In this document: piece after piece, positions 1-64,000 of the stretch | How positions within the stretch are numbered: position 1 is the first letter of the stretch | Layout of the letters: the number at the start of each line of letters is the position of its first letter | NCBI GenBank assembly: GCA_964522165.1 | Contig: CAZFVV010000007.1 | Span: 8,130 to 72,129 of the forward strand | Source: an uncultured Calditrichaceae bacterium | GTDB lineage: Bacteria; Calditrichota; Calditrichia; RBG-13-44-9; J075 | Direction: 5' to 3' | Length of the DNA: 64,000 nt | Translations under genes and position numbers: made by a program | The notes under the pieces: model-generated | What the model saw: only the letters and a program-made list of their open reading frames with translations | Told to the model about the DNA's origin: nothing | Database searches by the model: none

Positions 1-2
1 AA

Positions 3-1163
3 TTAGGGATTGCCGCCCACTGGCGTTACAAAGAAGGCGAGCGCAAAAAAGACGACATGGAAAAGCACCTGTCCTGGGTGCGGCAATTGCTGGAACAATA
101 CCAGGGCAACGAGGCCATGGACGCGCAGGATTTTCTGGATTCACTGAAAGTGAACCTCTATCAGCAGGAGGTATTCGTCTTTACGCCCCAGGGCGACGTG
201 ATCCGCCTTCCCCAGGGCGCGAATCCGGTGGACTTTGCTTTTGCGGTACATACCAACGTGGGCATGCACTGCATCGGGGCAAAAGTAAACGGAAAGATCG
301 TTCCCCTGAAATACTCCCTGAACAGCGGCGAGCAGGTCGAAATCATCACCAGCAACAACCAGCATCCCAACCAGGACTGGTTGACCTTTGTGAAAACCAG
401 CAAAGCCCGGCACCATGTCCGCAAATATCTCCGGGAAGTGCGTTTCGAGCACAGCCTGAAGTTGGGCGAAGAGATCCTCACCAAGTATTTTAACCGCTTT
501 AAAGAAAAACTGACCGACGAGAAACTCCAGGAAGCCGCCACCAAGCTCAATTTTGACGAGATCCGCAACCTGAAGGCCGCGGTGGGGCGGGGAGAGGTGT
601 CCATCGAGAAAATTCTCTCCGCCATCTCCGAAACCCATCCCAAAGAACAAAAAGAATCGCTCTTAAAGCGAATTTTGCAGCGCGATAAGAGCCATTCCGC
701 CATCCGGGTGCAGGGCATGGATAACATCATGGTGCACATCGGCAAGTGCTGCCAGCCGGTTCCCGGCGACAACATCATCGGTTACATCACCCGCGGCAAA
801 GGCGTGACCATTCACCGCACCACCTGCCCGAACATGCAGAGTTTGGTGGACAAGAACGATCGTACCGTGCCGGTGAACTGGACCGTGGAAGTAGAGGAAG
901 AGTTCAAGGTGCAGCTCTCCCTGCTCGGGGAGGACCGCCGCAATTTGATTCGCGACATTGCGCAGGTGATCTCCAATAATAACATCAATATCCTGAACAT
1001 GGACATCAAGTCGAAGGACAAACTGGCGATCGGCAAAATCGTTATCGAAGTAAAAAACCTGCCCCATCTTACCCGGGTGATAAACGCCGTTACCAAGGTG
1101 AAGGGAATTATCAGCGTGGAGCGGATAGAACCCGCTTCCCGGCGCAGGAGCAGGGGGAATTAG
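3..1163 (+). CDS. relA: (p)ppGpp synthetase/hydrolase, RelA/SpoT family, C-terminal part (5' end outside window)
   Basis: This frame is open from the window edge. It contains 'GIAAHWRYKEG', a TGS-like block (VFVFTPQGDVIRLPQGANPVDFAFAVHT) and an ACT-like C-terminus (LSLLGEDRRNLIRDIAQVIS). Confidence 0.9.
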   Translation, partial: LGIAAHWRYKEGERKKDDMEKHLSWVRQLLEQYQGNEAMDAQDFLDSLKVNLYQQEVFVFTPQGDVIRLPQGANPVDFAFAVHTNVGMHCIGAKVNGKIVPLKYSLNSGEQVEIITSNNQHPNQDWLTFVKTSKARHHVRKYLREVRFEHSLKLGEEILTKYFNRFKEKLTDEKLQEAATKLNFDEIRNLKAAVGRGEVSIEKILSAISETHPKEQKESLLKRILQRDKSHSAIRVQGMDNIMVHIGKCCQPVPGDNIIGYITRGKGVTIHRTTCPNMQSLVDKNDRTVPVNWTVEVEEEFKVQLSLLGEDRRNLIRDIAQVISNNNINILNMDIKSKDKLAIGKIVIEVKNLPHLTRVINAVTKVKGIISVERIEPASRRRSRGN

Positions 1164-1313
1164 GCGGGGGCAGTTGAACCGGTAAGGTTCCATCCCGACA
1201 AGTGAGCAGGGATGCGAACGTATTGTCGGGAGGGCAGGAGCAGTTAAGCCGGGAAGGCTTTGTGAGTTTCGCCTGAGGAAATCCAAATCAGCCAAGCATC
1301 GAACGGAGGCATC

Positions 1314-1796
1314 ATGTCAAAATATTTCTATATATCCAAAGAAGGGTTGGATAAACTGAAGCAGGAATTGGAAGAGCTGAAAACCGTCAAACGCCCGGAA
1401 CTTTCCCAAAAAATTTCCGAAGCCCGCGATTTCGGAGATTTGAAGGAGAACGCCGAGTACCACGCCGCCAAAGAGGCCCTGGGACTGTTAGAAACGAAAA
1501 TATCCCAGTTGGAAGAAACCGTGCGCCGGGCGCGGGTCATCGATCCCAAATCGATCAGCGGGGAGCACGTGGCGCTATATACCACGGTGCTGTTGAAGGA
1601 TCTGAACCGCGACCAGGAAGTTCAATACTCCCTGGTTTCCCAGGAAGAATCCAACTTCCAGGAAGCGAAAATATCCGTGGTCTCCCCCGTGGGCAAGGCG
1701 CTGTTAGGCAAAAAAGTGGGGGAAACCGTGGAGATCAAAGTTCCCGCCGGAACCATGAAGTATGAAATTTTAAACATCCAGGCGCTGAATTCATAA
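1314..1796 (+). CDS. greA: transcription elongation factor GreA
   Basis: 160 aa with an N-terminal coiled coil plus 'FGDLKENAEYHAAKE' and a C-terminal FKBP-like domain (VSPVGKALLGKKVGETVEIKVPAG). Confidence 0.95.
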   Translation: MSKYFYISKEGLDKLKQELEELKTVKRPELSQKISEARDFGDLKENAEYHAAKEALGLLETKISQLEETVRRARVIDPKSISGEHVALYTTVLLKDLNRDQEVQYSLVSQEESNFQEAKISVVSPVGKALLGKKVGETVEIKVPAGTMKYEILNIQALNS

Positions 1797-1855
1797 AGCG
1801 TGAAACCCGCCAACGGGATTTTCCGTGTTGCTAAACAGTTATTCGAGGGAAAAAT

Positions 1856-2533
1856 ATGGCAGAGGAAATGAAAGAACGCCCCAGGTTCTATCGCTCCCGC
1901 AGCGACCGCTATTTGGGAGGAGTGTGCGGCGGCATCGCGGCATATTTCCAGATAGACAGCAATATGGCCCGGCTCTTGTTCGTGATTGCGTCCTTCTTTT
2001 GGGGAACCGGTCTCATTATCTATCTCGCCGCGCTGGTACTGGTGCCGGAAAATCCCGATGAATCCGCCGAACCCGGCGAAAGAACCATCGATAACACTTT
2101 ATTTATAGGGATTATCTTTATCTTCTTCGGCGTATTGTTGCTCTCCTGGCAATTTGACCTGTTTCGTTTTTTTTCGGTTCTCGACCTGCCCTGGACGACT
2201 ATCTGGGCGATCTTTTTGATTTCCATCGGAGGTTTGATTCTGTTTGCGCAATGGCAGCAGCAAACCAACGCGGAAACAGGAGGGGCGGAGAGCGGCAGGG
2301 AAAGCGGGGAGCAGGACAAATCCGGCCTGCGCGGGTTGGATATTCACCGCTCCCGGTCCGACCGTAAGATTGGCGGGATATGCGGCGGGTTGGCGAATCA
2401 TTTCAATATCGATTCCTCCATCGTGCGCCTGGGCTGGGTTTTGCTGACGGTGCTCTCCAAGGGCCTGGGGGTGTTGATTTATATTGCACTGATGTTCGTA
2501 TTGCCGGAAGAATCCGGCGAGCAGGTGGTTTGA
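1856..2533 (+). CDS. PspC-domain membrane protein (two PspC segments)
   Basis: Two copies of the PspC signature (RSRSDRYLGGVCGGIAAYFQID; RSRSDRKIGGICGGLANHFNID) are separated by TM helices. Confidence 0.85.
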   Translation: MAEEMKERPRFYRSRSDRYLGGVCGGIAAYFQIDSNMARLLFVIASFFWGTGLIIYLAALVLVPENPDESAEPGERTIDNTLFIGIIFIFFGVLLLSWQFDLFRFFSVLDLPWTTIWAIFLISIGGLILFAQWQQQTNAETGGAESGRESGEQDKSGLRGLDIHRSRSDRKIGGICGGLANHFNIDSSIVRLGWVLLTVLSKGLGVLIYIALMFVLPEESGEQVV

Positions 2534-2538
2534 GGGTT

Positions 2539-3066
2539 ATGAATTCAAAGCGTTCGGTAGTTACAGGGTTTATTTTGATCGCGATCGGGCTGGCGATTTT
2601 GCTACGGCCTTATTACGACCTGAATATCTACCTGCTGCGCAGCTATGGGCTGGTAATTCTCGGCCTGTTCGGTTTGTGGCGGGCTGTTAACCGCTCCCCC
2701 CGCGGGGGACTTTACCTGTTCTCGTTTTTGATGCTGATCGGGCTGTATTACCTTTTCGCCGAATGGCAATTCTACCGGATTCACCGCGGGCTGACCCTCT
2801 CGGCGTTTACCATTGCGGCGGGACTGGCGTTCTATCCCCTGTACCTCTGGGGAAGCCGCAAATGGAATTACCTGCTCTTCGGAAACTTGATCCTGCTGGT
2901 CGGGCTGCTGTTCCTGGGGTATTACCTGGAAATGATCCCCACGGATCTTTTTTTTGCCATGTTAGAGGACTACTGGCCGGCGGGGCTGATCGTGATTGGC
3001 ATTGCCTACCTCATTCGCACCCTTTTCCCCCGGGATCGCCAACCGCTATCGCCCGACTCGCAGTAA
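2539..3066 (+). CDS. polytopic membrane protein of unknown function (LiaF-TM-like context)
   Basis: ATG at 2539 lies 5 nt after the PspC stop (MNSKRSVVTGFILIAIGLAILL...), followed by several hydrophobic helices. The upstream part of track ORF 2380.. overlaps the previous gene and was discarded. Confidence 0.6.
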   Translation: MNSKRSVVTGFILIAIGLAILLRPYYDLNIYLLRSYGLVILGLFGLWRAVNRSPRGGLYLFSFLMLIGLYYLFAEWQFYRIHRGLTLSAFTIAAGLAFYPLYLWGSRKWNYLLFGNLILLVGLLFLGYYLEMIPTDLFFAMLEDYWPAGLIVIGIAYLIRTLFPRDRQPLSPDSQ

Positions 3067-3090
3067 TCACCAATGGGCTAATCTTATACT

Positions 3091-3347
3091 CGTTAAGGTG
3101 TCTTATAACGTGGTCTTTAACAACTTATGGGTTGCAAACCCATACGTGGTTACAGAGTTCGTTTCCGAAGCTCCCCTCCCAGGAGGGGTCGGGGGTGGGT
3201 TGTGTGGTGCACAGACTGGCTCGGCTCCAGGAATTCTCTCCGCGGTGTGCCCCCTGGCCCACCCCTTAATCCCCTGCCAGGAGGGGAAGGGGAGTCGCCG
3301 CTACTTGATACTCGCCAAAATTGTCAGAGACCAGGTGATAAGACAGG
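3091..3347. repeat. composite palindromic element: ~34-bp terminal inverted repeats enclosing G/C-rich 'CCAGGAGGGG' modules
   Basis: 3091-3124 (cgttaaggtgtcttataacgtggtctttaacaac) is the imperfect reverse complement of 3317-3347 (aaaattgtcagagaccaggtgataagacagg). The same arm motif recurs at 22605-22759 and 33741-33777. The inner part, 3170-3295, carries two 'ccaggagggg' modules. Confidence 0.75.
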
Positions 3348-3538
3348 ATATTGGGAAACGGGGATGACCGTTGGCAAATTAATGTATCAACCTTTACGAA
3401 ATAAAGATAAGAGGCCGCCAGGGAAGGCGACGTTTTGAAAATTCTTCCCGCTGCGGGAAGAATCTTGCGCCGGGAAAGGAAATCCATTGCAACAGGCAGT
3501 TTCCGGGTTTAATTTAGGCCAAAATTGTCGAGGACACT

Positions 3539-4684
3539 TTGGAAAACTTTGGGCTGCATGACAAAATCGAAATTTACAACCGCGAATTCCACATTCACAC
3601 CGGGGCGCTGATCGAGCACCGCAAAATCATTTCGGAAGTGTTCGAAAAAGGGATGTTCCTGATCTCCCGGGAGCACCCGGTGGACCTGCGCCGCGAGGTT
3701 CCGCAGGTGGACTATGACTTTTTGAACGCCATCACCGAAAAATTCCATCAAAGCGTCATCGCGGAGCTGGAGGCGGTTTACCAGATCGAAGCGAAACTCA
3801 AACGCTACCGCCATCCCAAATCCCACTACTACCTCGGCATCCTGTTCCTCAAGAAAAATCTCTACCCCGAGGCGATCAGCCAGTTCAAGACTGCCCTGGA
3901 GCAGGACGGCAATTTTATGAAAGCTTATATGGGATTGGGAGTCAGCTACCTGAAATCCCGCAAATTCATTCCCGCCCTGAAGGTTTTCCAAAAGGCCATG
4001 AGCACCAACGAGAAGTATCCCGATTTTCTGAACTACTACGGGCTGGCCTACCTGTTCCTGGATGACTTCGACCATTCCATTTCGATGTTCAAAGAAGCGA
4101 TCCGGCTCAATCCCAATTACGTGGAAGCGCAGTTCAACTTAGGGGTTTCGCTGTATAAATCCGCCCTGCAGGGGGCTAAAGACCCGGAAGCGGTGGCGGT
4201 GCCGGCGCGGGTATCCATTTACCTGAAGCAGGTGCGGGATATTCCCAAGTACCGCATTCCCCACTGGCAGAAAGAGTTCAACCAGTTGCTGGAACTGCTC
4301 AAAGACAACAATCACAAAATGATCCTGCCGCAGTTGGAGCAATTCCAGTTGCGGCTGGTGGACGTGCTCTCCGACCGGGAGAAGATCTACGAATTCTACC
4401 TGCGCTTTTTATTCGGCGGAAAAGAGCTGAGCTTGGAAACCATCGAAAAATACGAGCAGTATTTCTTCTCCAGCAGCGATGACCATACCCACTACCCGGA
4501 TTACTGGAACGACCTGGGCACTTTCCACTTGATCAAAAGCCGCGGTCTTTATCTCAAAGCGATGGCCGACTTCGAGAAAGCCATCGCCTTAGCGCCCACG
4601 TTCGAAGACGCCCAGCACAACCTGAAAATGGTGAAGAGCCACGATAAGGGCTTTTTGATCCTGCTGCGGGCGATTTTGAAATAA
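3539..4684 (+). CDS. tetratricopeptide-repeat protein
   Basis: 381 aa with a TTG start and several TPR-like units (e.g. HYYLGILFLKKNLYPEAISQFKTALEQDGNFMKAYMGLGVSY). It lies directly upstream of the sigma-54 activator gene. Confidence 0.7.
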   Translation: MENFGLHDKIEIYNREFHIHTGALIEHRKIISEVFEKGMFLISREHPVDLRREVPQVDYDFLNAITEKFHQSVIAELEAVYQIEAKLKRYRHPKSHYYLGILFLKKNLYPEAISQFKTALEQDGNFMKAYMGLGVSYLKSRKFIPALKVFQKAMSTNEKYPDFLNYYGLAYLFLDDFDHSISMFKEAIRLNPNYVEAQFNLGVSLYKSALQGAKDPEAVAVPARVSIYLKQVRDIPKYRIPHWQKEFNQLLELLKDNNHKMILPQLEQFQLRLVDVLSDREKIYEFYLRFLFGGKELSLETIEKYEQYFFSSSDDHTHYPDYWNDLGTFHLIKSRGLYLKAMADFEKAIALAPTFEDAQHNLKMVKSHDKGFLILLRAILK

Positions 4685-4732
4685 CCAGTCGGGACCTCGC
4701 CGCACCGTCCCCGAATACTGTTGTAATCCCCC

Positions 4733-6112
4733 ATGGCCAACATCCTCATCGTCGATAACGAAGAAAAATTCTGCAAAGTGCTGAAAGCCTCCCTGGCCCT
4801 GGAAGGGCTGGCGGTGGAATACCGCACCTCCGGCCGTGCCGCCCTGCAATACCTGCAAGAAAACCCCGGCGCCGTGGAAGTGCTGGTCACGGACCTGCGC
4901 ATGGAGGGAATCGACGGCCTGCAAGTGCTGGAACAGGCCAAATCCCTCCACCCCGCCACGGAAGTGATCATTATGACTGCCTATGCCACCCAGAAAACCG
5001 CGGTGGAAGCGCTGAAAAAGGGCGCTTATGATTACCTGATCAAACCCTTCGAGATGGAGGAATTGAGCCTGCGCATTCGCCGCATCCTGGAGCAGCGCCG
5101 CATCCGGGAGGAGAACCGGCGCCTGCGGCAAACCCGCCTGCACAGCGGCGAATACCCGGACGAGCCGTTATTTTTCCCAAACATCATCGGCAAGAGTAAA
5201 AAGATGCAGGAAATTTACCGGTTAATCAAAAAAAGCAGCGAGAATGACGCCACGGTGCTGATCCGGGGAGAGAGTGGAACCGGCAAAGAGCTGGTCGCCC
5301 AGGCCATCCACGAGAGCAGCCCCCGGGCCGGAAAACCCTTTGTGGCGGTCAATTGCGCGGCGCTGCCGGAAAACCTCCTGGAAAGCGAGCTGTTCGGGTA
5401 CGAAAAAGGCGCATTTACCGGGGCGACCCAGCGGCGGATCGGCAAGTTCGAGCAGGCCGGCGGGGGGAGCATTTTCCTGGATGAGATCGGCGACATGAGC
5501 CTGGCCACCCAGGCCAAGCTGCTGCGGGCGCTGCAAAACAAAGAAATCTACCGCTTAGGCGGCAATCACAAGATTATCGTGGACGTGCGCATCATCGCCG
5601 CCACCCACCAGAACTTGGAAGCGATGGCAGAAGAAGGGCGTTTTCGCAATGATCTCTATTACCGCCTGAACGTGTTTCCCCTTACCCTGCCGCCCCTGCG
5701 GGAGCGCAAGGAAGACATTCCCGCCCTGGCGCACCATTTTGTGCAGCATTCCGCCGCCAAGAGCATCGACCGCCCGGCCCTGGCGCTGCTGATGGAGTAC
5801 CACTGGCCCGGCAACGTGCGGGAACTGCAAAACGCCCTGGAACGGGCGGCGATTGTTTGCAACGATTATCTGATCCGGGTGGAAGATCTTCCCGCGGCCA
5901 TCCGGCAGGCAAATCCGTCCGGCGGGGGATTCGAGCTTCCCGAGGAAGGGATTCACTGGGATGAATTCGAGAAGAGCCTGGTGCTCCAGGCGCTGCAAAA
6001 GGCGGGCAACAATAAAACCCGCGCCGCGGATCTCCTGGGAGTTACCCGCCGCCGGCTCTATTCCATGATGGAACGGTTCAATATTACGGAGCCGGGTACA
6101 CCTGGCGGGTAA
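4733..6112 (+). CDS. sigma-54-dependent response regulator (NtrC family: REC-AAA+-Fis HTH)
   Basis: Receiver domain (ILIVDNE...VTDLRMEGIDG), Walker A GESGTGKE, GAFTGA-type loop (EKGAFTGA), and a C-terminal HTH (NKTRAADLLGVTRRRLYSMM). Confidence 0.93.
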   Translation: MANILIVDNEEKFCKVLKASLALEGLAVEYRTSGRAALQYLQENPGAVEVLVTDLRMEGIDGLQVLEQAKSLHPATEVIIMTAYATQKTAVEALKKGAYDYLIKPFEMEELSLRIRRILEQRRIREENRRLRQTRLHSGEYPDEPLFFPNIIGKSKKMQEIYRLIKKSSENDATVLIRGESGTGKELVAQAIHESSPRAGKPFVAVNCAALPENLLESELFGYEKGAFTGATQRRIGKFEQAGGGSIFLDEIGDMSLATQAKLLRALQNKEIYRLGGNHKIIVDVRIIAATHQNLEAMAEEGRFRNDLYYRLNVFPLTLPPLRERKEDIPALAHHFVQHSAAKSIDRPALALLMEYHWPGNVRELQNALERAAIVCNDYLIRVEDLPAAIRQANPSGGGFELPEEGIHWDEFEKSLVLQALQKAGNNKTRAADLLGVTRRRLYSMMERFNITEPGTPGG

Positions 6113-7547
6113 ATTCTTTCCCGGAGGAGAGCCAGGCGTTCCGGTCCGCATCTCCGTTGCGCATGGCTTCGTTTTTCAGGCGCTCCGCCTCTTCCCTGGG
6201 GTAGTATCCCAGGGTAATAGCAAAATGTTGTTTGGCAGTCTGGTACACTTTGGCGTCGTATTTCTTCTGCCCCAGCGCCTGGGCTATTTTTACCGCCTCT
6301 TCCTCCGAATTGCTCTCCCGCGCAACAATAAAAAAACTTCCCCCGAAAGCCGTCGCAGCCGTATCCGGGGCGGTTTTCTGCTCCGCGGTCTGGCCGTTTT
6401 TCTGCGGGCTTTCCGATGACGGTTCGCCGGAGGGGGAAACGGTATAACGGCGCTGGTTTTCGGAACTGTAAATTCTTTCCCGGAACAGTTTTTCGCCGGA
6501 GAGGGTTGCGGTCTCCTTCAAAATGCCCTTTTGCAGCGCTTCATCGCGGATTTGGCGGGCTTTTTCGGGCGAATAGGGTCCCAGGACGGTGACATAATTT
6601 CCATTGCTGGTCCAATACGCTTCCGAGGAATAACCTTTATCGAACAGGCCTTCCGCCTGGCGGACCGCCTCGTCCATGCTGTTGCTGTACCCGGCGAGCA
6701 CATAGGTGCGGTTTCCATCGCCTTGGTATTTCATGGTAGTCGCCGGGAGGCTTTGAGGGGGCGCTGCAGGAGTTAGCGCGGAGCTGTCCCCGGTTACCGG
6801 GAAAGCGCCCTGCGACTGCGAAGAGGGGGCGCCGGAGGGATAAATCTTTTCTCTTAAAGCCGCGCCGGAGGAGAGGTACGCATCGCTGCGAACGATTCCT
6901 TTCTGCACCGCCTCGTCTTTGAGCCGGGCGGCCTGTTCCCGGGGATAGCGCCCCAAACTTACGATATAAAACTGGTTGGAAGACAGGAAAACTTCCCCGG
7001 GATACCCTTGTTGCCGGTAGGAATCGGCCAGTTGGATGGCGCTTTCCCGGGATTTGCCGGAAGAGACGATAATGTACACCCCGTTTCCGGCCGCGGGCGG
7101 GGGAAGCGAGGTCAGCAATTCCGCCTCTGCTTCCGGCTCTGGCGGCCGGGGAAAGATTCGTCCCTCGAAATCTTCCCCGGTGGAAATGTACGCATAGTTG
7201 AATTCCAGGCCGGCTTTGACGACCTTTTCTTTGAGCTTTTTCGCTTTTTTGTAGGGAACCCGCCCCGCCGTCACCACATATTTGTTCAGCGGAACCTGAT
7301 GCACTTCGCAGGGGAAACCCTTCTCCTGGAGAAATTCCGCCTTTTGCAGCGCCTCTTTGCGATTGTGCGCGGTATAGGCCACAACATAGACCGAATCCTG
7401 CGGGGCCGCGGCCAAAATGCTCCCCGACCCGGCCAACAACAGGATGATGAGCAACCCCAAAATTCTTTTGAAATGTCGCAGGTATTGTTCCAACCAGACC
7501 GTCTCGTTGAAGGTGAACGCGTTATTGCCCTCCCGGAAAATGTTCAA
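6084..7547 (-). CDS. membrane-anchored protein with four SPOR (peptidoglycan-binding) domains
   Basis: N-terminal TM followed by four ~80-aa repeats of the SPOR pattern (YVVAYTAHNRKEALQKAEFLQEKGF...; YIIVSSGKSRESAIQLADSYRQQGY...; YVLAGYSNSMDEAVRQAEGLFDKGY...; FFIVARESNSEEEAVKIAQALGQKKY...). The 3' end overlaps the convergent NtrC-family gene by 29 nt. Confidence 0.8.
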   Translation of the reverse strand: MNIFREGNNAFTFNETVWLEQYLRHFKRILGLLIILLLAGSGSILAAAPQDSVYVVAYTAHNRKEALQKAEFLQEKGFPCEVHQVPLNKYVVTAGRVPYKKAKKLKEKVVKAGLEFNYAYISTGEDFEGRIFPRPPEPEAEAELLTSLPPPAAGNGVYIIVSSGKSRESAIQLADSYRQQGYPGEVFLSSNQFYIVSLGRYPREQAARLKDEAVQKGIVRSDAYLSSGAALREKIYPSGAPSSQSQGAFPVTGDSSALTPAAPPQSLPATTMKYQGDGNRTYVLAGYSNSMDEAVRQAEGLFDKGYSSEAYWTSNGNYVTVLGPYSPEKARQIRDEALQKGILKETATLSGEKLFRERIYSSENQRRYTVSPSGEPSSESPQKNGQTAEQKTAPDTAATAFGGSFFIVARESNSEEEAVKIAQALGQKKYDAKVYQTAKQHFAITLGYYPREEAERLKNEAMRNGDADRNAWLSSGKEFTRQVYPAP

Positions 7548-7823
7548 ACTTAAGGTTTCTGCCGCGGAGATGCAATTTTTTCTTCAAGCCGGGCCGATCA
7601 GCGCCAAACGACGGGCCCGATGTTCCGCACGCCTTTCACAGTCTCATTTTCCCGGTGAAAATTTTATTCGTAATATTGAACCCCTGTCTGTATATTTCTC
7701 GAGCGGGTGAGGTCAAGAGCGTCAGGGTGATTATCTGGCATTGGAAATTCTCATAATGTCACGTGATTGGACACCCATAGAGCCTTAATGACGAAAGCAA
7801 TCCCTTGAGAAAGGAGGGCTGCT

Positions 7824-8990
7824 TTGGCGAGATTCTGCGGCGTTTGGGGCGCCATTCTGTTACTGGCGGGGATAAATGCGGCAGCGGCGCAAGATTCCCT
7901 CAAGATCATTACCTATAACTTGCAGGGGATGAAGCCCGGCACGGATCCCCAGGAGCGCCTGTTCCATACTATTCAATATCTGAAAATACTGAACCCGGAC
8001 ATCATCGGGTTACAGGAGATCAATGAAACGCTCACCGGCGGGGGCGTTGATAACCAGGCCCGGGTCATTGCGGATTCGCTGGGCGCTTATTTTGGCGTTA
8101 CCTACCACTATTATATCAGTTATACGCACCTGTCCTGGAACAACCAGTTCAAAGAGTATATCGGGATTATCAGCAAGCACCCGGTTGAACAGAGCGGATT
8201 TCAGCAACTGGTTCCGGGAGTATTTCCCCGGAAGGTGGTATGGAATCACATCAATACCCCCCTGGGGAAGATCAATTTTTTTAATACTCACCTGGATTTC
8301 AACAGCACGGCCACGCGGGTTCAACAAGTTCAGCAGGTCATGGGATACGTTGACCAGACCGAAAACGCCGTTCCGGCGCTGGCGTCCGTTCTGACCGGCG
8401 ATTTTAACGATACCCCGGGGTCGCAGCCCATTCTGTTGCTGACTGCTACCGGCACGGACACGTTTTTTATCGATACCTATTACGCCGCGAATCCGGCGTT
8501 GCCGGGGTACACCGTTCCCGCCCAGGCGCCCTCTTCAAGAATCGATTACATTTTTTACAAGAATACCGGGCAACTTATGATCGATACCTCTCGGGTGATC
8601 ATGAACCAGCCTTATAACGGAACCAATTATTGCTCCGACCACCTGGGCGTGATGACCCTTTTCAGCGCCGGCGGCAGCGGAACCGGTTCCGGCGGCAGCC
8701 CTGTCGCCCCGGGCGGTTTCGAATTATATCAAAATTACCCCAATCCTTTCAACCCCGCCACCACGATCCCCTACTACCTGCCGCGAAGAGGAGAAGTCGC
8801 CTTGCGCATCTACAACAGCGTGGGAAGAAATATCAGAACGCTGGTTTACGAAATTCAAAGCGCGGGATTCAAAACCGCGATTTGGGACGGAAAAGATGAT
8901 ACATCTTCGGCGGTTGCCAGCGGCATCTATTTCTATCAACTGAAGACCGGCGAGTTTACCCAAACCCGCAAGCTTTTGCTGCTGAAGTGA
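7824..8990 (+). CDS. secreted endonuclease/exonuclease/phosphatase (EEP) family protein with T9SS C-terminal sorting domain
   Basis: TTG start preceded by AAGGAGGG. It has a signal peptide, EEP motifs (ITYNLQGM, GLQEINE, GDFNDTP, SDHLGV) and the C-terminal sorting sequence 'FELYQNYPNPFNPATTIPYYLP...KLLLLK'. Confidence 0.85.
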   Translation: MARFCGVWGAILLLAGINAAAAQDSLKIITYNLQGMKPGTDPQERLFHTIQYLKILNPDIIGLQEINETLTGGGVDNQARVIADSLGAYFGVTYHYYISYTHLSWNNQFKEYIGIISKHPVEQSGFQQLVPGVFPRKVVWNHINTPLGKINFFNTHLDFNSTATRVQQVQQVMGYVDQTENAVPALASVLTGDFNDTPGSQPILLLTATGTDTFFIDTYYAANPALPGYTVPAQAPSSRIDYIFYKNTGQLMIDTSRVIMNQPYNGTNYCSDHLGVMTLFSAGGSGTGSGGSPVAPGGFELYQNYPNPFNPATTIPYYLPRRGEVALRIYNSVGRNIRTLVYEIQSAGFKTAIWDGKDDTSSAVASGIYFYQLKTGEFTQTRKLLLLK

Positions 8991-9053
8991 GCGATCGGCT
9001 TCGATCAAAAATGACGGAATTAACCTCGAGCAGCTTCTAAACGCGGAGATGGA

Positions 9054-9800
9054 ATGGCTGTTGGAAAATCTCCATTAATGATCGCCCATCGCGGGGAACG
9101 AATCCTGGCGCCGGAAAACACCATTGCCGCGGGGCGGCTGGCGCTGGAGCAAGGCGCCACCGCCCTGGAAGTGGACGTGCGGATGTGCCGCTCCGGGACG
9201 CCGGTGCTCTTCCATGACGCTTATCTATGGAAGCACTTCAAGAAGTCGAAGGCGGTGGCCTTGTGTAGCGTAGAAGAATTGAAAGCTCTCGCGTTCCGGC
9301 AAAATCACTACCAGCGCCCGGATCGCATCTGCACTTTGGAAGAATTTTTAGAAGAATTCAAGAATACCGTTCCGCTCAACCTGGACGCCAAATCCCTGGC
9401 GCCCAATCCCCACCACTTCGCCGAGCGCCTGGTGGAGCTGCTGCGGCGGATGAATATTCGCCCGCAGGTATGGATTTCCTCTTTCAATCCCTACTTGCTG
9501 CGAAAAATCAAAAAGATCGACCGGAACATTCGCACCGGGTATTTATTCCAGAATCCCCCGCAATTGCACAAACTGATCGACATTTTTCTCTCTACCGACG
9601 CCTGGCATCCGCATTACAAGAACGTGACCGACCGGCTGGTCGAAAAAGCCCGCAAGATGAAGAAGGAGATTTATATCTGGACCGTCAACGAGGAGTCGAT
9701 CCTCCAGCGCATCCAGAAATATGATTACCAGGGGATTATCACCGACCGGTTTTTTCGGAATTCCGTTCCTCATTCCGACGCCAGCGAGCACCCGGAATAA
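9054..9800 (+). CDS. glycerophosphodiester phosphodiesterase family protein
   Basis: 'IAHRGERILAPENTIAAGRLALEQGATALEVDVRM' is the GDPD N-terminal signature. 248 aa. Confidence 0.85.
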   Translation: MAVGKSPLMIAHRGERILAPENTIAAGRLALEQGATALEVDVRMCRSGTPVLFHDAYLWKHFKKSKAVALCSVEELKALAFRQNHYQRPDRICTLEEFLEEFKNTVPLNLDAKSLAPNPHHFAERLVELLRRMNIRPQVWISSFNPYLLRKIKKIDRNIRTGYLFQNPPQLHKLIDIFLSTDAWHPHYKNVTDRLVEKARKMKKEIYIWTVNEESILQRIQKYDYQGIITDRFFRNSVPHSDASEHPE

Positions 9801-9833
9801 TGCCGCCATTTCCCCTAATTCATGGAGTAAACC

Positions 9834-11651
9834 ATGGCCACAAAGCTATTACCCCGGCGCTTTCCCGCCTACATCATCACCCAGAGCTTGGGCGCCTTCA
9901 ACGATAATTTTTTCAAGATGCTGCTGCAACTGTACGTGTTGCAGGTTCTGGTGGTAAAACACGCCGAGCAGGTGATGTCGGAAGAGACCTTCATTTTCCT
10001 GGCCACGCTCATCTTCACGGTTCCTTTCGTGATATTCGGCGCCTGGTCGGGCTACCTGGCGGATAAATACGCCAAATCGGAAGTGATGCGGGTGGTAAAA
10101 TTCGCGGAAATCGGCATTATGCTCCTGGGCGCGCTGGCGCTGTACCGGGAGAATGTAAATATGATGTTCGCAGTGCTGTTCCTGATGGCCTCGCAGAGCA
10201 CTTTTTTCAGCCCCGCCAAGTACGGATACATTCCCGAGGCCTCCCGGCCGCAGGCAGTGACCGCCGCCAACGGCTGGGTGGAGATGACTACCTTCCTTTC
10301 GATTATCCTGGGAACCGCGGTCACCGGGTTTTTATTGACCTACCACGACTTTAGCGCTGTAAAAGTGGCTTATTATTGCATTGGGGTGGCGGCTGCGGGG
10401 TCTCTGTCGGCGCTGTTTATCGCCAAAGTGCCGGCGGCGGGAACCGCTAAACGCTTCCCGTTGAACCCGCTGGCGGGGATCATCAACGACCTGGCGTTTC
10501 TGAAAAAACAGAAAGGGCTATTTCTGGCGGCGCTGGCGAACAGCTATTTCTGGCTGATCGGGTTGATTTTCCAGACCAACATTCTCATTTACGGAAAAAA
10601 TATGCTTGCCGGACATCCCAACGGAACCATTCTGCTCTCCCTGCTCCCCGCCTACATCGGGGTGGGAATTGCCCTGGGATCTCTGCTGGCCAGCCGCTGG
10701 TCCGGCAAAAAGGTGGAAATCGGGCTGGTGCCGTTAGGCGGGTTAGGAATGGCCTTCTCCGGGATCGCCCTCTATTTTACCACCCAGGCTTATGCGCTCG
10801 CCGCGGTGGTGCTGTTCATCGCCGGAATGTTCGGAGGGCTGTACATCGTTCCCCTGTACGCCTACCTGCAATTTTTCGCAAAGGAGGATGAAAAAGGCCG
10901 GGTGATGGCCACTACCGGCATCCTCAACGGGCTGTTCATGGTGCTGGGATCGTTTATCTACGGCCTGTTCGCGGTGAACCTGGCAGTGCCCGCCCATAGC
11001 ATTTATTTGATCATGGGGATCATCACCCTGTTGGTGCTCGCTTATTTGTGCATCGCCCGGGAAGAGTATTTTACCCGGTTTATCGCCTGGCTGTTAACCC
11101 GCACTGTTTACCGGCTGCGAATTCGCGGAATCGAAAATGTTCCCTTTCGCGGCCCGGTGCTGCTGGCCGCCAATCACATTTCTGCACTTGATCCCCTGCT
11201 GATCGCCTCAACCAGCCAGCGGTTCATCCATTTCCTCCTCGCCAGCGAGATTTCAACTTCCCCGCCGCTGCGCAAATTATTTGACCTGATGGATGTAATC
11301 CCCCTGGACTCCCGCGCCGGTAAAACATCCGCCGACCAGGGACTGGCCGATGCCCGCCGCCAATTGCAGAATGGCCATGCCGTGTGTATTTTTCCGGAAG
11401 GCGTTCCCGCGCGGCAGGGCAGCCCGGGCAAATTTCGCTTAGACGTAAATGCGCTTCTGGCAGGGCTGGATTGCCCGGTAATCCCGGTATTGATCTACAA
11501 TGAGCGGGAAGACCGGGGAGGGATCGCTAAGCGCCGGAAGAAAGGGAGATTTCTGAACTCTATCGGCATTGTTTTCGGAGCGCCGCTGGCGGCCGATTCA
11601 CCTGCAAGCGCTATTGAAAAGGCGATTCGGGAGCTGGCGGGGGGCAGGTAA
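9834..11651 (+). CDS. fusion of an LplT-like MFS lysophospholipid transporter and a PlsC-type acyltransferase
   Basis: About 12 TM helices in the N-terminal ~400 aa. The C-terminal domain carries the acyltransferase HX4D motif (ANHISALDP) and 'IFPEG'. Confidence 0.8.
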   Translation: MATKLLPRRFPAYIITQSLGAFNDNFFKMLLQLYVLQVLVVKHAEQVMSEETFIFLATLIFTVPFVIFGAWSGYLADKYAKSEVMRVVKFAEIGIMLLGALALYRENVNMMFAVLFLMASQSTFFSPAKYGYIPEASRPQAVTAANGWVEMTTFLSIILGTAVTGFLLTYHDFSAVKVAYYCIGVAAAGSLSALFIAKVPAAGTAKRFPLNPLAGIINDLAFLKKQKGLFLAALANSYFWLIGLIFQTNILIYGKNMLAGHPNGTILLSLLPAYIGVGIALGSLLASRWSGKKVEIGLVPLGGLGMAFSGIALYFTTQAYALAAVVLFIAGMFGGLYIVPLYAYLQFFAKEDEKGRVMATTGILNGLFMVLGSFIYGLFAVNLAVPAHSIYLIMGIITLLVLAYLCIAREEYFTRFIAWLLTRTVYRLRIRGIENVPFRGPVLLAANHISALDPLLIASTSQRFIHFLLASEISTSPPLRKLFDLMDVIPLDSRAGKTSADQGLADARRQLQNGHAVCIFPEGVPARQGSPGKFRLDVNALLAGLDCPVIPVLIYNEREDRGGIAKRRKKGRFLNSIGIVFGAPLAADSPASAIEKAIRELAGGR

Positions 11652-11653
11652 AA

Positions 11654-11745
11654 GGGGCAGGAGCAGGGACAGGGGCAGGAGGCAGGAGGCAGTAAACAAC
11701 TCGCAATCCGGGTTGCCTACTTGCCTACTGCTTACTGCCTACTGC
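11654..11745. repeat. palindromic low-complexity element between convergent genes
   Basis: 'ggggcaggagcagggacaggggcaggaggcaggaggcagtaa' faces 'ttgcctacttgcctactgcttactgcctactgc' as imperfect reverse complements. The right arm supplies the last codons of the TPR gene. Confidence 0.6.
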
Positions 11746-12058
11746 TTTCCTTGCGAATTCTTTTCAGGAAAACCTCCATCTCCTTCGCGGTTTGGAGGTC
11801 TCCCTGCCGGTTGGCGATCGCGATGCCGCTTTGGTAAACCTGCGCGGCTTCCCCGGTTTGCCGGTCTTTTTCCAGCGCCCTGCCCAGTTCCCGGTAGGCC
11901 GCGGAATACTCCGGGTTCAGCCGCACCGCCTCCCGCAGCGCCGCCGCGGCGTTCGCGTACTCCCCGACTTTCAGGTATTCCATGCCCAGGGTGTAGCGGA
12001 ACAGGGGGTTGCCGGGTTCGCTGTTCACCAAAGCTTCCAACTGCTTTATGCGCTCCAT
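11732..12058 (-). CDS. small TPR protein
   Basis: 108 aa with three TPR-like units (FRYTLGMEYLKVGEYANAAAALREAVRLNPEYSAAYRELGRAL). Confidence 0.7.
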   Translation of the reverse strand: MERIKQLEALVNSEPGNPLFRYTLGMEYLKVGEYANAAAALREAVRLNPEYSAAYRELGRALEKDRQTGEAAQVYQSGIAIANRQGDLQTAKEMEVFLKRIRKESSRQ

Positions 12059-12080
12059 TTTCCTGAATCCTTGCGGTATT

Positions 12081-12179
12081 GTGGGGTGGATGGGTTAATG
12101 AGGGGTTGCGAAAAGCACGGCAAGATGTTTAGAATACCCATGCACTCATTTACTCATCAACCCATCTACTCAGCCACCC
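12081..12179. repeat. palindromic element ('gatgggtt[ag]atgag' family)
   Basis: 12081-12105 (gtggggtggatgggttaatgagggg) is an imperfect reverse complement of 12145-12179 (ctcatttactcatcaacccatctactcagccaccc). Confidence 0.55.
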
Positions 12180-12615
12180 ACTGCACCCCGTCTCCCAGGG
12201 CAATTTCCCCATCATCCAGCACTTCACCGAAGATCCCGCCGCCCCCGTGATCTCCCAGCGCCGCCCGCAATCCCTGCCATGCTTGATCCATGCGCTCGCA
12301 GGGACGGGTTTCGCCCCAAACGTGGATGCGGCAGCTCCCGATCTGCAAAATCTTTCCCCGGGTGTTCTCCAGATCGATTCCGCTGACCATCAGGTTGGCG
12401 CGGCGGGCGGAGGGATCGATCTCAACCCCTAACCGTGCCATTACCGTTGCCCACCTTTCCTTAGAGATAATGGTTACCTGGCGTTTGCCGCCCTGGTTGG
12501 CATTGTTCAGCAGCCCCGCCCCGGCTCGCAGGATTGCCCGCTCGACCGGGTCCATCGGCCCTAAGCGGGCCCGTTTTATCCAGATCGCTTCCAACCTGCC
12601 GTTATCCTGTATCAT
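12166..12615 (-). CDS. MOSC domain protein
   Basis: 'RQVTIISKERW...SARRANLMVSGIDLENTRGKILQIGSCRIHVWGETRPCERMD' has the MOSC beta-barrel pattern with the conserved Cys. The start was chosen at MIQDNG (12615) so that it does not overlap the kinase gene. Confidence 0.8.
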   Translation of the reverse strand: MIQDNGRLEAIWIKRARLGPMDPVERAILRAGAGLLNNANQGGKRQVTIISKERWATVMARLGVEIDPSARRANLMVSGIDLENTRGKILQIGSCRIHVWGETRPCERMDQAWQGLRAALGDHGGGGIFGEVLDDGEIALGDGVQWVAE

Positions 12616-12634
12616 AATGGTTTTCCTTTCCCGA

Positions 12635-15600
12635 TTATACTTCCTTAATACGATTCTCTTCGACGGCATATTCAGACGGCAATACTCCGAATTGCTGGCG
12701 GAAACAGCGGCTAAAATAGGAGGGGTCGCTGAAACCGACCTGGTAAGCGATTTCAGCGACGGTGCCAGAACGCTTCTCTAATAATTGCGCCGCTCTCTTC
12801 AAGCGTATGGTACGGATAAAATCGACCGGGGATTGATCCGTCAACGCTTTCAGCTTGCGGTGAAGCTGCCCGCGGCTTAAACCGATTTCCCGCCCGAACT
12901 GCTCGACCGAAAAATTTTCGTCCGAAATATAACGGTCGGTAATGTCCATAGCGCGCTGCAAAAATTTTTCATCCGCAGAGGTAATGGCGATATCTTTCGG
13001 CTGTAATTTGATCTCTTTGCCAAAGCGCTCCCGTAATCTGCGGCGCTGCTCGATGAGGTTCTTCACCCGCACCCACAATTCTTTGGAATCGAAGGGTTTG
13101 ACTAAGTAATCGTCCGCTCCCAGGGTCAATCCTTCCAGCTTGCTTTCCCCGGAAGATTTGGCGGTGAGGAGTATCAGCGGGATGTGGCTGGTGCGCTGGT
13201 CGGTCTTGAGTTTTTCGCACAGTTGATAGCCGTCCATCTTCGGCATCATGACGTCGCTGATGATCAAATCGGGCAGGGTATCGGAAGCCATATCCAGCCC
13301 CGCCTGGCCATCTTCGGCTTCCAACACCTGGCAGTAATCGAGCAACTGGCCGCGGATATAGGCGCGCATGTCCGGGTTATCTTCTACAATAAGGAGGATG
13401 GGAGACTCGCCCCCGGTTCCCGGAAACTCTACACTCTCCCCTGCTCCTCCTTCGCTTGCCGGGGAGGAAGCGTTTCGAGTTTCCAACCCCGTTTCGAGAA
13501 CAATCGTCTCTGCTTTTCCCTTTGATAAGGGGGCAGTAAGGAGGGGAGGCTCTGTTTCAGCCAAAATTTCATCTTCCCGCAGATGCGCTTTCTCCAAGGG
13601 CAGCAGAATGGTAAATTCCGCGCCCCTTCCCGCCTCGCTATTCACGGAAATTTTGCCGTGGTGCAATTCCACCAATTCCCGGGTCAATGCCAGGCCGATG
13701 CCGCTGCCTTGCTGGTCCTTGGAATAGCCTTCCCCGCTGCTGTAGAAGCGGTCGAAGATATGCGGAAGATGCTGCGGAGAGATGCCGGGGCCGGTATCGC
13801 GCACGCGGATTTCTAACATCCCCCCTGCCCCCCCTTCAAAGGGGGGAGGCGGCGGGATACCCCCCTTTGAAGGGGGGGCAGGGGGGATGTCAACCGCCAC
13901 GATGATTTCTCCGCCTGCCGGGGTAAATTTAAAGGCATTGGAAAGCAGATTGATAAACACTTTTTCCAACTTGTCCGGGTCAAAATAAATCGGCGGCAGG
14001 TTTTCCGGGGATTGGAAGCGCAAATCAATCTTGCGCTGCCTGGTCAGGGATTCAAAGGAGAATACGATTCCTTTCAGAAATGCCAGCAAATCCCCTGGGC
14101 GCGCTTGGAGCTTTAATTTTCCGGCTTCCAGGCGGGAGAGGTCTAACAACTGGTTGATCAAGCGCAGCAGGCGCTGCCCGTTGCGCCGCATCATACTCAA
14201 ATCCCGGCGGGTTTCCCGGTCAGGAATTCGCTGATAAATAGTCTCGATCGGTCCCAAAATCAAGGTGAGGGGGGTACGAAATTCGTGGGAAATATTCGCA
14301 AAAAAGCGCGATTTCATCCGGTCGAGTTCTTTTAACTTCTCCGCTTCTGCCTTTTCCAGCTTCAGATGGTACTTCCATCGCTGCCGGTTTAATTCATAGC
14401 GGCGCAGGCCGTAGAGCAGGCCGAGAATCAGCAGACCGTAAATTGTATATGCCCAAGCGGTTCGCCACCAGGGCGGAGGGATGATCAACCTGACCGAAGC
14501 GCCGGTTTCGTTCCAGATGCCGTCGCTATTCGTGCCCTTTACCCGAAAAACGTACTCGCCCGGGGGCAAAAAAGAAAAATTCGCCTTGCGATCGCTGCCG
14601 CAATAGATCCAATCCGGGTTCAGGCCCTGCATCTTATAGGCGTATTGATTCCTGTGGATGTTGCTGTAATCCAGGGCATTGAATTCAAAAGAGACCGCAT
14701 TAGTCTGATGGGACAACTCGATGGTTGGATTTTCCGATACCGGCGTTGCCAAATGTATCCAGCCGGTCGAGGCATCCGTTTTCGAGGGATCGCTATATTG
14801 AAAATTGGTAATCACAACCGGGGGAAAATAGGGATCATCGCGAATGTCCTCCGGATAAAAGCTATTCAAACCTTTAACGCCGCCGAAAAACATTTCCCCA
14901 TCCGTGGCTTTATGATAAGCAAAGCGGTTGAACTCGTTGTTCTGCAGCCCGTCTTCGACGGTATAAATGCGAAACGTCCCGGTTTGGGGATTGAATTTTG
15001 CCAGCCCCCGGTTGGTGCTCATCCACAGGTTGCCGGCATCATCCGGCAGAATTCCGTAAATCGTATTACTGGGCAGCCCCTGCGCTTCGGTGTAAGATTT
15101 AAAGGATTCCGTTTCGCGGTCAAAACGGTTCAGGCCGAATCCGGCGGTGCCGATCCATAAATATCGCGACGGTTCCCGGGAATCCGGCGCAATGGTAAAA
15201 ATGTTATCCCCGCTCAAGCTCCGGGAATTGCCGGGAGCATTGCGATAGTGTTTGATAAACGCTTCCCGTTGCGGATCGAAGCAAAAAAGGCCGTTAAAGG
15301 TGCCGATCCATAGCCGGCCGTCCTCATCCTGGTAGAAACAGGGAGCGGTTTCCCGGGTTGCGACAACCACGTGGGCTTCTTCGCCGGCGCCGGGGTAAAA
15401 ATCATAGCGTTTGAATTGCCCGGTGGTTTGGTCTAAACAGAGGAGGGTTCGGGGATCGACCACGCACCATACATTGTCGGATTGATCAATGTAGATTTGC
15501 CTGATGCTCTCGAAATCACTGTTTTTTGTTATGAATCGTTTTTCGGTTCGGTTCCGGGGATCGATACAAATCAAATCGCCCTGCTCGCCGCCGATTAACC

Positions 15601-17071
15601 ATAAGTTGCCCCGGCGATCCTGGGCGACTACGTCCGCATCGTAGCCTTCCCCCGGCGTTGCCGTAGCCCGGGGTTGACCCATAAATTGAGTGGTGGATTT
15701 GCCGGTATCACGGTTTACCTGGAATAACAGAACGGAAGTGTACCAGAGCCGGTTCTCGTGCTGGCGGTCTTTCAGGATAGAATTGATGCTGTGATCCCTG
15801 GTGGAACCGCTCTTCCATTTCAAGGGGTCGCGACTTTGAAAATCCGGATAGGCAAAGCGAATGGTTTTGGGATCAAATTTATACAGGCCGTAACCGTTGC
15901 TGCCCATCCACAGAACTCCCCCGCGGTCGCGATAAATTGATTCGATATAACCTTGAATTCTGCCCGCTTCATGGGAGCCGGGTTTTACATAAAGATAGGT
16001 TTCCGAAGCGGTTTCGAATACATAATACCCGCCCGCGTAGCTGGAAAACCACAACAGATCGCCGGGTGTTTCGCTATCGCGGTTGCCCGCGGGGTAACGT
16101 AGTCGCGCCGGGGTAGGTAAGCCGTGCAAATTAAAATACTCGGTAATTTTGGACGGAAAATCATCGGGCAGGGGATAGAGGATAAATTGCCGCTTCGAGC
16201 GGTCGAAACGCGCCATTCCTTTGCCGGTCATTATCCACACCGCCCCCCGGGAATCCTCGAACAGCGGGCCGCCCTTGATTTGCAGTGCGGCTTGAGATGC
16301 TGCCCCGCTCCAGGCGGTATCCGGCGCTTCCAGGAATAAAGAAGTGCTGATATGGTTTGTAAAAGGGTCATTTACCGTAACCCACAGGCCTCCCCGGCGG
16401 TCAAACAACAGGTACTCAATATTCAATGCAGCTTTGGAATAACGGGTTACCCGGTAGGCCGGTGTCTCAGCCGGCGGATTTTTTTTATCGCGCCGGTCGG
16501 CTTGCGGGGCGAGCCTGTTCAGACCGCTGCGCTTGGTTCCGATCCACAACGCCCCGCTGGTATCCTCCGCCATCACGGTAATGGAATTGCTGCTCAGGCT
16601 GCGAGAATTGCCCGGTTCATTTTTAAAGCGTCGAAAAGTGTTTTCTTTGCGATTGAAGAGATTCAGCCCTTTTTCGCGGGTTCCCACCCACAGCCGGTTT
16701 TGGCTGTCCTCAAAAAGCGCAAACACATAATTGTCTGAAATGGAGGTCGAATCGGTAGGATCGTGGCGGTAAATAGTAAAGCGCTGGCCGTCGTATCTGT
16801 TCAGCCCGTCCTTGGTGCCGAACCACATATAGCCCAGGTGGTCCTGTAAAATCGCGGCTACCATGCCCTGGGACAGCCCCTCTTCCGCCCCGATGTGTTC
16901 GAAGTGTATCTCCTCGAAGGCCCGGGCCAGGGCCTTTTCTTTAGCTTCTCTTCCGGCCGCGGAGGGCTGCGATTTCACGATCAAGAGCGGAGTGGAATCT
17001 TGCTGCCCAAACGCCCACAACTCCAGCAGCGCGGTTAAAAAAATAGCAATCTTCCAGGATTTCAGCACCAT
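12635..17071 (-). CDS. hybrid two-component system protein (periplasmic propeller sensor, HisKA, HATPase_c, REC, AraC-type HTH)
   Basis: 1478 aa. It has repeated 'two-component regulator propeller'-like segments, a TM helix, the H-box FFANISHEFRTPL, DTGPGI and GSGIGL boxes, a receiver (LLIVEDNPDMR...DVMMPKMDG) and a C-terminal AraC HTH (GFSDPSYFSRCFRQQFG). Confidence 0.92.
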   Translation of the reverse strand: MVLKSWKIAIFLTALLELWAFGQQDSTPLLIVKSQPSAAGREAKEKALARAFEEIHFEHIGAEEGLSQGMVAAILQDHLGYMWFGTKDGLNRYDGQRFTIYRHDPTDSTSISDNYVFALFEDSQNRLWVGTREKGLNLFNRKENTFRRFKNEPGNSRSLSSNSITVMAEDTSGALWIGTKRSGLNRLAPQADRRDKKNPPAETPAYRVTRYSKAALNIEYLLFDRRGGLWVTVNDPFTNHISTSLFLEAPDTAWSGAASQAALQIKGGPLFEDSRGAVWIMTGKGMARFDRSKRQFILYPLPDDFPSKITEYFNLHGLPTPARLRYPAGNRDSETPGDLLWFSSYAGGYYVFETASETYLYVKPGSHEAGRIQGYIESIYRDRGGVLWMGSNGYGLYKFDPKTIRFAYPDFQSRDPLKWKSGSTRDHSINSILKDRQHENRLWYTSVLLFQVNRDTGKSTTQFMGQPRATATPGEGYDADVVAQDRRGNLWLIGGEQGDLICIDPRNRTEKRFITKNSDFESIRQIYIDQSDNVWCVVDPRTLLCLDQTTGQFKRYDFYPGAGEEAHVVVATRETAPCFYQDEDGRLWIGTFNGLFCFDPQREAFIKHYRNAPGNSRSLSGDNIFTIAPDSREPSRYLWIGTAGFGLNRFDRETESFKSYTEAQGLPSNTIYGILPDDAGNLWMSTNRGLAKFNPQTGTFRIYTVEDGLQNNEFNRFAYHKATDGEMFFGGVKGLNSFYPEDIRDDPYFPPVVITNFQYSDPSKTDASTGWIHLATPVSENPTIELSHQTNAVSFEFNALDYSNIHRNQYAYKMQGLNPDWIYCGSDRKANFSFLPPGEYVFRVKGTNSDGIWNETGASVRLIIPPPWWRTAWAYTIYGLLILGLLYGLRRYELNRQRWKYHLKLEKAEAEKLKELDRMKSRFFANISHEFRTPLTLILGPIETIYQRIPDRETRRDLSMMRRNGQRLLRLINQLLDLSRLEAGKLKLQARPGDLLAFLKGIVFSFESLTRQRKIDLRFQSPENLPPIYFDPDKLEKVFINLLSNAFKFTPAGGEIIVAVDIPPAPPSKGGIPPPPPFEGGAGGMLEIRVRDTGPGISPQHLPHIFDRFYSSGEGYSKDQQGSGIGLALTRELVELHHGKISVNSEAGRGAEFTILLPLEKAHLREDEILAETEPPLLTAPLSKGKAETIVLETGLETRNASSPASEGGAGESVEFPGTGGESPILLIVEDNPDMRAYIRGQLLDYCQVLEAEDGQAGLDMASDTLPDLIISDVMMPKMDGYQLCEKLKTDQRTSHIPLILLTAKSSGESKLEGLTLGADDYLVKPFDSKELWVRVKNLIEQRRRLRERFGKEIKLQPKDIAITSADEKFLQRAMDITDRYISDENFSVEQFGREIGLSRGQLHRKLKALTDQSPVDFIRTIRLKRAAQLLEKRSGTVAEIAYQVGFSDPSYFSRCFRQQFGVLPSEYAVEENRIKEV
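13817..13889. repeat. perfect 30-bp inverted repeat (13-nt spacer) lying inside the kinase CDS, in frame
   Basis: 13817-13846 catcccccctgcccccccttcaaagggggg is the exact reverse complement of 13860-13889 cccccctttgaagggggggcaggggggatg. On the coding strand it encodes ~IPPAPPSKGGIPPPPPFEGGAGGM. Confidence 0.9.
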
Positions 17072-17339
17072 ACTATATCAGTGAAAGCTTTTGGACTTTG
17101 GGGATAGATAAATACTTATTACCTGAATTCCCCGGGAACAATTGGCCAAGGATGAATTTCCATACGGATACTAATAGAACCAATTGCTTCTATAAATCTA
17201 TTTTAAAAATGTTTAAATCCCAAAAGACTTCCGACTTACCTGGTGGAGCTCCCCGCGCAGCATCGAAATCAATGTAAGCAACTCGAAGTAAATTTGCAAA
17301 TTTACGGTACAGGTGGGCAGTATATTTTGGCATGAAACA

Positions 17340-17375
17340 GCGCGGGGCATTCGAGCCCATTCGAATGCCCCGCGC
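17340..17375 (-). terminator. strong hairpin downstream of the 1518-aa gene (putative terminator)
   Basis: Perfect 15-bp stem (gcgcggggcattcga / tcgaatgccccgcgc) with a 6-nt loop. On the minus strand it is followed only by a weak U-rich run (UGUUUCAUG). Confidence 0.5.
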
Positions 17376-17401
17376 CCTAAATCCATTTTTTAACTCTTCC
17401 T

Positions 17402-17450
17402 TCTTCTTTCTTCTTTCTTCTTTCTTCTTTCTTCTTTCTTCTTTCTTCTC
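17402..17450. repeat. heptanucleotide tandem repeat (TTCTTCT)x7, i.e. (AGAAGAA)x7 on the minus strand
   Basis: Seven perfect consecutive copies counted base by base. The tract is entirely polypyrimidine/polypurine and lies 22 nt 3' of the stop of the 1518-aa gene. Confidence 0.95.
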
Positions 17451-17471
17451 TCCTTACTGCCCGAGATTCTG

Positions 17472-20400
17472 CTACTTCATAAGCAACAGCTTGCGGTCGG
17501 CGTTAAACTTCCCGGCTTTCATCCGCAGGAAGTACATTCCCGAGGGCACTGGCTGGTTCTGGTCATTTTTGCCTTCCCAGCGTACCAGGTAGGTTCCGGC
17601 CTGCTGCTTTCCGTTCACCAGGGTTTGCACCTTCTGCCCCAACACGTTATACACCACGATCTGCACGTCCACCGCTTCCGGCAGTTGGTAGTGGATTTCC
17701 GTGGCCGGGTTGAAGGGGTTGGGATAGTTATCCAGCGCAAAGGATGCCGGCGCTTCGTTCGTCCCCGGGGCGTCCACTACTTTTACCGCCGGCAACAGGT
17801 CGGTAAACGTTTGCGCCGCAGCCATGGCGCTGAAGCTCAAGGAAACGGGAGCGTTCCCAAGCGTTTGCGCATTTCCCCTCACGATGAAGCGGGCGTTCAG
17901 AACGTTCACCATGCCTTCAGCGCCCTGGGGGTAGGCGTGGGCGGCGATCAATTGACCCCGTTTGGCATTGAGGTCGTTCACCACCGGATTCCCGAATCCT
18001 TCCGCAGCGCCGCCATCGAAGCCGGTGAATTCCAGTAAGGCGGGATCCCAGGCCATGGTCATGGTGTAACTGCCTAATTTTTGACCGGATTTCGCCATGT
18101 TGACCATTACCGGAACGTCCAGGGCCTGGCCGGATAAATTCAGGGCGGCATAGGTCTGTATTTCAGCGCCTTGCGCAACCGGCGCAACGGTTGATTTGCC
18201 GAGCGGAGCGGGCGCCGGTAAGCAGACCGGGGTGCCCACCGGGAAGGGTACCGGGAACCCGACTTCCCAGCTCAGGGTGACCAGCGCATCGGTGGAGTTG
18301 GTTAGGCCGTCTTGCGTCGCGTCGCCGAAACCAATGGCAATACGATCCAGGAAGGGCTGGGGCAGCGGGAAGCCGGTGTCGAATGAGAGCATCAGCAGGG
18401 CGTCCAGGGAGTTGACCGCATTATCGCCGTTGATGTCGCCCAGCAAGCCCGGGGTGCAGGTAGTAACGATATTGATGCAAGCCCCGTTCACGGTCAAGAA
18501 GGGCAGTAGATTGGTGAAGGACCCTGCCGCAGCCATGGCGGAGAATTGTACATCCAGGCAGCCGTTGGTTCCTATCGCCCCAACTGCATCAAAACTTACA
18601 TTCAATATATCAACCAGGCCCGCGGCGCCGGTGGCTTTGGCCCCGTTGAACACGATTACCCCGTTGGCGGCATTCCCGTCGTTCACAAACCCGGTAAAAC
18701 CGGAGAGGATTCCGGAATTTCCGGTGTAACTGAAATGGGCCGGATTCCAGGTGAGGGTGGCGGTAAAGCTGCCCAAAAGTTCATTCGGTGCGGGCATGTT
18801 GCTCATATCCACTTTAACCTCGGCAGTAAAGTTACCGCCCTGGGGTACGGTGGGGGGGCAATTTACCGAACCGGTGACCTGCCCGGTGACGGTCGTTTCG
18901 AACAGGCCCAGGTAAGCGGCCATCAAATCCGTCTGGTTATTAGCCATCAGCTCCAGGCCGTGGGGGGTTATTTTATAGAGGGGTTTTTCGGCGGAGCGAT
19001 GAACCTTCGCTGTGGAGGGGAAAGCGATTCTTTTAACTACCTTTCGAGTGGTTTGATTCGCCGGGCGGGCTTTATAAGTTCCTTCCTGCGCTTCCTGCGG
19101 CGCGAAGTTCTTCACCACCCGGGTTTCCGGATTCAGGGGCGCGGGAGAGCTCATCATCCCGCCGAAGGAGGGAACCACCCCAATGGCTTTTCCGTCGCCG
19201 GGGCCGTAGCCGGTATTATACAACCCGTGGATGTCGGTATTGGCGTCATTCTGCCAGATGGCGCTGGAGCCAATCGCCGATAGCTCATCCATGAAGCTGT
19301 TATCACCGTTATAGTCAAAGGTAAATGCGGACAGTTGATTGAGACCAATTAGCCCGGCGACATCTCCCTGGCCGTCTCCAAGAGGCGTGCAATCAAACCA
19401 GGGGTTAATATTGTAACCCCCGGCGCTTACCGGATCATAGGCGAAGCAGTCGCCCCCTTCCAGGTAGATCCTTCCGCCGTTGGCCAGGTAGGTTTCTAAA
19501 GCTGCGGCTTCCGGGTCGCCGGCGCCTAAGATGTGGTTGTTGGAAAAGATACCCAGCACCACCCAAACCGCATCGAACTGGCTGAGGTCGTTGCCGAACT
19601 CGAAGAGATTATCGGTCACCACGGCGCTGCGGCCGTTAGCCACCAGGGCGTTAAAAATACTGTCGCCGCTGGCGGCGCTGGCCCCGGCAACGTCCGCCGG
19701 CACCCATACCAGGTGATCCGGGGTAGCGGGAGCCAAACCGAAGAAGTTGACGACGGCGGCCATCAGGTCATCTTTGGTGCTGGGGGCGACAGCGTCGGTC
19801 AATTCCGCCAGAGCATAGGAGAAGCAGAAGGTCTTCTGCCCGGAAGCGCCGCTATGCTGCGCCGCTACATTCCCGTAACCGGATTCCATAAAGGCAATGG
19901 TACCGCCGCCGGCAGTATAGGTGTCGATAAACGTATTATTGACCTGTGTAGAAGCAGTAAATAGCATCCCGTCTGCAAGGGTGCCGGCCTGTCCCTGCAA
20001 CCCATTGATGACATTGGTGCCGCCGTCTGCCGCGTCGGTTAATCCGAATAGATTATGCAAAGCTGTATTCGCACCCTGGTCGAACCCTAAGGCGTCGCCG
20101 CCTTCCAGGTACACCTTGCCGCCGGCCTGGAGATAGGCTTGCACGGCCGCGGCCATGGTATTGTCAAAAACCGTGAGGGTGCTGCCGTTCGCGCCATAAT
20201 TGCCGAAAGACAGGAATACCGCATCGTAACCGATCAGGGAAGCAGGGAAAACGTTGGTATAGGTGGTGGTCAGACCGGCGTTGGTCAAATAAGTGTTAAT
20301 ATATGCGCCGCTGTAATCCTGGCCGCCTAAGGCGCCTTCCCAGACTAAAATGCCGGAGTTCGCGCCGGTCCCCAGATTAAACGCGCCAATACGCGTTTTC

Positions 20401-22028
20401 CAGTTGAAAGCACTTGAGGTCGCATAATATTCGTTGGTATACCAAAATGTTGCATCGTCGTTGGGATCCACAGTCATCATAGTATAGTCACCCCAACGGT
20501 TGGGGTTGGTTTGCGAGCCAGTACCCGCAAAAATGCTTTCCTCTGCTACATCCATCACTCCCGGCGCAGCGCCTGCGGTGTGGCCGGTGAAGCGAATGGA
20601 AGGAAAGGTGGTGCTGCTGGATACTGAATAGCCCAGGGCGATGTTTCCCATTCCATCCATGGCAATACTGCCCATCCAGCGGTGATCGTTGTCCGGGGCG
20701 TAAGTGCCTTGCTGGAAAATACTCCATCCGCCGCCGCTATTGCGTAACTCATACCAGCGGATACCGGCATGATTTGTCCCCACATCAACAGTATGGTTGG
20801 TTACCATTGACTTATGAGTGCCGAAGTCGCGGTATTGGAGGCTGAACATCGTAAAATGGGAAAGGATATCCAGTCCCTGTGCGGTACCGGGCTGCGGTAT
20901 ATCAGTGGTAAATACACCGTCATAAGGAGTTACCGGCAGGAAGGTTGGCCCGGTAAAAGTGGATGCGGGTAGATTGTTCCAATTGGGGGTAAGCTCAAAC
21001 AATGCCAGCCTGTCAGACGGAGCGCCGGTCAGCCCGTCATCCTGGTGTCCTACAATCGGAATCGGGGTTCCAGGAGCGGGAGCAGGGCCATCAAGATCAG
21101 CCGAAATGAAACCATCTGAGCCGATCCCGGGAAGCAAAGCAGAGATATTGAATACCAACATTTGTGCAGGATTCCCGGCTAACATTTTATTGCGTTCCAG
21201 GGCACCGGCTTTCATACTAAAACCACCGCCGTTTGGGAATACTCGATAAGTTGCGGTATAAGCATCGCCCCACACACCGAACTTGGGATAATCGGGAAAA
21301 TCGGTAGTAAAATTAAATTGATAGCGATAATATGCCCCGGTAGGATCCGGTGTTTGGGAGCAGGCGACACAAATGGATTGGTTATTCGGATCATCGACTG
21401 CAAATTGGCTCAAAAACCAGCGATCAGCCAACTGGTCATAGAGAACGATCGGGTCGCCGTTGTTATTCGTTTCACACGGTCCGCCAAAACCGGCCCATAA
21501 AGTGTTGATGTCGAAAGGACCCAGTACGCTATTGCCCGCCTTATCAAATATTTCATAGACTGAGTTAGCCATTTGAACATAGTGATTTGGCCCGACATCG
21601 CCGTTCTGATCCGGCGGCGCTCCGCCACCACCGATGTTATCTCCTACTTCCAATCCATCAAAACTCAGGAGCACGGTACGAGAGCTATTTTCACCTTGCC
21701 AGTCTTGAAGCGATGGATCTTCTATAAAAGGCTGATCTTTAACCAGACCCTCAAAAGGGTATGGCTTAAGGGGAATTATTTTCTGCTCGCCGGTAGAGGC
21801 CGGGAGTTTATAAATTTTAACCTGTTCACTTAATGTAAGAGACTGGTCGTTTCTTACGGATGTCAGTACCTTTTCCGGCTTGACAGTTTGTGACTGCGAA
21901 TTATCAGCAATCTGCTGGCTGGTTTGGGGGCGTTTTTTCTGGGCAAAGAGCGAAGTGGCCAGGCAAACCATTGCCAAAAAAATTATTGAAAATCCGCGAA
22001 GCATATAATTCTTGTTTAGTCGGTACAT
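17472..22028 (-). CDS. giant secreted protein: N-terminal propeller-like region, two ~200-aa internal repeats, cohesin-dockerin-cohesin modules, T9SS C-terminal sorting domain
   Basis: It has a signal peptide (FSIIFLAMVCLATSLFAQ). Two repeats carry 'YLQAGGKVYLEGGDALGFD' and 'YLANGGRIYLEGGDCFAYD'. Dockerin-type Ca-binding pair GDINGDNAVNSLDALLMLS / GDATQDGLTNSTDALVTLS. Cohesin-like blocks (FTATLTWNPAHFSYTG; YTMTMAWDPALLEFTG). The C-terminus is 'NYPNPFNPATEIHYQLP...RKLLLMK'. Confidence 0.85.
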   Translation of the reverse strand: MYRLNKNYMLRGFSIIFLAMVCLATSLFAQKKRPQTSQQIADNSQSQTVKPEKVLTSVRNDQSLTLSEQVKIYKLPASTGEQKIIPLKPYPFEGLVKDQPFIEDPSLQDWQGENSSRTVLLSFDGLEVGDNIGGGGAPPDQNGDVGPNHYVQMANSVYEIFDKAGNSVLGPFDINTLWAGFGGPCETNNNGDPIVLYDQLADRWFLSQFAVDDPNNQSICVACSQTPDPTGAYYRYQFNFTTDFPDYPKFGVWGDAYTATYRVFPNGGGFSMKAGALERNKMLAGNPAQMLVFNISALLPGIGSDGFISADLDGPAPAPGTPIPIVGHQDDGLTGAPSDRLALFELTPNWNNLPASTFTGPTFLPVTPYDGVFTTDIPQPGTAQGLDILSHFTMFSLQYRDFGTHKSMVTNHTVDVGTNHAGIRWYELRNSGGGWSIFQQGTYAPDNDHRWMGSIAMDGMGNIALGYSVSSSTTFPSIRFTGHTAGAAPGVMDVAEESIFAGTGSQTNPNRWGDYTMMTVDPNDDATFWYTNEYYATSSAFNWKTRIGAFNLGTGANSGILVWEGALGGQDYSGAYINTYLTNAGLTTTYTNVFPASLIGYDAVFLSFGNYGANGSTLTVFDNTMAAAVQAYLQAGGKVYLEGGDALGFDQGANTALHNLFGLTDAADGGTNVINGLQGQAGTLADGMLFTASTQVNNTFIDTYTAGGGTIAFMESGYGNVAAQHSGASGQKTFCFSYALAELTDAVAPSTKDDLMAAVVNFFGLAPATPDHLVWVPADVAGASAASGDSIFNALVANGRSAVVTDNLFEFGNDLSQFDAVWVVLGIFSNNHILGAGDPEAAALETYLANGGRIYLEGGDCFAYDPVSAGGYNINPWFDCTPLGDGQGDVAGLIGLNQLSAFTFDYNGDNSFMDELSAIGSSAIWQNDANTDIHGLYNTGYGPGDGKAIGVVPSFGGMMSSPAPLNPETRVVKNFAPQEAQEGTYKARPANQTTRKVVKRIAFPSTAKVHRSAEKPLYKITPHGLELMANNQTDLMAAYLGLFETTVTGQVTGSVNCPPTVPQGGNFTAEVKVDMSNMPAPNELLGSFTATLTWNPAHFSYTGNSGILSGFTGFVNDGNAANGVIVFNGAKATGAAGLVDILNVSFDAVGAIGTNGCLDVQFSAMAAAGSFTNLLPFLTVNGACINIVTTCTPGLLGDINGDNAVNSLDALLMLSFDTGFPLPQPFLDRIAIGFGDATQDGLTNSTDALVTLSWEVGFPVPFPVGTPVCLPAPAPLGKSTVAPVAQGAEIQTYAALNLSGQALDVPVMVNMAKSGQKLGSYTMTMAWDPALLEFTGFDGGAAEGFGNPVVNDLNAKRGQLIAAHAYPQGAEGMVNVLNARFIVRGNAQTLGNAPVSLSFSAMAAAQTFTDLLPAVKVVDAPGTNEAPASFALDNYPNPFNPATEIHYQLPEAVDVQIVVYNVLGQKVQTLVNGKQQAGTYLVRWEGKNDQNQPVPSGMYFLRMKAGKFNADRKLLLMK

Positions 22029-22604
22029 ATATCTGTCTCCTTAAAATAGTGATGAGAATTCGTATTGCTTAATTTGATAGCTGCGGGCGTGCATCAACCG
22101 GCGCGGTTATAATGTTTCTACCCACCTCTTAGAGGGATCGGGTTTTTGCTTTATGAGCACCCCCACTTTACTTCCACAAGAAAAGCGGGAGGAGCTTTGT
22201 TTGCAGGAAAGCAATTATTTGGCATGACTCGTTCCTCAATATAATTGAGTATCATAAAGATTTTCCCAGAGATATTTCCGCAGGCTCGTGACCGGTGTTC
22301 AGCAGGCTTCTTCACCAATGGTTTTACTCATCAATGAATGCTATTGGGAAAAGCACTCGCGTTTTGATCCGAAGATTAAAATTTGCGCAGCAAGTTACCG
22401 AAATCAGGTAAAGATTACATAGTAACCATGTCGCAAATGATAGGATAAATGTCGTACGGAGAAAATAGATTAGGCGAGTTAAGAGCCTGCCGTTATTTAC
22501 TTCCTAGGGTTATCCGGGATGGCCGGGAAACTTTCTATTGCAAACACCATAGCGGCAGGCCCCGGGGGACAAGCAGGGCATCAGGTACTCTTTTTTGTAA
22601 CATT

Positions 22605-22759
22605 TTAGCGTGCACTATCACGTAGTCTTTGACAATTCCTTCGCCAGGAAACAGAGCTTCCCCCATTGCGTTGCGATGCTCTGCATCGTGACGCGGGAAG
22701 CCCTGCTTTCCATTCCTTCCGGAAATTGTCAAAGACCACGTGGTAAGACACGTTAAGCG
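22605..22759. repeat. ~155-bp hairpin-forming element with ~35-bp terminal inverted repeats (same family as 3091-3347 and 33603-33777)
   Basis: 22605-22639 (ttagcgtgcactatcacgtagtctttgacaattcc) faces 22721-22759 (ggaaattgtcaaagaccacgtggtaagacacgttaagcg). Inner arms 'ggaaacagagcttccc'/'gggaagccctgctttcc' and 'gcgatgc tct gcatcg' also pair. Confidence 0.8.
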
Positions 22760-22809
22760 CCGGGTTTAAAGGGTTCGGCTGAGGCGGGCGCCGGCGGGGA
22801 GCGCCCTGA

Positions 22810-23184
22810 TTAATGGCTCCTCAGGGCCTGGTTCTGCAAAAGCATAAACAACTCTTCCCCGCTCTTATAATCTTTCTTCTGGATCTTCGACAGCCATTCG
22901 GCGTGTTGGATATAGGCAACCGCCAGGCGCGCCTTCTCGCGAATGGTCTCGGAACGGCTGTTGTTGGCCAGGCGAATCAACTGGCCGACGATTTCATAAT
23001 TGTACTGATCCGGGTAGAACATTTGATATTTGACCACCTGGAAAATCGCCGACTCGATCAGGCCATTATTATCCGATTTCAACGCCATCAGGTAATTCTG
23101 CGGGGCTTTTTCTACTACTGCTTTGCTTTGAGCGAACGCGCCCAATGAGAGGGCGGCAACCAGTGCAATGATGAATGATTTCAT
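22810..23184 (-). CDS. small secreted protein of unknown function
   Basis: 124 aa with a clear signal peptide (MKSFIIALVAALSLGAFAQ). No motif recognised. Confidence 0.6.
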   Translation of the reverse strand: MKSFIIALVAALSLGAFAQSKAVVEKAPQNYLMALKSDNNGLIESAIFQVVKYQMFYPDQYNYEIVGQLIRLANNSRSETIREKARLAVAYIQHAEWLSKIQKKDYKSGEELFMLLQNQALRSH

Positions 23185-23472
23185 GGCATTCTCCTTTTTG
23201 TTATCCGCTTATTGCTTACGGCCGGGCGATACAAGAGATGTCATGTACGGGTAAAGGGTTGTCAAAAAATGTCATTGAGCCTGGCGGCGCAGCCTCTCAA
23301 CCGCGAAACAACAACGCCGCTCGAGGTCTTCCGCACCACTTTGCAGCGCCATCCGCAGCAGGCAATGCTCCGGCATTCCGCTGCCTCCCGAACCGCCGCC
23401 CGATTTATTTTCCGAATGGAGTTTCAGGCAATAACCGGATTATATTCAAACCTTAAATAACGGGATCAGCCC

Positions 23473-23814
23473 ATGCACGAAATGTCGATTGCGCAGAATA
23501 TTTTGGAGATCGTGGAAAGCGCCCTGCGCGAAAATCCCGGCAGCCGGCTGAAAAAAGTAGTGGTAAAAGCGGGGGAGCTGGTAGCGGTGGTGCCGGATTC
23601 CCTGCAATTCTGTTACCAGGCCATCACGGCCGGAACTCCCCTGGAAGGTTCGGAGCTGCTGATCGAAGTGATCCCGGTGCGGGCGCGCTGCGAGAGCTGC
23701 GGCAGGGAGTTCAAGATCGAATCCTTTTTTTTCGTATGTCCCCATTGCGAGAGCGCGCAGGTGAAAGTGCTCAGCGGGCAGGAGCTGCAAGTGAGCGAGT
23801 TGGAAGTGGAGTGA
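23473..23814 (+). CDS. hypA: hydrogenase nickel-insertion protein HypA
   Basis: 113 aa: 'MHEMSIAQNILEIV' N-terminus and a zinc site CESCG...CPHCES. Confidence 0.88.
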   Translation: MHEMSIAQNILEIVESALRENPGSRLKKVVVKAGELVAVVPDSLQFCYQAITAGTPLEGSELLIEVIPVRARCESCGREFKIESFFFVCPHCESAQVKVLSGQELQVSELEVE

Positions 23815-24213
23815 GTTTTAAAACGGTTCAGCGATGAACCCCGATAGGGGTTCACAAGGCTATAAGCTTCGCACTTTCCCTTTTCCCTTACCTCCCCCCT
23901 TTCAAATTTTATAATCTATTGTTTTGTGCCTTCCTATCGACTATAATTGGGCGAAACAGGAAAAAGAAGGGGCTGGATAAACCCTGGCCCGGAGGCGCCG
24001 ATGATGCGGGCAGTAGTCCCTTCGGGAAAAGTGCAGTGAAAACCGCAGGGGAATTGCAAATAACGAACAGCGGAAATCTTTTTCTCGAAGATTCTCGAAA
24101 TTCGATTTTCGGATTTGCCGGTTCTAAATTTTGCGCCTTTGACGAATTCCGGGAGGATATTGCGAGGCGGTTTTTCCACCCCCCAAGTTGAATCGATCAC
24201 GTACAGGGCAGTT

Positions 24214-26013
24214 ATGAAAGGCAAAGGGAGTCATCCGGTAGGGATTTTCCACGTTGTTTTTGCCTGCCTGGTTGTCGCTTGTTTCTCGCCCCCCCTGTTA
24301 TCCCAATCCAAATCATTTAGCGGCCAGTGGATCTCTTCCCTGGGAACGCTGACCCTCACCGTCAACGGCTCCGATGCCAGCGGAACCTGTTCAGCCGGCG
24401 GCGCCGCCGGCGCCATCGAGGGAAAACTGGCTCGCAACGGGCGGTTATTCACCGGCAAATGGAAAATGGATAACCGGGAAGGGCGGGCGGTATTCCGCCT
24501 CCTGGATGACGGCAATGCCTTTACCGGGCGCTGGTGGAGCGGAACCGACCGGCCCGGCGGCGACTGGATCGGGGTACGCGCCAATAAAGAACTGGCGGCA
24601 ACGGCCATATCTGCGCAGAATTTCTCGGGCCGCTGGCTTTCCAACTATGGCGCGATGAGCCTGGCAGTGTCCGAGTTGGCCGTGAACGGGGAATTTGCCG
24701 GGCAGCGCAACCGCGGTACTCTTCGTGCAGAGTTAGACCGGCGCACCCATAAACTGATCGGGAACTGGGCAGACGCCAGTCACAAGGGACGCTTTATTTT
24801 TCAACTGTCGCAAGGCGGAAGCGGCTTCCTGGGGGAATGGTGGTTCGAAGACGGCGCCTACGGAGGCTACTGGTATGGAGTTCGCCATGCCGATCTGGAG
24901 GGCTGTATTGCCGGGAATTGCGAAGAGGGAGTGGGAACCTATATCTGGGCCGACGGAACCCGCTACGAGGGGGAGTGGAAAGGGGGAATCTACCACGGCA
25001 GCGGGGCGCTTTACGAACCTTACGGCGGGGTTAAGACCCGGGGTTTGTGGGCGGAAGGCGTGTACCAGGGAGAATGCCTCTCCGGAAACTGCTCAAACGG
25101 GCGGGGGGTCTTGGAATTGCCCAACGGCGATCAATACGAGGGAAACTTCGTAGAGTGCATCGAAGAAGGAAAGGGGATTTATCAATATCGCAACGGCGAC
25201 CGTTACGAGGGAGAATTCAAAGCAGCATTTCCGCACGGCAGCGGAACCCATGTCTGGGCGGTCAGCAGCGACAAATATACCGGAAAGTTCGCCCGGGGAA
25301 AAATCCAGGGGCAGGGAAGCTACTATTTTAAGAATGGTGATGTGTATGAAGGCAATTTCCGCCGGGGAGAGCGCTACGGTCAGGGAACCATGCGATGGGC
25401 AAACGGCGACCGCTACAAAGGGAATTGGGAGAGCGACCGGATGTCCGGCGCGGGCGCTTATTTCTATAAAGACGGGGATTCCTACAGCGGGGAGTTCCGC
25501 AATGGCCTGAAGCACGGGCAGGGCAGCTACACCTTTTCCAACGGCAACTCTTTCCTGGCGCTATGGAAAGACGACCGCATCGACCGGTTCGATTCCTCTT
25601 CTTCCGGCTACGGCGGCCTGGCAGAGCAATCCGGCTCCCCAACGCTGCCGGTTACCATCGCAAACCAATCTCCCGGCGCCCTTTCCTCTACCCGGGGCGA
25701 AGCCCGGGAAAGCACCTTCCTGATCTACAAGGTAACCGAAAAATCCCTCCCCGGCGTTAAAACCGGGGAAGAAATTCGGGAAGTTTATTTTACTTATTCT
25801 ATCGTTCAGGGACTGGCGGAACTGGATGAAGGGGCTGTTCGCGCTTTCCTGCAATCGCATAGCGGATCGCCGCTGGGCAGCGAATACCGGGTTGAGAAGG
25901 TGAGCGATCCTAATTTGCGGGCCAACCAGATTCTCCGGCGCTACCGCCTCGGCCCCGCTTCGACCCGCATCAACAGCGGATTCGAAGGGTACTTTTATGT
26001 ATATGAGGATTGA
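24214..26013 (+). CDS. secreted MORN-repeat protein, paralog 1
   Basis: Start chosen at MKGKGSHPVGIFHVVFACLVVACF (signal/TM). Two ~100-aa N-terminal repeats end in 'F(T/L)G(R/E)WW...W(I/Y)GVR'. About 9 MORN units follow (YEGEWKGGIYHGSG, YEGEFKAAFPHGSG, YEGNFRRGERYGQG...), then a unique ~130-aa C-terminal region. Confidence 0.8.
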   Translation: MKGKGSHPVGIFHVVFACLVVACFSPPLLSQSKSFSGQWISSLGTLTLTVNGSDASGTCSAGGAAGAIEGKLARNGRLFTGKWKMDNREGRAVFRLLDDGNAFTGRWWSGTDRPGGDWIGVRANKELAATAISAQNFSGRWLSNYGAMSLAVSELAVNGEFAGQRNRGTLRAELDRRTHKLIGNWADASHKGRFIFQLSQGGSGFLGEWWFEDGAYGGYWYGVRHADLEGCIAGNCEEGVGTYIWADGTRYEGEWKGGIYHGSGALYEPYGGVKTRGLWAEGVYQGECLSGNCSNGRGVLELPNGDQYEGNFVECIEEGKGIYQYRNGDRYEGEFKAAFPHGSGTHVWAVSSDKYTGKFARGKIQGQGSYYFKNGDVYEGNFRRGERYGQGTMRWANGDRYKGNWESDRMSGAGAYFYKDGDSYSGEFRNGLKHGQGSYTFSNGNSFLALWKDDRIDRFDSSSSGYGGLAEQSGSPTLPVTIANQSPGALSSTRGEARESTFLIYKVTEKSLPGVKTGEEIREVYFTYSIVQGLAELDEGAVRAFLQSHSGSPLGSEYRVEKVSDPNLRANQILRRYRLGPASTRINSGFEGYFYVYED

Positions 26014-26326
26014 TGTAATTGGCAATTGATAATTGGCAATTGCCAATCACCAACTGATGAGTGGAATTTTACCGTCTCCATCGCTGCGGCCAATTCATTC
26101 CCACCCGCTGTAAAAAATTCGCACATTTTCAATTGTCAAAATGACCTGAAATCCCTGGCCGGGGCTGCCTGCTCCGCGGCAATTTTTCGCTAAAAAACCG
26201 CCTTCCTACGGGCTTTTTCGGCTTATTCCCGGGATCAAGAGGAGAGAGGCATACCCTTTGCAAAGTAACCGGGATCATAATTTGCATAAACGGTCTATCG
26301 GAATATTAAACGCGAGGGTTAAGCCG

Positions 26327-28156
26327 ATGCAACATTCGCTTCTCCATTCCTTGAAAACACTGGTGGGATTGCTCTTCATATTGAGCGTGTTAGCGGGGGA
26401 ATTGGCGGCGCAATCCCGGGGGTTTACGGGATTCTGGAATTCTACCTTCGGGCACATCCGCATACAGACAGAGCGGGGAAAAATCGCCGGGTCCTATGAC
26501 GACGGAAAGGTAGAGGGCCTGATCAACGGAGCGGCGACTTCGGACCGGGAAATTCTGGCCGGAAATTGGGTTGAGGCGGGGGTGCAGGGGAGTTTCGTCT
26601 TCAAAATGCTGCCGGGGAATAACTCTTTTTCCGGGCGCTGGTGGAAAGAGAATTCACCCGCAAGCGGGGAATGGGTGGCGGTGCGGATGGACCCGGAGGC
26701 GGCCAGCCGTTCGGTGAGCGCCGGCGATTATAGCGGAAAATGGGATACCAATTTCGGAAAATTGATCCTGGCCGTCGAAGGAACCAAAGTAACCGGCACT
26801 TTTAGAGGGAAGGTCAGCGAGGGCGTTCTGACCGGGGAGGTCGATGAAAAAAACAATCGCCTGAGCGCCAGCTGGCAGGATCAGCAGTACCGCGGCACCG
26901 TCGTGTTAACCATGCTGAAGGGCAACAACGGTTTTCGCGGGGAATGGTGGTTCCGGGATAAAACCTACGGCGGCGACTGGTACGGGGCGCGCTCGCTGGA
27001 AGTGGGCGGCTGCATCTCCGGGGATTGCGAAGACGGGCAGGGAATTTACCTCTGGGCCGACGGAAACCGTTACGAAGGGGAGTGGAAGAAAGGGAATTAC
27101 CACGGCACCGGAACCGCATATCATTCCAATAACCGGGTTCAAAACCAGGGATTGTGGGCCAGCGGCGTCTTCCGGGGCGTTCCCCTTTCCGGCGATTGTA
27201 AAAACGGTTCCGGCAAGTTGAAGCTTCCCGGCGGCGAGATTTACGAAGGCGAATTCAAGAATTGCGAAATCAACGGAAAAGGGGTGATGGTCTATCTGAA
27301 CGGGGATCGCTACGAAGGAGAATTCTTCGCCGGCCTGCCTTCCGGCGATGGCGCTTATTTTTGGACGCAAAACGGGGAACAATACCGGGGAACCTTTCGC
27401 AACGGGGTAATTCACGGCAAAGGCGTTTACACCTACCAGGATGGCAGCCGCTACGAGGGCCGCTTTTTGAACGGCAAACGGCAGGGAACGGGATTCTTTT
27501 TCTGGCCCAACGGCGACCACTACGAGGGGCAATGGAACAATGACCAGGCGAGCGGAGAGGGGCTTTATTTCTATAAGAACGGCGAGCGCTATAACGGGGA
27601 AATCACCGCCGGCCTTAAATCCGGCCGCGGGGTGTACCGTTTTGCGGATGGAAGCTCGCTGGCTGCCCGCTGGGAGAATGACCGGCCGGCCAGCCTGATT
27701 TCCACGCCTTCCGGCGGGGGGGAAAATGCTTCAGGAATAACCTTGCAGACGGCGGCGGAGCAGATTCAGGGCAACCAGAAATTTCCGGAGCCGGCCTCGA
27801 GCATTCAAACCCTGAAAACCGGGTATTTCATCTATAAAATCAGTGAAAACGAGGTTACCATTAGCGGGCCGGCGGCGGATTCTCTTAGCCCCGATAAGCA
27901 GCGGGAAGTAGCATTGTCCTACTACGTCATCTATGCCCCGGAAAACCTGCAGCAGGCAGATCTCAAAGCGTTCCTGGAAAATAAAGAAAATGTAGTATTG
28001 AGTGAGGACTACAAATTCGAGTGGGTAGGCAATCCGGAGACCCGCATACCCCAGGTTTTGGACCGCTACCGTTACGGGCTGGTGCAAACACGCGTTTATA
28101 CTGTGGGATCGTATTTCCTCTTTTCCGAGGGAGATATGGCAGCGAAAACCGATTAA
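26327..28156 (+). CDS. secreted MORN-repeat protein, paralog 2
   Basis: Start chosen at MQHSLLHSLKTLVGLLFILSVLAG. It has the same three-part architecture as 24214-26013 and is collinear along the whole length. Confidence 0.8.
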   Translation: MQHSLLHSLKTLVGLLFILSVLAGELAAQSRGFTGFWNSTFGHIRIQTERGKIAGSYDDGKVEGLINGAATSDREILAGNWVEAGVQGSFVFKMLPGNNSFSGRWWKENSPASGEWVAVRMDPEAASRSVSAGDYSGKWDTNFGKLILAVEGTKVTGTFRGKVSEGVLTGEVDEKNNRLSASWQDQQYRGTVVLTMLKGNNGFRGEWWFRDKTYGGDWYGARSLEVGGCISGDCEDGQGIYLWADGNRYEGEWKKGNYHGTGTAYHSNNRVQNQGLWASGVFRGVPLSGDCKNGSGKLKLPGGEIYEGEFKNCEINGKGVMVYLNGDRYEGEFFAGLPSGDGAYFWTQNGEQYRGTFRNGVIHGKGVYTYQDGSRYEGRFLNGKRQGTGFFFWPNGDHYEGQWNNDQASGEGLYFYKNGERYNGEITAGLKSGRGVYRFADGSSLAARWENDRPASLISTPSGGGENASGITLQTAAEQIQGNQKFPEPASSIQTLKTGYFIYKISENEVTISGPAADSLSPDKQREVALSYYVIYAPENLQQADLKAFLENKENVVLSEDYKFEWVGNPETRIPQVLDRYRYGLVQTRVYTVGSYFLFSEGDMAAKTD

Positions 28157-28158
28157 GT

Positions 28159-28320
28159 CAGTGCAAAGTGAAAAGTGAAAAGTGCAAAAGGGAAAGTGAA
28201 AGTATATGGGCGCGCACTGCATTCGTTGCCCGGCCAGGCAGTTTGCCTGCGCCAGAACTATGACAGACGAATCCGTCCAACCGAAGCAAGGTTTTAATTT
28301 TGCACTTTTCACTTTGCACT
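28159..28320. repeat. ~160-bp element with 'agtgcaaagtgaaaagtg' terminal inverted repeats
   Basis: Left arm 28159-28203 (cagtgcaaagtgaaaagtgaaaagtgcaaaagggaaagtgaaagt) and right arm 28298-28320 (ttttgcacttttcactttgcact). A solo arm of the same family lies at 38069-38112. Confidence 0.75.
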
Positions 28321-28559
28321 TACCCCTCTTCCCCGGGAAAATCCATCTCCTCGGTGCGAAAAGAACCCTCGCCGGATTTGGAGAGTTTGAGAATTTTCTT
28401 CTCCGCCGCATCTAATTTCTGGCTGCACAGTTCGATCAGCTTCATACCTTCTTCATACAAAGCCAGCGATTCTTCCAGGGCAAGCTCTCCCCCTTCCAAT
28501 TGCCGGGCAATCTCTTCCAGGCGGTTGAACGCCTCTTCAAACTTCACCGTTTTGCTCAT
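28320..28559 (-). CDS. xseB: exodeoxyribonuclease VII small subunit
   Basis: 'MSKTVKFEEAFNRLEEIARQLEGGELALEESLALYEEGMKLIELCSQKL' is the typical XseB sequence. The start overlaps the xseA stop by 4 nt. Confidence 0.9.
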   Translation of the reverse strand: MSKTVKFEEAFNRLEEIARQLEGGELALEESLALYEEGMKLIELCSQKLDAAEKKILKLSKSGEGSFRTEEMDFPGEEG

Positions 28560-29755
28560 GATGTCTCTTCCGTTCGTTGAACGTCTGCCTCGAATACTCC
28601 CCGCGCCAGGCGGATTCTCACCCGGTCCCGGGGCTGCAAACGCGCCGCTTCTTTGATTACTTCCCCATCCTTGTAGCAAATGCTGTAGCCGCGGTTGAGA
28701 ATGGCCACGGGATTCATGGCGCGCAGTTGCTGCTGCAAATGCTCCAGCCGGCTGCGGTAAAATTTAAGCCGGTGGGTCATGGCCACGGCTAAGTTGCGCT
28801 GCAATTCATCCAATCGCTGCATTTTTTGGTGCACCAGGTCCTGCGGGCGGCGGAAGGCGTAGCTGGTTTTGAAGGCTGCTAAACGCCCCCGGTAATCGCC
28901 GGTTCGCCGGGTAAGCGCGACGGTCAGCTTCTCGCGGTAATAGCTCAATTCCCCGGCGACCTCGCTGCGGGCGGGCACGGCCATCTCCGCGGCTGCGGAA
29001 GGGGTGGGAGCGCGATGGTCGGCCACAAAATCGGCAATGGAGTAGTCGATTTCGTGCCCCACCGCGGAAATCACCGGAATACGGGAAGCGTAAATCGCCC
29101 GGGCGACGATCTCCTCATTGAACGCCCATAAATCCTCCAGCGAGCCGCCCCCCCGCCCCACGATCAGGGTATCCACCCCGCCGTATTCGTTGAAATCCGC
29201 AATCGCCCGGGCAATCTCCGCCGCCGCGCCCTCTCCCTGCACCTTCACCGGGTAGAGGAGGATTTCCACGCCCGGAAAGCGCCGCGCCATTACGCTGATA
29301 ATGTCGCGGATGGCCGCGCCGGTGGGGGAAGTGATCACCCCCACCCGTTCCGGGTAGCGGGGAATTTGCTTTTTATGCCCCTCGTCGAACAACCCCTCGG
29401 CATGGAGCTTCTTTTTCAACTGCTCGAAGGCCATTTGCAAAGCCCCGAGGCCGGCCGGCTGCATCTGCTGCACCACCAACTGGTAGTACCCGCCCTTTTC
29501 ATACACCTGCACGTCGCCTTCCACGAGGATTTTCATCCCGTTTTGCGGCTGGAAGAGCAGGCTGCCGGCGCGGAACCGCCACATGGCGCAGTTGACCTGG
29601 GAGCCTTCGTCTTTGAGGGTAAAATAGAGGTGGCCGGAAGTGTGGCGCTTGAAATTGGAGATTTCCCCTTCCACCCAGAGCCGGGGAAAACTGTTCTCCA
29701 GCAAATCCTTGATTTCCCGGGTCAATTGCGAGACGGTATAAACAGGAAGACTCAT
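28556..29755 (-). CDS. xseA: exodeoxyribonuclease VII large subunit
   Basis: 399 aa with an N-terminal OB fold ('LWVEGEISNFKRHTSGHLYFTLKD') and a catalytic core ('IVGRGGGSLEDLWAFNEE'). Confidence 0.93.
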   Translation of the reverse strand: MSLPVYTVSQLTREIKDLLENSFPRLWVEGEISNFKRHTSGHLYFTLKDEGSQVNCAMWRFRAGSLLFQPQNGMKILVEGDVQVYEKGGYYQLVVQQMQPAGLGALQMAFEQLKKKLHAEGLFDEGHKKQIPRYPERVGVITSPTGAAIRDIISVMARRFPGVEILLYPVKVQGEGAAAEIARAIADFNEYGGVDTLIVGRGGGSLEDLWAFNEEIVARAIYASRIPVISAVGHEIDYSIADFVADHRAPTPSAAAEMAVPARSEVAGELSYYREKLTVALTRRTGDYRGRLAAFKTSYAFRRPQDLVHQKMQRLDELQRNLAVAMTHRLKFYRSRLEHLQQQLRAMNPVAILNRGYSICYKDGEVIKEAARLQPRDRVRIRLARGVFEADVQRTEETS

Positions 29756-29793
29756 GGCGGCTATATCGAACGGTTGCGGTAAGGTGGATGCGA

Positions 29794-29822
29794 AAAAGCG
29801 TAGAGTGGACCCCTACGCTTTT
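29794..29822 (-). terminator. rho-independent terminator after the 31-aa basic protein gene
   Basis: On the minus strand: aaaagcgtag-gggtccact-ctacgcttttt, a 10-bp stem followed by a T-run. Confidence 0.65.
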
Positions 29823-29825
29823 CGA

Positions 29826-29921
29826 CTAACGGATTTTCTTTTTGTGGCGATTCTTGCGAAGACGTTTTTTGCGCTTGTGCGTCGCCATTTTATGGCGTTT
29901 CCGTTTGCGACCACAGGGCAT
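29826..29921 (-). CDS. 31-aa highly basic protein (AURKAIP1/COX24-like small protein; possible ribosome-associated peptide)
   Basis: Absent from the ORF track because it is under 60 aa. ATG at 29921 is preceded by AAAGGAGTG. The translation is MPCGRKRKRHKMATHKRKKRLRKNRHKKKIR* and a terminator follows. The family assignment is from memory of similar annotated peptides. Confidence 0.65.
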   Translation of the reverse strand: MPCGRKRKRHKMATHKRKKRLRKNRHKKKIR

Positions 29922-29992
29922 AGAATCACTCCTTTCGTTTGAATGTTCCGTGAAACAGGTTTTTCTTTAAATCAAACAGTGGCTTTATTTTA

Positions 29993-30075
29993 GTGTTTAT
30001 GTGTTTATGTGTTCACGCGTTCTGGTGTTCAGGTGTTTATGTTCGTGTAACTTGAATACATGAACACCCGAACAC
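29993..30075. repeat. 'gtgtt(t/c)a' low-complexity palindromic element
   Basis: 'gtgtttatgtgtttatgtgttcacgcgttctggtgttcaggtgtttatgttcgtg' faces 'catgaacacccgaacac'. The same family occurs at 58049-58173. Confidence 0.6.
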
Positions 30076-30078
30076 TAT

Positions 30079-30906
30079 TTACTGCAAGTTGCCGGAACCC
30101 ATCCCGCCATCTACATTGCGGTGAAGCTCATTCAGAATCATTTGCGCGCGCTGCGCCTGGGGGGAATTGGGCGCTACTTCCCGCAGCCTTCCCCAGTATT
30201 CGATCAACTTGTTGATCTCTTTGAATTGAACCGACACCACCCCCATGTTGTAGAGGGCGTTGATATGCCGGGGATCGATTTTCAAAGCTTGCTCGAACTG
30301 TTCCTGCGCTTTCCGGTAATCTTCCATATTGAAATAGCAAACCCCCAGGTCAACCAGCACGTCCGGGTTGTTAGGCTCGCGATCCAGGGCTTTTTGATAG
30401 TAGGGAATCGCTTCGGAAAAGCGCCCGCCGTCAAAAAGAATATTGCCCATCTCCATGTTGAGCGCCGCGTTCTCCGGGTCCGCCTTCACGCGCTCCGCGG
30501 CGGCGCGAATATCTGCCTCGCTGGGCGCGGGGTGGTTATGCTCCTCCTCCACGGCAGACGCTTGCGCCTGGGGAGTTACCTGCTGGTGAGGGTCGCTCTT
30601 GCCTTCAACGGTTTTTACAAATCCGATATAGTAGTAAACCCCCACCACCAACAGCGCAATACCGGCCACGCTCAAAATAATCCGTGAATGTTGCGAATGA
30701 ACCGGTGCAGCGCCGGGGGATTTCGATGTTGCAGGCTGAGCCAACGCCGCGCCGCACTTTTTGCAAAAGTTGGCTTCGGGCGCATTTTTTTCCTGGCACT
30801 CGGGACAGGCCGCCGCTTCGGAGGACTGAACTGGCGTTCCGCAGGCAGGACAAAATAGAGCATTTTCCGGAAGCGCGGCGGCGCAGTTTTTACATTTTTT
30901 CGCCAT
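30079..30906 (-). CDS. zinc-ribbon / TM / TPR protein
   Basis: N-terminal double zinc ribbon (CKNCAAAL..CPACG; CPECQ..CKKCG), one TM helix, and C-terminal TPR units (AIPYYQKALDREPNNPDVLVDLGVCYF...). Confidence 0.75.
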   Translation of the reverse strand: MAKKCKNCAAALPENALFCPACGTPVQSSEAAACPECQEKNAPEANFCKKCGAALAQPATSKSPGAAPVHSQHSRIILSVAGIALLVVGVYYYIGFVKTVEGKSDPHQQVTPQAQASAVEEEHNHPAPSEADIRAAAERVKADPENAALNMEMGNILFDGGRFSEAIPYYQKALDREPNNPDVLVDLGVCYFNMEDYRKAQEQFEQALKIDPRHINALYNMGVVSVQFKEINKLIEYWGRLREVAPNSPQAQRAQMILNELHRNVDGGMGSGNLQ

Positions 30907-31216
30907 CGCTCTCCCGCTGCTGCTTCGCTAAACGCTTCCGGTTGACGCTCTCCCGGAAAAACTTTGCCGGTCGAAATACCGGGACAAAGCGGTGATCTAC
31001 CGGAACCACTTTCAAGGTACGGGGATTCTTAACCACCCGGGCGTCGCGCTCTTTAGCATGGAAACTGCCAAATCCGCGAATTTCCACCCGGTCGCCGTTT
31101 TGAATGGATTCCATCACGTTATACAAAAATCCGTTGATTACTACTTCGATGTCTGCTTTGGTGAGGCCGGTTGCCTCCGCCAAAAGATTGGTTAAATCCG
31201 CCTTCGTTACCGTCAT
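30890..31216 (-). CDS. HU/IHF-family DNA-binding protein
   Basis: 'MTVTKADLTNLLAEATGLTKADIEVVINGF...RVEIRGFGSFHAKERDARVVKNPRT'. ATG at 31216 has GGAGG 5 nt upstream. The basic C-terminal tail overlaps the next gene's start. Confidence 0.85.
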   Translation of the reverse strand: MTVTKADLTNLLAEATGLTKADIEVVINGFLYNVMESIQNGDRVEIRGFGSFHAKERDARVVKNPRTLKVVPVDHRFVPVFRPAKFFRESVNRKRLAKQQRESDGEKM

Positions 31217-31283
31217 CAATTCCTCCAAAAGTTGGCAAGTTTACAAAAAATAGACTTGGAAAGCAAGGCATTCTAAAACTCTG

Positions 31284-31378
31284 CCATGGCGCATAGCGCA
31301 TAGAGCATGGAGCATAGCACGTAGCGTATCAGGAATATTGCGCTCTGTACGTGCGCCATGCCCCCATGCGCCATGCGC
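31284..31378. repeat. 'gcgcat(a/g)g' palindromic element
   Basis: 'ccatggcgcatagcgcatagagcatggagcatagcacg' faces 'cgtgcgccatgcccccatgcgccatgcgc'. Confidence 0.6.
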
Positions 31379-31451
31379 TTTCCGAATTGCTTGATTTATT
31401 GACCGGCATTCGGTAATTTCCGCTTCCAATTGGTCGAACCGGAGTGTTTTG

Positions 31452-33593
31452 ATGCGATTCGCAATTCCTTTTTCCCCCTGCCTCAGTTTGCTTCTCTGCC
31501 TGACAGCATTCGCCCGTTCTCCCCGTTTTCCGGATCCCCCGGCGCTTTTCCCGGAACCGCTCAGCCCCCGCATTGCCAATTACGATATCGCGGTTTCCTT
31601 AGATGTTCCCAAACGGCTGCTCCGGGGACAGGAAGTGCTCACCTGGAAAAATACCTCCCCGGACCAGATCAGCGAGTTGTATTTGCACCTCTACCTGAAC
31701 GCCTTTCGCAACAACCAGTCCACCCTCATGCTGGAAGCGGGGCGACGCTATCGCGGGCTGCCGAAAACGAAAAAAGGATGGGGCTACAGCGAGATCAACC
31801 GCATGGTCTTGTTGCCGAAATCTTCCTACCGCAGCAGCGCCAGATTCTTCCACAACCTCACCTACCAGGCCAACCGCCTGGCGGAGGGACGGGATGTAAC
31901 CGCGCAGGCCCGCTACGTTCAGCCGGATACCCCGGAGCACCTCGATGATAAAACCGTGCTCTACCTGCCCCTGCCGGAAGCACTGCTCCCCGGCGATTCG
32001 CTGCTGCTGTTCATTGACTTTACCGCCCAGCTTCCAGAGCCGCCCTACGCCAGCACCGGGGTCCAAAAAGAATTTTCCATGGTCGGGCAATGGTTTCCCA
32101 AAGCCGGGGTTTACCTCGACGGGCAATGGAATTGCCACCAATTCCATACCAATTCGGAGTTCTTCGCCGATTTCGGAGTTTATAACGTCTGGATTACCCT
32201 GCCGGAAGACCACATCGTGGGCGCCACCGGCGGCCGGGTGGGCGAGCCGCTGCCGAACGGCGACGGAACCGTCACCCATTTTTACCACGCCGAAGACGTA
32301 CACGATTTCGCCTGGACCGCCAGCCCGGAATTCGTGGAATTCAAAGGGCGGGCGGAAGACGTGGATATCCGGGCGCTGATGCAGCCGGACCACGCCGCCC
32401 AGGGTCCCCGCCACGTGGAGGCGGCCAGAATCGCCATCGAAGCCTTCCAGAAGCGTTACGGCGATTACCCTTTCCCTAATTTAACCGTGGTCGATCCCCG
32501 CCGGGGCGCTCGCGAAACCAGCGGCATGGAATATCCCACCCTGATCACCGCCGGAACTTCTTATGGGGTTCCAGAGGGCATCCGGCTGCCGGAAGCCGTG
32601 GTTATCCACGAATTCGGCCACAACTACTGGTACCACATGGTCGCTTCCAACGAATTCGAGGAAAGCTGGCTGGATGAGGGCATTACCAGCTTCTCGGAAA
32701 TGCAAATCATGGATGATTACTACCGTCCCGCCGGCGGCATGATCGATTTTTTGGGAATCCGGTTGGATAACCGCCAGTACCAGCGCCTCGGTTATCTTTC
32801 CGCGCCGGATTTCGATCCCATGGTGCGGAAAGCCTGGGAGTACTATTCCAGCCGGAGTTACGGGGTCAATTCTTACAGCAAACCGGCGCTGATGCTGCTG
32901 ACCCTGCAGAACTACTTAGGCGAAGAAACCATGGCCCGGATTCTGCGCACTTACTTAGAGCGCTGGCGCTTCAAACATCCCCGCAGCGGGGATTTTATTG
33001 CCGTGGCCAATGAAGTAGCGGGGCAGGATTTGAGCGAATTTTTCGCGCAGGCGCTTTATACCAACGCGGTTTTGGATTATAGCGTTGACCGGGTGTTGTC
33101 CCGCGAAGTCGAGGCGCCCCAGGGGTATGATTATGACTTCTCCGTCGGGCAGGAGGAGACAGCCGCTGCCGTTCCCGAGGGGGATTCGGAGGGTGATTCC
33201 CTTGCAGACGCCGCTGCCGTTGATTCCGCAGTTTCCGAAAAACCGCCGGTATTGTATCAAAATTGGGTAAACATTCGCCGCCTGGGAGATTTTACCTTCC
33301 CGGTGGAAGTGGAAGTGCTGTTCGACAATGGCGAGGTGGTGCGGGAGACCTGGGACGGCAAAGCGTTGTGGAAAAAATTTAGCTACATCAAGCCGACGCG
33401 CATCGTTTCCGCAACGGTGGATCCGGACCATAAAGTGGCCATGGATCTCAACTTTACCAATAACAGCAAATTGTTAGAAAAACGCGCCATCGGCGCCAAC
33501 AAACTATCCCTGCGCTGGCTCTTCTGGGCGCAGTTTATCATGGATCAGCCGGAATTCCTGAATCTGTTGACTGCCCTGGGAATCCTGTTTTGA
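31452..33593 (+). CDS. secreted M1-family (gluzincin) metallopeptidase
   Basis: Signal peptide, 'VIHEFGHNYWYH' (HEXXH) and a downstream 'WLDEGITSF' glutamate motif. The ATG at 31452 has GGAG 7 nt upstream. Confidence 0.85.
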   Translation: MRFAIPFSPCLSLLLCLTAFARSPRFPDPPALFPEPLSPRIANYDIAVSLDVPKRLLRGQEVLTWKNTSPDQISELYLHLYLNAFRNNQSTLMLEAGRRYRGLPKTKKGWGYSEINRMVLLPKSSYRSSARFFHNLTYQANRLAEGRDVTAQARYVQPDTPEHLDDKTVLYLPLPEALLPGDSLLLFIDFTAQLPEPPYASTGVQKEFSMVGQWFPKAGVYLDGQWNCHQFHTNSEFFADFGVYNVWITLPEDHIVGATGGRVGEPLPNGDGTVTHFYHAEDVHDFAWTASPEFVEFKGRAEDVDIRALMQPDHAAQGPRHVEAARIAIEAFQKRYGDYPFPNLTVVDPRRGARETSGMEYPTLITAGTSYGVPEGIRLPEAVVIHEFGHNYWYHMVASNEFEESWLDEGITSFSEMQIMDDYYRPAGGMIDFLGIRLDNRQYQRLGYLSAPDFDPMVRKAWEYYSSRSYGVNSYSKPALMLLTLQNYLGEETMARILRTYLERWRFKHPRSGDFIAVANEVAGQDLSEFFAQALYTNAVLDYSVDRVLSREVEAPQGYDYDFSVGQEETAAAVPEGDSEGDSLADAAAVDSAVSEKPPVLYQNWVNIRRLGDFTFPVEVEVLFDNGEVVRETWDGKALWKKFSYIKPTRIVSATVDPDHKVAMDLNFTNNSKLLEKRAIGANKLSLRWLFWAQFIMDQPEFLNLLTALGILF

Positions 33594-33602
33594 TAATTTT
33601 TG

Positions 33603-33777
33603 CGCCAGGAAGCAGCGCTTCCCCGGTTGCGGTAAGATGCGGAGCATCGCAACCAGTTGGGGAGGGCAAAGCTCGTCACGATCCCGGCTCATCCGGGATC
33701 GTGACGCCAGGGGCGGGAAGCTCCGCGTCCTATTCCTCGCAACAATGGTCGAAGACCGCGTGATAAGACACGCTTTA
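33603..33777. repeat. mosaic palindromic element (third copy of the 22605-22759 family) containing a perfect 14-bp hairpin
   Basis: 'gccaggaagcagcgcttcccc' matches 22644-22663 'gccaggaaacagagcttcccc'. Arm 33741-33777 is 'aacaatggtcgaagaccgcgtgataagacacgcttta'. The perfect hairpin is cgtcacgatcccgg-ctcat-ccgggatcgtgacg (33674-33706). Confidence 0.75.
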
Positions 33778-33839
33778 CCCTTCGAGGAATCAAAATCCTC
33801 AACTCGAAACTCAAAACCCGAAACTAACAATCCCCTCCT

Positions 33840-34757
33840 ATGGTATTCGCCTCCCTCAAAACCGGTTTCGCGCGCGTGTGGTCTAACCGGCGCATGATTT
33901 TGATCTTTTACCTGGCCAATCTTTTCTTCGCCCTCATCCTGGCTCTCCCGTTCCGGGCTGCCCAGGGACATTTCATCGGCGACAGCCGGATGGGTGAGAA
34001 ATTAGCCGGGCCTATCGACATGGATTTCCTGCTGGAATTCCTGCACTATAACCCCGCCCTCAGGGGAACTACGCTGATGCTGGCGCTGGCCGCCTTTGCA
34101 GCCTACTCCCTGGCAAATCTCTTCCTCTCCGGCGGGGCTTACGCAGCCTTGATGAGCGATGAAAAATATTCCTCCTCGCGTTTCTGGGGCAATTCCGCGC
34201 ACTTCTTCGGGCGCTTTTTCCGCCTGTTCTTGTGGGGGTTGCCCATCCTCGGTGTGCTGTTCTGCCTGCAATGGACGGTGAGCGGGCTGCGGGGAGTGAT
34301 TTTCGGCGACGATCCTTACGAATCCGTTATCTACTGGTCGAAATGGATGGAACTGGCGCTGCGCTGGTACGCGCTCTTCCAGTTTCTGATCATTTTCGAT
34401 TACGCCCGCATCTATACCGTGAAGAACGACGCCCGGGGCATGGCGAATACGCTCATAAAAGGGCTACGCTTTACCATCAAAAACTTCCGCAGAACCTTTA
34501 CCCTGTCGTTTGCGATCACCCTGCTGAGTATCCTCGCCCTGCTGATTTATAACCCGTTGGCAAATTTGCTTTCCGCACCCAATGCCGCGGTCATCCTGCT
34601 GCTTTTCCTCTGGCAGCAGAGTTTCATGCTATTCCGGGTCTTTCTGCGGCTGGGCCTCTATGCCGGCCAGGCGCAATTATACCAGCACCTCAGCCTCCCG
34701 GTTGAAGCCGCCTCGCCGCTGCCCGAAACGGTGGAATCCGGGCTTCCGTTCCAATAA
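33840..34757 (+). CDS. polytopic membrane protein, unknown function
   Basis: 305 aa with about 6 hydrophobic helices. No motif recognised. Confidence 0.6.
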   Translation: MVFASLKTGFARVWSNRRMILIFYLANLFFALILALPFRAAQGHFIGDSRMGEKLAGPIDMDFLLEFLHYNPALRGTTLMLALAAFAAYSLANLFLSGGAYAALMSDEKYSSSRFWGNSAHFFGRFFRLFLWGLPILGVLFCLQWTVSGLRGVIFGDDPYESVIYWSKWMELALRWYALFQFLIIFDYARIYTVKNDARGMANTLIKGLRFTIKNFRRTFTLSFAITLLSILALLIYNPLANLLSAPNAAVILLLFLWQQSFMLFRVFLRLGLYAGQAQLYQHLSLPVEAASPLPETVESGLPFQ

Positions 34758-34911
34758 CCAGCAGGGTTAGCAAGTTTTCAGAGGGATGCACAACAAATTA
34801 CATCCCGGAATGGCGCGGTTAAAATCGTGTTAGCATCCATGGTGCGCTCATATTATATTGATTACTTGCCGATTACTAAACGGCGTTAGTTATAAACCGG
34901 GTGAGGTTCTC

Positions 34912-36252
34912 ATGCGCGTTGTGTTGATTCTATGGTTCGCAGTAATTGTGGGATTATTGGCCCAGACCGAGGAAGTGCCCTTTCAAAAACAGGTTTTTGT
35001 CGCCCGCAACCGGGTGTTGCCGGCCCTGGTACACGTGGAGCCGATCATTAAAATCTACACCCGCGGCGAAGAGCAGCACGCCGTGGTTACCGGCAGCGGG
35101 GTCATTTTCTCCTCCGAGGGATACGTGATGACCAACCACCACGTGGCCGCAAACGCCGCCAAAGTATGGTGCACCCTCTCCAGTAAAGAGCGCATCACCG
35201 CCAGCGTGGTGGGCAGCGATCCTTCCACGGACATTGCAGTGCTGAAATTGAACACCGATGAACTCACCGACAAAAACGTCCCCCACGCCCGGTTGGGCAA
35301 TTCCGACAGTTTGGAGGTGGGGCAGATCGTTCTGGCGCTGGGCAGCCCGCTGGGACTCTCCCGCTCGGTATCCATGGGGGTAATCAGCTCCATCGACCGC
35401 TATTTTCCCAGCCAGGGAACCATGATTTCCCCCTACAATTTGTGGATCCAAACCGACGCCGCCATCAATCCCGGCAACAGCGGGGGGCCTTTGATCAACC
35501 TGCGCGGAGAAGTCATCGGCATCAACGCCCGGGCGGTATTCTTTGCGGAAAACCTGGGATTCGCCATTCCCATCAACCTCGCCCGGGAAGTGGCAGAAGA
35601 GATTCTCGAGGGAACCTCGGTGAAACGCAGTTGGATCGGGGTCGATATTCAACAGATCAAGGATTTGAAGGAGTACCTGAACCTGCCCGATTTTACCGGC
35701 GTGCTGATCGTGCAGGTGGAAGATAATTCCCCGGCGGCAAAAGCCGGTCTCCGCCCCGGGGAGGTTATCCGTAAAATCGGGGATACGCAAGTGAACGCCC
35801 CGTACGAAGAATCCCTTCCAACCATCCGCAAGATCATCAGCGGCCTGCCCCCGGATCAAAAAACGGCTTTTCGAATCTGGCGCGACAACAAGGAAAGGAC
35901 CGTAGAAATTCAGGCGGTGGAAGAACCGCTCATCGATGAACCGGAGCTGGAAGCGCCGAAATGGGGAATGGTGATCAAAAACCTCTCCTGGCACATTTAC
36001 CGGATGCAAATGCTCTCCGATTTTAACGGGGTCTATATCACCAGCGTGAAGCCGGGCAGCGCCGGGGAGTACGCGGATTTACGGGCCGGCGACGTGGTGC
36101 GCAAAATCAACGGCGAGACGGTCGAAGGCCGGCAGGATTTCCAGCGCCTCTACGAGCAATTCCAGGAGAAGGACAACAGCCCGGTGTTTCTGGAGCTGAT
36201 CCGCGGCGGCCATTCCTATTTTGCGGTCATTAAGCCGCGCCCGGAATTATAA
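34912..36252 (+). CDS. HtrA/DegP-family serine protease with two PDZ domains
   Basis: Signal peptide plus an intact catalytic triad context: 'VMTNHHV', 'DPSTDIAVLK', 'GNSGGPLIN'. Two PDZ-like regions follow (GVLIVQVEDNSPAAKAGLRPGEVI; GVYITSVKPGSAGEYADLRAGDVV). Confidence 0.92.
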   Translation: MRVVLILWFAVIVGLLAQTEEVPFQKQVFVARNRVLPALVHVEPIIKIYTRGEEQHAVVTGSGVIFSSEGYVMTNHHVAANAAKVWCTLSSKERITASVVGSDPSTDIAVLKLNTDELTDKNVPHARLGNSDSLEVGQIVLALGSPLGLSRSVSMGVISSIDRYFPSQGTMISPYNLWIQTDAAINPGNSGGPLINLRGEVIGINARAVFFAENLGFAIPINLAREVAEEILEGTSVKRSWIGVDIQQIKDLKEYLNLPDFTGVLIVQVEDNSPAAKAGLRPGEVIRKIGDTQVNAPYEESLPTIRKIISGLPPDQKTAFRIWRDNKERTVEIQAVEEPLIDEPELEAPKWGMVIKNLSWHIYRMQMLSDFNGVYITSVKPGSAGEYADLRAGDVVRKINGETVEGRQDFQRLYEQFQEKDNSPVFLELIRGGHSYFAVIKPRPEL

Positions 36253-36268
36253 GACTTTATCGGGAATG

Positions 36269-36533
36269 CGAATTACCAGTTGAAAAATTATGGCCACGAA
36301 GACACCAAGACGTTAAGGAAGCACAAAGAAATAGAAGAAATTTAAGGATATAAACGCTAAAACCTTTGTGAAACTTCCTGTCTTGGTGCCCTGGTGGCAA
36401 ACTTTCTTCAATGTCATCCCCAACTGGTAATTGGTATTGGGAATAAAAAATTAGACAGGATGCTCAGGATGAAACAGGTTAAAAATGTCGAAATTCAATG
36501 TCCTAATATCCAGTTAATCCAGTGCATCCTGTC
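36269..36533. repeat. two adjacent nested palindromic elements
   Basis: Outer arms cgaattaccagttg (36269-36282) / caactggtaattgg (36421-36434). Inner arms ggccacgaagacaccaagacg (36292-36312) / ctgtcttggtgccctggtggc (36378-36398). The second element is gacaggatgc (36454-36463) / gcatcctgtc (36524-36533). Confidence 0.75.
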
Positions 36534-36590
36534 AAAAAAGTTATTTTCTATAAAGTCCTTTGAAGAAGGCTTATTCAAGAAGAGGATAAA

Positions 36591-37997
36591 ATGAAGCGCA
36601 ACCTGTGGCTCGTATTTTTTCTTACCCTGGGAGTTATGGCGCCCGGCGTCTGCCAGCCCTCCCGGGCGCTTTTCCAGGAATTTCGCCCCAAAATCTGCTT
36701 AGTGCAATATTACAAGAACGTCTCCTCGCAATCGCAAATCGGTTCTTATTTCAAGGTGAAACAGTACCGCATCGGGATCATTGTCAATCCAGAAGGGCTG
36801 GTGATGGTGAACAGCGACGTGTACCCGTTATCGCTGGATATCATTTCCGGTGAAGGCGCTTCGTTCTCCTTTGGGGAGCCCAGTGATTTTAAGGTCAAAT
36901 TGTACGATGAAAAGGAATACGATGCGGAATTCATCGGAAAGGATGACCAGGTGCAGGCCGCTTTCCTGAAAATTACCGCGCCGCTTCCCGCGCCCCTTCC
37001 CTACGTGGAATTTGCCTCCGGCGAGGGTGTGGAGGTGGGACAGCCGGTATATTTATTGGAATTGCTGCAAGAACGCTATAATTTTGAACCGTTGTTTACC
37101 CCTTACACCATCAACGCCCTTATCACAACCCCGCGCCGGAAACTCTTGATCAATGCCGATAACTATGCGCTTTCCGCCGGGGGGCTGCTTATTACCGCGA
37201 CCGGTGAGGCCGTGGGCGTTATCCTGCGCAGCAGTATGGATTTTAGCTTCCGCCCTCCTTCCGAGTTCGAGGAATTCCACAAGGAATACCTGGAGATTGC
37301 CCCTTCGGAGTGGTTCCGCGATTTGATCAAAAATCCACCCATGTTAGGAAAAGCCGATTACCAGGGCAAGGCCTGGTTGGGAATCGGGATGCAGGCGCTG
37401 ACGCCGGAGCTGCGCGATTACTGGCAGGCGCCTGCGGAGGGCGGGGTGGTGGTCAACCGGGTTTACCCGGCCTCCCCGGCGGAGAAAGCCGGCCTGAAAC
37501 TGCAAGACGTCATCCTCACCTTTGATTACCAGGCAATTGATATCAAGCGCAACGAAGATTTGAACCGTTTCAAAGAAATGATTACCTCCAAAGCTCCCGG
37601 CGCCAGCGTAGAGCTCACAATCTTCCGCGAGGGCAAAACCCGCAAGCAGAAAGTTAAATTGGACGCCGCTCCCCGGGCTATCGACCTGGCGGAAAAAATT
37701 CAACTATCCGAATTAGGGGTGGAAGTGCGGGAGCTGACCCGCGATATTTTATATGACTACAACCTGTCACTGGACACCGAAGGCGTTTACGTTTACCAGG
37801 TGGACCACGCCTCTCCGGCGGGACTGGGCGGGCTGGAGGTGGGCGGCATCATCACCCGGGTGGACGGCCAGGCGGTGAACGATTTGCAGTCTTTCGCGGC
37901 GATCATAAAACGGGCCAACGAGGGAAATCCCCGGAAAATCATGTTGCAAGTGCAGCAGCGCCAGGAGACCCAATTCGTGTTTGTGGATGTGAAGTAA
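36591..37997 (+). CDS. HtrA-like protein with two PDZ domains but no catalytic triad (pseudo-protease)
   Basis: Collinear with the upstream HtrA, but the triad positions read 'VMVNSDV' (His to Asp), 'DDQVQAAFLK' (Asp to Gln) and 'LSAGGLLI' (Ser to Ala). The PDZ regions are retained (GVVVNRVYPASPAEKAGLKLQDVI; GVYVYQVDHASPAGLGGLEVGGII). Confidence 0.8.
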   Translation: MKRNLWLVFFLTLGVMAPGVCQPSRALFQEFRPKICLVQYYKNVSSQSQIGSYFKVKQYRIGIIVNPEGLVMVNSDVYPLSLDIISGEGASFSFGEPSDFKVKLYDEKEYDAEFIGKDDQVQAAFLKITAPLPAPLPYVEFASGEGVEVGQPVYLLELLQERYNFEPLFTPYTINALITTPRRKLLINADNYALSAGGLLITATGEAVGVILRSSMDFSFRPPSEFEEFHKEYLEIAPSEWFRDLIKNPPMLGKADYQGKAWLGIGMQALTPELRDYWQAPAEGGVVVNRVYPASPAEKAGLKLQDVILTFDYQAIDIKRNEDLNRFKEMITSKAPGASVELTIFREGKTRKQKVKLDAAPRAIDLAEKIQLSELGVEVRELTRDILYDYNLSLDTEGVYVYQVDHASPAGLGGLEVGGIITRVDGQAVNDLQSFAAIIKRANEGNPRKIMLQVQQRQETQFVFVDVK

Positions 37998-38068
37998 TGT
38001 GAGTTAGGGGTTTGGAGTTGAGAGTACTAAACCAGGGGGCATCCTAATAAACCTGCATCGACAGTTGA

Positions 38069-38112
38069 ATTTTTCATTTTGCACTTTTCACTTTTCATTT
38101 TTCACTTTTCAC
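38069..38112. repeat. solo arm of the 'gtgaaaagtgcaaa' repeat family
   Basis: 'tttttcattttgcacttttcacttttcatttttcacttttcac' lies immediately upstream of the NUDIX start codon. Confidence 0.6.
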
Positions 38113-38118
38113 ACTCCC

Positions 38119-38580
38119 ATGCCCTACACTTACAAATATCCCCGCCCGATGGTCACGGTGGATATTTTTTTGCTGCGCCGCCAGGGCGGGGAATTACAAA
38201 TTTTACTAATCCGGCGGGATAGAGCGCCCTTCCGGGGGAGCTGGGCGCTGCCGGGAGGCTACGTTCACCGGGATGAATCCTTAGAAGCCGCGGCCCGCCG
38301 GGAATTACGCGAAGAGACCGGCCTGGAGAATATCCCGCTCCGGCAATTGGGCGCTTACGGGGATCCCGGGCGGGATCCCCGCGGGCATACCATTACCATT
38401 GTTTATGGCGGAGTTATAGAGACTGACAAACCGGTTCAACCGGTTGCCGGCAGCGACGCCTGCCAGGCGGGGTGGTTCCCGGCGGGACAGTTGCCGGTAT
38501 TGGCCTTCGACCATACCCGGATTATCACGGAGCGCCTGGGAGAATTCCGCGATTCATTAGAGTTGAAACGTAAAACGTAA
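38119..38580 (+). CDS. NUDIX hydrolase
   Basis: Nudix box 'GGYVHRDESLEAAARRELREETGL'. The start was chosen at MPYTYKYPRP because the track ORF's N-terminal extension is a translated repeat. Confidence 0.85.
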   Translation: MPYTYKYPRPMVTVDIFLLRRQGGELQILLIRRDRAPFRGSWALPGGYVHRDESLEAAARRELREETGLENIPLRQLGAYGDPGRDPRGHTITIVYGGVIETDKPVQPVAGSDACQAGWFPAGQLPVLAFDHTRIITERLGEFRDSLELKRKT

Positions 38581-38802
38581 TGCGTAAAATGGAATACGAA
38601 ATACGTAATAATCATTAAAGGTTACACATTACGTTTCGCGCACCGCGCACCACCGTTCTGCCGCCCAATTTCCTCAACCTTTCATTGTTTTTTTGGAAGG
38701 GGTTATTTATATTTGGCGTGGTTTAATTGAAATCGTTCTGATTTTCCAGCCGTTAAGCGCTTGATGGGGCAAGCGGAAACCAGTTCAACCCAAATAGAAT
38801 GA

Positions 38803-39972
38803 ATGGCCATGAATCCTAAAAAAATTTTAGTACCCATTTTTATGCTTATCATAATTCTGGCGGGATTATCAACCTCGCTCCACGCGCAGAAAAAATGGCA
38901 TGAATATTATAAAGCGGGGATGGAGGCGCAGACTCGGGGGGACTGGCAGGCCGCGGTAGAAAACTTCCAGTCAGCCATCCGCCTGAAGGACCAGGAAACC
39001 TCCAAGGTCCGCGCCTACGGCACCATCTTTATCGAATATTATCCCCACCGGGAGTTGGGAATTTCCTACTACCATCTCGGTGATATGGCGAAGGCGCAGC
39101 AGGAATTGGGATATTCGGTCTCCAAAAGCTCCTCCCTGCGAGCAAAGGATTATTTGAAGAGAATTGCCGAAGGCCAACCGCCATCTACGGATACGGCAAC
39201 TCCCGCGGTTACCACAACTCTCGCTCCTGCCACGGGTAGTACCAAACCCGCTACTCCCCCGGCGGTGGAGCCGGCTTCCAGCAGTCTGGTAGGAGAGCGA
39301 TTGAGCATGGCGGTACTTCCTTTTTCCAGCAAAGGCATCGGGCAGGAATTGGGCGAGATCGACCTGTTCGATAAACTGATCACCTCCTTTGTGAATACCA
39401 AGCGATTTAAAGTGTTCGAGCGGGCGCAGTTGCAAAAAATCTTAGAAGAGCAGCAATTAGGCGCTTCCGGGGTGATTGACATTTCCACCGCCGCCCAGTT
39501 CGGAAAAGGCATCGGGGTGGACGCGGTGGTGGTAGGCAGCATTACCCAGGCCGGCAACTCGGTGAGCGTGGACGCGCGTTTGATCGACACCGAAACCACC
39601 GCGATCATTACCGCAAAAGACGCCTTCAGCAACAGCGTGAACCTGCAAAGCCTCTCCAACATGATCAACGAGATGGCCAATAAAATCAAAGACGACCTGC
39701 CGCTGGTGCAGGGGTACGTGGTGCAGGTAGAGGGTTCCCGGGTCACCCTGGACATCGGCTACAACCAGGGGGTGCGGAGAGGGATCAAGTGCCACGTGTT
39801 CCGGGAGGGCGCTCCTTTAGTGCACCCGGTTACCGGGGAGGTGATTTCCCGCAGCATTCAGGAAATTTGCGAAGTGCAAGTCAACGAAGTATTCGACGCC
39901 TATTCGGTAGCCACCATCACCAAACCGAAAAACGGCGACCCGATGTCGCGCGACCGGATTATTACCAAGTAG
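38803..39972 (+). CDS. secreted TPR + CsgG/FlgO-like lipoprotein-type domain protein
   Basis: Signal peptide, one TPR-like region, a Pro/Thr/Ala linker, then 'MAVLPFSSKGIGQELGEIDLFDKLITSFVNTKRFKVFERAQLQKILEEQQLGASG...GVDAVVVGSITQAGNSVSVDARLIDTETTAII', which resembles the CsgG/FlgO/LpoB fold family. A C-terminal beta-rich domain follows. Confidence 0.6.
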   Translation: MAMNPKKILVPIFMLIIILAGLSTSLHAQKKWHEYYKAGMEAQTRGDWQAAVENFQSAIRLKDQETSKVRAYGTIFIEYYPHRELGISYYHLGDMAKAQQELGYSVSKSSSLRAKDYLKRIAEGQPPSTDTATPAVTTTLAPATGSTKPATPPAVEPASSSLVGERLSMAVLPFSSKGIGQELGEIDLFDKLITSFVNTKRFKVFERAQLQKILEEQQLGASGVIDISTAAQFGKGIGVDAVVVGSITQAGNSVSVDARLIDTETTAIITAKDAFSNSVNLQSLSNMINEMANKIKDDLPLVQGYVVQVEGSRVTLDIGYNQGVRRGIKCHVFREGAPLVHPVTGEVISRSIQEICEVQVNEVFDAYSVATITKPKNGDPMSRDRIITK

Positions 39973-40093
39973 ATTATTTATCCGACGTGAAGAGAAACTT
40001 CTGCTCCATGTGATTTAGAAACGGAACATTCATCGTGAGATAGCTCTTTCGCCTAATCCTCTTCAATCTCAACCCAATTCAGGAGAAATTTTT

Positions 40094-40825
40094 ATGAAAA
40101 CAAGTGTACGGTTGTTATTTCTGGCGCTGGTTATGTTGGTAGGAACCAGCCAGCTTTTTGCCCAGGCGCGGCGCGGACAGTTTGAGATTTATGCCGGGGC
40201 CAATATCCCCCTGGGACCTGAGGGATTTAAAGATTATTACAAAATGGGTTTCAGCCTCAATGGCCAATATGTGTTTTTCCCTTCAGTACGGGTGGGCATT
40301 CCCATTTTTGCAGGCTATGAATTCTTTTCGGTTAATTCTGACGCCATCAATGATGACTTCGAGTCACTGTTACGCTCTGAGTTGCAAGGAAGCGGATTGG
40401 AATTGGTAAGCTCCGATCTGGACGTCAGCGGAAGCGCCAGCATTATACGATTCGGCGCCGGGGTGCGGCCTTACCTGACCGCGCCGGAAGCCTCAACCCA
40501 GTTCTTCCTGTTTGGAAACGCCACTTTCAACATTCTGAAATCCAAAACTGAGTTGAATGGCGGCAGCGTTACCGTTACCGATGGGGTTAACACGGAGACC
40601 TTAGAGTTAGAAGGAGGCTCCAGCGAAGGTGATGAGAGTAAAATTGGCCTGGCGATTGGCGGGGGCATCGAAATACCCGCGGGCGAGAAAATCAACCTGA
40701 TTTTCCAGGGATTGGCCAATTTTATTTTCACGTCTTCGGAAGAGATCGACCTGGGTGACGGAACCACGGAAAAAGTGGGCGGAACAACCAGTTTTGTAGG
40801 GATTACCGCGGGGATAATCTTCTAA
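40094..40825 (+). CDS. outer-membrane beta-barrel protein
   Basis: Signal peptide (LALVMLVGTSQLFAQ), alternating amphipathic strands, and an aromatic C-terminal residue (...ITAGIIF). Confidence 0.7.
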   Translation: MKTSVRLLFLALVMLVGTSQLFAQARRGQFEIYAGANIPLGPEGFKDYYKMGFSLNGQYVFFPSVRVGIPIFAGYEFFSVNSDAINDDFESLLRSELQGSGLELVSSDLDVSGSASIIRFGAGVRPYLTAPEASTQFFLFGNATFNILKSKTELNGGSVTVTDGVNTETLELEGGSSEGDESKIGLAIGGGIEIPAGEKINLIFQGLANFIFTSSEEIDLGDGTTEKVGGTTSFVGITAGIIF

Positions 40826-40858
40826 TCCTGTGAATCTTTTTTTTACCTTAAACATTAG

Positions 40859-40898
40859 AGGCCGGTCAGAAAAGGAATTCTCTTAACCGGCCTTTTTT
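40859..40898 (+). terminator. rho-independent terminator after the OMP gene
   Basis: Stem ggccggt (40860-40866) / accggcc (40886-40892) followed by TTTTTT. It overlaps the stop of the convergent phosphatase gene. Confidence 0.65.
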
Positions 40899-43041
40899 AT
40901 TCTACATACACCACCAGCAGCGTCACGTCATCCTGGAATTCCTCTCCCCCCACAAATTTCTTGATTTCTTCCAGAATCAAAAATTTCATTTCCCGGGGGG
41001 ATTTCCCATAATTCTCCCGCAGCAACCCCGCCAGCCGCTCCTCCCCAAATTCCTCCCCGGCGGAGTCTTTGACTTCCGTAACCCCGTCGGTGTAAAAACA
41101 CAGGTAGTCGCCAGAATTTACCGAAACGGCAGTTTGCACGTACTGCCGGTTGGCGACAAACCCCAGTACAATCCCCCCTTTATCCAGGTATTCCGCGGAT
41201 CCGTCTTTGCGAAGCAGGATGGGTGGATTGTGCCCGGCATTGCAATAGACAAAGCTTTTTTTGGCGCAATCAAATATCCCGAAGCAAAAAGTGACGTAAT
41301 AGGCCGGGGTAGTTACATCCGTGAGCAGGTTATTCAACAGCGCCACCACCGTGGCCACCGGGTGGATTTCGTTGAACAGGCTTTTGAAGCCGGCATAAGC
41401 CAGCGCCATCAGGAGCGCTCCCGAGGCGCCCTTGCCGGATCCGTCCCCGATGGCAATTCCCTGGCGGCATTCGTCGATTTTGAAAGCGTCGTATAAATCC
41501 CCGCCTACGATCCGGCTGGGAATATTCAGCACTTCGATGTTAAGCCCTTTGATGGTCGGAAAACGGCGGGGGAGTAAGGCCTGCTGTACTTTAGAGGCCA
41601 CCACCAATTCGCTTTCCAGCTCTTTTTTCTTCAGCGAATCTTCGTAGAGCTGGGCGTTGCGGATGGCGATAGACGCCAGGCCGGAAAAAATCGTCAGCAG
41701 TTCCAAGTCTGCGGATTTGAAGTAGTTCAACTTATCACTTTCCAGCACCAGCGCCCCGATGGCATGGTCCCGGCTGATGATCGGCACGGTGATCTGCGAA
41801 TGGGTTTGGGAACGCGCCGGGTAATAATGCGGACTTTTGGAAACATCCGGGATAATGGAGCCTCGTTTGGTACGAATCACCCACCCGCTGATTCCCTCGG
41901 TAATTTTCAGGGAGAGGGTTTTTCGGGAGCGATGGTGATATCCCCGGGCGATCAGCTCCTGCATGGTTTGGGTGTTCTGATCCACTAATACGATGGCCGC
42001 GGCATCATAGCTGACCAGGTGAGAGAGGTTCTCGATGATGCTTTCCAGCACGCCCTTGAGGCTGAGGGTAGCGGAAATGTTCTTGACGATCTCCAGCAGC
42101 AGATCGCTCTCCAGGGACTTGCGTTTGATCTCGCTGTGAATACGGGCATTTTCCAAAACATCCGCGGTTTTCAGAAAAAGCTCCAGTAAAAATTCCTTTA
42201 CTTCCGGCATATTCAGGTAGTGCTTCAGCACGTGATGGAAGAGGATAAATCCTACCACGCTTTTTGCGCCCCGCAGGGGCAGGAAGTAGGCGAACTTTTT
42301 GGACTGCATGTGGCTATGGATCAACCCCCGGCAGGAAGGATAATCCTGCCAGATTTTTTCCAGGGAATAGAACCGGATCGGGGCGGCAAAGGGGGAGTTA
42401 GAGGAGTTCCCCGGCAGGAATTCGATTTCCCTTCTGAGCGCGGGGTCGGGATGAGAATGGTTCAAGTATTCAAAAGAGCTGCCGGAGTACAGATAAACCA
42501 CGTACTGGTCGGGAGTAAAAGTGGTATTCAAAAACCGGGTGAATTTCTCTAACAGAACATCGTATTCGATGATCGAATCCATTTCCCGGTTGAAGGAGTG
42601 GGCGGCTTTTTTGAGCCGGTAAAGCGTATGGTAAAAGCTTCTGTCGATGACTTTTTGGATGAGTTCCGTGAGTTTGCCGCGGTTGGTAATGACAATAGCC
42701 ATGGTTAGCAAAAAAGCGAGGGAGGCAGCCCATCTTTCCAGGGCCAGGGCTAACAATTCCCGGAAAACCCAATAGATGGCAAAATAGATGAAGAGCTTGA
42801 ATATAAATAAAAGCAGTTTATTCGGTTTCAGTAGTGAATACAATGCCAAATACCCCGGGTCGAAAAATGAGCCGGAATATAGAACATCGCCGGAATGGAA
42901 CGCAAGTGCTTCAAAACATATTATACTGTGGGGGATGGCGGATACCGGATGCCGGTAAAATTTTCCCCTGTACCAATTTACATTTCCCTTGAATAGCGCA
43001 GGCTTCTTCCCTAAGTTCTCGCTTCTTTGAGAGTGATGCAA
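40897..43041 (-). CDS. membrane-anchored GAF + PP2C/SpoIIE-type protein phosphatase (RsbU-like)
   Basis: N-terminal TM helices, a GAF-like region (AAAIVLVDQNTQTMQELIARGY...ITVPIISRDHAIGALVLES) and a PP2C/SpoIIE region (GGDLYDAF...GIAIGDGSGKGASGALLMA...YLCFYTDGVTE...QDDVTLLVVYV). The true start is probably internal, because 43041 is only 2 nt from the divergent smpB ATG. Confidence 0.8.
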   Translation of the reverse strand: MHHSQRSENLGKKPALFKGNVNWYRGKFYRHPVSAIPHSIICFEALAFHSGDVLYSGSFFDPGYLALYSLLKPNKLLLFIFKLFIYFAIYWVFRELLALALERWAASLAFLLTMAIVITNRGKLTELIQKVIDRSFYHTLYRLKKAAHSFNREMDSIIEYDVLLEKFTRFLNTTFTPDQYVVYLYSGSSFEYLNHSHPDPALRREIEFLPGNSSNSPFAAPIRFYSLEKIWQDYPSCRGLIHSHMQSKKFAYFLPLRGAKSVVGFILFHHVLKHYLNMPEVKEFLLELFLKTADVLENARIHSEIKRKSLESDLLLEIVKNISATLSLKGVLESIIENLSHLVSYDAAAIVLVDQNTQTMQELIARGYHHRSRKTLSLKITEGISGWVIRTKRGSIIPDVSKSPHYYPARSQTHSQITVPIISRDHAIGALVLESDKLNYFKSADLELLTIFSGLASIAIRNAQLYEDSLKKKELESELVVASKVQQALLPRRFPTIKGLNIEVLNIPSRIVGGDLYDAFKIDECRQGIAIGDGSGKGASGALLMALAYAGFKSLFNEIHPVATVVALLNNLLTDVTTPAYYVTFCFGIFDCAKKSFVYCNAGHNPPILLRKDGSAEYLDKGGIVLGFVANRQYVQTAVSVNSGDYLCFYTDGVTEVKDSAGEEFGEERLAGLLRENYGKSPREMKFLILEEIKKFVGGEEFQDDVTLLVVYVE

Positions 43042-43043
43042 GA

Positions 43044-43508
43044 ATGAGCGAAAATATCAAAATTATTACTTCGAATAAAAAGGCCTTTCACGACTACCAC
43101 ATCAGCGAGACCGTGGAAGCCGGAATGGTTTTGACCGGCACGGAGGTGAAGTCCCTGCGGGCGGGGCGCTGTAATTTGAAGGACAGCTACGCAAAGGTGA
43201 TCAATGACGAATTGTGGTTGATCGGGATGCACATCAGCGCTTACGAAAACGAAGGCTATGTTACCCACGACCCGGAGGCGCGGCGGAAATTGCTGCTGCA
43301 CCGCTCCGAGATTATGCGCCTGCACCGCAAAGTGATGGAAAAAGGAATCACCCTGATCCCCCTGAAAGTGTATTTCAAAAACGGCTGGGCTAAAGTGGAG
43401 CTGGGCCTGGCCAGCGGCAAGCGCCAGTATGATAAACGCCAGGACATCGCCCAGCGCGACCAGCAGCGGGAGATGAAGCGGCTGCAGAAAAAATACAAAG
43501 TCAAGTAG
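43044..43508 (+). CDS. smpB: SsrA-binding protein SmpB
   Basis: 'NKKAFHDYHISETVEAGMVLTGTEVKSLRAGRCNLKDSYA...LLLHRSEI...GITLIPLKVYFKNGWAKVELGLASGKRQYDKR'. Confidence 0.95.
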   Translation: MSENIKIITSNKKAFHDYHISETVEAGMVLTGTEVKSLRAGRCNLKDSYAKVINDELWLIGMHISAYENEGYVTHDPEARRKLLLHRSEIMRLHRKVMEKGITLIPLKVYFKNGWAKVELGLASGKRQYDKRQDIAQRDQQREMKRLQKKYKVK

Positions 43509-43521
43509 AATTGATGAGTAG

Positions 43522-43572
43522 TGCATCGTGGCGGAAGTTTTTCGTCGTATGTCATGTTTCGATTCCGCTCAG
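43522..43572. repeat. left-arm copy of the 44159-44310 element
   Basis: tgcatcgtggcggaagtttttcgtcgtatgtcatgtttcgattccgctcag versus 44159.. tgcatcgtgacggaagtctttcttcgcatgttatgtttcgactcc...gctcag. The two copies are in direct orientation. Confidence 0.75.
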
Positions 43573-43753
43573 CTTTTATACCGATTCTTGACTAAAACGC
43601 GGGTTGAGCGTTAACTTGCGGGTGACGATTCTGAGAATAAGTTATTTGAGATAGATTAAAACCAGCTTCCGGTGGAAAAGTTAGCGCTCTTGTGCTTTGA
43701 GTTAACTGTGGGGGTTGGGGGAGGAGATGGTTTATAATGTCAGGAGATGAGAT

Positions 43754-44158
43754 ATGTTCATAACCTTACTTATTGTAACTTTCCTGATAGCTGCAGCCAC
43801 GTCAGCAGTCGTAGCCTTCCTGTTCTCGCGCCCCATAAATAAGATCCTTAGTCGCCTCGTATCCGATGAACTCGCACCAATGTGGCGACGATATGTTGTT
43901 TTTGCGATTTACGTGGTTGGTATATCGGGTGGAGTCCGTGTCTGGGATGTAGAGAGATATATTACTCCGGATAGGGAAGGACAGATACTTGTGCTAAACT
44001 CTGATCGATGGGTCATTGAGATCTACAAAACGGTTATAAGCGCTCTTCAAAGTGCTGCATGGATGTTACTTGTATTTTTTCTCTTTGCACTTTTAGCTTA
44101 CGTTATTGTTCGGGGCTTCGAGTGGAAGCGGACGATCAGTGGCCCTGAGAAAGGCTAA
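43754..44158 (+). CDS. small three-TM membrane protein, unknown function, compositionally atypical
   Basis: 134 aa. A/T-rich third codon positions contrast with all neighbouring genes. The ORF is flanked by direct copies of a repeat element. Confidence 0.55.
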   Translation: MFITLLIVTFLIAAATSAVVAFLFSRPINKILSRLVSDELAPMWRRYVVFAIYVVGISGGVRVWDVERYITPDREGQILVLNSDRWVIEIYKTVISALQSAAWMLLVFFLFALLAYVIVRGFEWKRTISGPEKG

Positions 44159-44310
44159 TGCATCGTGACGGAAGTCTTTCTTCGCATGTTATGTTTCGAC
44201 TCCCCTTCGACAAGCTCAGGGCAGGCTGTTCAGCATGACAGCATGAAGTTACCCTGAGCGAAGTCGAAGGGTGAACGAAGCAAATGGCGAATAACTTCCG
44301 CCGCAATGCA
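44159..44310. repeat. ~150-bp hairpin-forming REP/MITE-like element
   Basis: The ends tgcatcgtgacggaagt (44159..) and acttccgccgcaatgca (..44310) are reverse complements. Inner arms 'ccccttcgacaagctcaggg' / 'ccctgagcgaagtcgaaggg' also pair. Confidence 0.8.
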
Positions 44311-44388
44311 GTAGGTAGTTGGCCGGGGCATCTTTTCACTCACTAATCACCACTTGCCACTCACCAAAACACCAATAAAGAACCGGCG

Positions 44389-45660
44389 ATGAACTTATTC
44401 GAAGAACTCCAATGGCGGGGCGTCATTTACGACGCCACCGAAGGCATCCAGGAAGTGATTGCCCGGGAAAAACTGACCGGCTACATCGGCTTCGATCCCA
44501 GCGCCTCCAGCCTGCACGTGGGCAGCCTGCTGCAAATCATGAACCTGACGCGCTTGCAGCGCTACGGGCACTCTCCCATTGCGGTGGTCGGCGGGGGCAC
44601 CGGGTTGATCGGCGATCCCAGCGGTAAAACCAAAGAGCGCCAGTTGTTGACCAAAGAGCAGGTAGAGGAAAACTTGTCCGGAATCCGCGAACAACTCTCC
44701 CGCTTCCTGGATTTTGAGACCAAAACCAATCCCGCCCGGGTCGTCAACAATTATGATTGGCTGGGCAGCATCAGCTATATCAACTTTTTGCGCGACGTGG
44801 GGAAATATTTTACCGTGAACGCCATGCTGGCCAAAGAATCGGTGAAGCGGCGGATCGAATCCGAAGACGGGATTACTTTTACCGAATTCAGCTACATGCT
44901 CTTGCAGGCATACGATTTCCTGGTACTCTACGACCGTTTCAATTGCACCCTGCAAATGGGCGGCAGCGACCAGTGGGGAAATATCGTCGCCGGGGCGGAT
45001 TTGATCCGCCGGCTGCGCTCCGCAAAAGCGTATGGCATCGTTTCCCCGCTGGTAACCAGCTCCACGGGGGTCAAATTCGGCAAAACCGAGGCCGGCGCGG
45101 TGTGGCTCGATCCGCAATGGACTTCTCCCTACCGTTTTTACCAGTACTGGCTCAACACCGAGGACGCGGACGCGATCCAGTACCTGAAATATTTTACCTG
45201 GCTGGACGAAGCGGAGATCGCCGCCCTGGAGAGCGAGCTCAAGGAAAAACCGGAAAAGCGGGAAGCCCAGCGAACCCTGGCGCGGGAAATCACCCGGATG
45301 GCCCACGGCGAGACCGCGCTGCAAAACGCCGAGAGAGCCTCGCAGGTGCTCTTCGGCGGGGAAATGGAGGGGCTGCGGGCCGCGGAAGTGCAAGACATCT
45401 TCCAGGACGTGCCCTCCAGCGAGGTGGAAAAATCCCGCTTGCAAGGCGAGGGGCTGCCGATGGTGGAATTGCTGGCGCTTAGCGGTTTGCTGCCCTCCAA
45501 AGGGGAGGCGCGCCGGATGATCCAGCAGGGCGGCGTTTACCTGAACAACCGCCCGGTGGCCGAGGCGCAAAAAACGGTCTCGTTAGCGGACAGCATCGAC
45601 GGGCAGTTTTTGGTGCTGCGCAAGGGGCGGAAGAATTATCACCTGGTGAAAATCGTGTGA
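44389..45660 (+). CDS. tyrS: tyrosine--tRNA ligase
   Basis: 423 aa with a HIGH-type 'SLHVGSL', a KMSKS-type 'KFGKT' and a C-terminal S4-like domain (SKGEARRMIQQGGVYLNN). Confidence 0.95.
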   Translation: MNLFEELQWRGVIYDATEGIQEVIAREKLTGYIGFDPSASSLHVGSLLQIMNLTRLQRYGHSPIAVVGGGTGLIGDPSGKTKERQLLTKEQVEENLSGIREQLSRFLDFETKTNPARVVNNYDWLGSISYINFLRDVGKYFTVNAMLAKESVKRRIESEDGITFTEFSYMLLQAYDFLVLYDRFNCTLQMGGSDQWGNIVAGADLIRRLRSAKAYGIVSPLVTSSTGVKFGKTEAGAVWLDPQWTSPYRFYQYWLNTEDADAIQYLKYFTWLDEAEIAALESELKEKPEKREAQRTLAREITRMAHGETALQNAERASQVLFGGEMEGLRAAEVQDIFQDVPSSEVEKSRLQGEGLPMVELLALSGLLPSKGEARRMIQQGGVYLNNRPVAEAQKTVSLADSIDGQFLVLRKGRKNYHLVKIV

Positions 45661-46079
45661 ACTGAAAATTCATTCACCCTGAGCTCGACTTTATCCATTT
45701 TCGAGAGAAGGGAAATTGTTGCTATATAAGCCCTTAATTTACAACGTTAATTTTTTCAACCTCATTGTTCGTATACGATGTTTAAAAAGTCAAACACGAA
45801 AAAATCAACTTATTGCTTTACATACATGGCCATTTTTAAAAAATGGATAAAGTCGAGCTGAGAGCGTGTTTGAAAAATCTCTTGCAGCCGTTTACTGCCA
45901 AAAGATAGAACACGGATGACGCGGATGACGCGGATGACACGGATATTCGCAGATAAATCAAAGAATATTGCTAAAAAAATCTGTGTAAATCCGCGTCATC
46001 CGTGTTATCCGTGTGCCATTGGAACGATTTTGGGGTACTGAACTGAATTTTCAAACACGCTCTAAAAGAGAGAAACGTC
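45661..46079. repeat. 419-bp spacer made entirely of nested palindromes
   Basis: Paired arms: ctgagctcgactttatccatttt (45679-45701) / aaaaatggataaagtcgagctgag (45837-45862). agagcgtgtttgaaaaat (45861-45878) / attttcaaacacgctct (46046-46062). cacggatgacgcggatgacgcggatgacacggat / atccgcgtcatccgtgttatccgtgtg. Confidence 0.8.
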
Positions 46080-47237
46080 ATGTCTCATGATATATTGCAG
46101 TTCTCCCGCGAGGAAATGCTCCGCTACAGCCGCCATTTTATGCTGCCGGAGGTGGGAGAAGAAGGCCAGCGAAAGCTAAAAAATGCGGCGGCGCTGGTGG
46201 TGGGCGCGGGCGGGCTGGGTTCGCCCGCGGCGATGTACCTGGCCGCCGCAGGGGTGGGACGGTTGGGATTGGTGGATTTCGACGAGGTGGATCTCAGCAA
46301 TCTCCAGCGCCAGGTGCTCTATTCCACCTCCGACGTGGGGAAATCGAAATTGGAGATTGCCCGAGAGCGGCTGCGCGGGATCAATCCCGAAATCGAAATT
46401 GAAGCCCACCCCACCCGCCTCACTTCCGCCAACGCGCTCGAGATCCTCCGGGAATACGACGTGGTTGTGGACGGCAGCGATAACTTCCCCACCCGCTACC
46501 TGGTCAACGACGCCTGCGCCCTGTTAGGCAAACCGAACGTGTACGGCAGCATCTTCCGCTTCGAGGGACAGGTGAGCGTGTTCGACGCGAAGCGGGGCCC
46601 CTGCTACCGCTGCCTCTACCCGGAGCCGCCGCCCCCGGAAGCGGTTCCCAATTGCGCGGAAGGCGGGGTGTTAGGGGTGCTGCCGGGAATCATCGGCTCC
46701 CTGCAAACGCTGGAAGTGCTCAAACTGATCCTCGGAAAAGGAGACCCCCTCATCGGGCGGTTGCTGCTGTTCGAGGGCCTGAAATTCCGCTTCGACGAAT
46801 TCAGGCTGTCGAAAAACCCCGTCTGCCCGCTGTGCGGAGAGCACCCGGTGATTCACGAGCTGATCGACTACGAAGCGTTTTGCGGGGTGGCCGCGCCCGC
46901 GGGAGAGCCCGGCGATGGTTCCTTCGATATCACCCCGGAAGAACTGAAAAGACGCATCGAGCTGGGCGCAGATATTTTTTTGTTGGACGTGCGGGAACCG
47001 CTGGAATACCGGTTTTGCCGGCTGGAAGGGAGCTGCCTGGTTCCCTTAAACGATCTGCCGGGGCGCATCAAGGAACTCGATCCCTCCCGCGAGACCGTGG
47101 TCTATTGCCATCACGGGATTCGCAGCGCCTGGGCGGTGGAATTTTTGCGGCAGGCCGGTTTCGAAAAGGTTAAAAACCTGGCCGGGGGCATCGAAGCCTG
47201 GGCGCAGCAGGTTGACCGGGATATGCCGCGGTATTGA
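46080..47237 (+). CDS. moeB: MoeB/ThiF-type adenylyltransferase fused to a rhodanese domain (MoeZ-like)
   Basis: 'RYSRHFMLPEVGEEGQRKL...VVGAGGLGSPAAMYLAAAGVG', CxxC pairs (CYRC, CPLC), and a C-terminal rhodanese with the active-site loop 'CHHGIRS'. Confidence 0.9.
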   Translation: MSHDILQFSREEMLRYSRHFMLPEVGEEGQRKLKNAAALVVGAGGLGSPAAMYLAAAGVGRLGLVDFDEVDLSNLQRQVLYSTSDVGKSKLEIARERLRGINPEIEIEAHPTRLTSANALEILREYDVVVDGSDNFPTRYLVNDACALLGKPNVYGSIFRFEGQVSVFDAKRGPCYRCLYPEPPPPEAVPNCAEGGVLGVLPGIIGSLQTLEVLKLILGKGDPLIGRLLLFEGLKFRFDEFRLSKNPVCPLCGEHPVIHELIDYEAFCGVAAPAGEPGDGSFDITPEELKRRIELGADIFLLDVREPLEYRFCRLEGSCLVPLNDLPGRIKELDPSRETVVYCHHGIRSAWAVEFLRQAGFEKVKNLAGGIEAWAQQVDRDMPRY

Positions 47238-47368
47238 GGTTGGGCGGCTGGAGCGGCGAGCGGCGAATGGCGGCGGGCAGGCGAAATAGTCTAAAATCCA
47301 TTACCCCATTCATCCAACAATCCAATAATCCACTACTCAATTCATCCATCCCCCCCTTCCTCCCCCCT

Positions 47369-48922
47369 CTAATTTCTCCTTCGCTGGCGATTCCGGCGTG
47401 GGCGTCTGTCGGGTTTGGGGCGGTCCGGCGCAGCCTGGGTTTGGACCGGCGGCGGTAACTTCAGCCAGTCCTCCTGCGGTTGGATACAGGGCAAATCTCT
47501 GCCCAAAAATTCCTGGATCTTGGGAAGCTGAAAAGCATCCTCCTCGCAGGCAAAGCTGATCGAGGTTCCGCTCTCCCCGGCGCGCCCGGTGCGCCCGATG
47601 CGATGCACGTAATCTTCCGGGTCGTGGGGCAGGGTATAATTGATCACGTGGCTCATGGCTTCGATGTGCAAACCGCGCCCGGCCACGTCCGTGGCCACCA
47701 GCACCCGGATCTTCCCTTCCTTGAAATCTTCCAGGGTGCGCAGGCGCTTCTGCTGGGGAACGTCCCCGGAGAGCACTGCATTGTTTATCCCGTAGCGGTT
47801 GAGCATATTGGCTAACTTCCGGGTCTCATCCTTGCGGTTGCAGAACACCAGCACCCGGTGCAGGTTCTGGCGGGTAATGATGTTGTAGAGCAGGGCATAT
47901 TTTTCTTTGCTGGTCACAATGTAAATTACCTGGTCCACCGTATCCGCGGCGACGTGCTCCGGCTCGATTTCTACCACCAGGGGGTCGCGGGTCCAGTTCA
48001 TCGACAATCGTTGAACTTCGTCGGTAAGGGTGGCGCTGAAGAAAAGGGTTTGGCGGTGTTCCTTATGGGGGGTGCTGTTGATGATCTGCCGCACATCGGG
48101 AATAAATCCCATGTCCAACATGCGGTCGGCTTCATCGATGACCAGGATTTCGACCTTGCTCAAATCCACGATCTTCTGTTTTTGAAAATCCAGCAACCTT
48201 CCGGGAGTCGCCACGATCACGTCCACGGTTTTCCCCGCGAATTGCTGTTTTTGGCGCTGGTAGTGCATTCCCCCGAAAACGGTGGCAACTTTAATGGGGG
48301 TATATTTGGACAGGGCGCCGGCGTCTTTGGCAATTTGCAGCACCAGCTCGCGGGTGGGGGCAAGGATCAGCGCCCGGGGCGTGCCGGGAGGCCGTTTCCC
48401 CTGCACGCGATTGCGAAGAACCCGGCTAAAGATGGCAATGAGAAAAGCGGCGGTTTTTCCGGTTCCGGTTTGCGCCTGCCCGGAAGCGTCGCGCCCGGTT
48501 AGCGTTGCGGGAAGAATCTCCGCCTGGATGGGGGTACAGTAGCGGAATCCCAGGTCGGCAACAGCGTGCATAATACTGTTGGGCAGATTGAAATCCTGAA
48601 AGCGGGTTTTCCCTTCCGCCGGCTCCACCCGGAATTGGGAGATATCCCAGTGGATTTTCTCCTCCTCTTCGCCCTGCTTTGCCGGATGCGCCGGTGGTTG
48701 GCCCCCCTGGGGAGAGCGCGGCTTGCGCCGCCTGTCCCGCCGCCGGCGTTTCGTCTGCGGGGGCGATGGTTCCCCGCCCTTGTCGCTCTTTAAAGTTGAA
48801 GAAGGTCCCCCTCGTTTGCTTCTTAAATCGCTTTGAGAAGTCTCTTTCTCGCCCGTCTCTTTGCCGGTTTTTTTAAACCGTTTGAGGGCATTGCGCACAA
48901 AACTGATCATAAAATTTGCCAA
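47369..48922 (-). CDS. DEAD-box ATP-dependent RNA helicase with basic N- and C-terminal tails
   Basis: Q-motif region ([26 protein letters not shown]), 'AQTGTGKT', '[13 protein letters not shown]', 'SAT' and '[10 protein letters not shown]'. Confidence 0.93.
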
Positions 48923-49020
48923 ACAGTCGCTCCTTCCTGGAACGTTAATGGTAATCTACCCTGTACGTTTGATAGGGGCAGAAGAGGCATAAACTGTTAT
49001 TGGGGGAGGCATTGGGTGCA

Positions 49021-49085
49021 AGGTATAAGGTAAATGGTATGGAAAGTATCTTCCTTATACCCTATACCATACACCTCATACCCCA
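49021..49085. repeat. 'ggtata(a/g)gg' palindromic element
   Basis: 'aggtataaggtaaatggtatgg' faces 'ccttataccctataccatacacct'. Confidence 0.55.
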
Positions 49086-49096
49086 TCATCGCGCCC

Positions 49097-49828
49097 CTAC
49101 CGCGCCGCCTTCCCGGCGCGCTCTTCCATGAAAAAGTCGGTATCGAACTCCCCGCTGAAGCCGCAAACGCCCGTGCGCGGGGAATTGACTACCGGCAGCG
49201 CCATTTCATCCCCGCACTCGTGTTTTTTCAGGCACTTCTCGCAATAAAAAGACTGGCAGTCGCCGCAAAATTCTTCCGCCGCTTTTCCGCAGGAAACGCA
49301 CTTCAAATCCGGGGGATTGTTGCGCGCCAGGATGCGTATCTTTTCCCCGGTCAATTTCCCGGGGCGCTTTCCCATTACTTCCCCTAACAGGTCGGTGCTG
49401 GAGCCGAAGTCATAGGTATATTCGAAGCGGTCCTTCACGTCCAACACTTTTTTGAGCTGGATATCGGTCGGCTCGGATTCCAGCTCCGCATCCCAAAAAT
49501 CATCTTCCGGGGAGTCCGAGTAGCGGATTCCATGGATGTTGAATTCGCTCAGGTGCCCGCAGCACTCCAGCCAGATATTGCGCAGGAATGAATCCAGTTG
49601 CGAAAGGGTAACGGCATCGTTTACTTCCAGGTGCAGCCAGTACGGGGCGTCGTGGTACCAACTGCTTCCGGTAATTTTGAGATGATAGATGGAGGATTTT
49701 CCCTTTGCGGCGGCTTCCTGGGCGTCTCTCTCTTTTTTGGCCGGGCAGGAGGCCAGGTGTCGGCTCATCGAGGAGCCCGGGAAGGATTTCATGCAGAACC
49801 GGCAGTATCCTTCGCTTTTCGTTGCCAT
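49097..49828 (-). CDS. pRiA4b ORF-3-like domain protein flanked by Cys-rich zinc-finger segments
   Basis: The core 'IYHLKI...WLHLEV...TLSQLDSFLRNIW.....FEYTYDFGSSTDLL' resembles the PRiA4_ORF3 family pattern (recalled from memory). N-terminal segment CRFC...H...C and C-terminal segment CVSCG..CGDC..CEKC..H.C. Confidence 0.55.
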   Translation of the reverse strand: MATKSEGYCRFCMKSFPGSSMSRHLASCPAKKERDAQEAAAKGKSSIYHLKITGSSWYHDAPYWLHLEVNDAVTLSQLDSFLRNIWLECCGHLSEFNIHGIRYSDSPEDDFWDAELESEPTDIQLKKVLDVKDRFEYTYDFGSSTDLLGEVMGKRPGKLTGEKIRILARNNPPDLKCVSCGKAAEEFCGDCQSFYCEKCLKKHECGDEMALPVVNSPRTGVCGFSGEFDTDFFMEERAGKAAR

Positions 49829-49939
49829 ATCGTTTCTCCCGAAAGTGGTTCGGAAGTAAATCTAAGCAACCATACTCAAAACGGGCAATAGTTTTTTAGA
49901 AATTTGTGGCCTGCCGGCCACTTAGAGCCTCGCTATATC

Positions 49940-50207
49940 GGTTTTGAGGTGAAATCACTTTGAAGAACCAATCAACCTCCCGGAGGTTCCGAACCTCCGG
50001 GAGGTTGAATTCCGTTTTCACCTTTAAGCCAACATGAGCGTAGAGCCTATCCGAAAACCCTCGCTCCGCCTGGCGGTGAATCGCCAGGCTAAGAGATGCA
50101 AGGCGACTGAAGTCGCCTTTGCCGAAGGCATGGCTTCGCCACAGGCGGCTTCCACCTCTTAGCCCAGACATTCATGTCGGGGTGGCTAAGGTTTTCGGAT
50201 AGGCTCT
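49940..50207. repeat. two adjacent hairpin elements: a perfect 17-bp-arm palindrome and a ~165-bp structured element
   Basis: caacctcccggaggttc (49973-49989) / gaacctccgggaggttg (49991-50007) are exact reverse complements. agagcctatccgaaaacc (50042-50059) / ggttttcggataggctct (50190-50207) enclose sub-hairpins (cctggcg..cgccagg; aaggcgac..gtcgcctt). Confidence 0.85.
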
Positions 50208-50213
50208 TAACCC

Positions 50214-52661
50214 CTACTCCCACATCACCCGCTCCCACTTCCCTTTCTTGAGGCGCAGCCAGACCGCTTTTTCCCGGTCGGTGCGGTATATCCGGCTGCC
50301 GTAAGCGGCCAGGCGTTTCAACACCTGGGGGGAAGGATGGCCGAATTTGTTCCCGGTTCCCGCGGATATCCCTGCGTATTCCGGGTTCACCAGGGCCAAA
50401 AAATCCTCCGTGGTGGAGGTAATGCTGCCGTGGTGCCCCACCTTCATAAAATCGCTTTTGAGAAGGTCCTGCCAGAGTTGCAAATATGCCTCCGCCTCCC
50501 TTTCCGAATCGCCCGGGAACAGCAGGGTGCGGCCGCGGTGGTTCACCAGCAGCGCCAGGGAGTAATTGTTCAGGTTCGGTCGGGCGGAATCCGCAGTTTC
50601 CAGCGCCTCTGAAAACGGGCCTAAGGCATACACCCGGGTTTCCTCATCCACCACCACCCGGTCGCCGGGATTCAAAAGCCGGTGTGGGACCTGGAACCGC
50701 CTCAGCGCCTTCAGAAGACTGTCATTCCAGGCGTCCGCCAGCGGCAGGGGCGGCGGCAAATACACCGAATCGACCTTCGCGTATTCTAACAGCCGGAAGG
50801 TTCCCCCGAGGTGATCCAGGTGGGGATGGCTGATAAACAGTTTGTGAATCCTCTGTTTATTCAAATATTGCAGGGCAGGAATCAACGCCGCGTCCGCCGC
50901 GCTCCCGTATTCGCTGGCGGGGCCGGCGTCGATTAGCAGCACCTGTCCCTGCAGGGTGGTAATGAGGGCGGCGTCTCCCTGCCCCACGTCTAACTGCAGC
51001 AAATTGAAATAGGGAGTTTTGAACAAATGAATGGTCCCCCAGGCGATCACGAAAAACGTGCAAGCGGCGGCGAAAATTTTCCGCAGCGACGCATTTTTGA
51101 AATGGAAGAGCAGCAGCACCAGGGAGAGATAAATAAGAATCTCGAGCCAGCCAAAAGCGGCGATATTGAAGTAAGCCGTGGGCAGGTTAGCCGCCCAGTT
51201 CACCAGTTTGATCAGTACGGCGATCAGGAAGGAGAGCAGGTTGGCAAAGAGATCGGTTAATACGGGGCTGAGGAAGCTCAGGAGCAGGCACAAAAATCCC
51301 CCCGCCACGATGATCCCGATGTAAGGGATGACCGGGAGGTTGAGCAAGAAAGAGACCAGGGAAAACTTGTGAAAATAGTGCATCGCCAGGGGAATGGCGC
51401 CTAATTGAGCGGCCAGGGAAACCAGGAACGGCGCAATCAGCCAGCGGGTCAGGCGATGGCGCCATTTTTCATTTTCCAGGTATTCCAGGAGCCGGTCGGC
51501 CTGCGCCTGCAATTTGGGGTAGAAATAAACGATGGCCAGCACCGCCGCAAAGGAAAACTGGAACCCCACCCAGAAAAGCTGCTGCGGCTGGAACAGCAGG
51601 ATGATCAACCCCGCGGCGAAGAGATAGTTGAACACCGCGCCCCGCCGTTCCAGATTGACGGCGATAAAATAGAGCGCCGCCATCAGGGTGGCGCGCGCCA
51701 CCGGGGGCTGCGCGCCGGTAAGAAACATGTAAATCACCAATAAAGCGATCACTAATAAGTTGCGGTATTTGAAGTAAAGGGGCAGGAAAGAGAGCAGCAG
51801 GTAGAAAATCAGCGCCACGAATCCCACGTGCAGCCCGCTGATCGCCAGCACGTGCATCACCCCGGCTTTTTGGAAATCCTCTACCGTTTCCCGGCCCAGG
51901 TCTTCCCGCACCCCTAACAGCAGCGCCTTCAGAAAGCCGGCCGCGGGGGGAGGAAAATGCGCTTCTAATTTCCCGATCAGTTTTTGCCGCAGGGGATAAA
52001 AGAGGCGGTTTTCGGCGGAAAATCCTGCGGCGGCAACCTCAACCCCCACTTGCAGGGAATCAGCGAGCCGGCACATTGCGATCACGCCCCGCCAGCGCAG
52101 AAACTCCCCGTAATCGAACTGTCCGGGATTGCGGCGTTCCGGCAGGGGCTCAATCCGCGCCTTGCGCAGGCTGAGGAGTTGCCCGGGGACGATTTTGCGC
52201 GGGTATTGATAAGGAAAGTAGAGCAGGATTTGCCCGGAGATTTCAACCGCCACGGAATCGCGAACCAGCTCCCGCAAGACCAGCACTGCCCGAACCCGGT
52301 AGGTTTCTTCAACGCTGCGGATCTCCCCTTTCAGGGTATCTGCAATGATGGGAAGGTGAGCAAGCAAGGAATTGGACAGATGTTTTTCTTTCCAGGCCGC
52401 GAGCCGGAAGATGCCCATCAGGAAAAACAAAATCAGCAGCACGGTGAGGGAGAGATTCCCCCGCAAACGGTTTTTTAGAAATACGGCCAGGGCAAAAACA
52501 AAAACCGCGCTGAAGGGCGGGGCGATCCAGGGGGAAGGGAAATCCGCCACGCGCTCGACCAGGATTCCCGCGGCAAACGCCAGCCCAAGAGGCAGGAAAG
52601 GCATTTTTGCCGCGGCGCCGAAGCGGGATAAGGATCGGGCCATGGGCGATTCCCCAGTCAA
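50214..52661 (-). CDS. comEC: DNA internalization-related competence protein ComEC/Rec2
   Basis: 815 aa with a polytopic competence domain and a C-terminal metallo-beta-lactamase domain ('FISHPHLDHLGG', 'VGHHGS'). Confidence 0.9.
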   Translation of the reverse strand: MTGESPMARSLSRFGAAAKMPFLPLGLAFAAGILVERVADFPSPWIAPPFSAVFVFALAVFLKNRLRGNLSLTVLLILFFLMGIFRLAAWKEKHLSNSLLAHLPIIADTLKGEIRSVEETYRVRAVLVLRELVRDSVAVEISGQILLYFPYQYPRKIVPGQLLSLRKARIEPLPERRNPGQFDYGEFLRWRGVIAMCRLADSLQVGVEVAAAGFSAENRLFYPLRQKLIGKLEAHFPPPAAGFLKALLLGVREDLGRETVEDFQKAGVMHVLAISGLHVGFVALIFYLLLSFLPLYFKYRNLLVIALLVIYMFLTGAQPPVARATLMAALYFIAVNLERRGAVFNYLFAAGLIILLFQPQQLFWVGFQFSFAAVLAIVYFYPKLQAQADRLLEYLENEKWRHRLTRWLIAPFLVSLAAQLGAIPLAMHYFHKFSLVSFLLNLPVIPYIGIIVAGGFLCLLLSFLSPVLTDLFANLLSFLIAVLIKLVNWAANLPTAYFNIAAFGWLEILIYLSLVLLLFHFKNASLRKIFAAACTFFVIAWGTIHLFKTPYFNLLQLDVGQGDAALITTLQGQVLLIDAGPASEYGSAADAALIPALQYLNKQRIHKLFISHPHLDHLGGTFRLLEYAKVDSVYLPPPLPLADAWNDSLLKALRRFQVPHRLLNPGDRVVVDEETRVYALGPFSEALETADSARPNLNNYSLALLVNHRGRTLLFPGDSEREAEAYLQLWQDLLKSDFMKVGHHGSITSTTEDFLALVNPEYAGISAGTGNKFGHPSPQVLKRLAAYGSRIYRTDREKAVWLRLKKGKWERVMWE

Positions 52662-52699
52662 ATATCCGGCGAACGAGATTGGGAATTAGGGTTGAAAAG

Positions 52700-52780
52700 A
52701 AACGTATTTCGTGTTAGGTATTTCGTAATGCGTAATGGTCTCGCAGGCAATGCTTTTTACGCATTACGCATCACGTATTT
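52700..52780. repeat. 'cgtaatgcgtaa' palindromic element
   Basis: cgtaatgcgtaa (52725-52736) / ttacgcattacg (52758-52769). The same family occurs at 38567-38636. Confidence 0.6.
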
Positions 52781-53262
52781 TCCCCTGTTTTAACCGGCAA
52801 AAATCGGAGCAGCTTTCCGTAGCGTTGCAGGTAGTGTTCTTCGCGTTCCCGCATTTTGCGCTGTTCCAGATCGGTGCGGTCATCATATCCTTTCAGGTGG
52901 AGAATCCCGTGAATGATCAGCCGGGCAATTTCCGCTTCCGGGGCCACGCCGAACTCCGCGGCCTGGGCCCTGGCGCGCTCCCCGGAAATATAAATTTCTC
53001 CTTGAACCCCGGGGCGGCCCGGCTCGCTCAAATCGAAGGTGATCACGTCGGTCGGGGTGTCGTCATTCAAATAATCGCGATGGAGGTCCTGCAGGTAGCG
53101 GTCGCCGGTCAAAATGATATTTAACGCTTCCAGGGGCAGGGTTTCCTCTTCCGCAACCCGGGAAATTAGCTCCCGGGCCGGTTTCAGCGCCACCCGGAAC
53201 GCCGGGTATTCCCGGATGATCTCAATTCGAGGGCGCATGGCGGTTTTTACCATCGGCTTCAC
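52771..53262 (-). CDS. ybeY: rRNA maturation RNase YbeY
   Basis: 'IIHGILHLKGYDD' (the HGxLHLxGYDH zinc motif). An alternative start at 53238 (MRPRIEII) is possible. The gene overlaps the upstream gene's 3' end. Confidence 0.9.
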   Translation of the reverse strand: MKPMVKTAMRPRIEIIREYPAFRVALKPARELISRVAEEETLPLEALNIILTGDRYLQDLHRDYLNDDTPTDVITFDLSEPGRPGVQGEIYISGERARAQAAEFGVAPEAEIARLIIHGILHLKGYDDRTDLEQRKMREREEHYLQRYGKLLRFLPVKTGENT

Positions 53263-55624
53263 CGGGACGGCGCTCTTTTTCCGCCGCGGGCGGCTCTGCC
53301 GCGCTATTGCCCCGGGCGGGAGCAGCGGGTTTCTCCTTTGCAGGCTTTTTCTCTTTCTCGGCTTCGCTGCCGGGATACTCGATGCGGCCGTGGTGGATGC
53401 CGGCCAGGATGGGGAGAAACGCTTCTTTGATTTGCTTGATCTCGTTCAGGGTCAGGTCGCAATCGTCCAATTCCCCCTCTTCGATCTTCTTTTCCACCAG
53501 GGTGTCCACCAGGTTGCGGATACGCTGCGGGGTGGGATTATTCAACGCCCGGGTAGCTGCTTCCACCACATCCGCCAGCATGGCGATGGCGGTCTCCTTA
53601 GACTGCGGTTTGGGGCCGGGGTAATGGAAGTTGCTTTCATCCACGTCCTTGTCGTCGCTGCTTTCTAAAAATTTGTGGTAGAAAAAGCTCATCAGGCTGG
53701 TGCCGTGGTGCTCCGGGATGAACTTCTCGACGGCTTTGGGCAGGTTGTGCCGCTCCGCCAGTTTGATCCCTTCCTTAACGTGATTGGCCAAAATGAGTGC
53801 GCTCATGTGCGGGGAAAGGGGATCGTGCTTGTTGACGCCTCCCATCTGGTTTTCCACAAAATATTCCGGTTTGAGCATTTTTCCAATGTCATGGAAATAG
53901 CACCCCACCCGGGTCAAAAGCGCGTTGGCGCCGATCACTTCCGCCGCAGCCTCTCCTAAGTTGGCCACCACAATGCTGTGGTGAAAACTCCCCGGGGCCC
54001 TTACGGAAAGGCGCTTGAGCAGGGGATGGTTGAGGTCCGACAATTCCAACAGGGTTAAATTGGTGGTTACATCGAACAGGCGCTCAAAAATCCCGATGAG
54101 CAAAAAGACGATCATGGGGACGATCAGGGCGTCCACCATGTAGAAGGCGTAACCGTTCAAGATATCCTTCATGGAATGGAAGTGCAAAAATCCATCGATG
54201 AAACTGATGGCCAGGTACGCCGCCATGATGTACACAATGGCGCGGTACATCTGCCCTCGTTTGCGGATATTTTGAACCGAGAACAGCGCGACCGCCCCAA
54301 CCGTCAGCATCATCAGGGTAAGGATATAATCATTTCCTTTCACCGCCCCGAAGATCAGGCTGAGGCTCACCATGCAAATAAACCCGATGCCGAAATCCAG
54401 CAGCATCCCCAACAGCATCGGCACCAGCACCACCGGGATGATCAGGTGGGGACGGTCGATGAACTTTTCGATGATCTCCACCAGGCCGAATTGCATCAAC
54501 ATAATCATGGTGATCATTCCTAACAGGCGGTTATCCGAAAAAACCGCGCGGCGATAGAAATAGAGGTATAAAACGATGATAAACAGCAGGGTAATGGCGT
54601 ACAGCATCTTACCGATATTGAACTTGAGTTGCTGCCAGCCGCTTTGCAGGGCGGAGCGCTCTTTGAGGGCGATGGAGAGGGATTGCAGCTTTTGATACAC
54701 CTCTTCGGTGATTTTTTCATTATTGTCAACGATCCGCTCATCCTGCTCCACGTATCCCCGGGTCAGGGGAACGTCGTGTATGGCGTTCTCTTTGCGCTCG
54801 CCGGTGATCTCTACATTATAGATCAGGTTCGGAATTAAAAACCCCGATACCAGGTAATCGGCGATGGCAATCTCCGGCGCTTCTGCGGGGTACTGGGTTT
54901 TCAGAAAATTTTTGATCTGCGCCTGGGCTTCGGGAATCTCCAGCACTTCTTTGGGGGCTATTTTTTCTTCGATACCGCCCTCGCTGAGCACCAGCTCCTT
55001 CTCGACGATCTCCGCCCTGGGGCGATTGATAATGCCCTGTTGATAGGCCTGGTTCAAGGCGCGATCCAGGTTTTTAGCCAGTTTATCGAGATTTTTTTTG
55101 GTATGGAGGGTATAAAGTTGCTGCAAGAGCGTGCGATCCAGCTTTACGGCATATTTCAGGTTTACTTGCTGCAAAAACGTATCGATCGCCGCCTCCGCGG
55201 CCTCCCTGGCAGGCCGTTGCCGGGCGCTGCCCGGGCCTCCCACCCACTCCGGCCGGGCATAAAATTCAGCCAATTTTTCGAAGAAAGAGGCTAATTGAAT
55301 CCGCTGCCGGTTGGCAGTATCGGAGTTTTTATCGAAAACCGGGGGAACGTTGGCGCGGGCCTGTTCCCGGTCCCGTTTCAACTCCTCCGGAGTTTTCTGG
55401 ATGGCAAATTTAAACGGGGCGATGATCTCTTCCGGGGCAATGCTGTTTACCGCCAAATGGCCGTATTCGAAAGGCCGCTCCGAGGGGAGCATCCAAAAAA
55501 TAACCCCCGCCAACACCAGCACATATAGTAATTTGAGAAGAATATCATCCGCCCTAACCCCGTACAGCTTATGGGATTTAAAAAACTCCTCAATATTTTT
55601 CCACTGTTTGCGAAATTTCTTCAT
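53222..55624 (-). CDS. 7TM-HD (HDIG) membrane phosphohydrolase, PgpH/YqfF-like
   Basis: Large extracytoplasmic N-terminal domain, 7 TM helices, and an HD domain ('HHSIVVANLGEAAAEVIG...CYFHDIGK', 'PEHHGT'). The start was chosen at MKKFRKQWK. Confidence 0.88.
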   Translation of the reverse strand: MKKFRKQWKNIEEFFKSHKLYGVRADDILLKLLYVLVLAGVIFWMLPSERPFEYGHLAVNSIAPEEIIAPFKFAIQKTPEELKRDREQARANVPPVFDKNSDTANRQRIQLASFFEKLAEFYARPEWVGGPGSARQRPAREAAEAAIDTFLQQVNLKYAVKLDRTLLQQLYTLHTKKNLDKLAKNLDRALNQAYQQGIINRPRAEIVEKELVLSEGGIEEKIAPKEVLEIPEAQAQIKNFLKTQYPAEAPEIAIADYLVSGFLIPNLIYNVEITGERKENAIHDVPLTRGYVEQDERIVDNNEKITEEVYQKLQSLSIALKERSALQSGWQQLKFNIGKMLYAITLLFIIVLYLYFYRRAVFSDNRLLGMITMIMLMQFGLVEIIEKFIDRPHLIIPVVLVPMLLGMLLDFGIGFICMVSLSLIFGAVKGNDYILTLMMLTVGAVALFSVQNIRKRGQMYRAIVYIMAAYLAISFIDGFLHFHSMKDILNGYAFYMVDALIVPMIVFLLIGIFERLFDVTTNLTLLELSDLNHPLLKRLSVRAPGSFHHSIVVANLGEAAAEVIGANALLTRVGCYFHDIGKMLKPEYFVENQMGGVNKHDPLSPHMSALILANHVKEGIKLAERHNLPKAVEKFIPEHHGTSLMSFFYHKFLESSDDKDVDESNFHYPGPKPQSKETAIAMLADVVEAATRALNNPTPQRIRNLVDTLVEKKIEEGELDDCDLTLNEIKQIKEAFLPILAGIHHGRIEYPGSEAEKEKKPAKEKPAAPARGNSAAEPPAAEKERRPGEADGKNRHAPSN

Positions 55625-55711
55625 TTGCAAAACCCGGGAGTGGTTTCGGATTGGTAAAACGCGGGGTTGATGTACATTTACACCGGGCACGACGCAGGCC
55701 GCGCACAGCTT

Positions 55712-55759
55712 CCGGCGACTTTAGCTCACTTTAGTCACTTATAAAAGGGTATTTAAGGC
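55712..55759. repeat. inverted repeat, arm downstream (3') of rnpB
   Basis: ccggcgactttagctcactttagtcacttataaaagggtatttaaggc. Its reverse complement matches 56189-56236 at 46 of 48 positions. Confidence 0.9.
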
Positions 55760-56196
55760 AAATCGATAAGCCGAATTCTGTTCTCCCCGGGAAACGGGGA
55801 GCGGCGGCCATTTATCTATGCGGCCTACCCGGGAGTTCACTCCCCGGCACGGTCGCGCCGGGGGGAACGAAGCGAGCAACCTCGTTTTTCCGTGGAAAAT
55901 TCTCCCCTATTTGGCCTTGCTCCGGATGGGGTTTATCCGGCCCGGGTGTTGCCACCTTTTCCGAAAGGAAAAATCTCGGCTGCGAGACCGGCCGGTGGGC
56001 TCTTACCCCGCCTTTTCACCCTTACCCCGACATCGCAGATGTCGGGGCGGTATGGTTTCTGTGACACTTTCCATCCCGCGGCGCTTGCGCGTCGCGAGTC
56101 CCGGATTCTCTCCGGGCATCCTGCTCTGCGGAGTTCGGACTTTCCTCCCCGGCGCCGGGCAGCCGGCGCCGCAGCGACCGCCTGATTCGCCTTAAA
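55752..56196 (-). ncRNA. rnpB: RNase P RNA, bacterial type A
   Basis: The minus strand contains GGGGAGGAAAGUCCGAACUCC, GGUAAGGGUGAAA..GGGGUAAGAGCCCACC, CCGGAGCAAGGCCAAAUAGGGGA, CCCGGGUAGGCCGC and ACAGAAUUCGGCUUAUCG, in the same order as E. coli M1 RNA. P1 pairs AAGGCGAAUC with GAUUUGCCUU. The ends are approximate. Confidence 0.93.
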
Positions 56197-56236
56197 TACC
56201 CTTTTATAAGTGCCTAAAGTGAACTAAAGTCGCCGG
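56189..56236. repeat. inverted repeat, arm upstream (5') of rnpB
   Basis: gccttaaatacccttttataagtgcctaaagtgaactaaagtcgccgg, the partner of 55712-55759. Confidence 0.9.
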
Positions 56237-56447
56237 CAGTTATTCAGGCTTAGCTTTGGACAGCCAGTTTAACTTCCCTCTTTTACTTTTAGTTCACTCC
56301 AGCCACCTCGGCACGCAACTATACCGTTAAAGGTTGTGGCAATGCCATTCCGCTGGGGAAAGTTGCATTTTCTATCAAATTCAAATACTCGCTTTTAAAT
56401 GCCTTACTTATCCTTTATCCTTCAACCTTTATCCCTTAATGAATATA

Positions 56448-57155
56448 TTACCGCTCCGTCCATACCAGGATGCGGCCGCAATACTCACAGGTATGCAACC
56501 GCCCGGCTTCCCGGATTTCCACGATTCGCTGGGGAGGAATGGCGGAAAAGCACCCCCCGCAAGAGGAGCGATTGATCGGCACTACCGCCAGGCCGTCTTT
56601 CGCCTGGCGAATCCGTTCATACAGGCGAATATAGCGATCCTCGATCTGCCGGGCGACTTTTTCCCGCTCCTGGAGCAGGCGGGCTTCCTCTTCCTGGGTC
56701 TGCTGGTTTATATCTTCCAGCTCCTTTTGATTTTCTTTGAGCTGATTTTCGAAGCCGGAGATTTCTTCCCCTATCGCGCTGCTTTCTTTTTTCAATTCCT
56801 CTTCATCTTCCAGGGTCTGGATAATTTTATTTTCCAGGTTTTCTATCTCAACCTTCCTGGTATCGATTTCCAGGGAGATGGCGTCGTACTCCTTATTGTT
56901 CTGCACGTGGTAAAGTTTCTCTTCGTTCTTTTTCAACTGCCCCCTGCTCGCCTCAACCTCTTTCTCGAACATCCGGCGGTCGTTTTGCAATTTGGTGATC
57001 TTTTGTTCGAATCCGGCTAAGCGGGAGCGCCTCTCGCTTAAGTCTTCCTCCAATTGTTGAATCATCATCGGCAAATCACCCTTTTGCAATTTCAACACAT
57101 TCAGCCGGTTATCAACCTCTTGCAGCTTCAGGAAATTCGCTAACAGTGTTTTCAA
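56448..57155 (-). CDS. coiled-coil protein with C-terminal C4 zinc ribbon (COG1579-like)
   Basis: Long heptad-rich region followed by 'CGGCFSAIPPQRIVEIREAGRLHTCEYCGRILV'. The start is tentatively the TTG at 57155 (GAGGAG upstream). The track's ATG at 57233 lies inside the tRNA terminator hairpin. Confidence 0.7.
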   Translation of the reverse strand: MKTLLANFLKLQEVDNRLNVLKLQKGDLPMMIQQLEEDLSERRSRLAGFEQKITKLQNDRRMFEKEVEASRGQLKKNEEKLYHVQNNKEYDAISLEIDTRKVEIENLENKIIQTLEDEEELKKESSAIGEEISGFENQLKENQKELEDINQQTQEEEARLLQEREKVARQIEDRYIRLYERIRQAKDGLAVVPINRSSCGGCFSAIPPQRIVEIREAGRLHTCEYCGRILVWTER

Positions 57156-57205
57156 GGTTTCTACTCCTCTATTTATGGGAATCCGCCCGCCATACCTGAA
57201 AATGA

Positions 57206-57238
57206 AAAAGGTGCACTCGAATTCCGGATGCACCTTTT
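57206..57238 (-). terminator. rho-independent terminator after tRNA-Met
   Basis: On the minus strand: aaaaggtgca-tccggaattcgag-tgcaccttttt followed by cattTT. Confidence 0.65.
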
Positions 57239-57313
57239 ACTTTGTTACGATGTTTATGACAAAGCAAACCGATGTATAAACAAAACCTCAATTTGGTTTC
57301 TCCTTAAAATCAG

Positions 57314-57387
57314 TGGGCCCACCAGGGCTCGAACCTGGGACCAGCCGATTATGAGTCGGCTGCTCTAACCGACTGAGCTATGGGCCC
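57314..57387 (-). tRNA. tRNA with CAT anticodon (elongator Met-like; Ile2/lysidine not excluded)
   Basis: The reverse complement GGGCCCATAGCTCAGTCGGTTAGAGCAGCCGACTCATAATCGGCTGGTCCCAGGTTCGAGCCCTGGTGGGCCCA folds as a cloverleaf with a 7-bp acceptor stem, anticodon loop CUCAUAA and a GGTTCGAGCC T-arm. CCA is not encoded. Confidence 0.9.
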
Positions 57388-57567
57388 TCTTTTGAAACGC
57401 AAAAATTTATGGCTCACCCTCCCTGAAATCAAGGCATTTTTAAAAGTAATCCGTTTTTTTCTGACTGCTGATGGATTTTCGACAGTATGCGCCAGGTTCT
57501 TTCAAGAATTGAAGAAACATGAATCCTTTTGGATTCCCCTTCCCCCCTTTACTATATTCTCCTGGCA

Positions 57568-57670
57568 AGTGACTAAGGTTAAAAGTGCCTAAAGTGAGCT
57601 AAAGTTAAAAACCTGCTCGCTTCAATCACTTTAGACACTTTGGTTCACTTTAGACACTTTGGTTCACTTT
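57568..57670. repeat. 'ctaaagtg' family element including a 19-nt tandem duplication
   Basis: agtgactaaggttaaaagtgcctaaagtgagctaaagt faces (cactttagacactttggtt)x2 cacttt, which abuts the acpS ATG. The same motif family forms the rnpB-flanking arms. Confidence 0.75.
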
Positions 57671-58048
57671 ATGAGCATCTATTCCGTCGGCGTTGACATT
57701 ACCCAGGTGGAGCGGTTTCAGGAACTGATCGAGCGCCACGGGGAGCGGTTCGTGAAGCGGGTGTTTACCGCCCGAGAAATTGCCTACTGCCAACCCAAAG
57801 CCATCCGGGTGCAGTGCTTTGCCGGGCGGTTTGCAGTGAAGGAAGCGATATTCAAAGCCGCGGGAACCGGTTTGCGCACGGGAATGAACTGGAAAGACGT
57901 GGAAGTGATCAACGACGAGTTGGGCCGCCCCGCGGTATATTTGCACGGCGTCACCGCCAAACTGTTAGAGGGAAAGCGCATCCACCTCTCCCTCTCGCAC
58001 GAAGGGAGCATGGCGATTGCGATGGTCGTGGTTGAAAATGTGTTATAG
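57671..58048 (+). CDS. acpS: holo-[acyl-carrier-protein] synthase
   Basis: 'MSIYSVGVDITQVERF...FTAREIAYC...FAVKEAIFKA...EVINDELGRP...SLSHE'. Confidence 0.92.
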   Translation: MSIYSVGVDITQVERFQELIERHGERFVKRVFTAREIAYCQPKAIRVQCFAGRFAVKEAIFKAAGTGLRTGMNWKDVEVINDELGRPAVYLHGVTAKLLEGKRIHLSLSHEGSMAIAMVVVENVL

Positions 58049-58173
58049 TGTTAGGGTGTTCAAGTGTTTGAGGGTTCTGGTATTATGGTGTTCAAATTGC
58101 GGGATAGCGAGGCGTAATGTGTGGGTAACCAAAACACTAAAAACCTGAACACTCGAACACATTAACACTCGTG
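58049..58173. repeat. 'gtgttca/tgaacac' palindromic element
   Basis: tgttagggtgttcaagtgtttgagggttctgg... faces ...aaaacactaaaaacctgaacactcgaacacattaacactcgtg. Confidence 0.6.
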
Positions 58174-58192
58174 TATAAAAAGGAGATTTACA

Positions 58193-59749
58193 ATGATCAA
58201 GGTAGTTACCGCGGACGAGATGCGGGAGAAAGACCGTTTTACGATCGAAGAGATCGGGGTGCCGGGTGTGATCCTGATGGAAAACGCCGGGCAGGCCGCC
58301 TTCCGGGTAATCCGGCAAAAACTGAATGAGGTGACCGACCCCCTGGTATATATTTTTTGCGGCAAGGGCAACAACGGGGGAGACGGTTTCGTGGTCGCCC
58401 GCCACCTCTGGAATGAAGGGGTTTACGTGCGGGTATTCTGCATCGTGGAAGAAGCGCAGATCGCCGGCGACGCCCGCATCAATTACAATATTCTAAAGAA
58501 CATGAACCTGCCCATCGAATTCGTTTCCGCGCTCGACGACATTCGGGAACTGGAAAATGAACCGCCGGATATCTTAGTGGATGCCCTGCTGGGCACCGGC
58601 ATAAAAGGCGCGGTGCAGGGATTCGCCAGAGAAGTGATCGATTTTATCAACAAGAACCTGGAAACCACCGTGGTGGCTATCGACCTTCCCTCCGGGCTGG
58701 ACGCCAGCACCGGGGAAGTGGCCGGGAGCGCCATCCGGGCGGATATTACCGTGACCATGGCCCTGCCCAAGCGCTGCCACGCGCTCTACCCCGCCAAAAA
58801 TTACGTGGGCGAATTATACATCGCTGACATCGGCATTCCTCCCTTTGTGCTCCACAAAGATGACGTGAAAGTGGACATGCTCGATGAGGAAGATATCGTG
58901 CTGCCCTTCCGCTACCCGGACGCCAACAAATACGAAGTCGGGAAGGTGGCGGTGCTGGCAGGCTCCAAAGGTTACACCGGGGCGGCGGCGCTAACCGCCC
59001 AGGCGGCGCTGAAAATCGGCGCGGGGCTGGCGGTCCTGGGGATTCCGGAGAGCTTGAACCCGATCATGGAGCAAAAGTTGACCGAGGTAATTACCCGCCC
59101 CCTGCCGGAGACCGGGGAACTGACCATTGGCGCAGCAAGCCTCCCCTCCATACAAGAACTTTTAGAATGGGCGGACGTGCTGGCGATCGGGCCGGGGCTG
59201 GGGCGTAGCGAGGAAGTGCAGGAAACCATCATCGCCATTCTGAAAATTTTCAAAAAACCCACCGTAATCGACGCCGACGCTCTTTTCGCTCTCGCCAATC
59301 ACCCGGCGATCCTCAACGGAAACCACCACGCCCACTGGATATTCACCCCCCACTTAGGCGAATTCCGGCGCTTTCTTCCCGGGGAATCTAAAGAATCTTT
59401 AGCAACCAACCGCATCGAGCTGGCCCAGGAATTTGCCAAAAAGCACGGTTTAACCCTGCTGCTAAAAGGCGCGCCAACCCTGGTGGCCATGCCCGACCGG
59501 CGGGTCTATTTGAATCCCACCGGCAATTCCGGGCTGGCCAGCGGCGGCACCGGCGACGTGCTCACCGGTTTCATCGCCGGCCTGCTGGCCCAGGGATATG
59601 ACCCCGATGAAGCTGCCTATACCGCCAGCTTTGTGCACGGTTACACCGCGGATTATATTGTCGAAAAAGAGACCGTGTACGCCTTGATGGCCGGGGATTT
59701 GATCACCCACCTGGGCCCGGCGTTAAACCGGCTTTTGGATAAAGAATAA
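58193..59749 (+). CDS. nnr: bifunctional NAD(P)H-hydrate repair enzyme (epimerase + ADP-dependent dehydratase)
   Basis: YjeF-N part (IFCGKGNNGGDGFVVARHL) and a C-terminal carbohydrate-kinase part (KYEVGKVAVLAGSKGYTGAAALTAQAALK...GGTGDVLTG). Confidence 0.92.
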   Translation: MIKVVTADEMREKDRFTIEEIGVPGVILMENAGQAAFRVIRQKLNEVTDPLVYIFCGKGNNGGDGFVVARHLWNEGVYVRVFCIVEEAQIAGDARINYNILKNMNLPIEFVSALDDIRELENEPPDILVDALLGTGIKGAVQGFAREVIDFINKNLETTVVAIDLPSGLDASTGEVAGSAIRADITVTMALPKRCHALYPAKNYVGELYIADIGIPPFVLHKDDVKVDMLDEEDIVLPFRYPDANKYEVGKVAVLAGSKGYTGAAALTAQAALKIGAGLAVLGIPESLNPIMEQKLTEVITRPLPETGELTIGAASLPSIQELLEWADVLAIGPGLGRSEEVQETIIAILKIFKKPTVIDADALFALANHPAILNGNHHAHWIFTPHLGEFRRFLPGESKESLATNRIELAQEFAKKHGLTLLLKGAPTLVAMPDRRVYLNPTGNSGLASGGTGDVLTGFIAGLLAQGYDPDEAAYTASFVHGYTADYIVEKETVYALMAGDLITHLGPALNRLLDKE

Positions 59750-59836
59750 GAGATCGGGAAGTGTGCGCTCAAACTGGCTGCATCAACCGCCGGTTTGGCG
59801 GGTTGGGGGATGGATTTCAATAACGTCGCTTCTTAG

Positions 59837-59852
59837 TGGCAAATTATTTGCT
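59837..59852 (+). promoter_or_regulatory. candidate sigma-54 (-24/-12) promoter
   Basis: TGGCAaattatTTGCT has GG and GC at exactly the consensus TGGCACG-N4-TTGC spacing. It lies 64 nt upstream of the first possible start of the membrane-protein/cytochrome cluster. Confidence 0.45.
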
Positions 59853-59915
59853 GAATGGGAAATTTTCCAGCGCCATTTTACCAGGCAGCGGAATTAGCGG
59901 AATAGGGCAGGGAGC

Positions 59916-60977
59916 TTGCAATTTCCCGGAAAACCCCCGGCCTTCGGGTCGAAAAAACGATTAGCCGAAGACTCGTTTTGGGCGAGGCTCCTGTGCAGAA
60001 TCGAGATCAGCTGCGCAAATAATGCCCAGGGTGATGGCTTCAGGAGAGAGACATTGGCAAATTTCAGTGCTGCGACGCTGGCTCAGCAGGCAAGCGCAGT
60101 AAAAGAGCGCGACCGCTTCAAAATTTTTCTCAAGATCTTATATGCGCTGTCGCTGGCGATTTACATTTACCTCCTCATCGACGGGTTGAATTACTACCGC
60201 ACCGCCTACCAGGATCGCCCCCATCATGAGTCCTACCGGGAATTGCGCCCGGCGGGATTCCGGGGACACGGCTTCGGCGTCCTCGGCTCCACCATGATGC
60301 TCTTCATGCTGCTCTATTCCGTGCGCAAGCGCACCCGCCTGTTCGGAGAGTGGGGCGCGCTAAGCCGCTGGCTGGATATTCACATCTATTTCGGTATTAT
60401 GGGGCCGCTGTTTGTCATTCTTCACACCTCTTTTAAAGTGCAGGGGCTGGTGGCGGTCAGCTTCTGGTCCATGGTGGCGGTCGCCAGCAGCGGAATCCTG
60501 GGACGCTATCTCTATCTGCAAATTCCCCGCAACCGCCAGGGGGATGAGCTATCCCTGCGGCAAATTACTGAATTGGAAGAAAATTTCAGCCGCGATTTAC
60601 AGGAAACCCTCAACCTCGACGAGGAAAAACTCCATCGCCTGGATGAGATATTGAAAAACCAGCGCGAGCAGGAACCGAAGGCGCTGAAATTGTTCCTGGA
60701 AATGGCGTTGAGCGACCTGCTCCGTCCCTTCCAGGTGTACCGCCTGAAGCGGTTGCTGGCCGGGGAGCTGCAACTGCGGGAGCCTTATCTCCACCGGGCG
60801 GTGCAGTTAGCCTGGCGAAAAATCAAGCTGCAGCGCCGGGTGCTGGCGCTAAACCAGGTGCAACGGCTCTTTCATTACTGGCACGTGTTCCATAAACCCT
60901 TTGCAATTATCATGTATATCATTATGTTGGTGCACGTGGGGGTGGCGGTATGGCTGGGATATACGTGGGTGTTTTGA
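59916..60977 (+). CDS. five-TM membrane protein with His-bearing helices, unknown function (start uncertain: TTG 59916 or TTG 60054)
   Basis: TM helices IFLKILYALSLAIYIYLLI, GVLGSTMMLFMLLY, IHIYFGIMGPLFVILH, VAVSFWSMVAVASSGILG and AIIMYIIMLVHVGVAVWLG, plus a cytoplasmic coiled-coil insert. The TTG at 60054 has AGGAGAGAG upstream. Confidence 0.6.
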   Translation: MQFPGKPPAFGSKKRLAEDSFWARLLCRIEISCANNAQGDGFRRETLANFSAATLAQQASAVKERDRFKIFLKILYALSLAIYIYLLIDGLNYYRTAYQDRPHHESYRELRPAGFRGHGFGVLGSTMMLFMLLYSVRKRTRLFGEWGALSRWLDIHIYFGIMGPLFVILHTSFKVQGLVAVSFWSMVAVASSGILGRYLYLQIPRNRQGDELSLRQITELEENFSRDLQETLNLDEEKLHRLDEILKNQREQEPKALKLFLEMALSDLLRPFQVYRLKRLLAGELQLREPYLHRAVQLAWRKIKLQRRVLALNQVQRLFHYWHVFHKPFAIIMYIIMLVHVGVAVWLGYTWVF

Positions 60978-61068
60978 ATTAAAGACTGAAGATTGAAGAC
61001 TGGCGATTGATAAACCTTATTTCATATAGACAACTGACGACAGACCACAGGCAATGGACTGAGTAAAA

Positions 61069-62841
61069 TTGAGCCACGATAGTTTAACTCTTTCAAAGCA
61101 CCTTTTTCCGGATGGGTTTGATATCGCCCGGTTTGCTAACGCCGGGATAAAAAGTGTCTTATTGCTGGCAGCGCTTTTCATCCTGCCGCTGCACGCCCAG
61201 CTTTCCCCGGGGGATCTTCACCAATCCCACGCTTTTTTAGAGGGGCTGAAGAACTGCACTCAGTGCCACAGCAGCGGCAACCGCATTTCTCCGGACAAAT
61301 GTTTAGCCTGCCACGTCGTGCTCCGGGATCGGATTCAGGCAAATCAGGGGCTTCACGCCCGGGAGGAATACCGGAATTGCGTAGATTGCCACAGCGACCA
61401 CCACGGGCGGAATTTCGAGATCATCTACTGGAAGGGCGGGCAGGAAAATTTCGACCACTCCCAAACCGGCTATCCGCTGGAGGGGGCGCACGCCCGGCAG
61501 GAGTGCCGCGCCTGCCACCGGGAAGAGAACATCGCCGGCAAAGCCGGGCTGCTGGAGCAAAAAATCAGTTTGAAACGTACTTTCCTGGGACTGAACCGCG
61601 ATTGCCTCTCCTGCCACGTGGACGAGCATCGCGGGCAGGTGGGGAAAGAGTGTTTGAATTGCCACGAAATGGAGGGGTGGAAACCGGCGCCGAAATTCGA
61701 TCACGCGCACGCCCGTTTTACCCTGACCGGCAGGCACCTCGAGGTAGCCTGCGAGAAATGCCACACGCCCGTTACGGATAACCTCTTCCCCAACGACGCC
61801 GGTTTCCTGAAATTCAAGTTGGCGGCGTTTGCCCGCTGCACCGATTGCCACGAAGATTTCCATCGCGGGCGCTTTGGGACCGATTGCCAGACCTGCCACA
61901 GCACCGCGGGCTGGCAAAGCGGTTCGTTTGCCGGGTTCGACCACGGCAAGACCCGCTTCCCGCTGCTGGGCAAGCATCAATCCGTCCAGTGCGAATCCTG
62001 CCATCAGCCAGGCAAGCCGCGCCGGGGGCTGGCGTTTGCAAATTGCCGCGACTGCCACAGCGATTATCACCGCGGCCAGTTTGCCGCCCGCCCCTCCAAA
62101 GGCGCTTGCGAGGAATGCCACACCGTGAACGGTTTTTCTCCCTCTACCTTTTCCTTAGACGCGCACCAGCAAACCGGTTTCCCCCTTAAAGGGGCGCACT
62201 TAGCCATTCCCTGCATCGCCTGCCACGCGGGAGGCGGCAATGGCGGCGGGCAAAATCGCGCCATGCTCAAGATCAACCGCTTTACGTTTACTTCTACGCG
62301 CTGCCAGGATTGCCATAAGGATCCCCACCGCGGAGAGGTTGATCGCTACCTCAAAACCGGGGGCTGCGAGCATTGCCACTCCGTGGAGAGCTGGCGGAAA
62401 ATTCACTTCGACCACGGGCAGACCCGCTTTCCCCTCGCAGGGCGCCACCGCGAAATTGCCTGCAACGCCTGCCATCGTCCCGCCGACAGCGGCGGGGAGA
62501 AGCGCCCGCAACTGACCGGCCTGCCCCTGCTGTGCCAGGATTGCCACGAGGATATTCACCAGGGTCAGTTCCAGGGCTCCACGGTTTCCGCGGGCAAAAC
62601 CGTGAACGTTACCGATTGCAGCCGCTGCCACACGCCTTCACGCTGGCAGCCGGAATTGTTCGATCATAACCGCCATTCCAAATTCCCCCTGGAAGGAGCG
62701 CACCGTTCCGTGGCTTGCCGGAACTGCCATCCCCGGGAGGAACGCAATGGGGTTATGATGACGGTTTTTAAGCCGTTGAGCGGCGAATGCAGCGCCTGCC
62801 ACGGCGAAAATTCATCAAAACGACGAGGAACCCTGCAATGA
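61069..62841 (+). CDS. multiheme cytochrome c, 20 CXXCH motifs
   Basis: Signal/TM (VLLLAALFILPLHAQ). I counted 20 CXXCH sites, many in the doubled arrangement CxxCHxDxHxGxxGxxCxxCH (e.g. CLSCHVDEHRGQVGKECLNCH). Confidence 0.9.
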   Translation: MSHDSLTLSKHLFPDGFDIARFANAGIKSVLLLAALFILPLHAQLSPGDLHQSHAFLEGLKNCTQCHSSGNRISPDKCLACHVVLRDRIQANQGLHAREEYRNCVDCHSDHHGRNFEIIYWKGGQENFDHSQTGYPLEGAHARQECRACHREENIAGKAGLLEQKISLKRTFLGLNRDCLSCHVDEHRGQVGKECLNCHEMEGWKPAPKFDHAHARFTLTGRHLEVACEKCHTPVTDNLFPNDAGFLKFKLAAFARCTDCHEDFHRGRFGTDCQTCHSTAGWQSGSFAGFDHGKTRFPLLGKHQSVQCESCHQPGKPRRGLAFANCRDCHSDYHRGQFAARPSKGACEECHTVNGFSPSTFSLDAHQQTGFPLKGAHLAIPCIACHAGGGNGGGQNRAMLKINRFTFTSTRCQDCHKDPHRGEVDRYLKTGGCEHCHSVESWRKIHFDHGQTRFPLAGRHREIACNACHRPADSGGEKRPQLTGLPLLCQDCHEDIHQGQFQGSTVSAGKTVNVTDCSRCHTPSRWQPELFDHNRHSKFPLEGAHRSVACRNCHPREERNGVMMTVFKPLSGECSACHGENSSKRRGTLQ

Positions 62842-64000
62842 AAAGGGGTTTGAAACAACACACTTTTAGCGCATGGAGCAAAGCGCTCTGCGCCTTGCTC
62901 CTCCTGGCGCTTGCCCCCCCGGCCTTCGCCCAAAACGGAACCCAAAGCCCGCACGGCCTTTTGAAATGGGATTGCCAGAGCTGCCACGGAACCGAATCCT
63001 GGAAAAAACTCCGCCGGCCCATGGCCTTCAAACACGCGGATACCGGCTTCCTGTTGCAGGGAGCGCACCAGTTCACCAATTGCGTTAGCTGCCACCAAAG
63101 CTTGAAATTCGCCGAAGTGGGCAGCGCCTGCGCGGACTGCCACACCGACGTGCATCGCGGCCAGTTCGGGTTGAATTGCCAGAATTGCCACACCGCGGAT
63201 AGTTGGAGCAACCAGCAGGAAATTCTGCAACTGCACGCCGCCCGGGGATTTCCCCTCACCGGGGTTCACGCCGTGGCCGACTGCCAGGCCTGCCACCGCA
63301 CTGATCAATTCAATGAATTCAGCGGAACCTCTATGGATTGCAGCGGCTGCCACCTGACCGATTACGCGCTGGCAGATAATCCCAACCACGCCCAGGCAGG
63401 CTTTTCCATCGACTGCGAATCCTGCCACCGCCCGGTAGCCCTGAAGTGGGAAAATACCACCTTTCAACATACCTCCGCGTTCGAATTGCGGGGAGCGCAC
63501 CGCCTGGTGGAGTGCAACAGTTGCCACGCCGATGCTTATTTCGGAACTTCCCCGGAGTGCTATAGCTGCCACTCCGGAGATTTCCAGCAGACCACCAACC
63601 CGCCCCACGTGCAATTGGGATTTTCCCAGAATTGCACGGTTTGCCACAACGAAGAGCGCTGGGAAGGAGCTTTCTTCGACCACGTGCAAACCAGCGGTTT
63701 CGAGCTGCGCGGCGTTCACGCCACGCTTTCTTGCAACGACTGCCACGTCAACAACCAGTTCGCCGGGCTGCCGCGGGATTGTTTCGGATGCCATCAAAGC
63801 GATTATACCGCGACCACGGATCCCAATCACGTGCTGGGACAGTTCCCCACGGACTGCTTAGTGTGCCACAATGAGACCGCCTGGCAGCCGGCGGAGTTCG
63901 ACCACAACCTCACCGCTTTCCCGCTCACCGGGGCGCATCAAACTCTGGCTTGCGAAAGCTGCCACCAGGGCGGCCAATATACCGCGCTGCCATCGGATTG
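62838..64000 (+). CDS. second multiheme cytochrome c (at least 14 CXXCH motifs), 3' end outside window
   Basis: Absent from the ORF track because it has no stop in the window. ATG at 62838 overlaps the upstream stop (ATGA). Signal peptide MKRGLKQHTFSAWSKALCALLLLALAPPAFAQ. I read the frame codon by codon to 64000 and found no stop. Confidence 0.88.
   Translation, partial: MKRGLKQHTFSAWSKALCALLLLALAPPAFAQNGTQSPHGLLKWDCQSCHGTESWKKLRRPMAFKHADTGFLLQGAHQFTNCVSCHQSLKFAEVGSACADCHTDVHRGQFGLNCQNCHTADSWSNQQEILQLHAARGFPLTGVHAVADCQACHRTDQFNEFSGTSMDCSGCHLTDYALADNPNHAQAGFSIDCESCHRPVALKWENTTFQHTSAFELRGAHRLVECNSCHADAYFGTSPECYSCHSGDFQQTTNPPHVQLGFSQNCTVCHNEERWEGAFFDHVQTSGFELRGVHATLSCNDCHVNNQFAGLPRDCFGCHQSDYTATTDPNHVLGQFPTDCLVCHNETAWQPAEFDHNLTAFPLTGAHQTLACESCHQGGQYTALPSD

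Follow-up and report, generated by a model that had tools for sequence, protein, structure and literature searches.

The perfect palindrome that lies in frame within a hybrid histidine kinase gene of the window (the whole 64,000-nucleotide stretch of DNA analyzed here) is, with a probability of roughly 0.78, a doublet of a dispersed repeat family that carries no gene, in which two inverted units, their tails pointing outward, surround a 13-nt spacer. Its insertion is an event of the kind represented by the Rickettsia palindromic elements (RPEs), with a mobilizing mechanism that we infer. Rickettsia provides the best-known examples of in-frame palindromic insertions, REP and MITE cases being scattered among other bacteria; the present case carries the phenomenon into free-living Calditrichia and, by way of the repeat family, into many more phyla. 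A first-pass annotation of the sequence had proposed a G/C-rich palindromic repeat that had entered the gene in frame, was tolerated as a loop and was comparable to the RPEs, a proposal borne out by the indel among homologues, the dispersed family, the modelled coil and the independent assemblies described below.

Structure of the palindromic element

A repeat search of the window identified inverted repeats at 13816-13846 and 13860-13890, each 31 nt long, 100% complementary and separated by 13 nt. The perfect inverted repeat reported by the first-pass annotation is thus present, with arms of 31 nt rather than 30, one base being added on each side, and each arm does contain its own C-run/G-run sub-hairpin. 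The components are as follows.

13816..13890, no strand assigned: whole palindromic element, 75 nt (31 + 13 + 31), covering 2 nt of the D1061 codon, the codons of I1062-M1085 and 1 nt of the L1086 codon
13816..13846, minus strand: arm 1, one repeat unit; the coding (minus) strand is CCCCCCTTTGAAGGGGGGGCAGGGGGGATGT and encodes PPFEGGAGGM; the arm fits the family scan pattern and is identical at 31/31 positions to the right-hand unit of the L130/L137 DUF559 cassette
13828..13846, no strand assigned: arm 1 sub-hairpin, C7 TTCAAA G6
13847..13859, no strand assigned: spacer, 13 nt, AGGCGGCGGGATA on the plus strand, inverted relative to orthologue L001, whose 8-mer GCGGCGGG is the reverse complement of CCCGCCGC in the window
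13860..13890, plus strand: arm 2, the arm 1 repeat unit read on the plus strand; the coding strand encodes IPPAPPSKGG
13860..13878, no strand assigned: arm 2 sub-hairpin, C6 TTTGAA G7

Translation confirms that the frame of the 1478-aa kinase ORF is unbroken across the palindrome, where it reads ...GGEIIVAVD-IPPAPPSKGGIPPPPPFEGGAGGM-LEIRVRDTGPGI..., and the estimate of about 24 added residues agrees with the stretch encoded by the element, I1062-M1085. The flanks, AC-AT...AT-GT, are themselves palindromic. Folding of the 95 nt spanning the element as a single strand yields -44.9 kcal/mol with a z of -9.4 for DNA, and -79.5 kcal/mol with a z of -8.9 for RNA. At up to three mismatches, the 31-mer occurs in the window at just the two arm positions, and 100 dinucleotide shuffles yielded 0 matches. 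The window copy contains no ORF of its own, and in Rfam neither the element nor the units of 15 loci reached any family threshold, yielding only weak microRNA-type hairpin matches far below gathering scores.

Insertion site in the host kinase

The host protein satisfies the definition of a hybrid two-component kinase, in which HisKA, HATPase_c, a receiver and an AraC-type HTH follow periplasmic Reg_prop/Y_Y_Y modules. Pfam recovered Reg_prop, Y_Y_Y, HisKA, HATPase_c, Response_reg and HTH_AraC/HTH_18, each above its cut-off; the H, N, G1, F and G2 boxes are legible in the translation, and the top PDB matches of the kinase are HK853 and its relatives (E 1e-38). The neighboring gene at 17472-22028, considered as a paralogue for comparison, turned out to be unrelated. 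The features that define the site are listed here.

12635..17071, minus strand: host gene for a 1478-aa hybrid two-component system protein (ORF list, translation, Pfam), arranged as Reg_prop propellers, Y_Y_Y, TM, HisKA, HATPase_c, receiver and AraC HTH
13891..13911, minus strand: beta-strand EIIVAV(D), residues 1055-1061, directly before the insert (AlphaFold2 strand E156-162 of the 900-1215 fragment)
13796..13819, minus strand: beta-strand MLEIRVRD, residues 1085-1092, after the insert and leading into the G1 box DTGPGI (AlphaFold2 strand E186-193; HK853 alignment)

Alignment of the EIIVAV(D) strand with YVKVILDE of HK853 places the insert in the ATP-binding domain, at the turn of the beta-hairpin lying between its N and G1 boxes. 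The AlphaFold2 model of fragment 900-1215, with a mean pLDDT of 84.6 and values of 78-88 over the insert, predicts strands at 156-162 and 186-193 with coil at 163-185, so the structural check suggested earlier returns the insert as a modelled coil between two strands. The insert is also an indel relative to most homologues, as the proposed alignment makes plain: the segment from the N box to G1 spans 22-23 aa in 71 of 116 homologues versus 41 aa in the window kinase. The in-frame insertion at a surface position that characterizes RPEs is accordingly found here.

Inserts of at least 8 aa occupy this turn in 43 of 121 homologues and derive from at least four unrelated inverted-repeat families, and the turn between the N box and G1 is an insertion hot spot. 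An ATP-binding turn that accepts at least four such families offers a natural guide to the insertion-tolerant places of the domain. Persistence of the element would be explained by a length that is a multiple of three, the absence of a stop codon in the frame used, a Pro/Gly-rich coil and a tolerant turn. The catalytic boxes of the kinase are intact, and the insert would have either no effect on the kinase or a mild cost, such as one imposed by a highly stable hairpin in the mRNA.

A further trace of the family may lie in the linker between the HATPase and receiver domains, although the evidence for it is weak.

13518..13550, no strand assigned: possible decayed single unit, PPLLTAPLSKGK

Within it, 19 nt are 84% similar to the arm; the segment is present in L001 and absent in L003. 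Another kinase of this kind (L122) carries an intact doublet of the family in its own HATPase-receiver linker.

Orthologues and evolution of the arms

The host gene has syntenic orthologues in Calditrichaceae MAGs. An identical element occurs in an independent JGI assembly (L006), while diverged versions occupy the same codons, in conserved synteny, in two MAGs (L001, L002) and several SRA assemblies (L003-L005); orthologues of 89% and 85% identity carry the diverged element at the same site. None of the orthologues recovered has an empty site, and the copy would have been acquired by the common ancestor of the Calditrichaceae clade to which the window belongs.

These comparisons bear on the suggestion that the insert was exapted, that is, that the Pro/Gly-rich loop has a selected role at the protein level, for instance as a docking or spacing element. 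The insert does stay in frame in three species-level lineages, and the pLDDT over it could be read in the same direction. However, it differs from L001 at 8 of 25 residues, against 150 of 1453 in the remainder of the protein; inversion of the spacer core between the window and L001 (9/13 matches when inverted, 4/13 when direct) has turned IPPP into SGGA; L003 has gained 9 residues; and at this turn homologues bear either peptides derived from unrelated repeats or no such peptide. Because divergence is faster in the insert than in the protein around it and unrelated repeats fill that turn in other homologues, the term exapted is unsupported, and such a role is unlikely.

Selection on the hairpin as a nucleic acid, for instance to tune kinase expression through RNase III cleavage or a pause in translation, is equally hard to favor. 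The perfect 31 bp stem with its very stable RNA fold speaks for it, as does a compensatory change, in which both arms differ from L001 (TGC/GCA in the window, TGT/ACA in L001). Yet the arms of L001 and L003 have decayed, with at least 5 mismatches and a 3-nt deletion, which indicates that pairing is not consistently maintained, and conversion of one arm by the other accounts equally well for the compensatory change.

The arms of the doublet may evolve in concert, through recombination or templated repair between them; the perfect arms of the window, the change they share relative to the orthologue and the flipped spacer would all follow from such a process, in favor of which L003 also carries an additional, third unit. 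By our estimate, 62 nt should have accumulated approximately 3-5 substitutions, with P(0) roughly 0.01-0.06, and the perfect state of the window arms could also be chance.

A dispersed family of repeat units

Each window arm corresponds to one unit of the consensus (AAtT)C5-6 TTyGAA G5-7 N2-5 G5-6 ATGT, in which a C5-6/G5-7 hairpin around TTyGAA is followed by a second G-run and ATGT; in a profile built from 154 units, AAtT stands upstream and ATGT marks the tail. An exact-pattern scan of species-representative genomes recovered at least 120 stretches in many phyla, including Hydrogenedentota, Bacteroidota, Calditrichia, KSB1, Nitrospirota and others among the stretches listed. The copies are mostly intergenic, the majority lying outside long ORFs. 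Some consist of a single 28-31-nt unit, and inverted doublets of hairpin units are represented by the window element and by L011, L040, L059, L083, L100, L101 and L168. Intergenic doublets and compact palindromes in six Calditrichia MAGs (L024, L027, L040, L088, L100, L118) place the arms in a dispersed family with copies between genes in other Calditrichia genomes. In-frame copies also occur in genes for LeuRS, RNase HII, penicillin acylase and a PKS and in the linker of another hybrid kinase.

Neither the 64-kb window nor the orthologous contigs contain a second copy of the true family. A metagenome scan for the window-type arm returned 9 contigs, comprising Tannerella-like elements and two lake contigs with a DUF559 cassette, with no relatives of the window among them. 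A census of host proteins, conducted with a doubled 48-aa profile of the insert peptide, returned just 31-81-aa "hypothetical proteins" that are translated intergenic doublets. Pro/Gly-rich "loops" and small "hypothetical proteins" can be translated repeats, a warning for metagenomic annotation. A literature search with the unit as a text string retrieved no relevant paper, and the family is apparently undescribed.

Association with DUF559 genes

Partner loci of the units, but not the window copy of the element, contain a gene for a nuclease of the Vsr/DUF559 fold, and the window encodes no DUF559 gene. Among Bacteroidota, a DUF559 gene lies no more than about 110 nt from units at 8 loci of the repeat-selected sample, and DUF559 genes drawn without regard to units were flanked by units in 4 of 4 cases. 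The partner-locus proteins match PF04480 at E 1e-27 to 1e-36. DUF559 is a very large family without an assigned function, and 7958 of 8000 scored candidates fall at E<=1e-10. Adjacency was observed exclusively in Bacteroidota or in contigs without taxon assignment, and none was seen at approximately 30 Hydrogenedentota and 6 Calditrichia loci. Units lie on both sides of the DUF559 genes in variable orientation; the idea that they are fixed terminal inverted repeats always bracketing the gene was thus rejected, and the variability argues against a simple transposon with such ends.

All-against-all clustering of the ORFs near units left DUF559 as the sole recurrent small partner gene. The other clusters are housekeeping genes (response regulators, ABC ATPases, dehydrogenases, UvrC-type GIY-YIG), and eight cluster representatives, when read, disclosed no recurring transposase family. 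At 3 loci a tyrosine recombinase lies 400-600 nt away from units, probably by coincidence. Viral contigs compared with the DUF559 profile gave one weak match, and a literature search on DUF559 retrieved nothing on repeats.

DUF559 emerges from these data as a candidate partner enzyme, and the predicted nuclease would either spread the units or target them. Tentatively, the units and the nucleases might form an unrecognized repeat-plus-nuclease system across several phyla, similar to REP-RAYT but with a Vsr-like PD-(D/E)XK enzyme, whose gene-less doublets repeatedly write Pro/Gly loops into proteins and for which the beta-hairpin turn of the hybrid-kinase HATPase_c domain is a favored landing or survival site.

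Comparison with known repeat systems

RPEs are palindromic repeats found in frame in unrelated protein genes, whose products thereby gain surface segments that the fold can accommodate (PMC10969869 and work cited there). The window insert resembles them in being in frame, free of stops and modelled as a surface coil. Compared by size and host rather than by sequence, the two differ: RPEs measure about 100-150 bp and form Rickettsia families, whereas the window element has 75 bp, two 31-nt G/C-run units and a family spread over many phyla.

REP and REPIN sequences are hairpin units that occur as singletons, inverted doublets and arrays, with a small nuclease-type gene among the repeats (PMC3733652). 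The window family shares this architecture of short hairpin units, singletons, doublets and arrays, mostly intergenic and occasionally within genes, together with a small nuclease-type gene, so that a REPIN, a REP doublet mobilized by a RAYT tyrosine transposase, has to be considered (PMC3733652). One end of the hairpin in REPs, however, carries a conserved tetranucleotide, GTAG or CGTC (PMC3733652), and the units of the window family bear the tag ACAT/ATGT instead. In addition, a single phmmer query with E. coli RayT found no Y1/HUH match at E<=10 among 9667 six-frame ORFs in 1.1 Mb of unit-bearing loci, and the only small gene recurring next to units encodes a DUF559 PD-(D/E)XK nuclease rather than an HUH tyrosine transposase. 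A REPIN is, on this evidence, very improbable.

With bacterial MITEs (ERIC, Correia, QMITE1, cyanobacterial MITEs), whose in-frame fusions with host ORFs are not unusual (PMC10969869, PMC5896051), the family shares the nature of small non-autonomous inverted-repeat elements, having terminal inverted repeats, a length within 50-500 bp and multiple dispersed copies. In contrast to them, the clustering of ORFs near units revealed no parent insertion sequence with a classical transposase, and no target-site duplication is demonstrable at a site that lacks an empty counterpart among the orthologues.

The Vsr clade of PD-(D/E)XK nucleases, of which DUF559 is a member, includes homing endonucleases of the I-Bth0305I type (PMC3424549, PMC3239194, PMC2677866). 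These Vsr-like (EDxHD) enzymes set a precedent within this fold for selfish behavior. I-Bth0305I-type enzymes reside in introns, inteins or fractured genes and home to one cognate site, whereas the DUF559 genes are free-standing amid dispersed palindromic units.

An assembly artefact, or a local duplication-inversion outside any repeat family, can be practically dismissed: chimeric reads or template switching can create palindromes, but the same element in independent assemblies excludes the chimera raised by the first-pass annotation, a diverged form exists in sister species, and the identical 31-nt arm recurs in unrelated contigs of 39-43% GC.

Intergenic modules at 3170-3295

Intergenic modules at 3170-3295 had been put forward as a possible source family for the palindrome. 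They do share the architecture of the true family, a hairpin followed by ATTAA and a G-run tail, but they belong to a different one, ending in GGGGTGGG rather than GGGGGATGT and lying in opposite orientation.

3173..3200, plus strand: intergenic unit of the cousin family, CCCCTCCCAGGAGGGG TC GGGGGTGGGT
3255..3291, minus strand: second cousin unit in opposite orientation, CCCCTCCTGGCAGGGGATTAAGGGGTGGG on the minus strand

A sibling motif, GGGGATTWAGGGGTGGG, recurs in L153 beside a DUF559 gene and ACAT-type units.

A palindromic insertion in the ATP-binding domain

The palindrome inside the hybrid kinase gene is probably a repeat-derived, tolerated in-frame insertion, a reading given a probability of about 0.78. 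The first-pass annotation had recognized its perfect arms but placed their length at 30 nt; each measures 31 nt, one base more per side, and the two are 100% complementary across a 13-nt gap.

12635-17071, minus strand: ORF containing the element
13816-13846: first arm of the inverted repeat
13860-13890: second arm of the inverted repeat

As had also been claimed, each arm contains its own C-run/G-run hairpin. Single-strand folding of the element region yields -44.9 kcal/mol as DNA (z -9.4 against shuffled controls) and -79.5 kcal/mol as RNA (z -8.9), and shuffled windows contain no copy of the arm, approximate ones included. The element takes in the whole of codons I1062-M1085, plus 2 nt of codon D1061 and 1 nt of codon L1086; it leaves the reading frame unchanged, and translation runs uninterrupted across it, in agreement with the in-frame claim. 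Pfam classes the host protein as a hybrid two-component system of the classical type, in which a propeller/Y_Y_Y sensor is combined with HisKA, HATPase_c, receiver and AraC HTH domains. Its translation shows intact H, N, G1, F and G2 boxes.

The stretch from the N box (NAxKFT) to the G1 box (DxGxG) could be measured in 116 of the 120 best kinase homologues; it comprises 22-23 residues in 71 of these 116 versus 41 in the window kinase, which bears out the proposed indel. In alignments with HK853 (PDB 2c2a, 3dge and others; E about 1e-38), the extra residues fall in the turn between the YVKVILDE and VLIIVEDNG strands. An AlphaFold2 model of kinase residues 900-1215, based on a 45-sequence alignment (mean pLDDT 84.6, pTM 0.80), likewise predicts the suspected loop as coil between two strands: strand 156-162 (EIIVAVD), coil 163-185 corresponding to the insert (pLDDT 78-88), and strand 186-193, in fragment numbering.

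The product of the adjoining gene (17472-22028, minus strand) is 1518 aa long and has dockerin and FlgD_ig domains and a C-terminal sorting domain for type IX secretion; a similar gene is also found upstream of the kinase in the orthologous contigs L001 and L006. Elsewhere, the window carries two ordinary housekeeping RNAs, a class A bacterial RNase P RNA (55751-56193, minus strand; 211 bits) and a tRNA-Met (CAT) (57313-57387, minus strand).

Age of the insertion and probable exchange between its arms

The same 75 nt recur unchanged in L006, a JGI contig of separate sample origin, although the gene there has 62 nt differences and its protein is 99% identical. Diverged versions occupy exactly the same codons in two Calditrichaceae MAGs (L001, L002; 89% amino acid identity) and in contigs of several SRA runs (L003-L005; 85%), and downstream synteny is kept in L001-L005, with MOSC, TPR and then MFS/acyltransferase genes. 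These copies dispose of an assembly artefact, a concern raised at the outset, and the diverged ones indicate that the insertion was already in place before at least three species-level lineages diverged. Among the orthologues recovered, none has an empty site. The next homologue (P0004, 58%, different neighbour genes) has an inverted repeat of a different kind in this turn.

A comparison of the kinase gene in the window with that of L001 shows differences at 9% of nucleotides and 15% of four-fold sites; for the arms the figure is 10-13%, so they show no special conservation across species. Despite this divergence, the window arms are still perfectly complementary to each other, with a joint change in both (TGC / GCA versus TGT / ACA in L001); intergenic copies in Calditrichaceae MAG_33 (L040) share the ACA state. 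The spacer lies in inverted orientation: L001 GAGCGGCGGGGCA matches the reverse complement of window TATCCCGCCGCCT at 9 of 13 positions, sharing an exact 8-mer, versus 4 of 13 in direct comparison, which changes IPPP to SGGA at constant length. L003 has a third unit where the spacer stands elsewhere, together with a 3-nt deletion in one arm. The joint arm change, the spacer inversion and the third unit point to arm-arm recombination or hairpin-templated repair, through which the arms would exchange sequence. Such signs of arm conversion and spacer flipping within coding sequence appear to be new.

A repeat family spread across phyla

The unit pattern CCCCCTTNGAAGGGGG N1-8 GGGGGATGT was derived from four kinase copies, and its exact scan across one genome per species returned at least 120 stretches.

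Unit loci among the matches listed, assigned by record title
Hydrogenedentota: about 30 loci, at least 14 MAGs
Bacteroidota and allies: about 55 loci, including cultured Pontibacter, Rufibacter, Tannerella forsythia, Capnocytophaga, Aequorivita and Fodinibius
Calditrichia: roughly 6 loci
Nitrospirota: roughly 6 loci
KSB1: roughly 4 loci
Scalindua, Chlamydiota, Deferribacteres, proteobacteria and others: single loci

A profile of 154 units gives the consensus AAtT-C5-TTyGAA-G5-N2-5-G5-ATGT-t, and the majority of copies lie outside long ORFs. Units occur as singletons, as compact 44-nt palindromes with a TTCGAA centre (L024, L028, L088, L105, L118), as inverted doublets built like the window element, with outward tails and spacers of 11-40 nt (L011, L040, L059, L083, L100, L101, L168), and as tandem arrays (L046, L083, L145). 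In Hydrogenedentota they form the ends of elements of about 160 nt with a conserved inner GCAACGCGAAGCGTTGC hairpin (L019, L075, L090, L097, L109; e.g. L075 3242-3400), none of which contains a gene. About 1 kb from the units of L019 lies an Acido-Lenti-1 RNA motif (1851-1895, plus strand; 41.5 bits, gathering score 37). Rfam returned no family at threshold on the element or on 15 unit-rich loci. The family itself, a G/C-run hairpin plus tail with a near-constant consensus across phyla and a minimum of one 28-31-nt unit, appears to be new.

A second copy of the family is missing from both the 64-kb window and the orthologous contigs. Intergenic doublets and palindromes are present in other Calditrichia genomes (L024, L027, L040, L088, L100, L118), so the lineage does hold the intergenic source family that had been suspected, but the modules at window 3170-3295, first cited as a hint of it, belong to a cousin family. 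Its two units (3173-3200, plus strand; 3255-3291, minus strand) consist of a C4/G4 hairpin, ATTAA or TC, and a GGGG(G)TGGG tail, and face each other in intergenic sequence.

In-frame copies in other proteins

On either strand, the consensus can be read through in two of its three frames, yielding peptides like PPLKGDQGG, SPFEGGxRGM and IPLNPPSKG, and gene callers annotate intergenic doublets as 31-81-aa 'hypothetical proteins'. In-frame copies are found in several genes.

L054: Flavobacteriaceae LeuRS, near KMSKS
L012: RNase HII
L043: penicillin-acylase-family protein
L116: polyketide synthase
L123: membrane protein
L122: another hybrid kinase, intact doublet in the HATPase-receiver linker

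In a Chlamydiota MAG (L053 664-2985, minus strand), the unit IPPLKGDKGGCK fuses apparent sugar (solute)-binding protein and ABC permease ORFs into one 774-aa frame. The HATPase-receiver linker of the window kinase holds a possible decayed single unit (13518-13550; PPLLTAPLSKGK), also seen in L001 and missing from L003.

The insertion event works like that of Rickettsia palindromic elements, as had been proposed, and like in-frame REP and MITE insertions, which are already on record (PMC10969869, PMC3733652). Identity with REP-RAYT is very unlikely: the two REP superfamilies are defined by a GTAG or CGTC tag (PMC3733652), whereas the 154-unit profile has neither, and E. coli RayT as a query brought up no relative from 1.1 Mb of unit loci.

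One turn used by several repeat families

Inserts of at least 8 residues were counted in an alignment of 121 hybrid kinases, and the turn came out as a hot spot for insertion.

Sequences with inserts, by site
Turn holding the element: 43, made up of 36 and 7 at neighbouring alignment positions
HATPase-receiver linker (unstructured): about 40
Each remaining site beyond residue 23: no more than 6 (the N-terminal leader is also variable)

At the DNA level, the inserts in the turn derive from several repeat families.

Unit family: kinases of the window clade, L008 (homologue at 41% identity, with a separate doublet of 72 nt) and L165 (decayed unit)
GATCAGT-type inverted repeat, encoding VISNQ...LITDH: L007, and by peptide P0010 and P0029
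Inverted repeat encoding LRGSD...EIATSAGRQTRND: L163
Inverted repeat with a 14-bp stem, encoding ...HSELV...LKQVQVDKH: L164, and by peptide P0044, P0075, P0066 and P0091

Additionally, the peptide IPPLDKGGKLGGV in P0095 resembles the unit-family peptide at the protein level. Tolerance, in the sense of survivorship, is favoured over targeting to the turn, because the other site rich in inserts, the HATPase-receiver linker, is disordered. Recurrent occupation of a single HATPase_c turn by repeats of unrelated families appears to be new.

DUF559 nuclease genes beside the units

All-against-all ORF comparison of unit-bearing loci revealed one unexpected recurrent family of about 125 aa, directly adjoining units and identified as DUF559 (Pfam PF04480, E 1e-27 to 1e-36); matches to the restriction-endonuclease-like MTES_1575 are weaker. 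Among PD-(D/E)XK nucleases, DUF559 falls in the Vsr clade, as does the homing endonuclease I-Bth0305I (PMC3424549, PMC3239194, PMC2677866). A profile built from five of these proteins detected eight unit-bearing loci (L020, L031, L035, L083, L085, L128, L130, L137), all eight with units no more than about 110 nt from the gene, frequently on both sides. L130 and L137, from lake metagenomes (39-43% GC), share the layout ACATCCCCCCTGCCCCCCTTCGAAGGGGGG - 5 nt - ATG...DUF559... - CCCCCCTTTGAAGGGGGGGCAGGGGGGATGT, and their right-hand unit is identical to the window arm (31/31).

As these loci had been chosen for having units, a second sample of four DUF559 proteins was drawn from a database search without regard to repeats. 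The gene is embedded in units in 4/4, the proteins all being of the subfamily closest to the profile used.

Second DUF559 sample
L139, L145/L146: long-loop unit variants, arrays of up to five
L153: short and long unit variants plus the cousin family
L168: CCTCC/GGAGG variant ending 1 nt upstream of the start codon; doublet with a 13-nt spacer past the stop

Hosts, where nameable, are all Bacteroidota, and unit orientation around the gene is variable; the profile search found no DUF559 in Hydrogenedentota or Calditrichia unit loci or in the window. Residues D56, E67, D69, H73 and R85, invariant across the DUF559 alignment, would fit an active nuclease. This nuclease may either spread the units or use them as its own landing site; that DUF559 and the units form a functional repeat-nuclease system is less likely than not. 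The association of the family with DUF559 genes instead of a transposase appears to be new; literature text searches retrieved no account of the unit or of this association.

In Lewinellaceae L153 (2101-2357), three tandem copies of the cousin motif GGGGATTWAGGGGTGGG lie close to ACAT-type units and the DUF559 gene. In L145 (1081-1500 and 1873-2430), L146 and L147-L152, the gene is bordered by long-loop units in tandem arrays of up to five, and several contigs with an L145-type gene end in or beside arrays, which suggests that the repeats break short-read assemblies. Three loci (L025 6707-7636, L080 354-1763, L128 2-667) have a tyrosine recombinase of Bacteroidota type at a distance of 400-600 nt from units, which may be a coincidence in mobile regions. 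The Flavobacteriaceae LeuRS of L054 (217-3771, minus strand) contains a whole in-frame DUF559 domain at residues 323-426 (PF04480, E 6e-32), immediately ahead of the editing domain and separate from the unit peptide SPFEGGEGDV near KMSKS. A Bacteroidia LeuRS fragment of the same BLAST cluster (L080 6296-7999, minus strand) shows, by eye, an apparent degenerate DUF559-like stretch.
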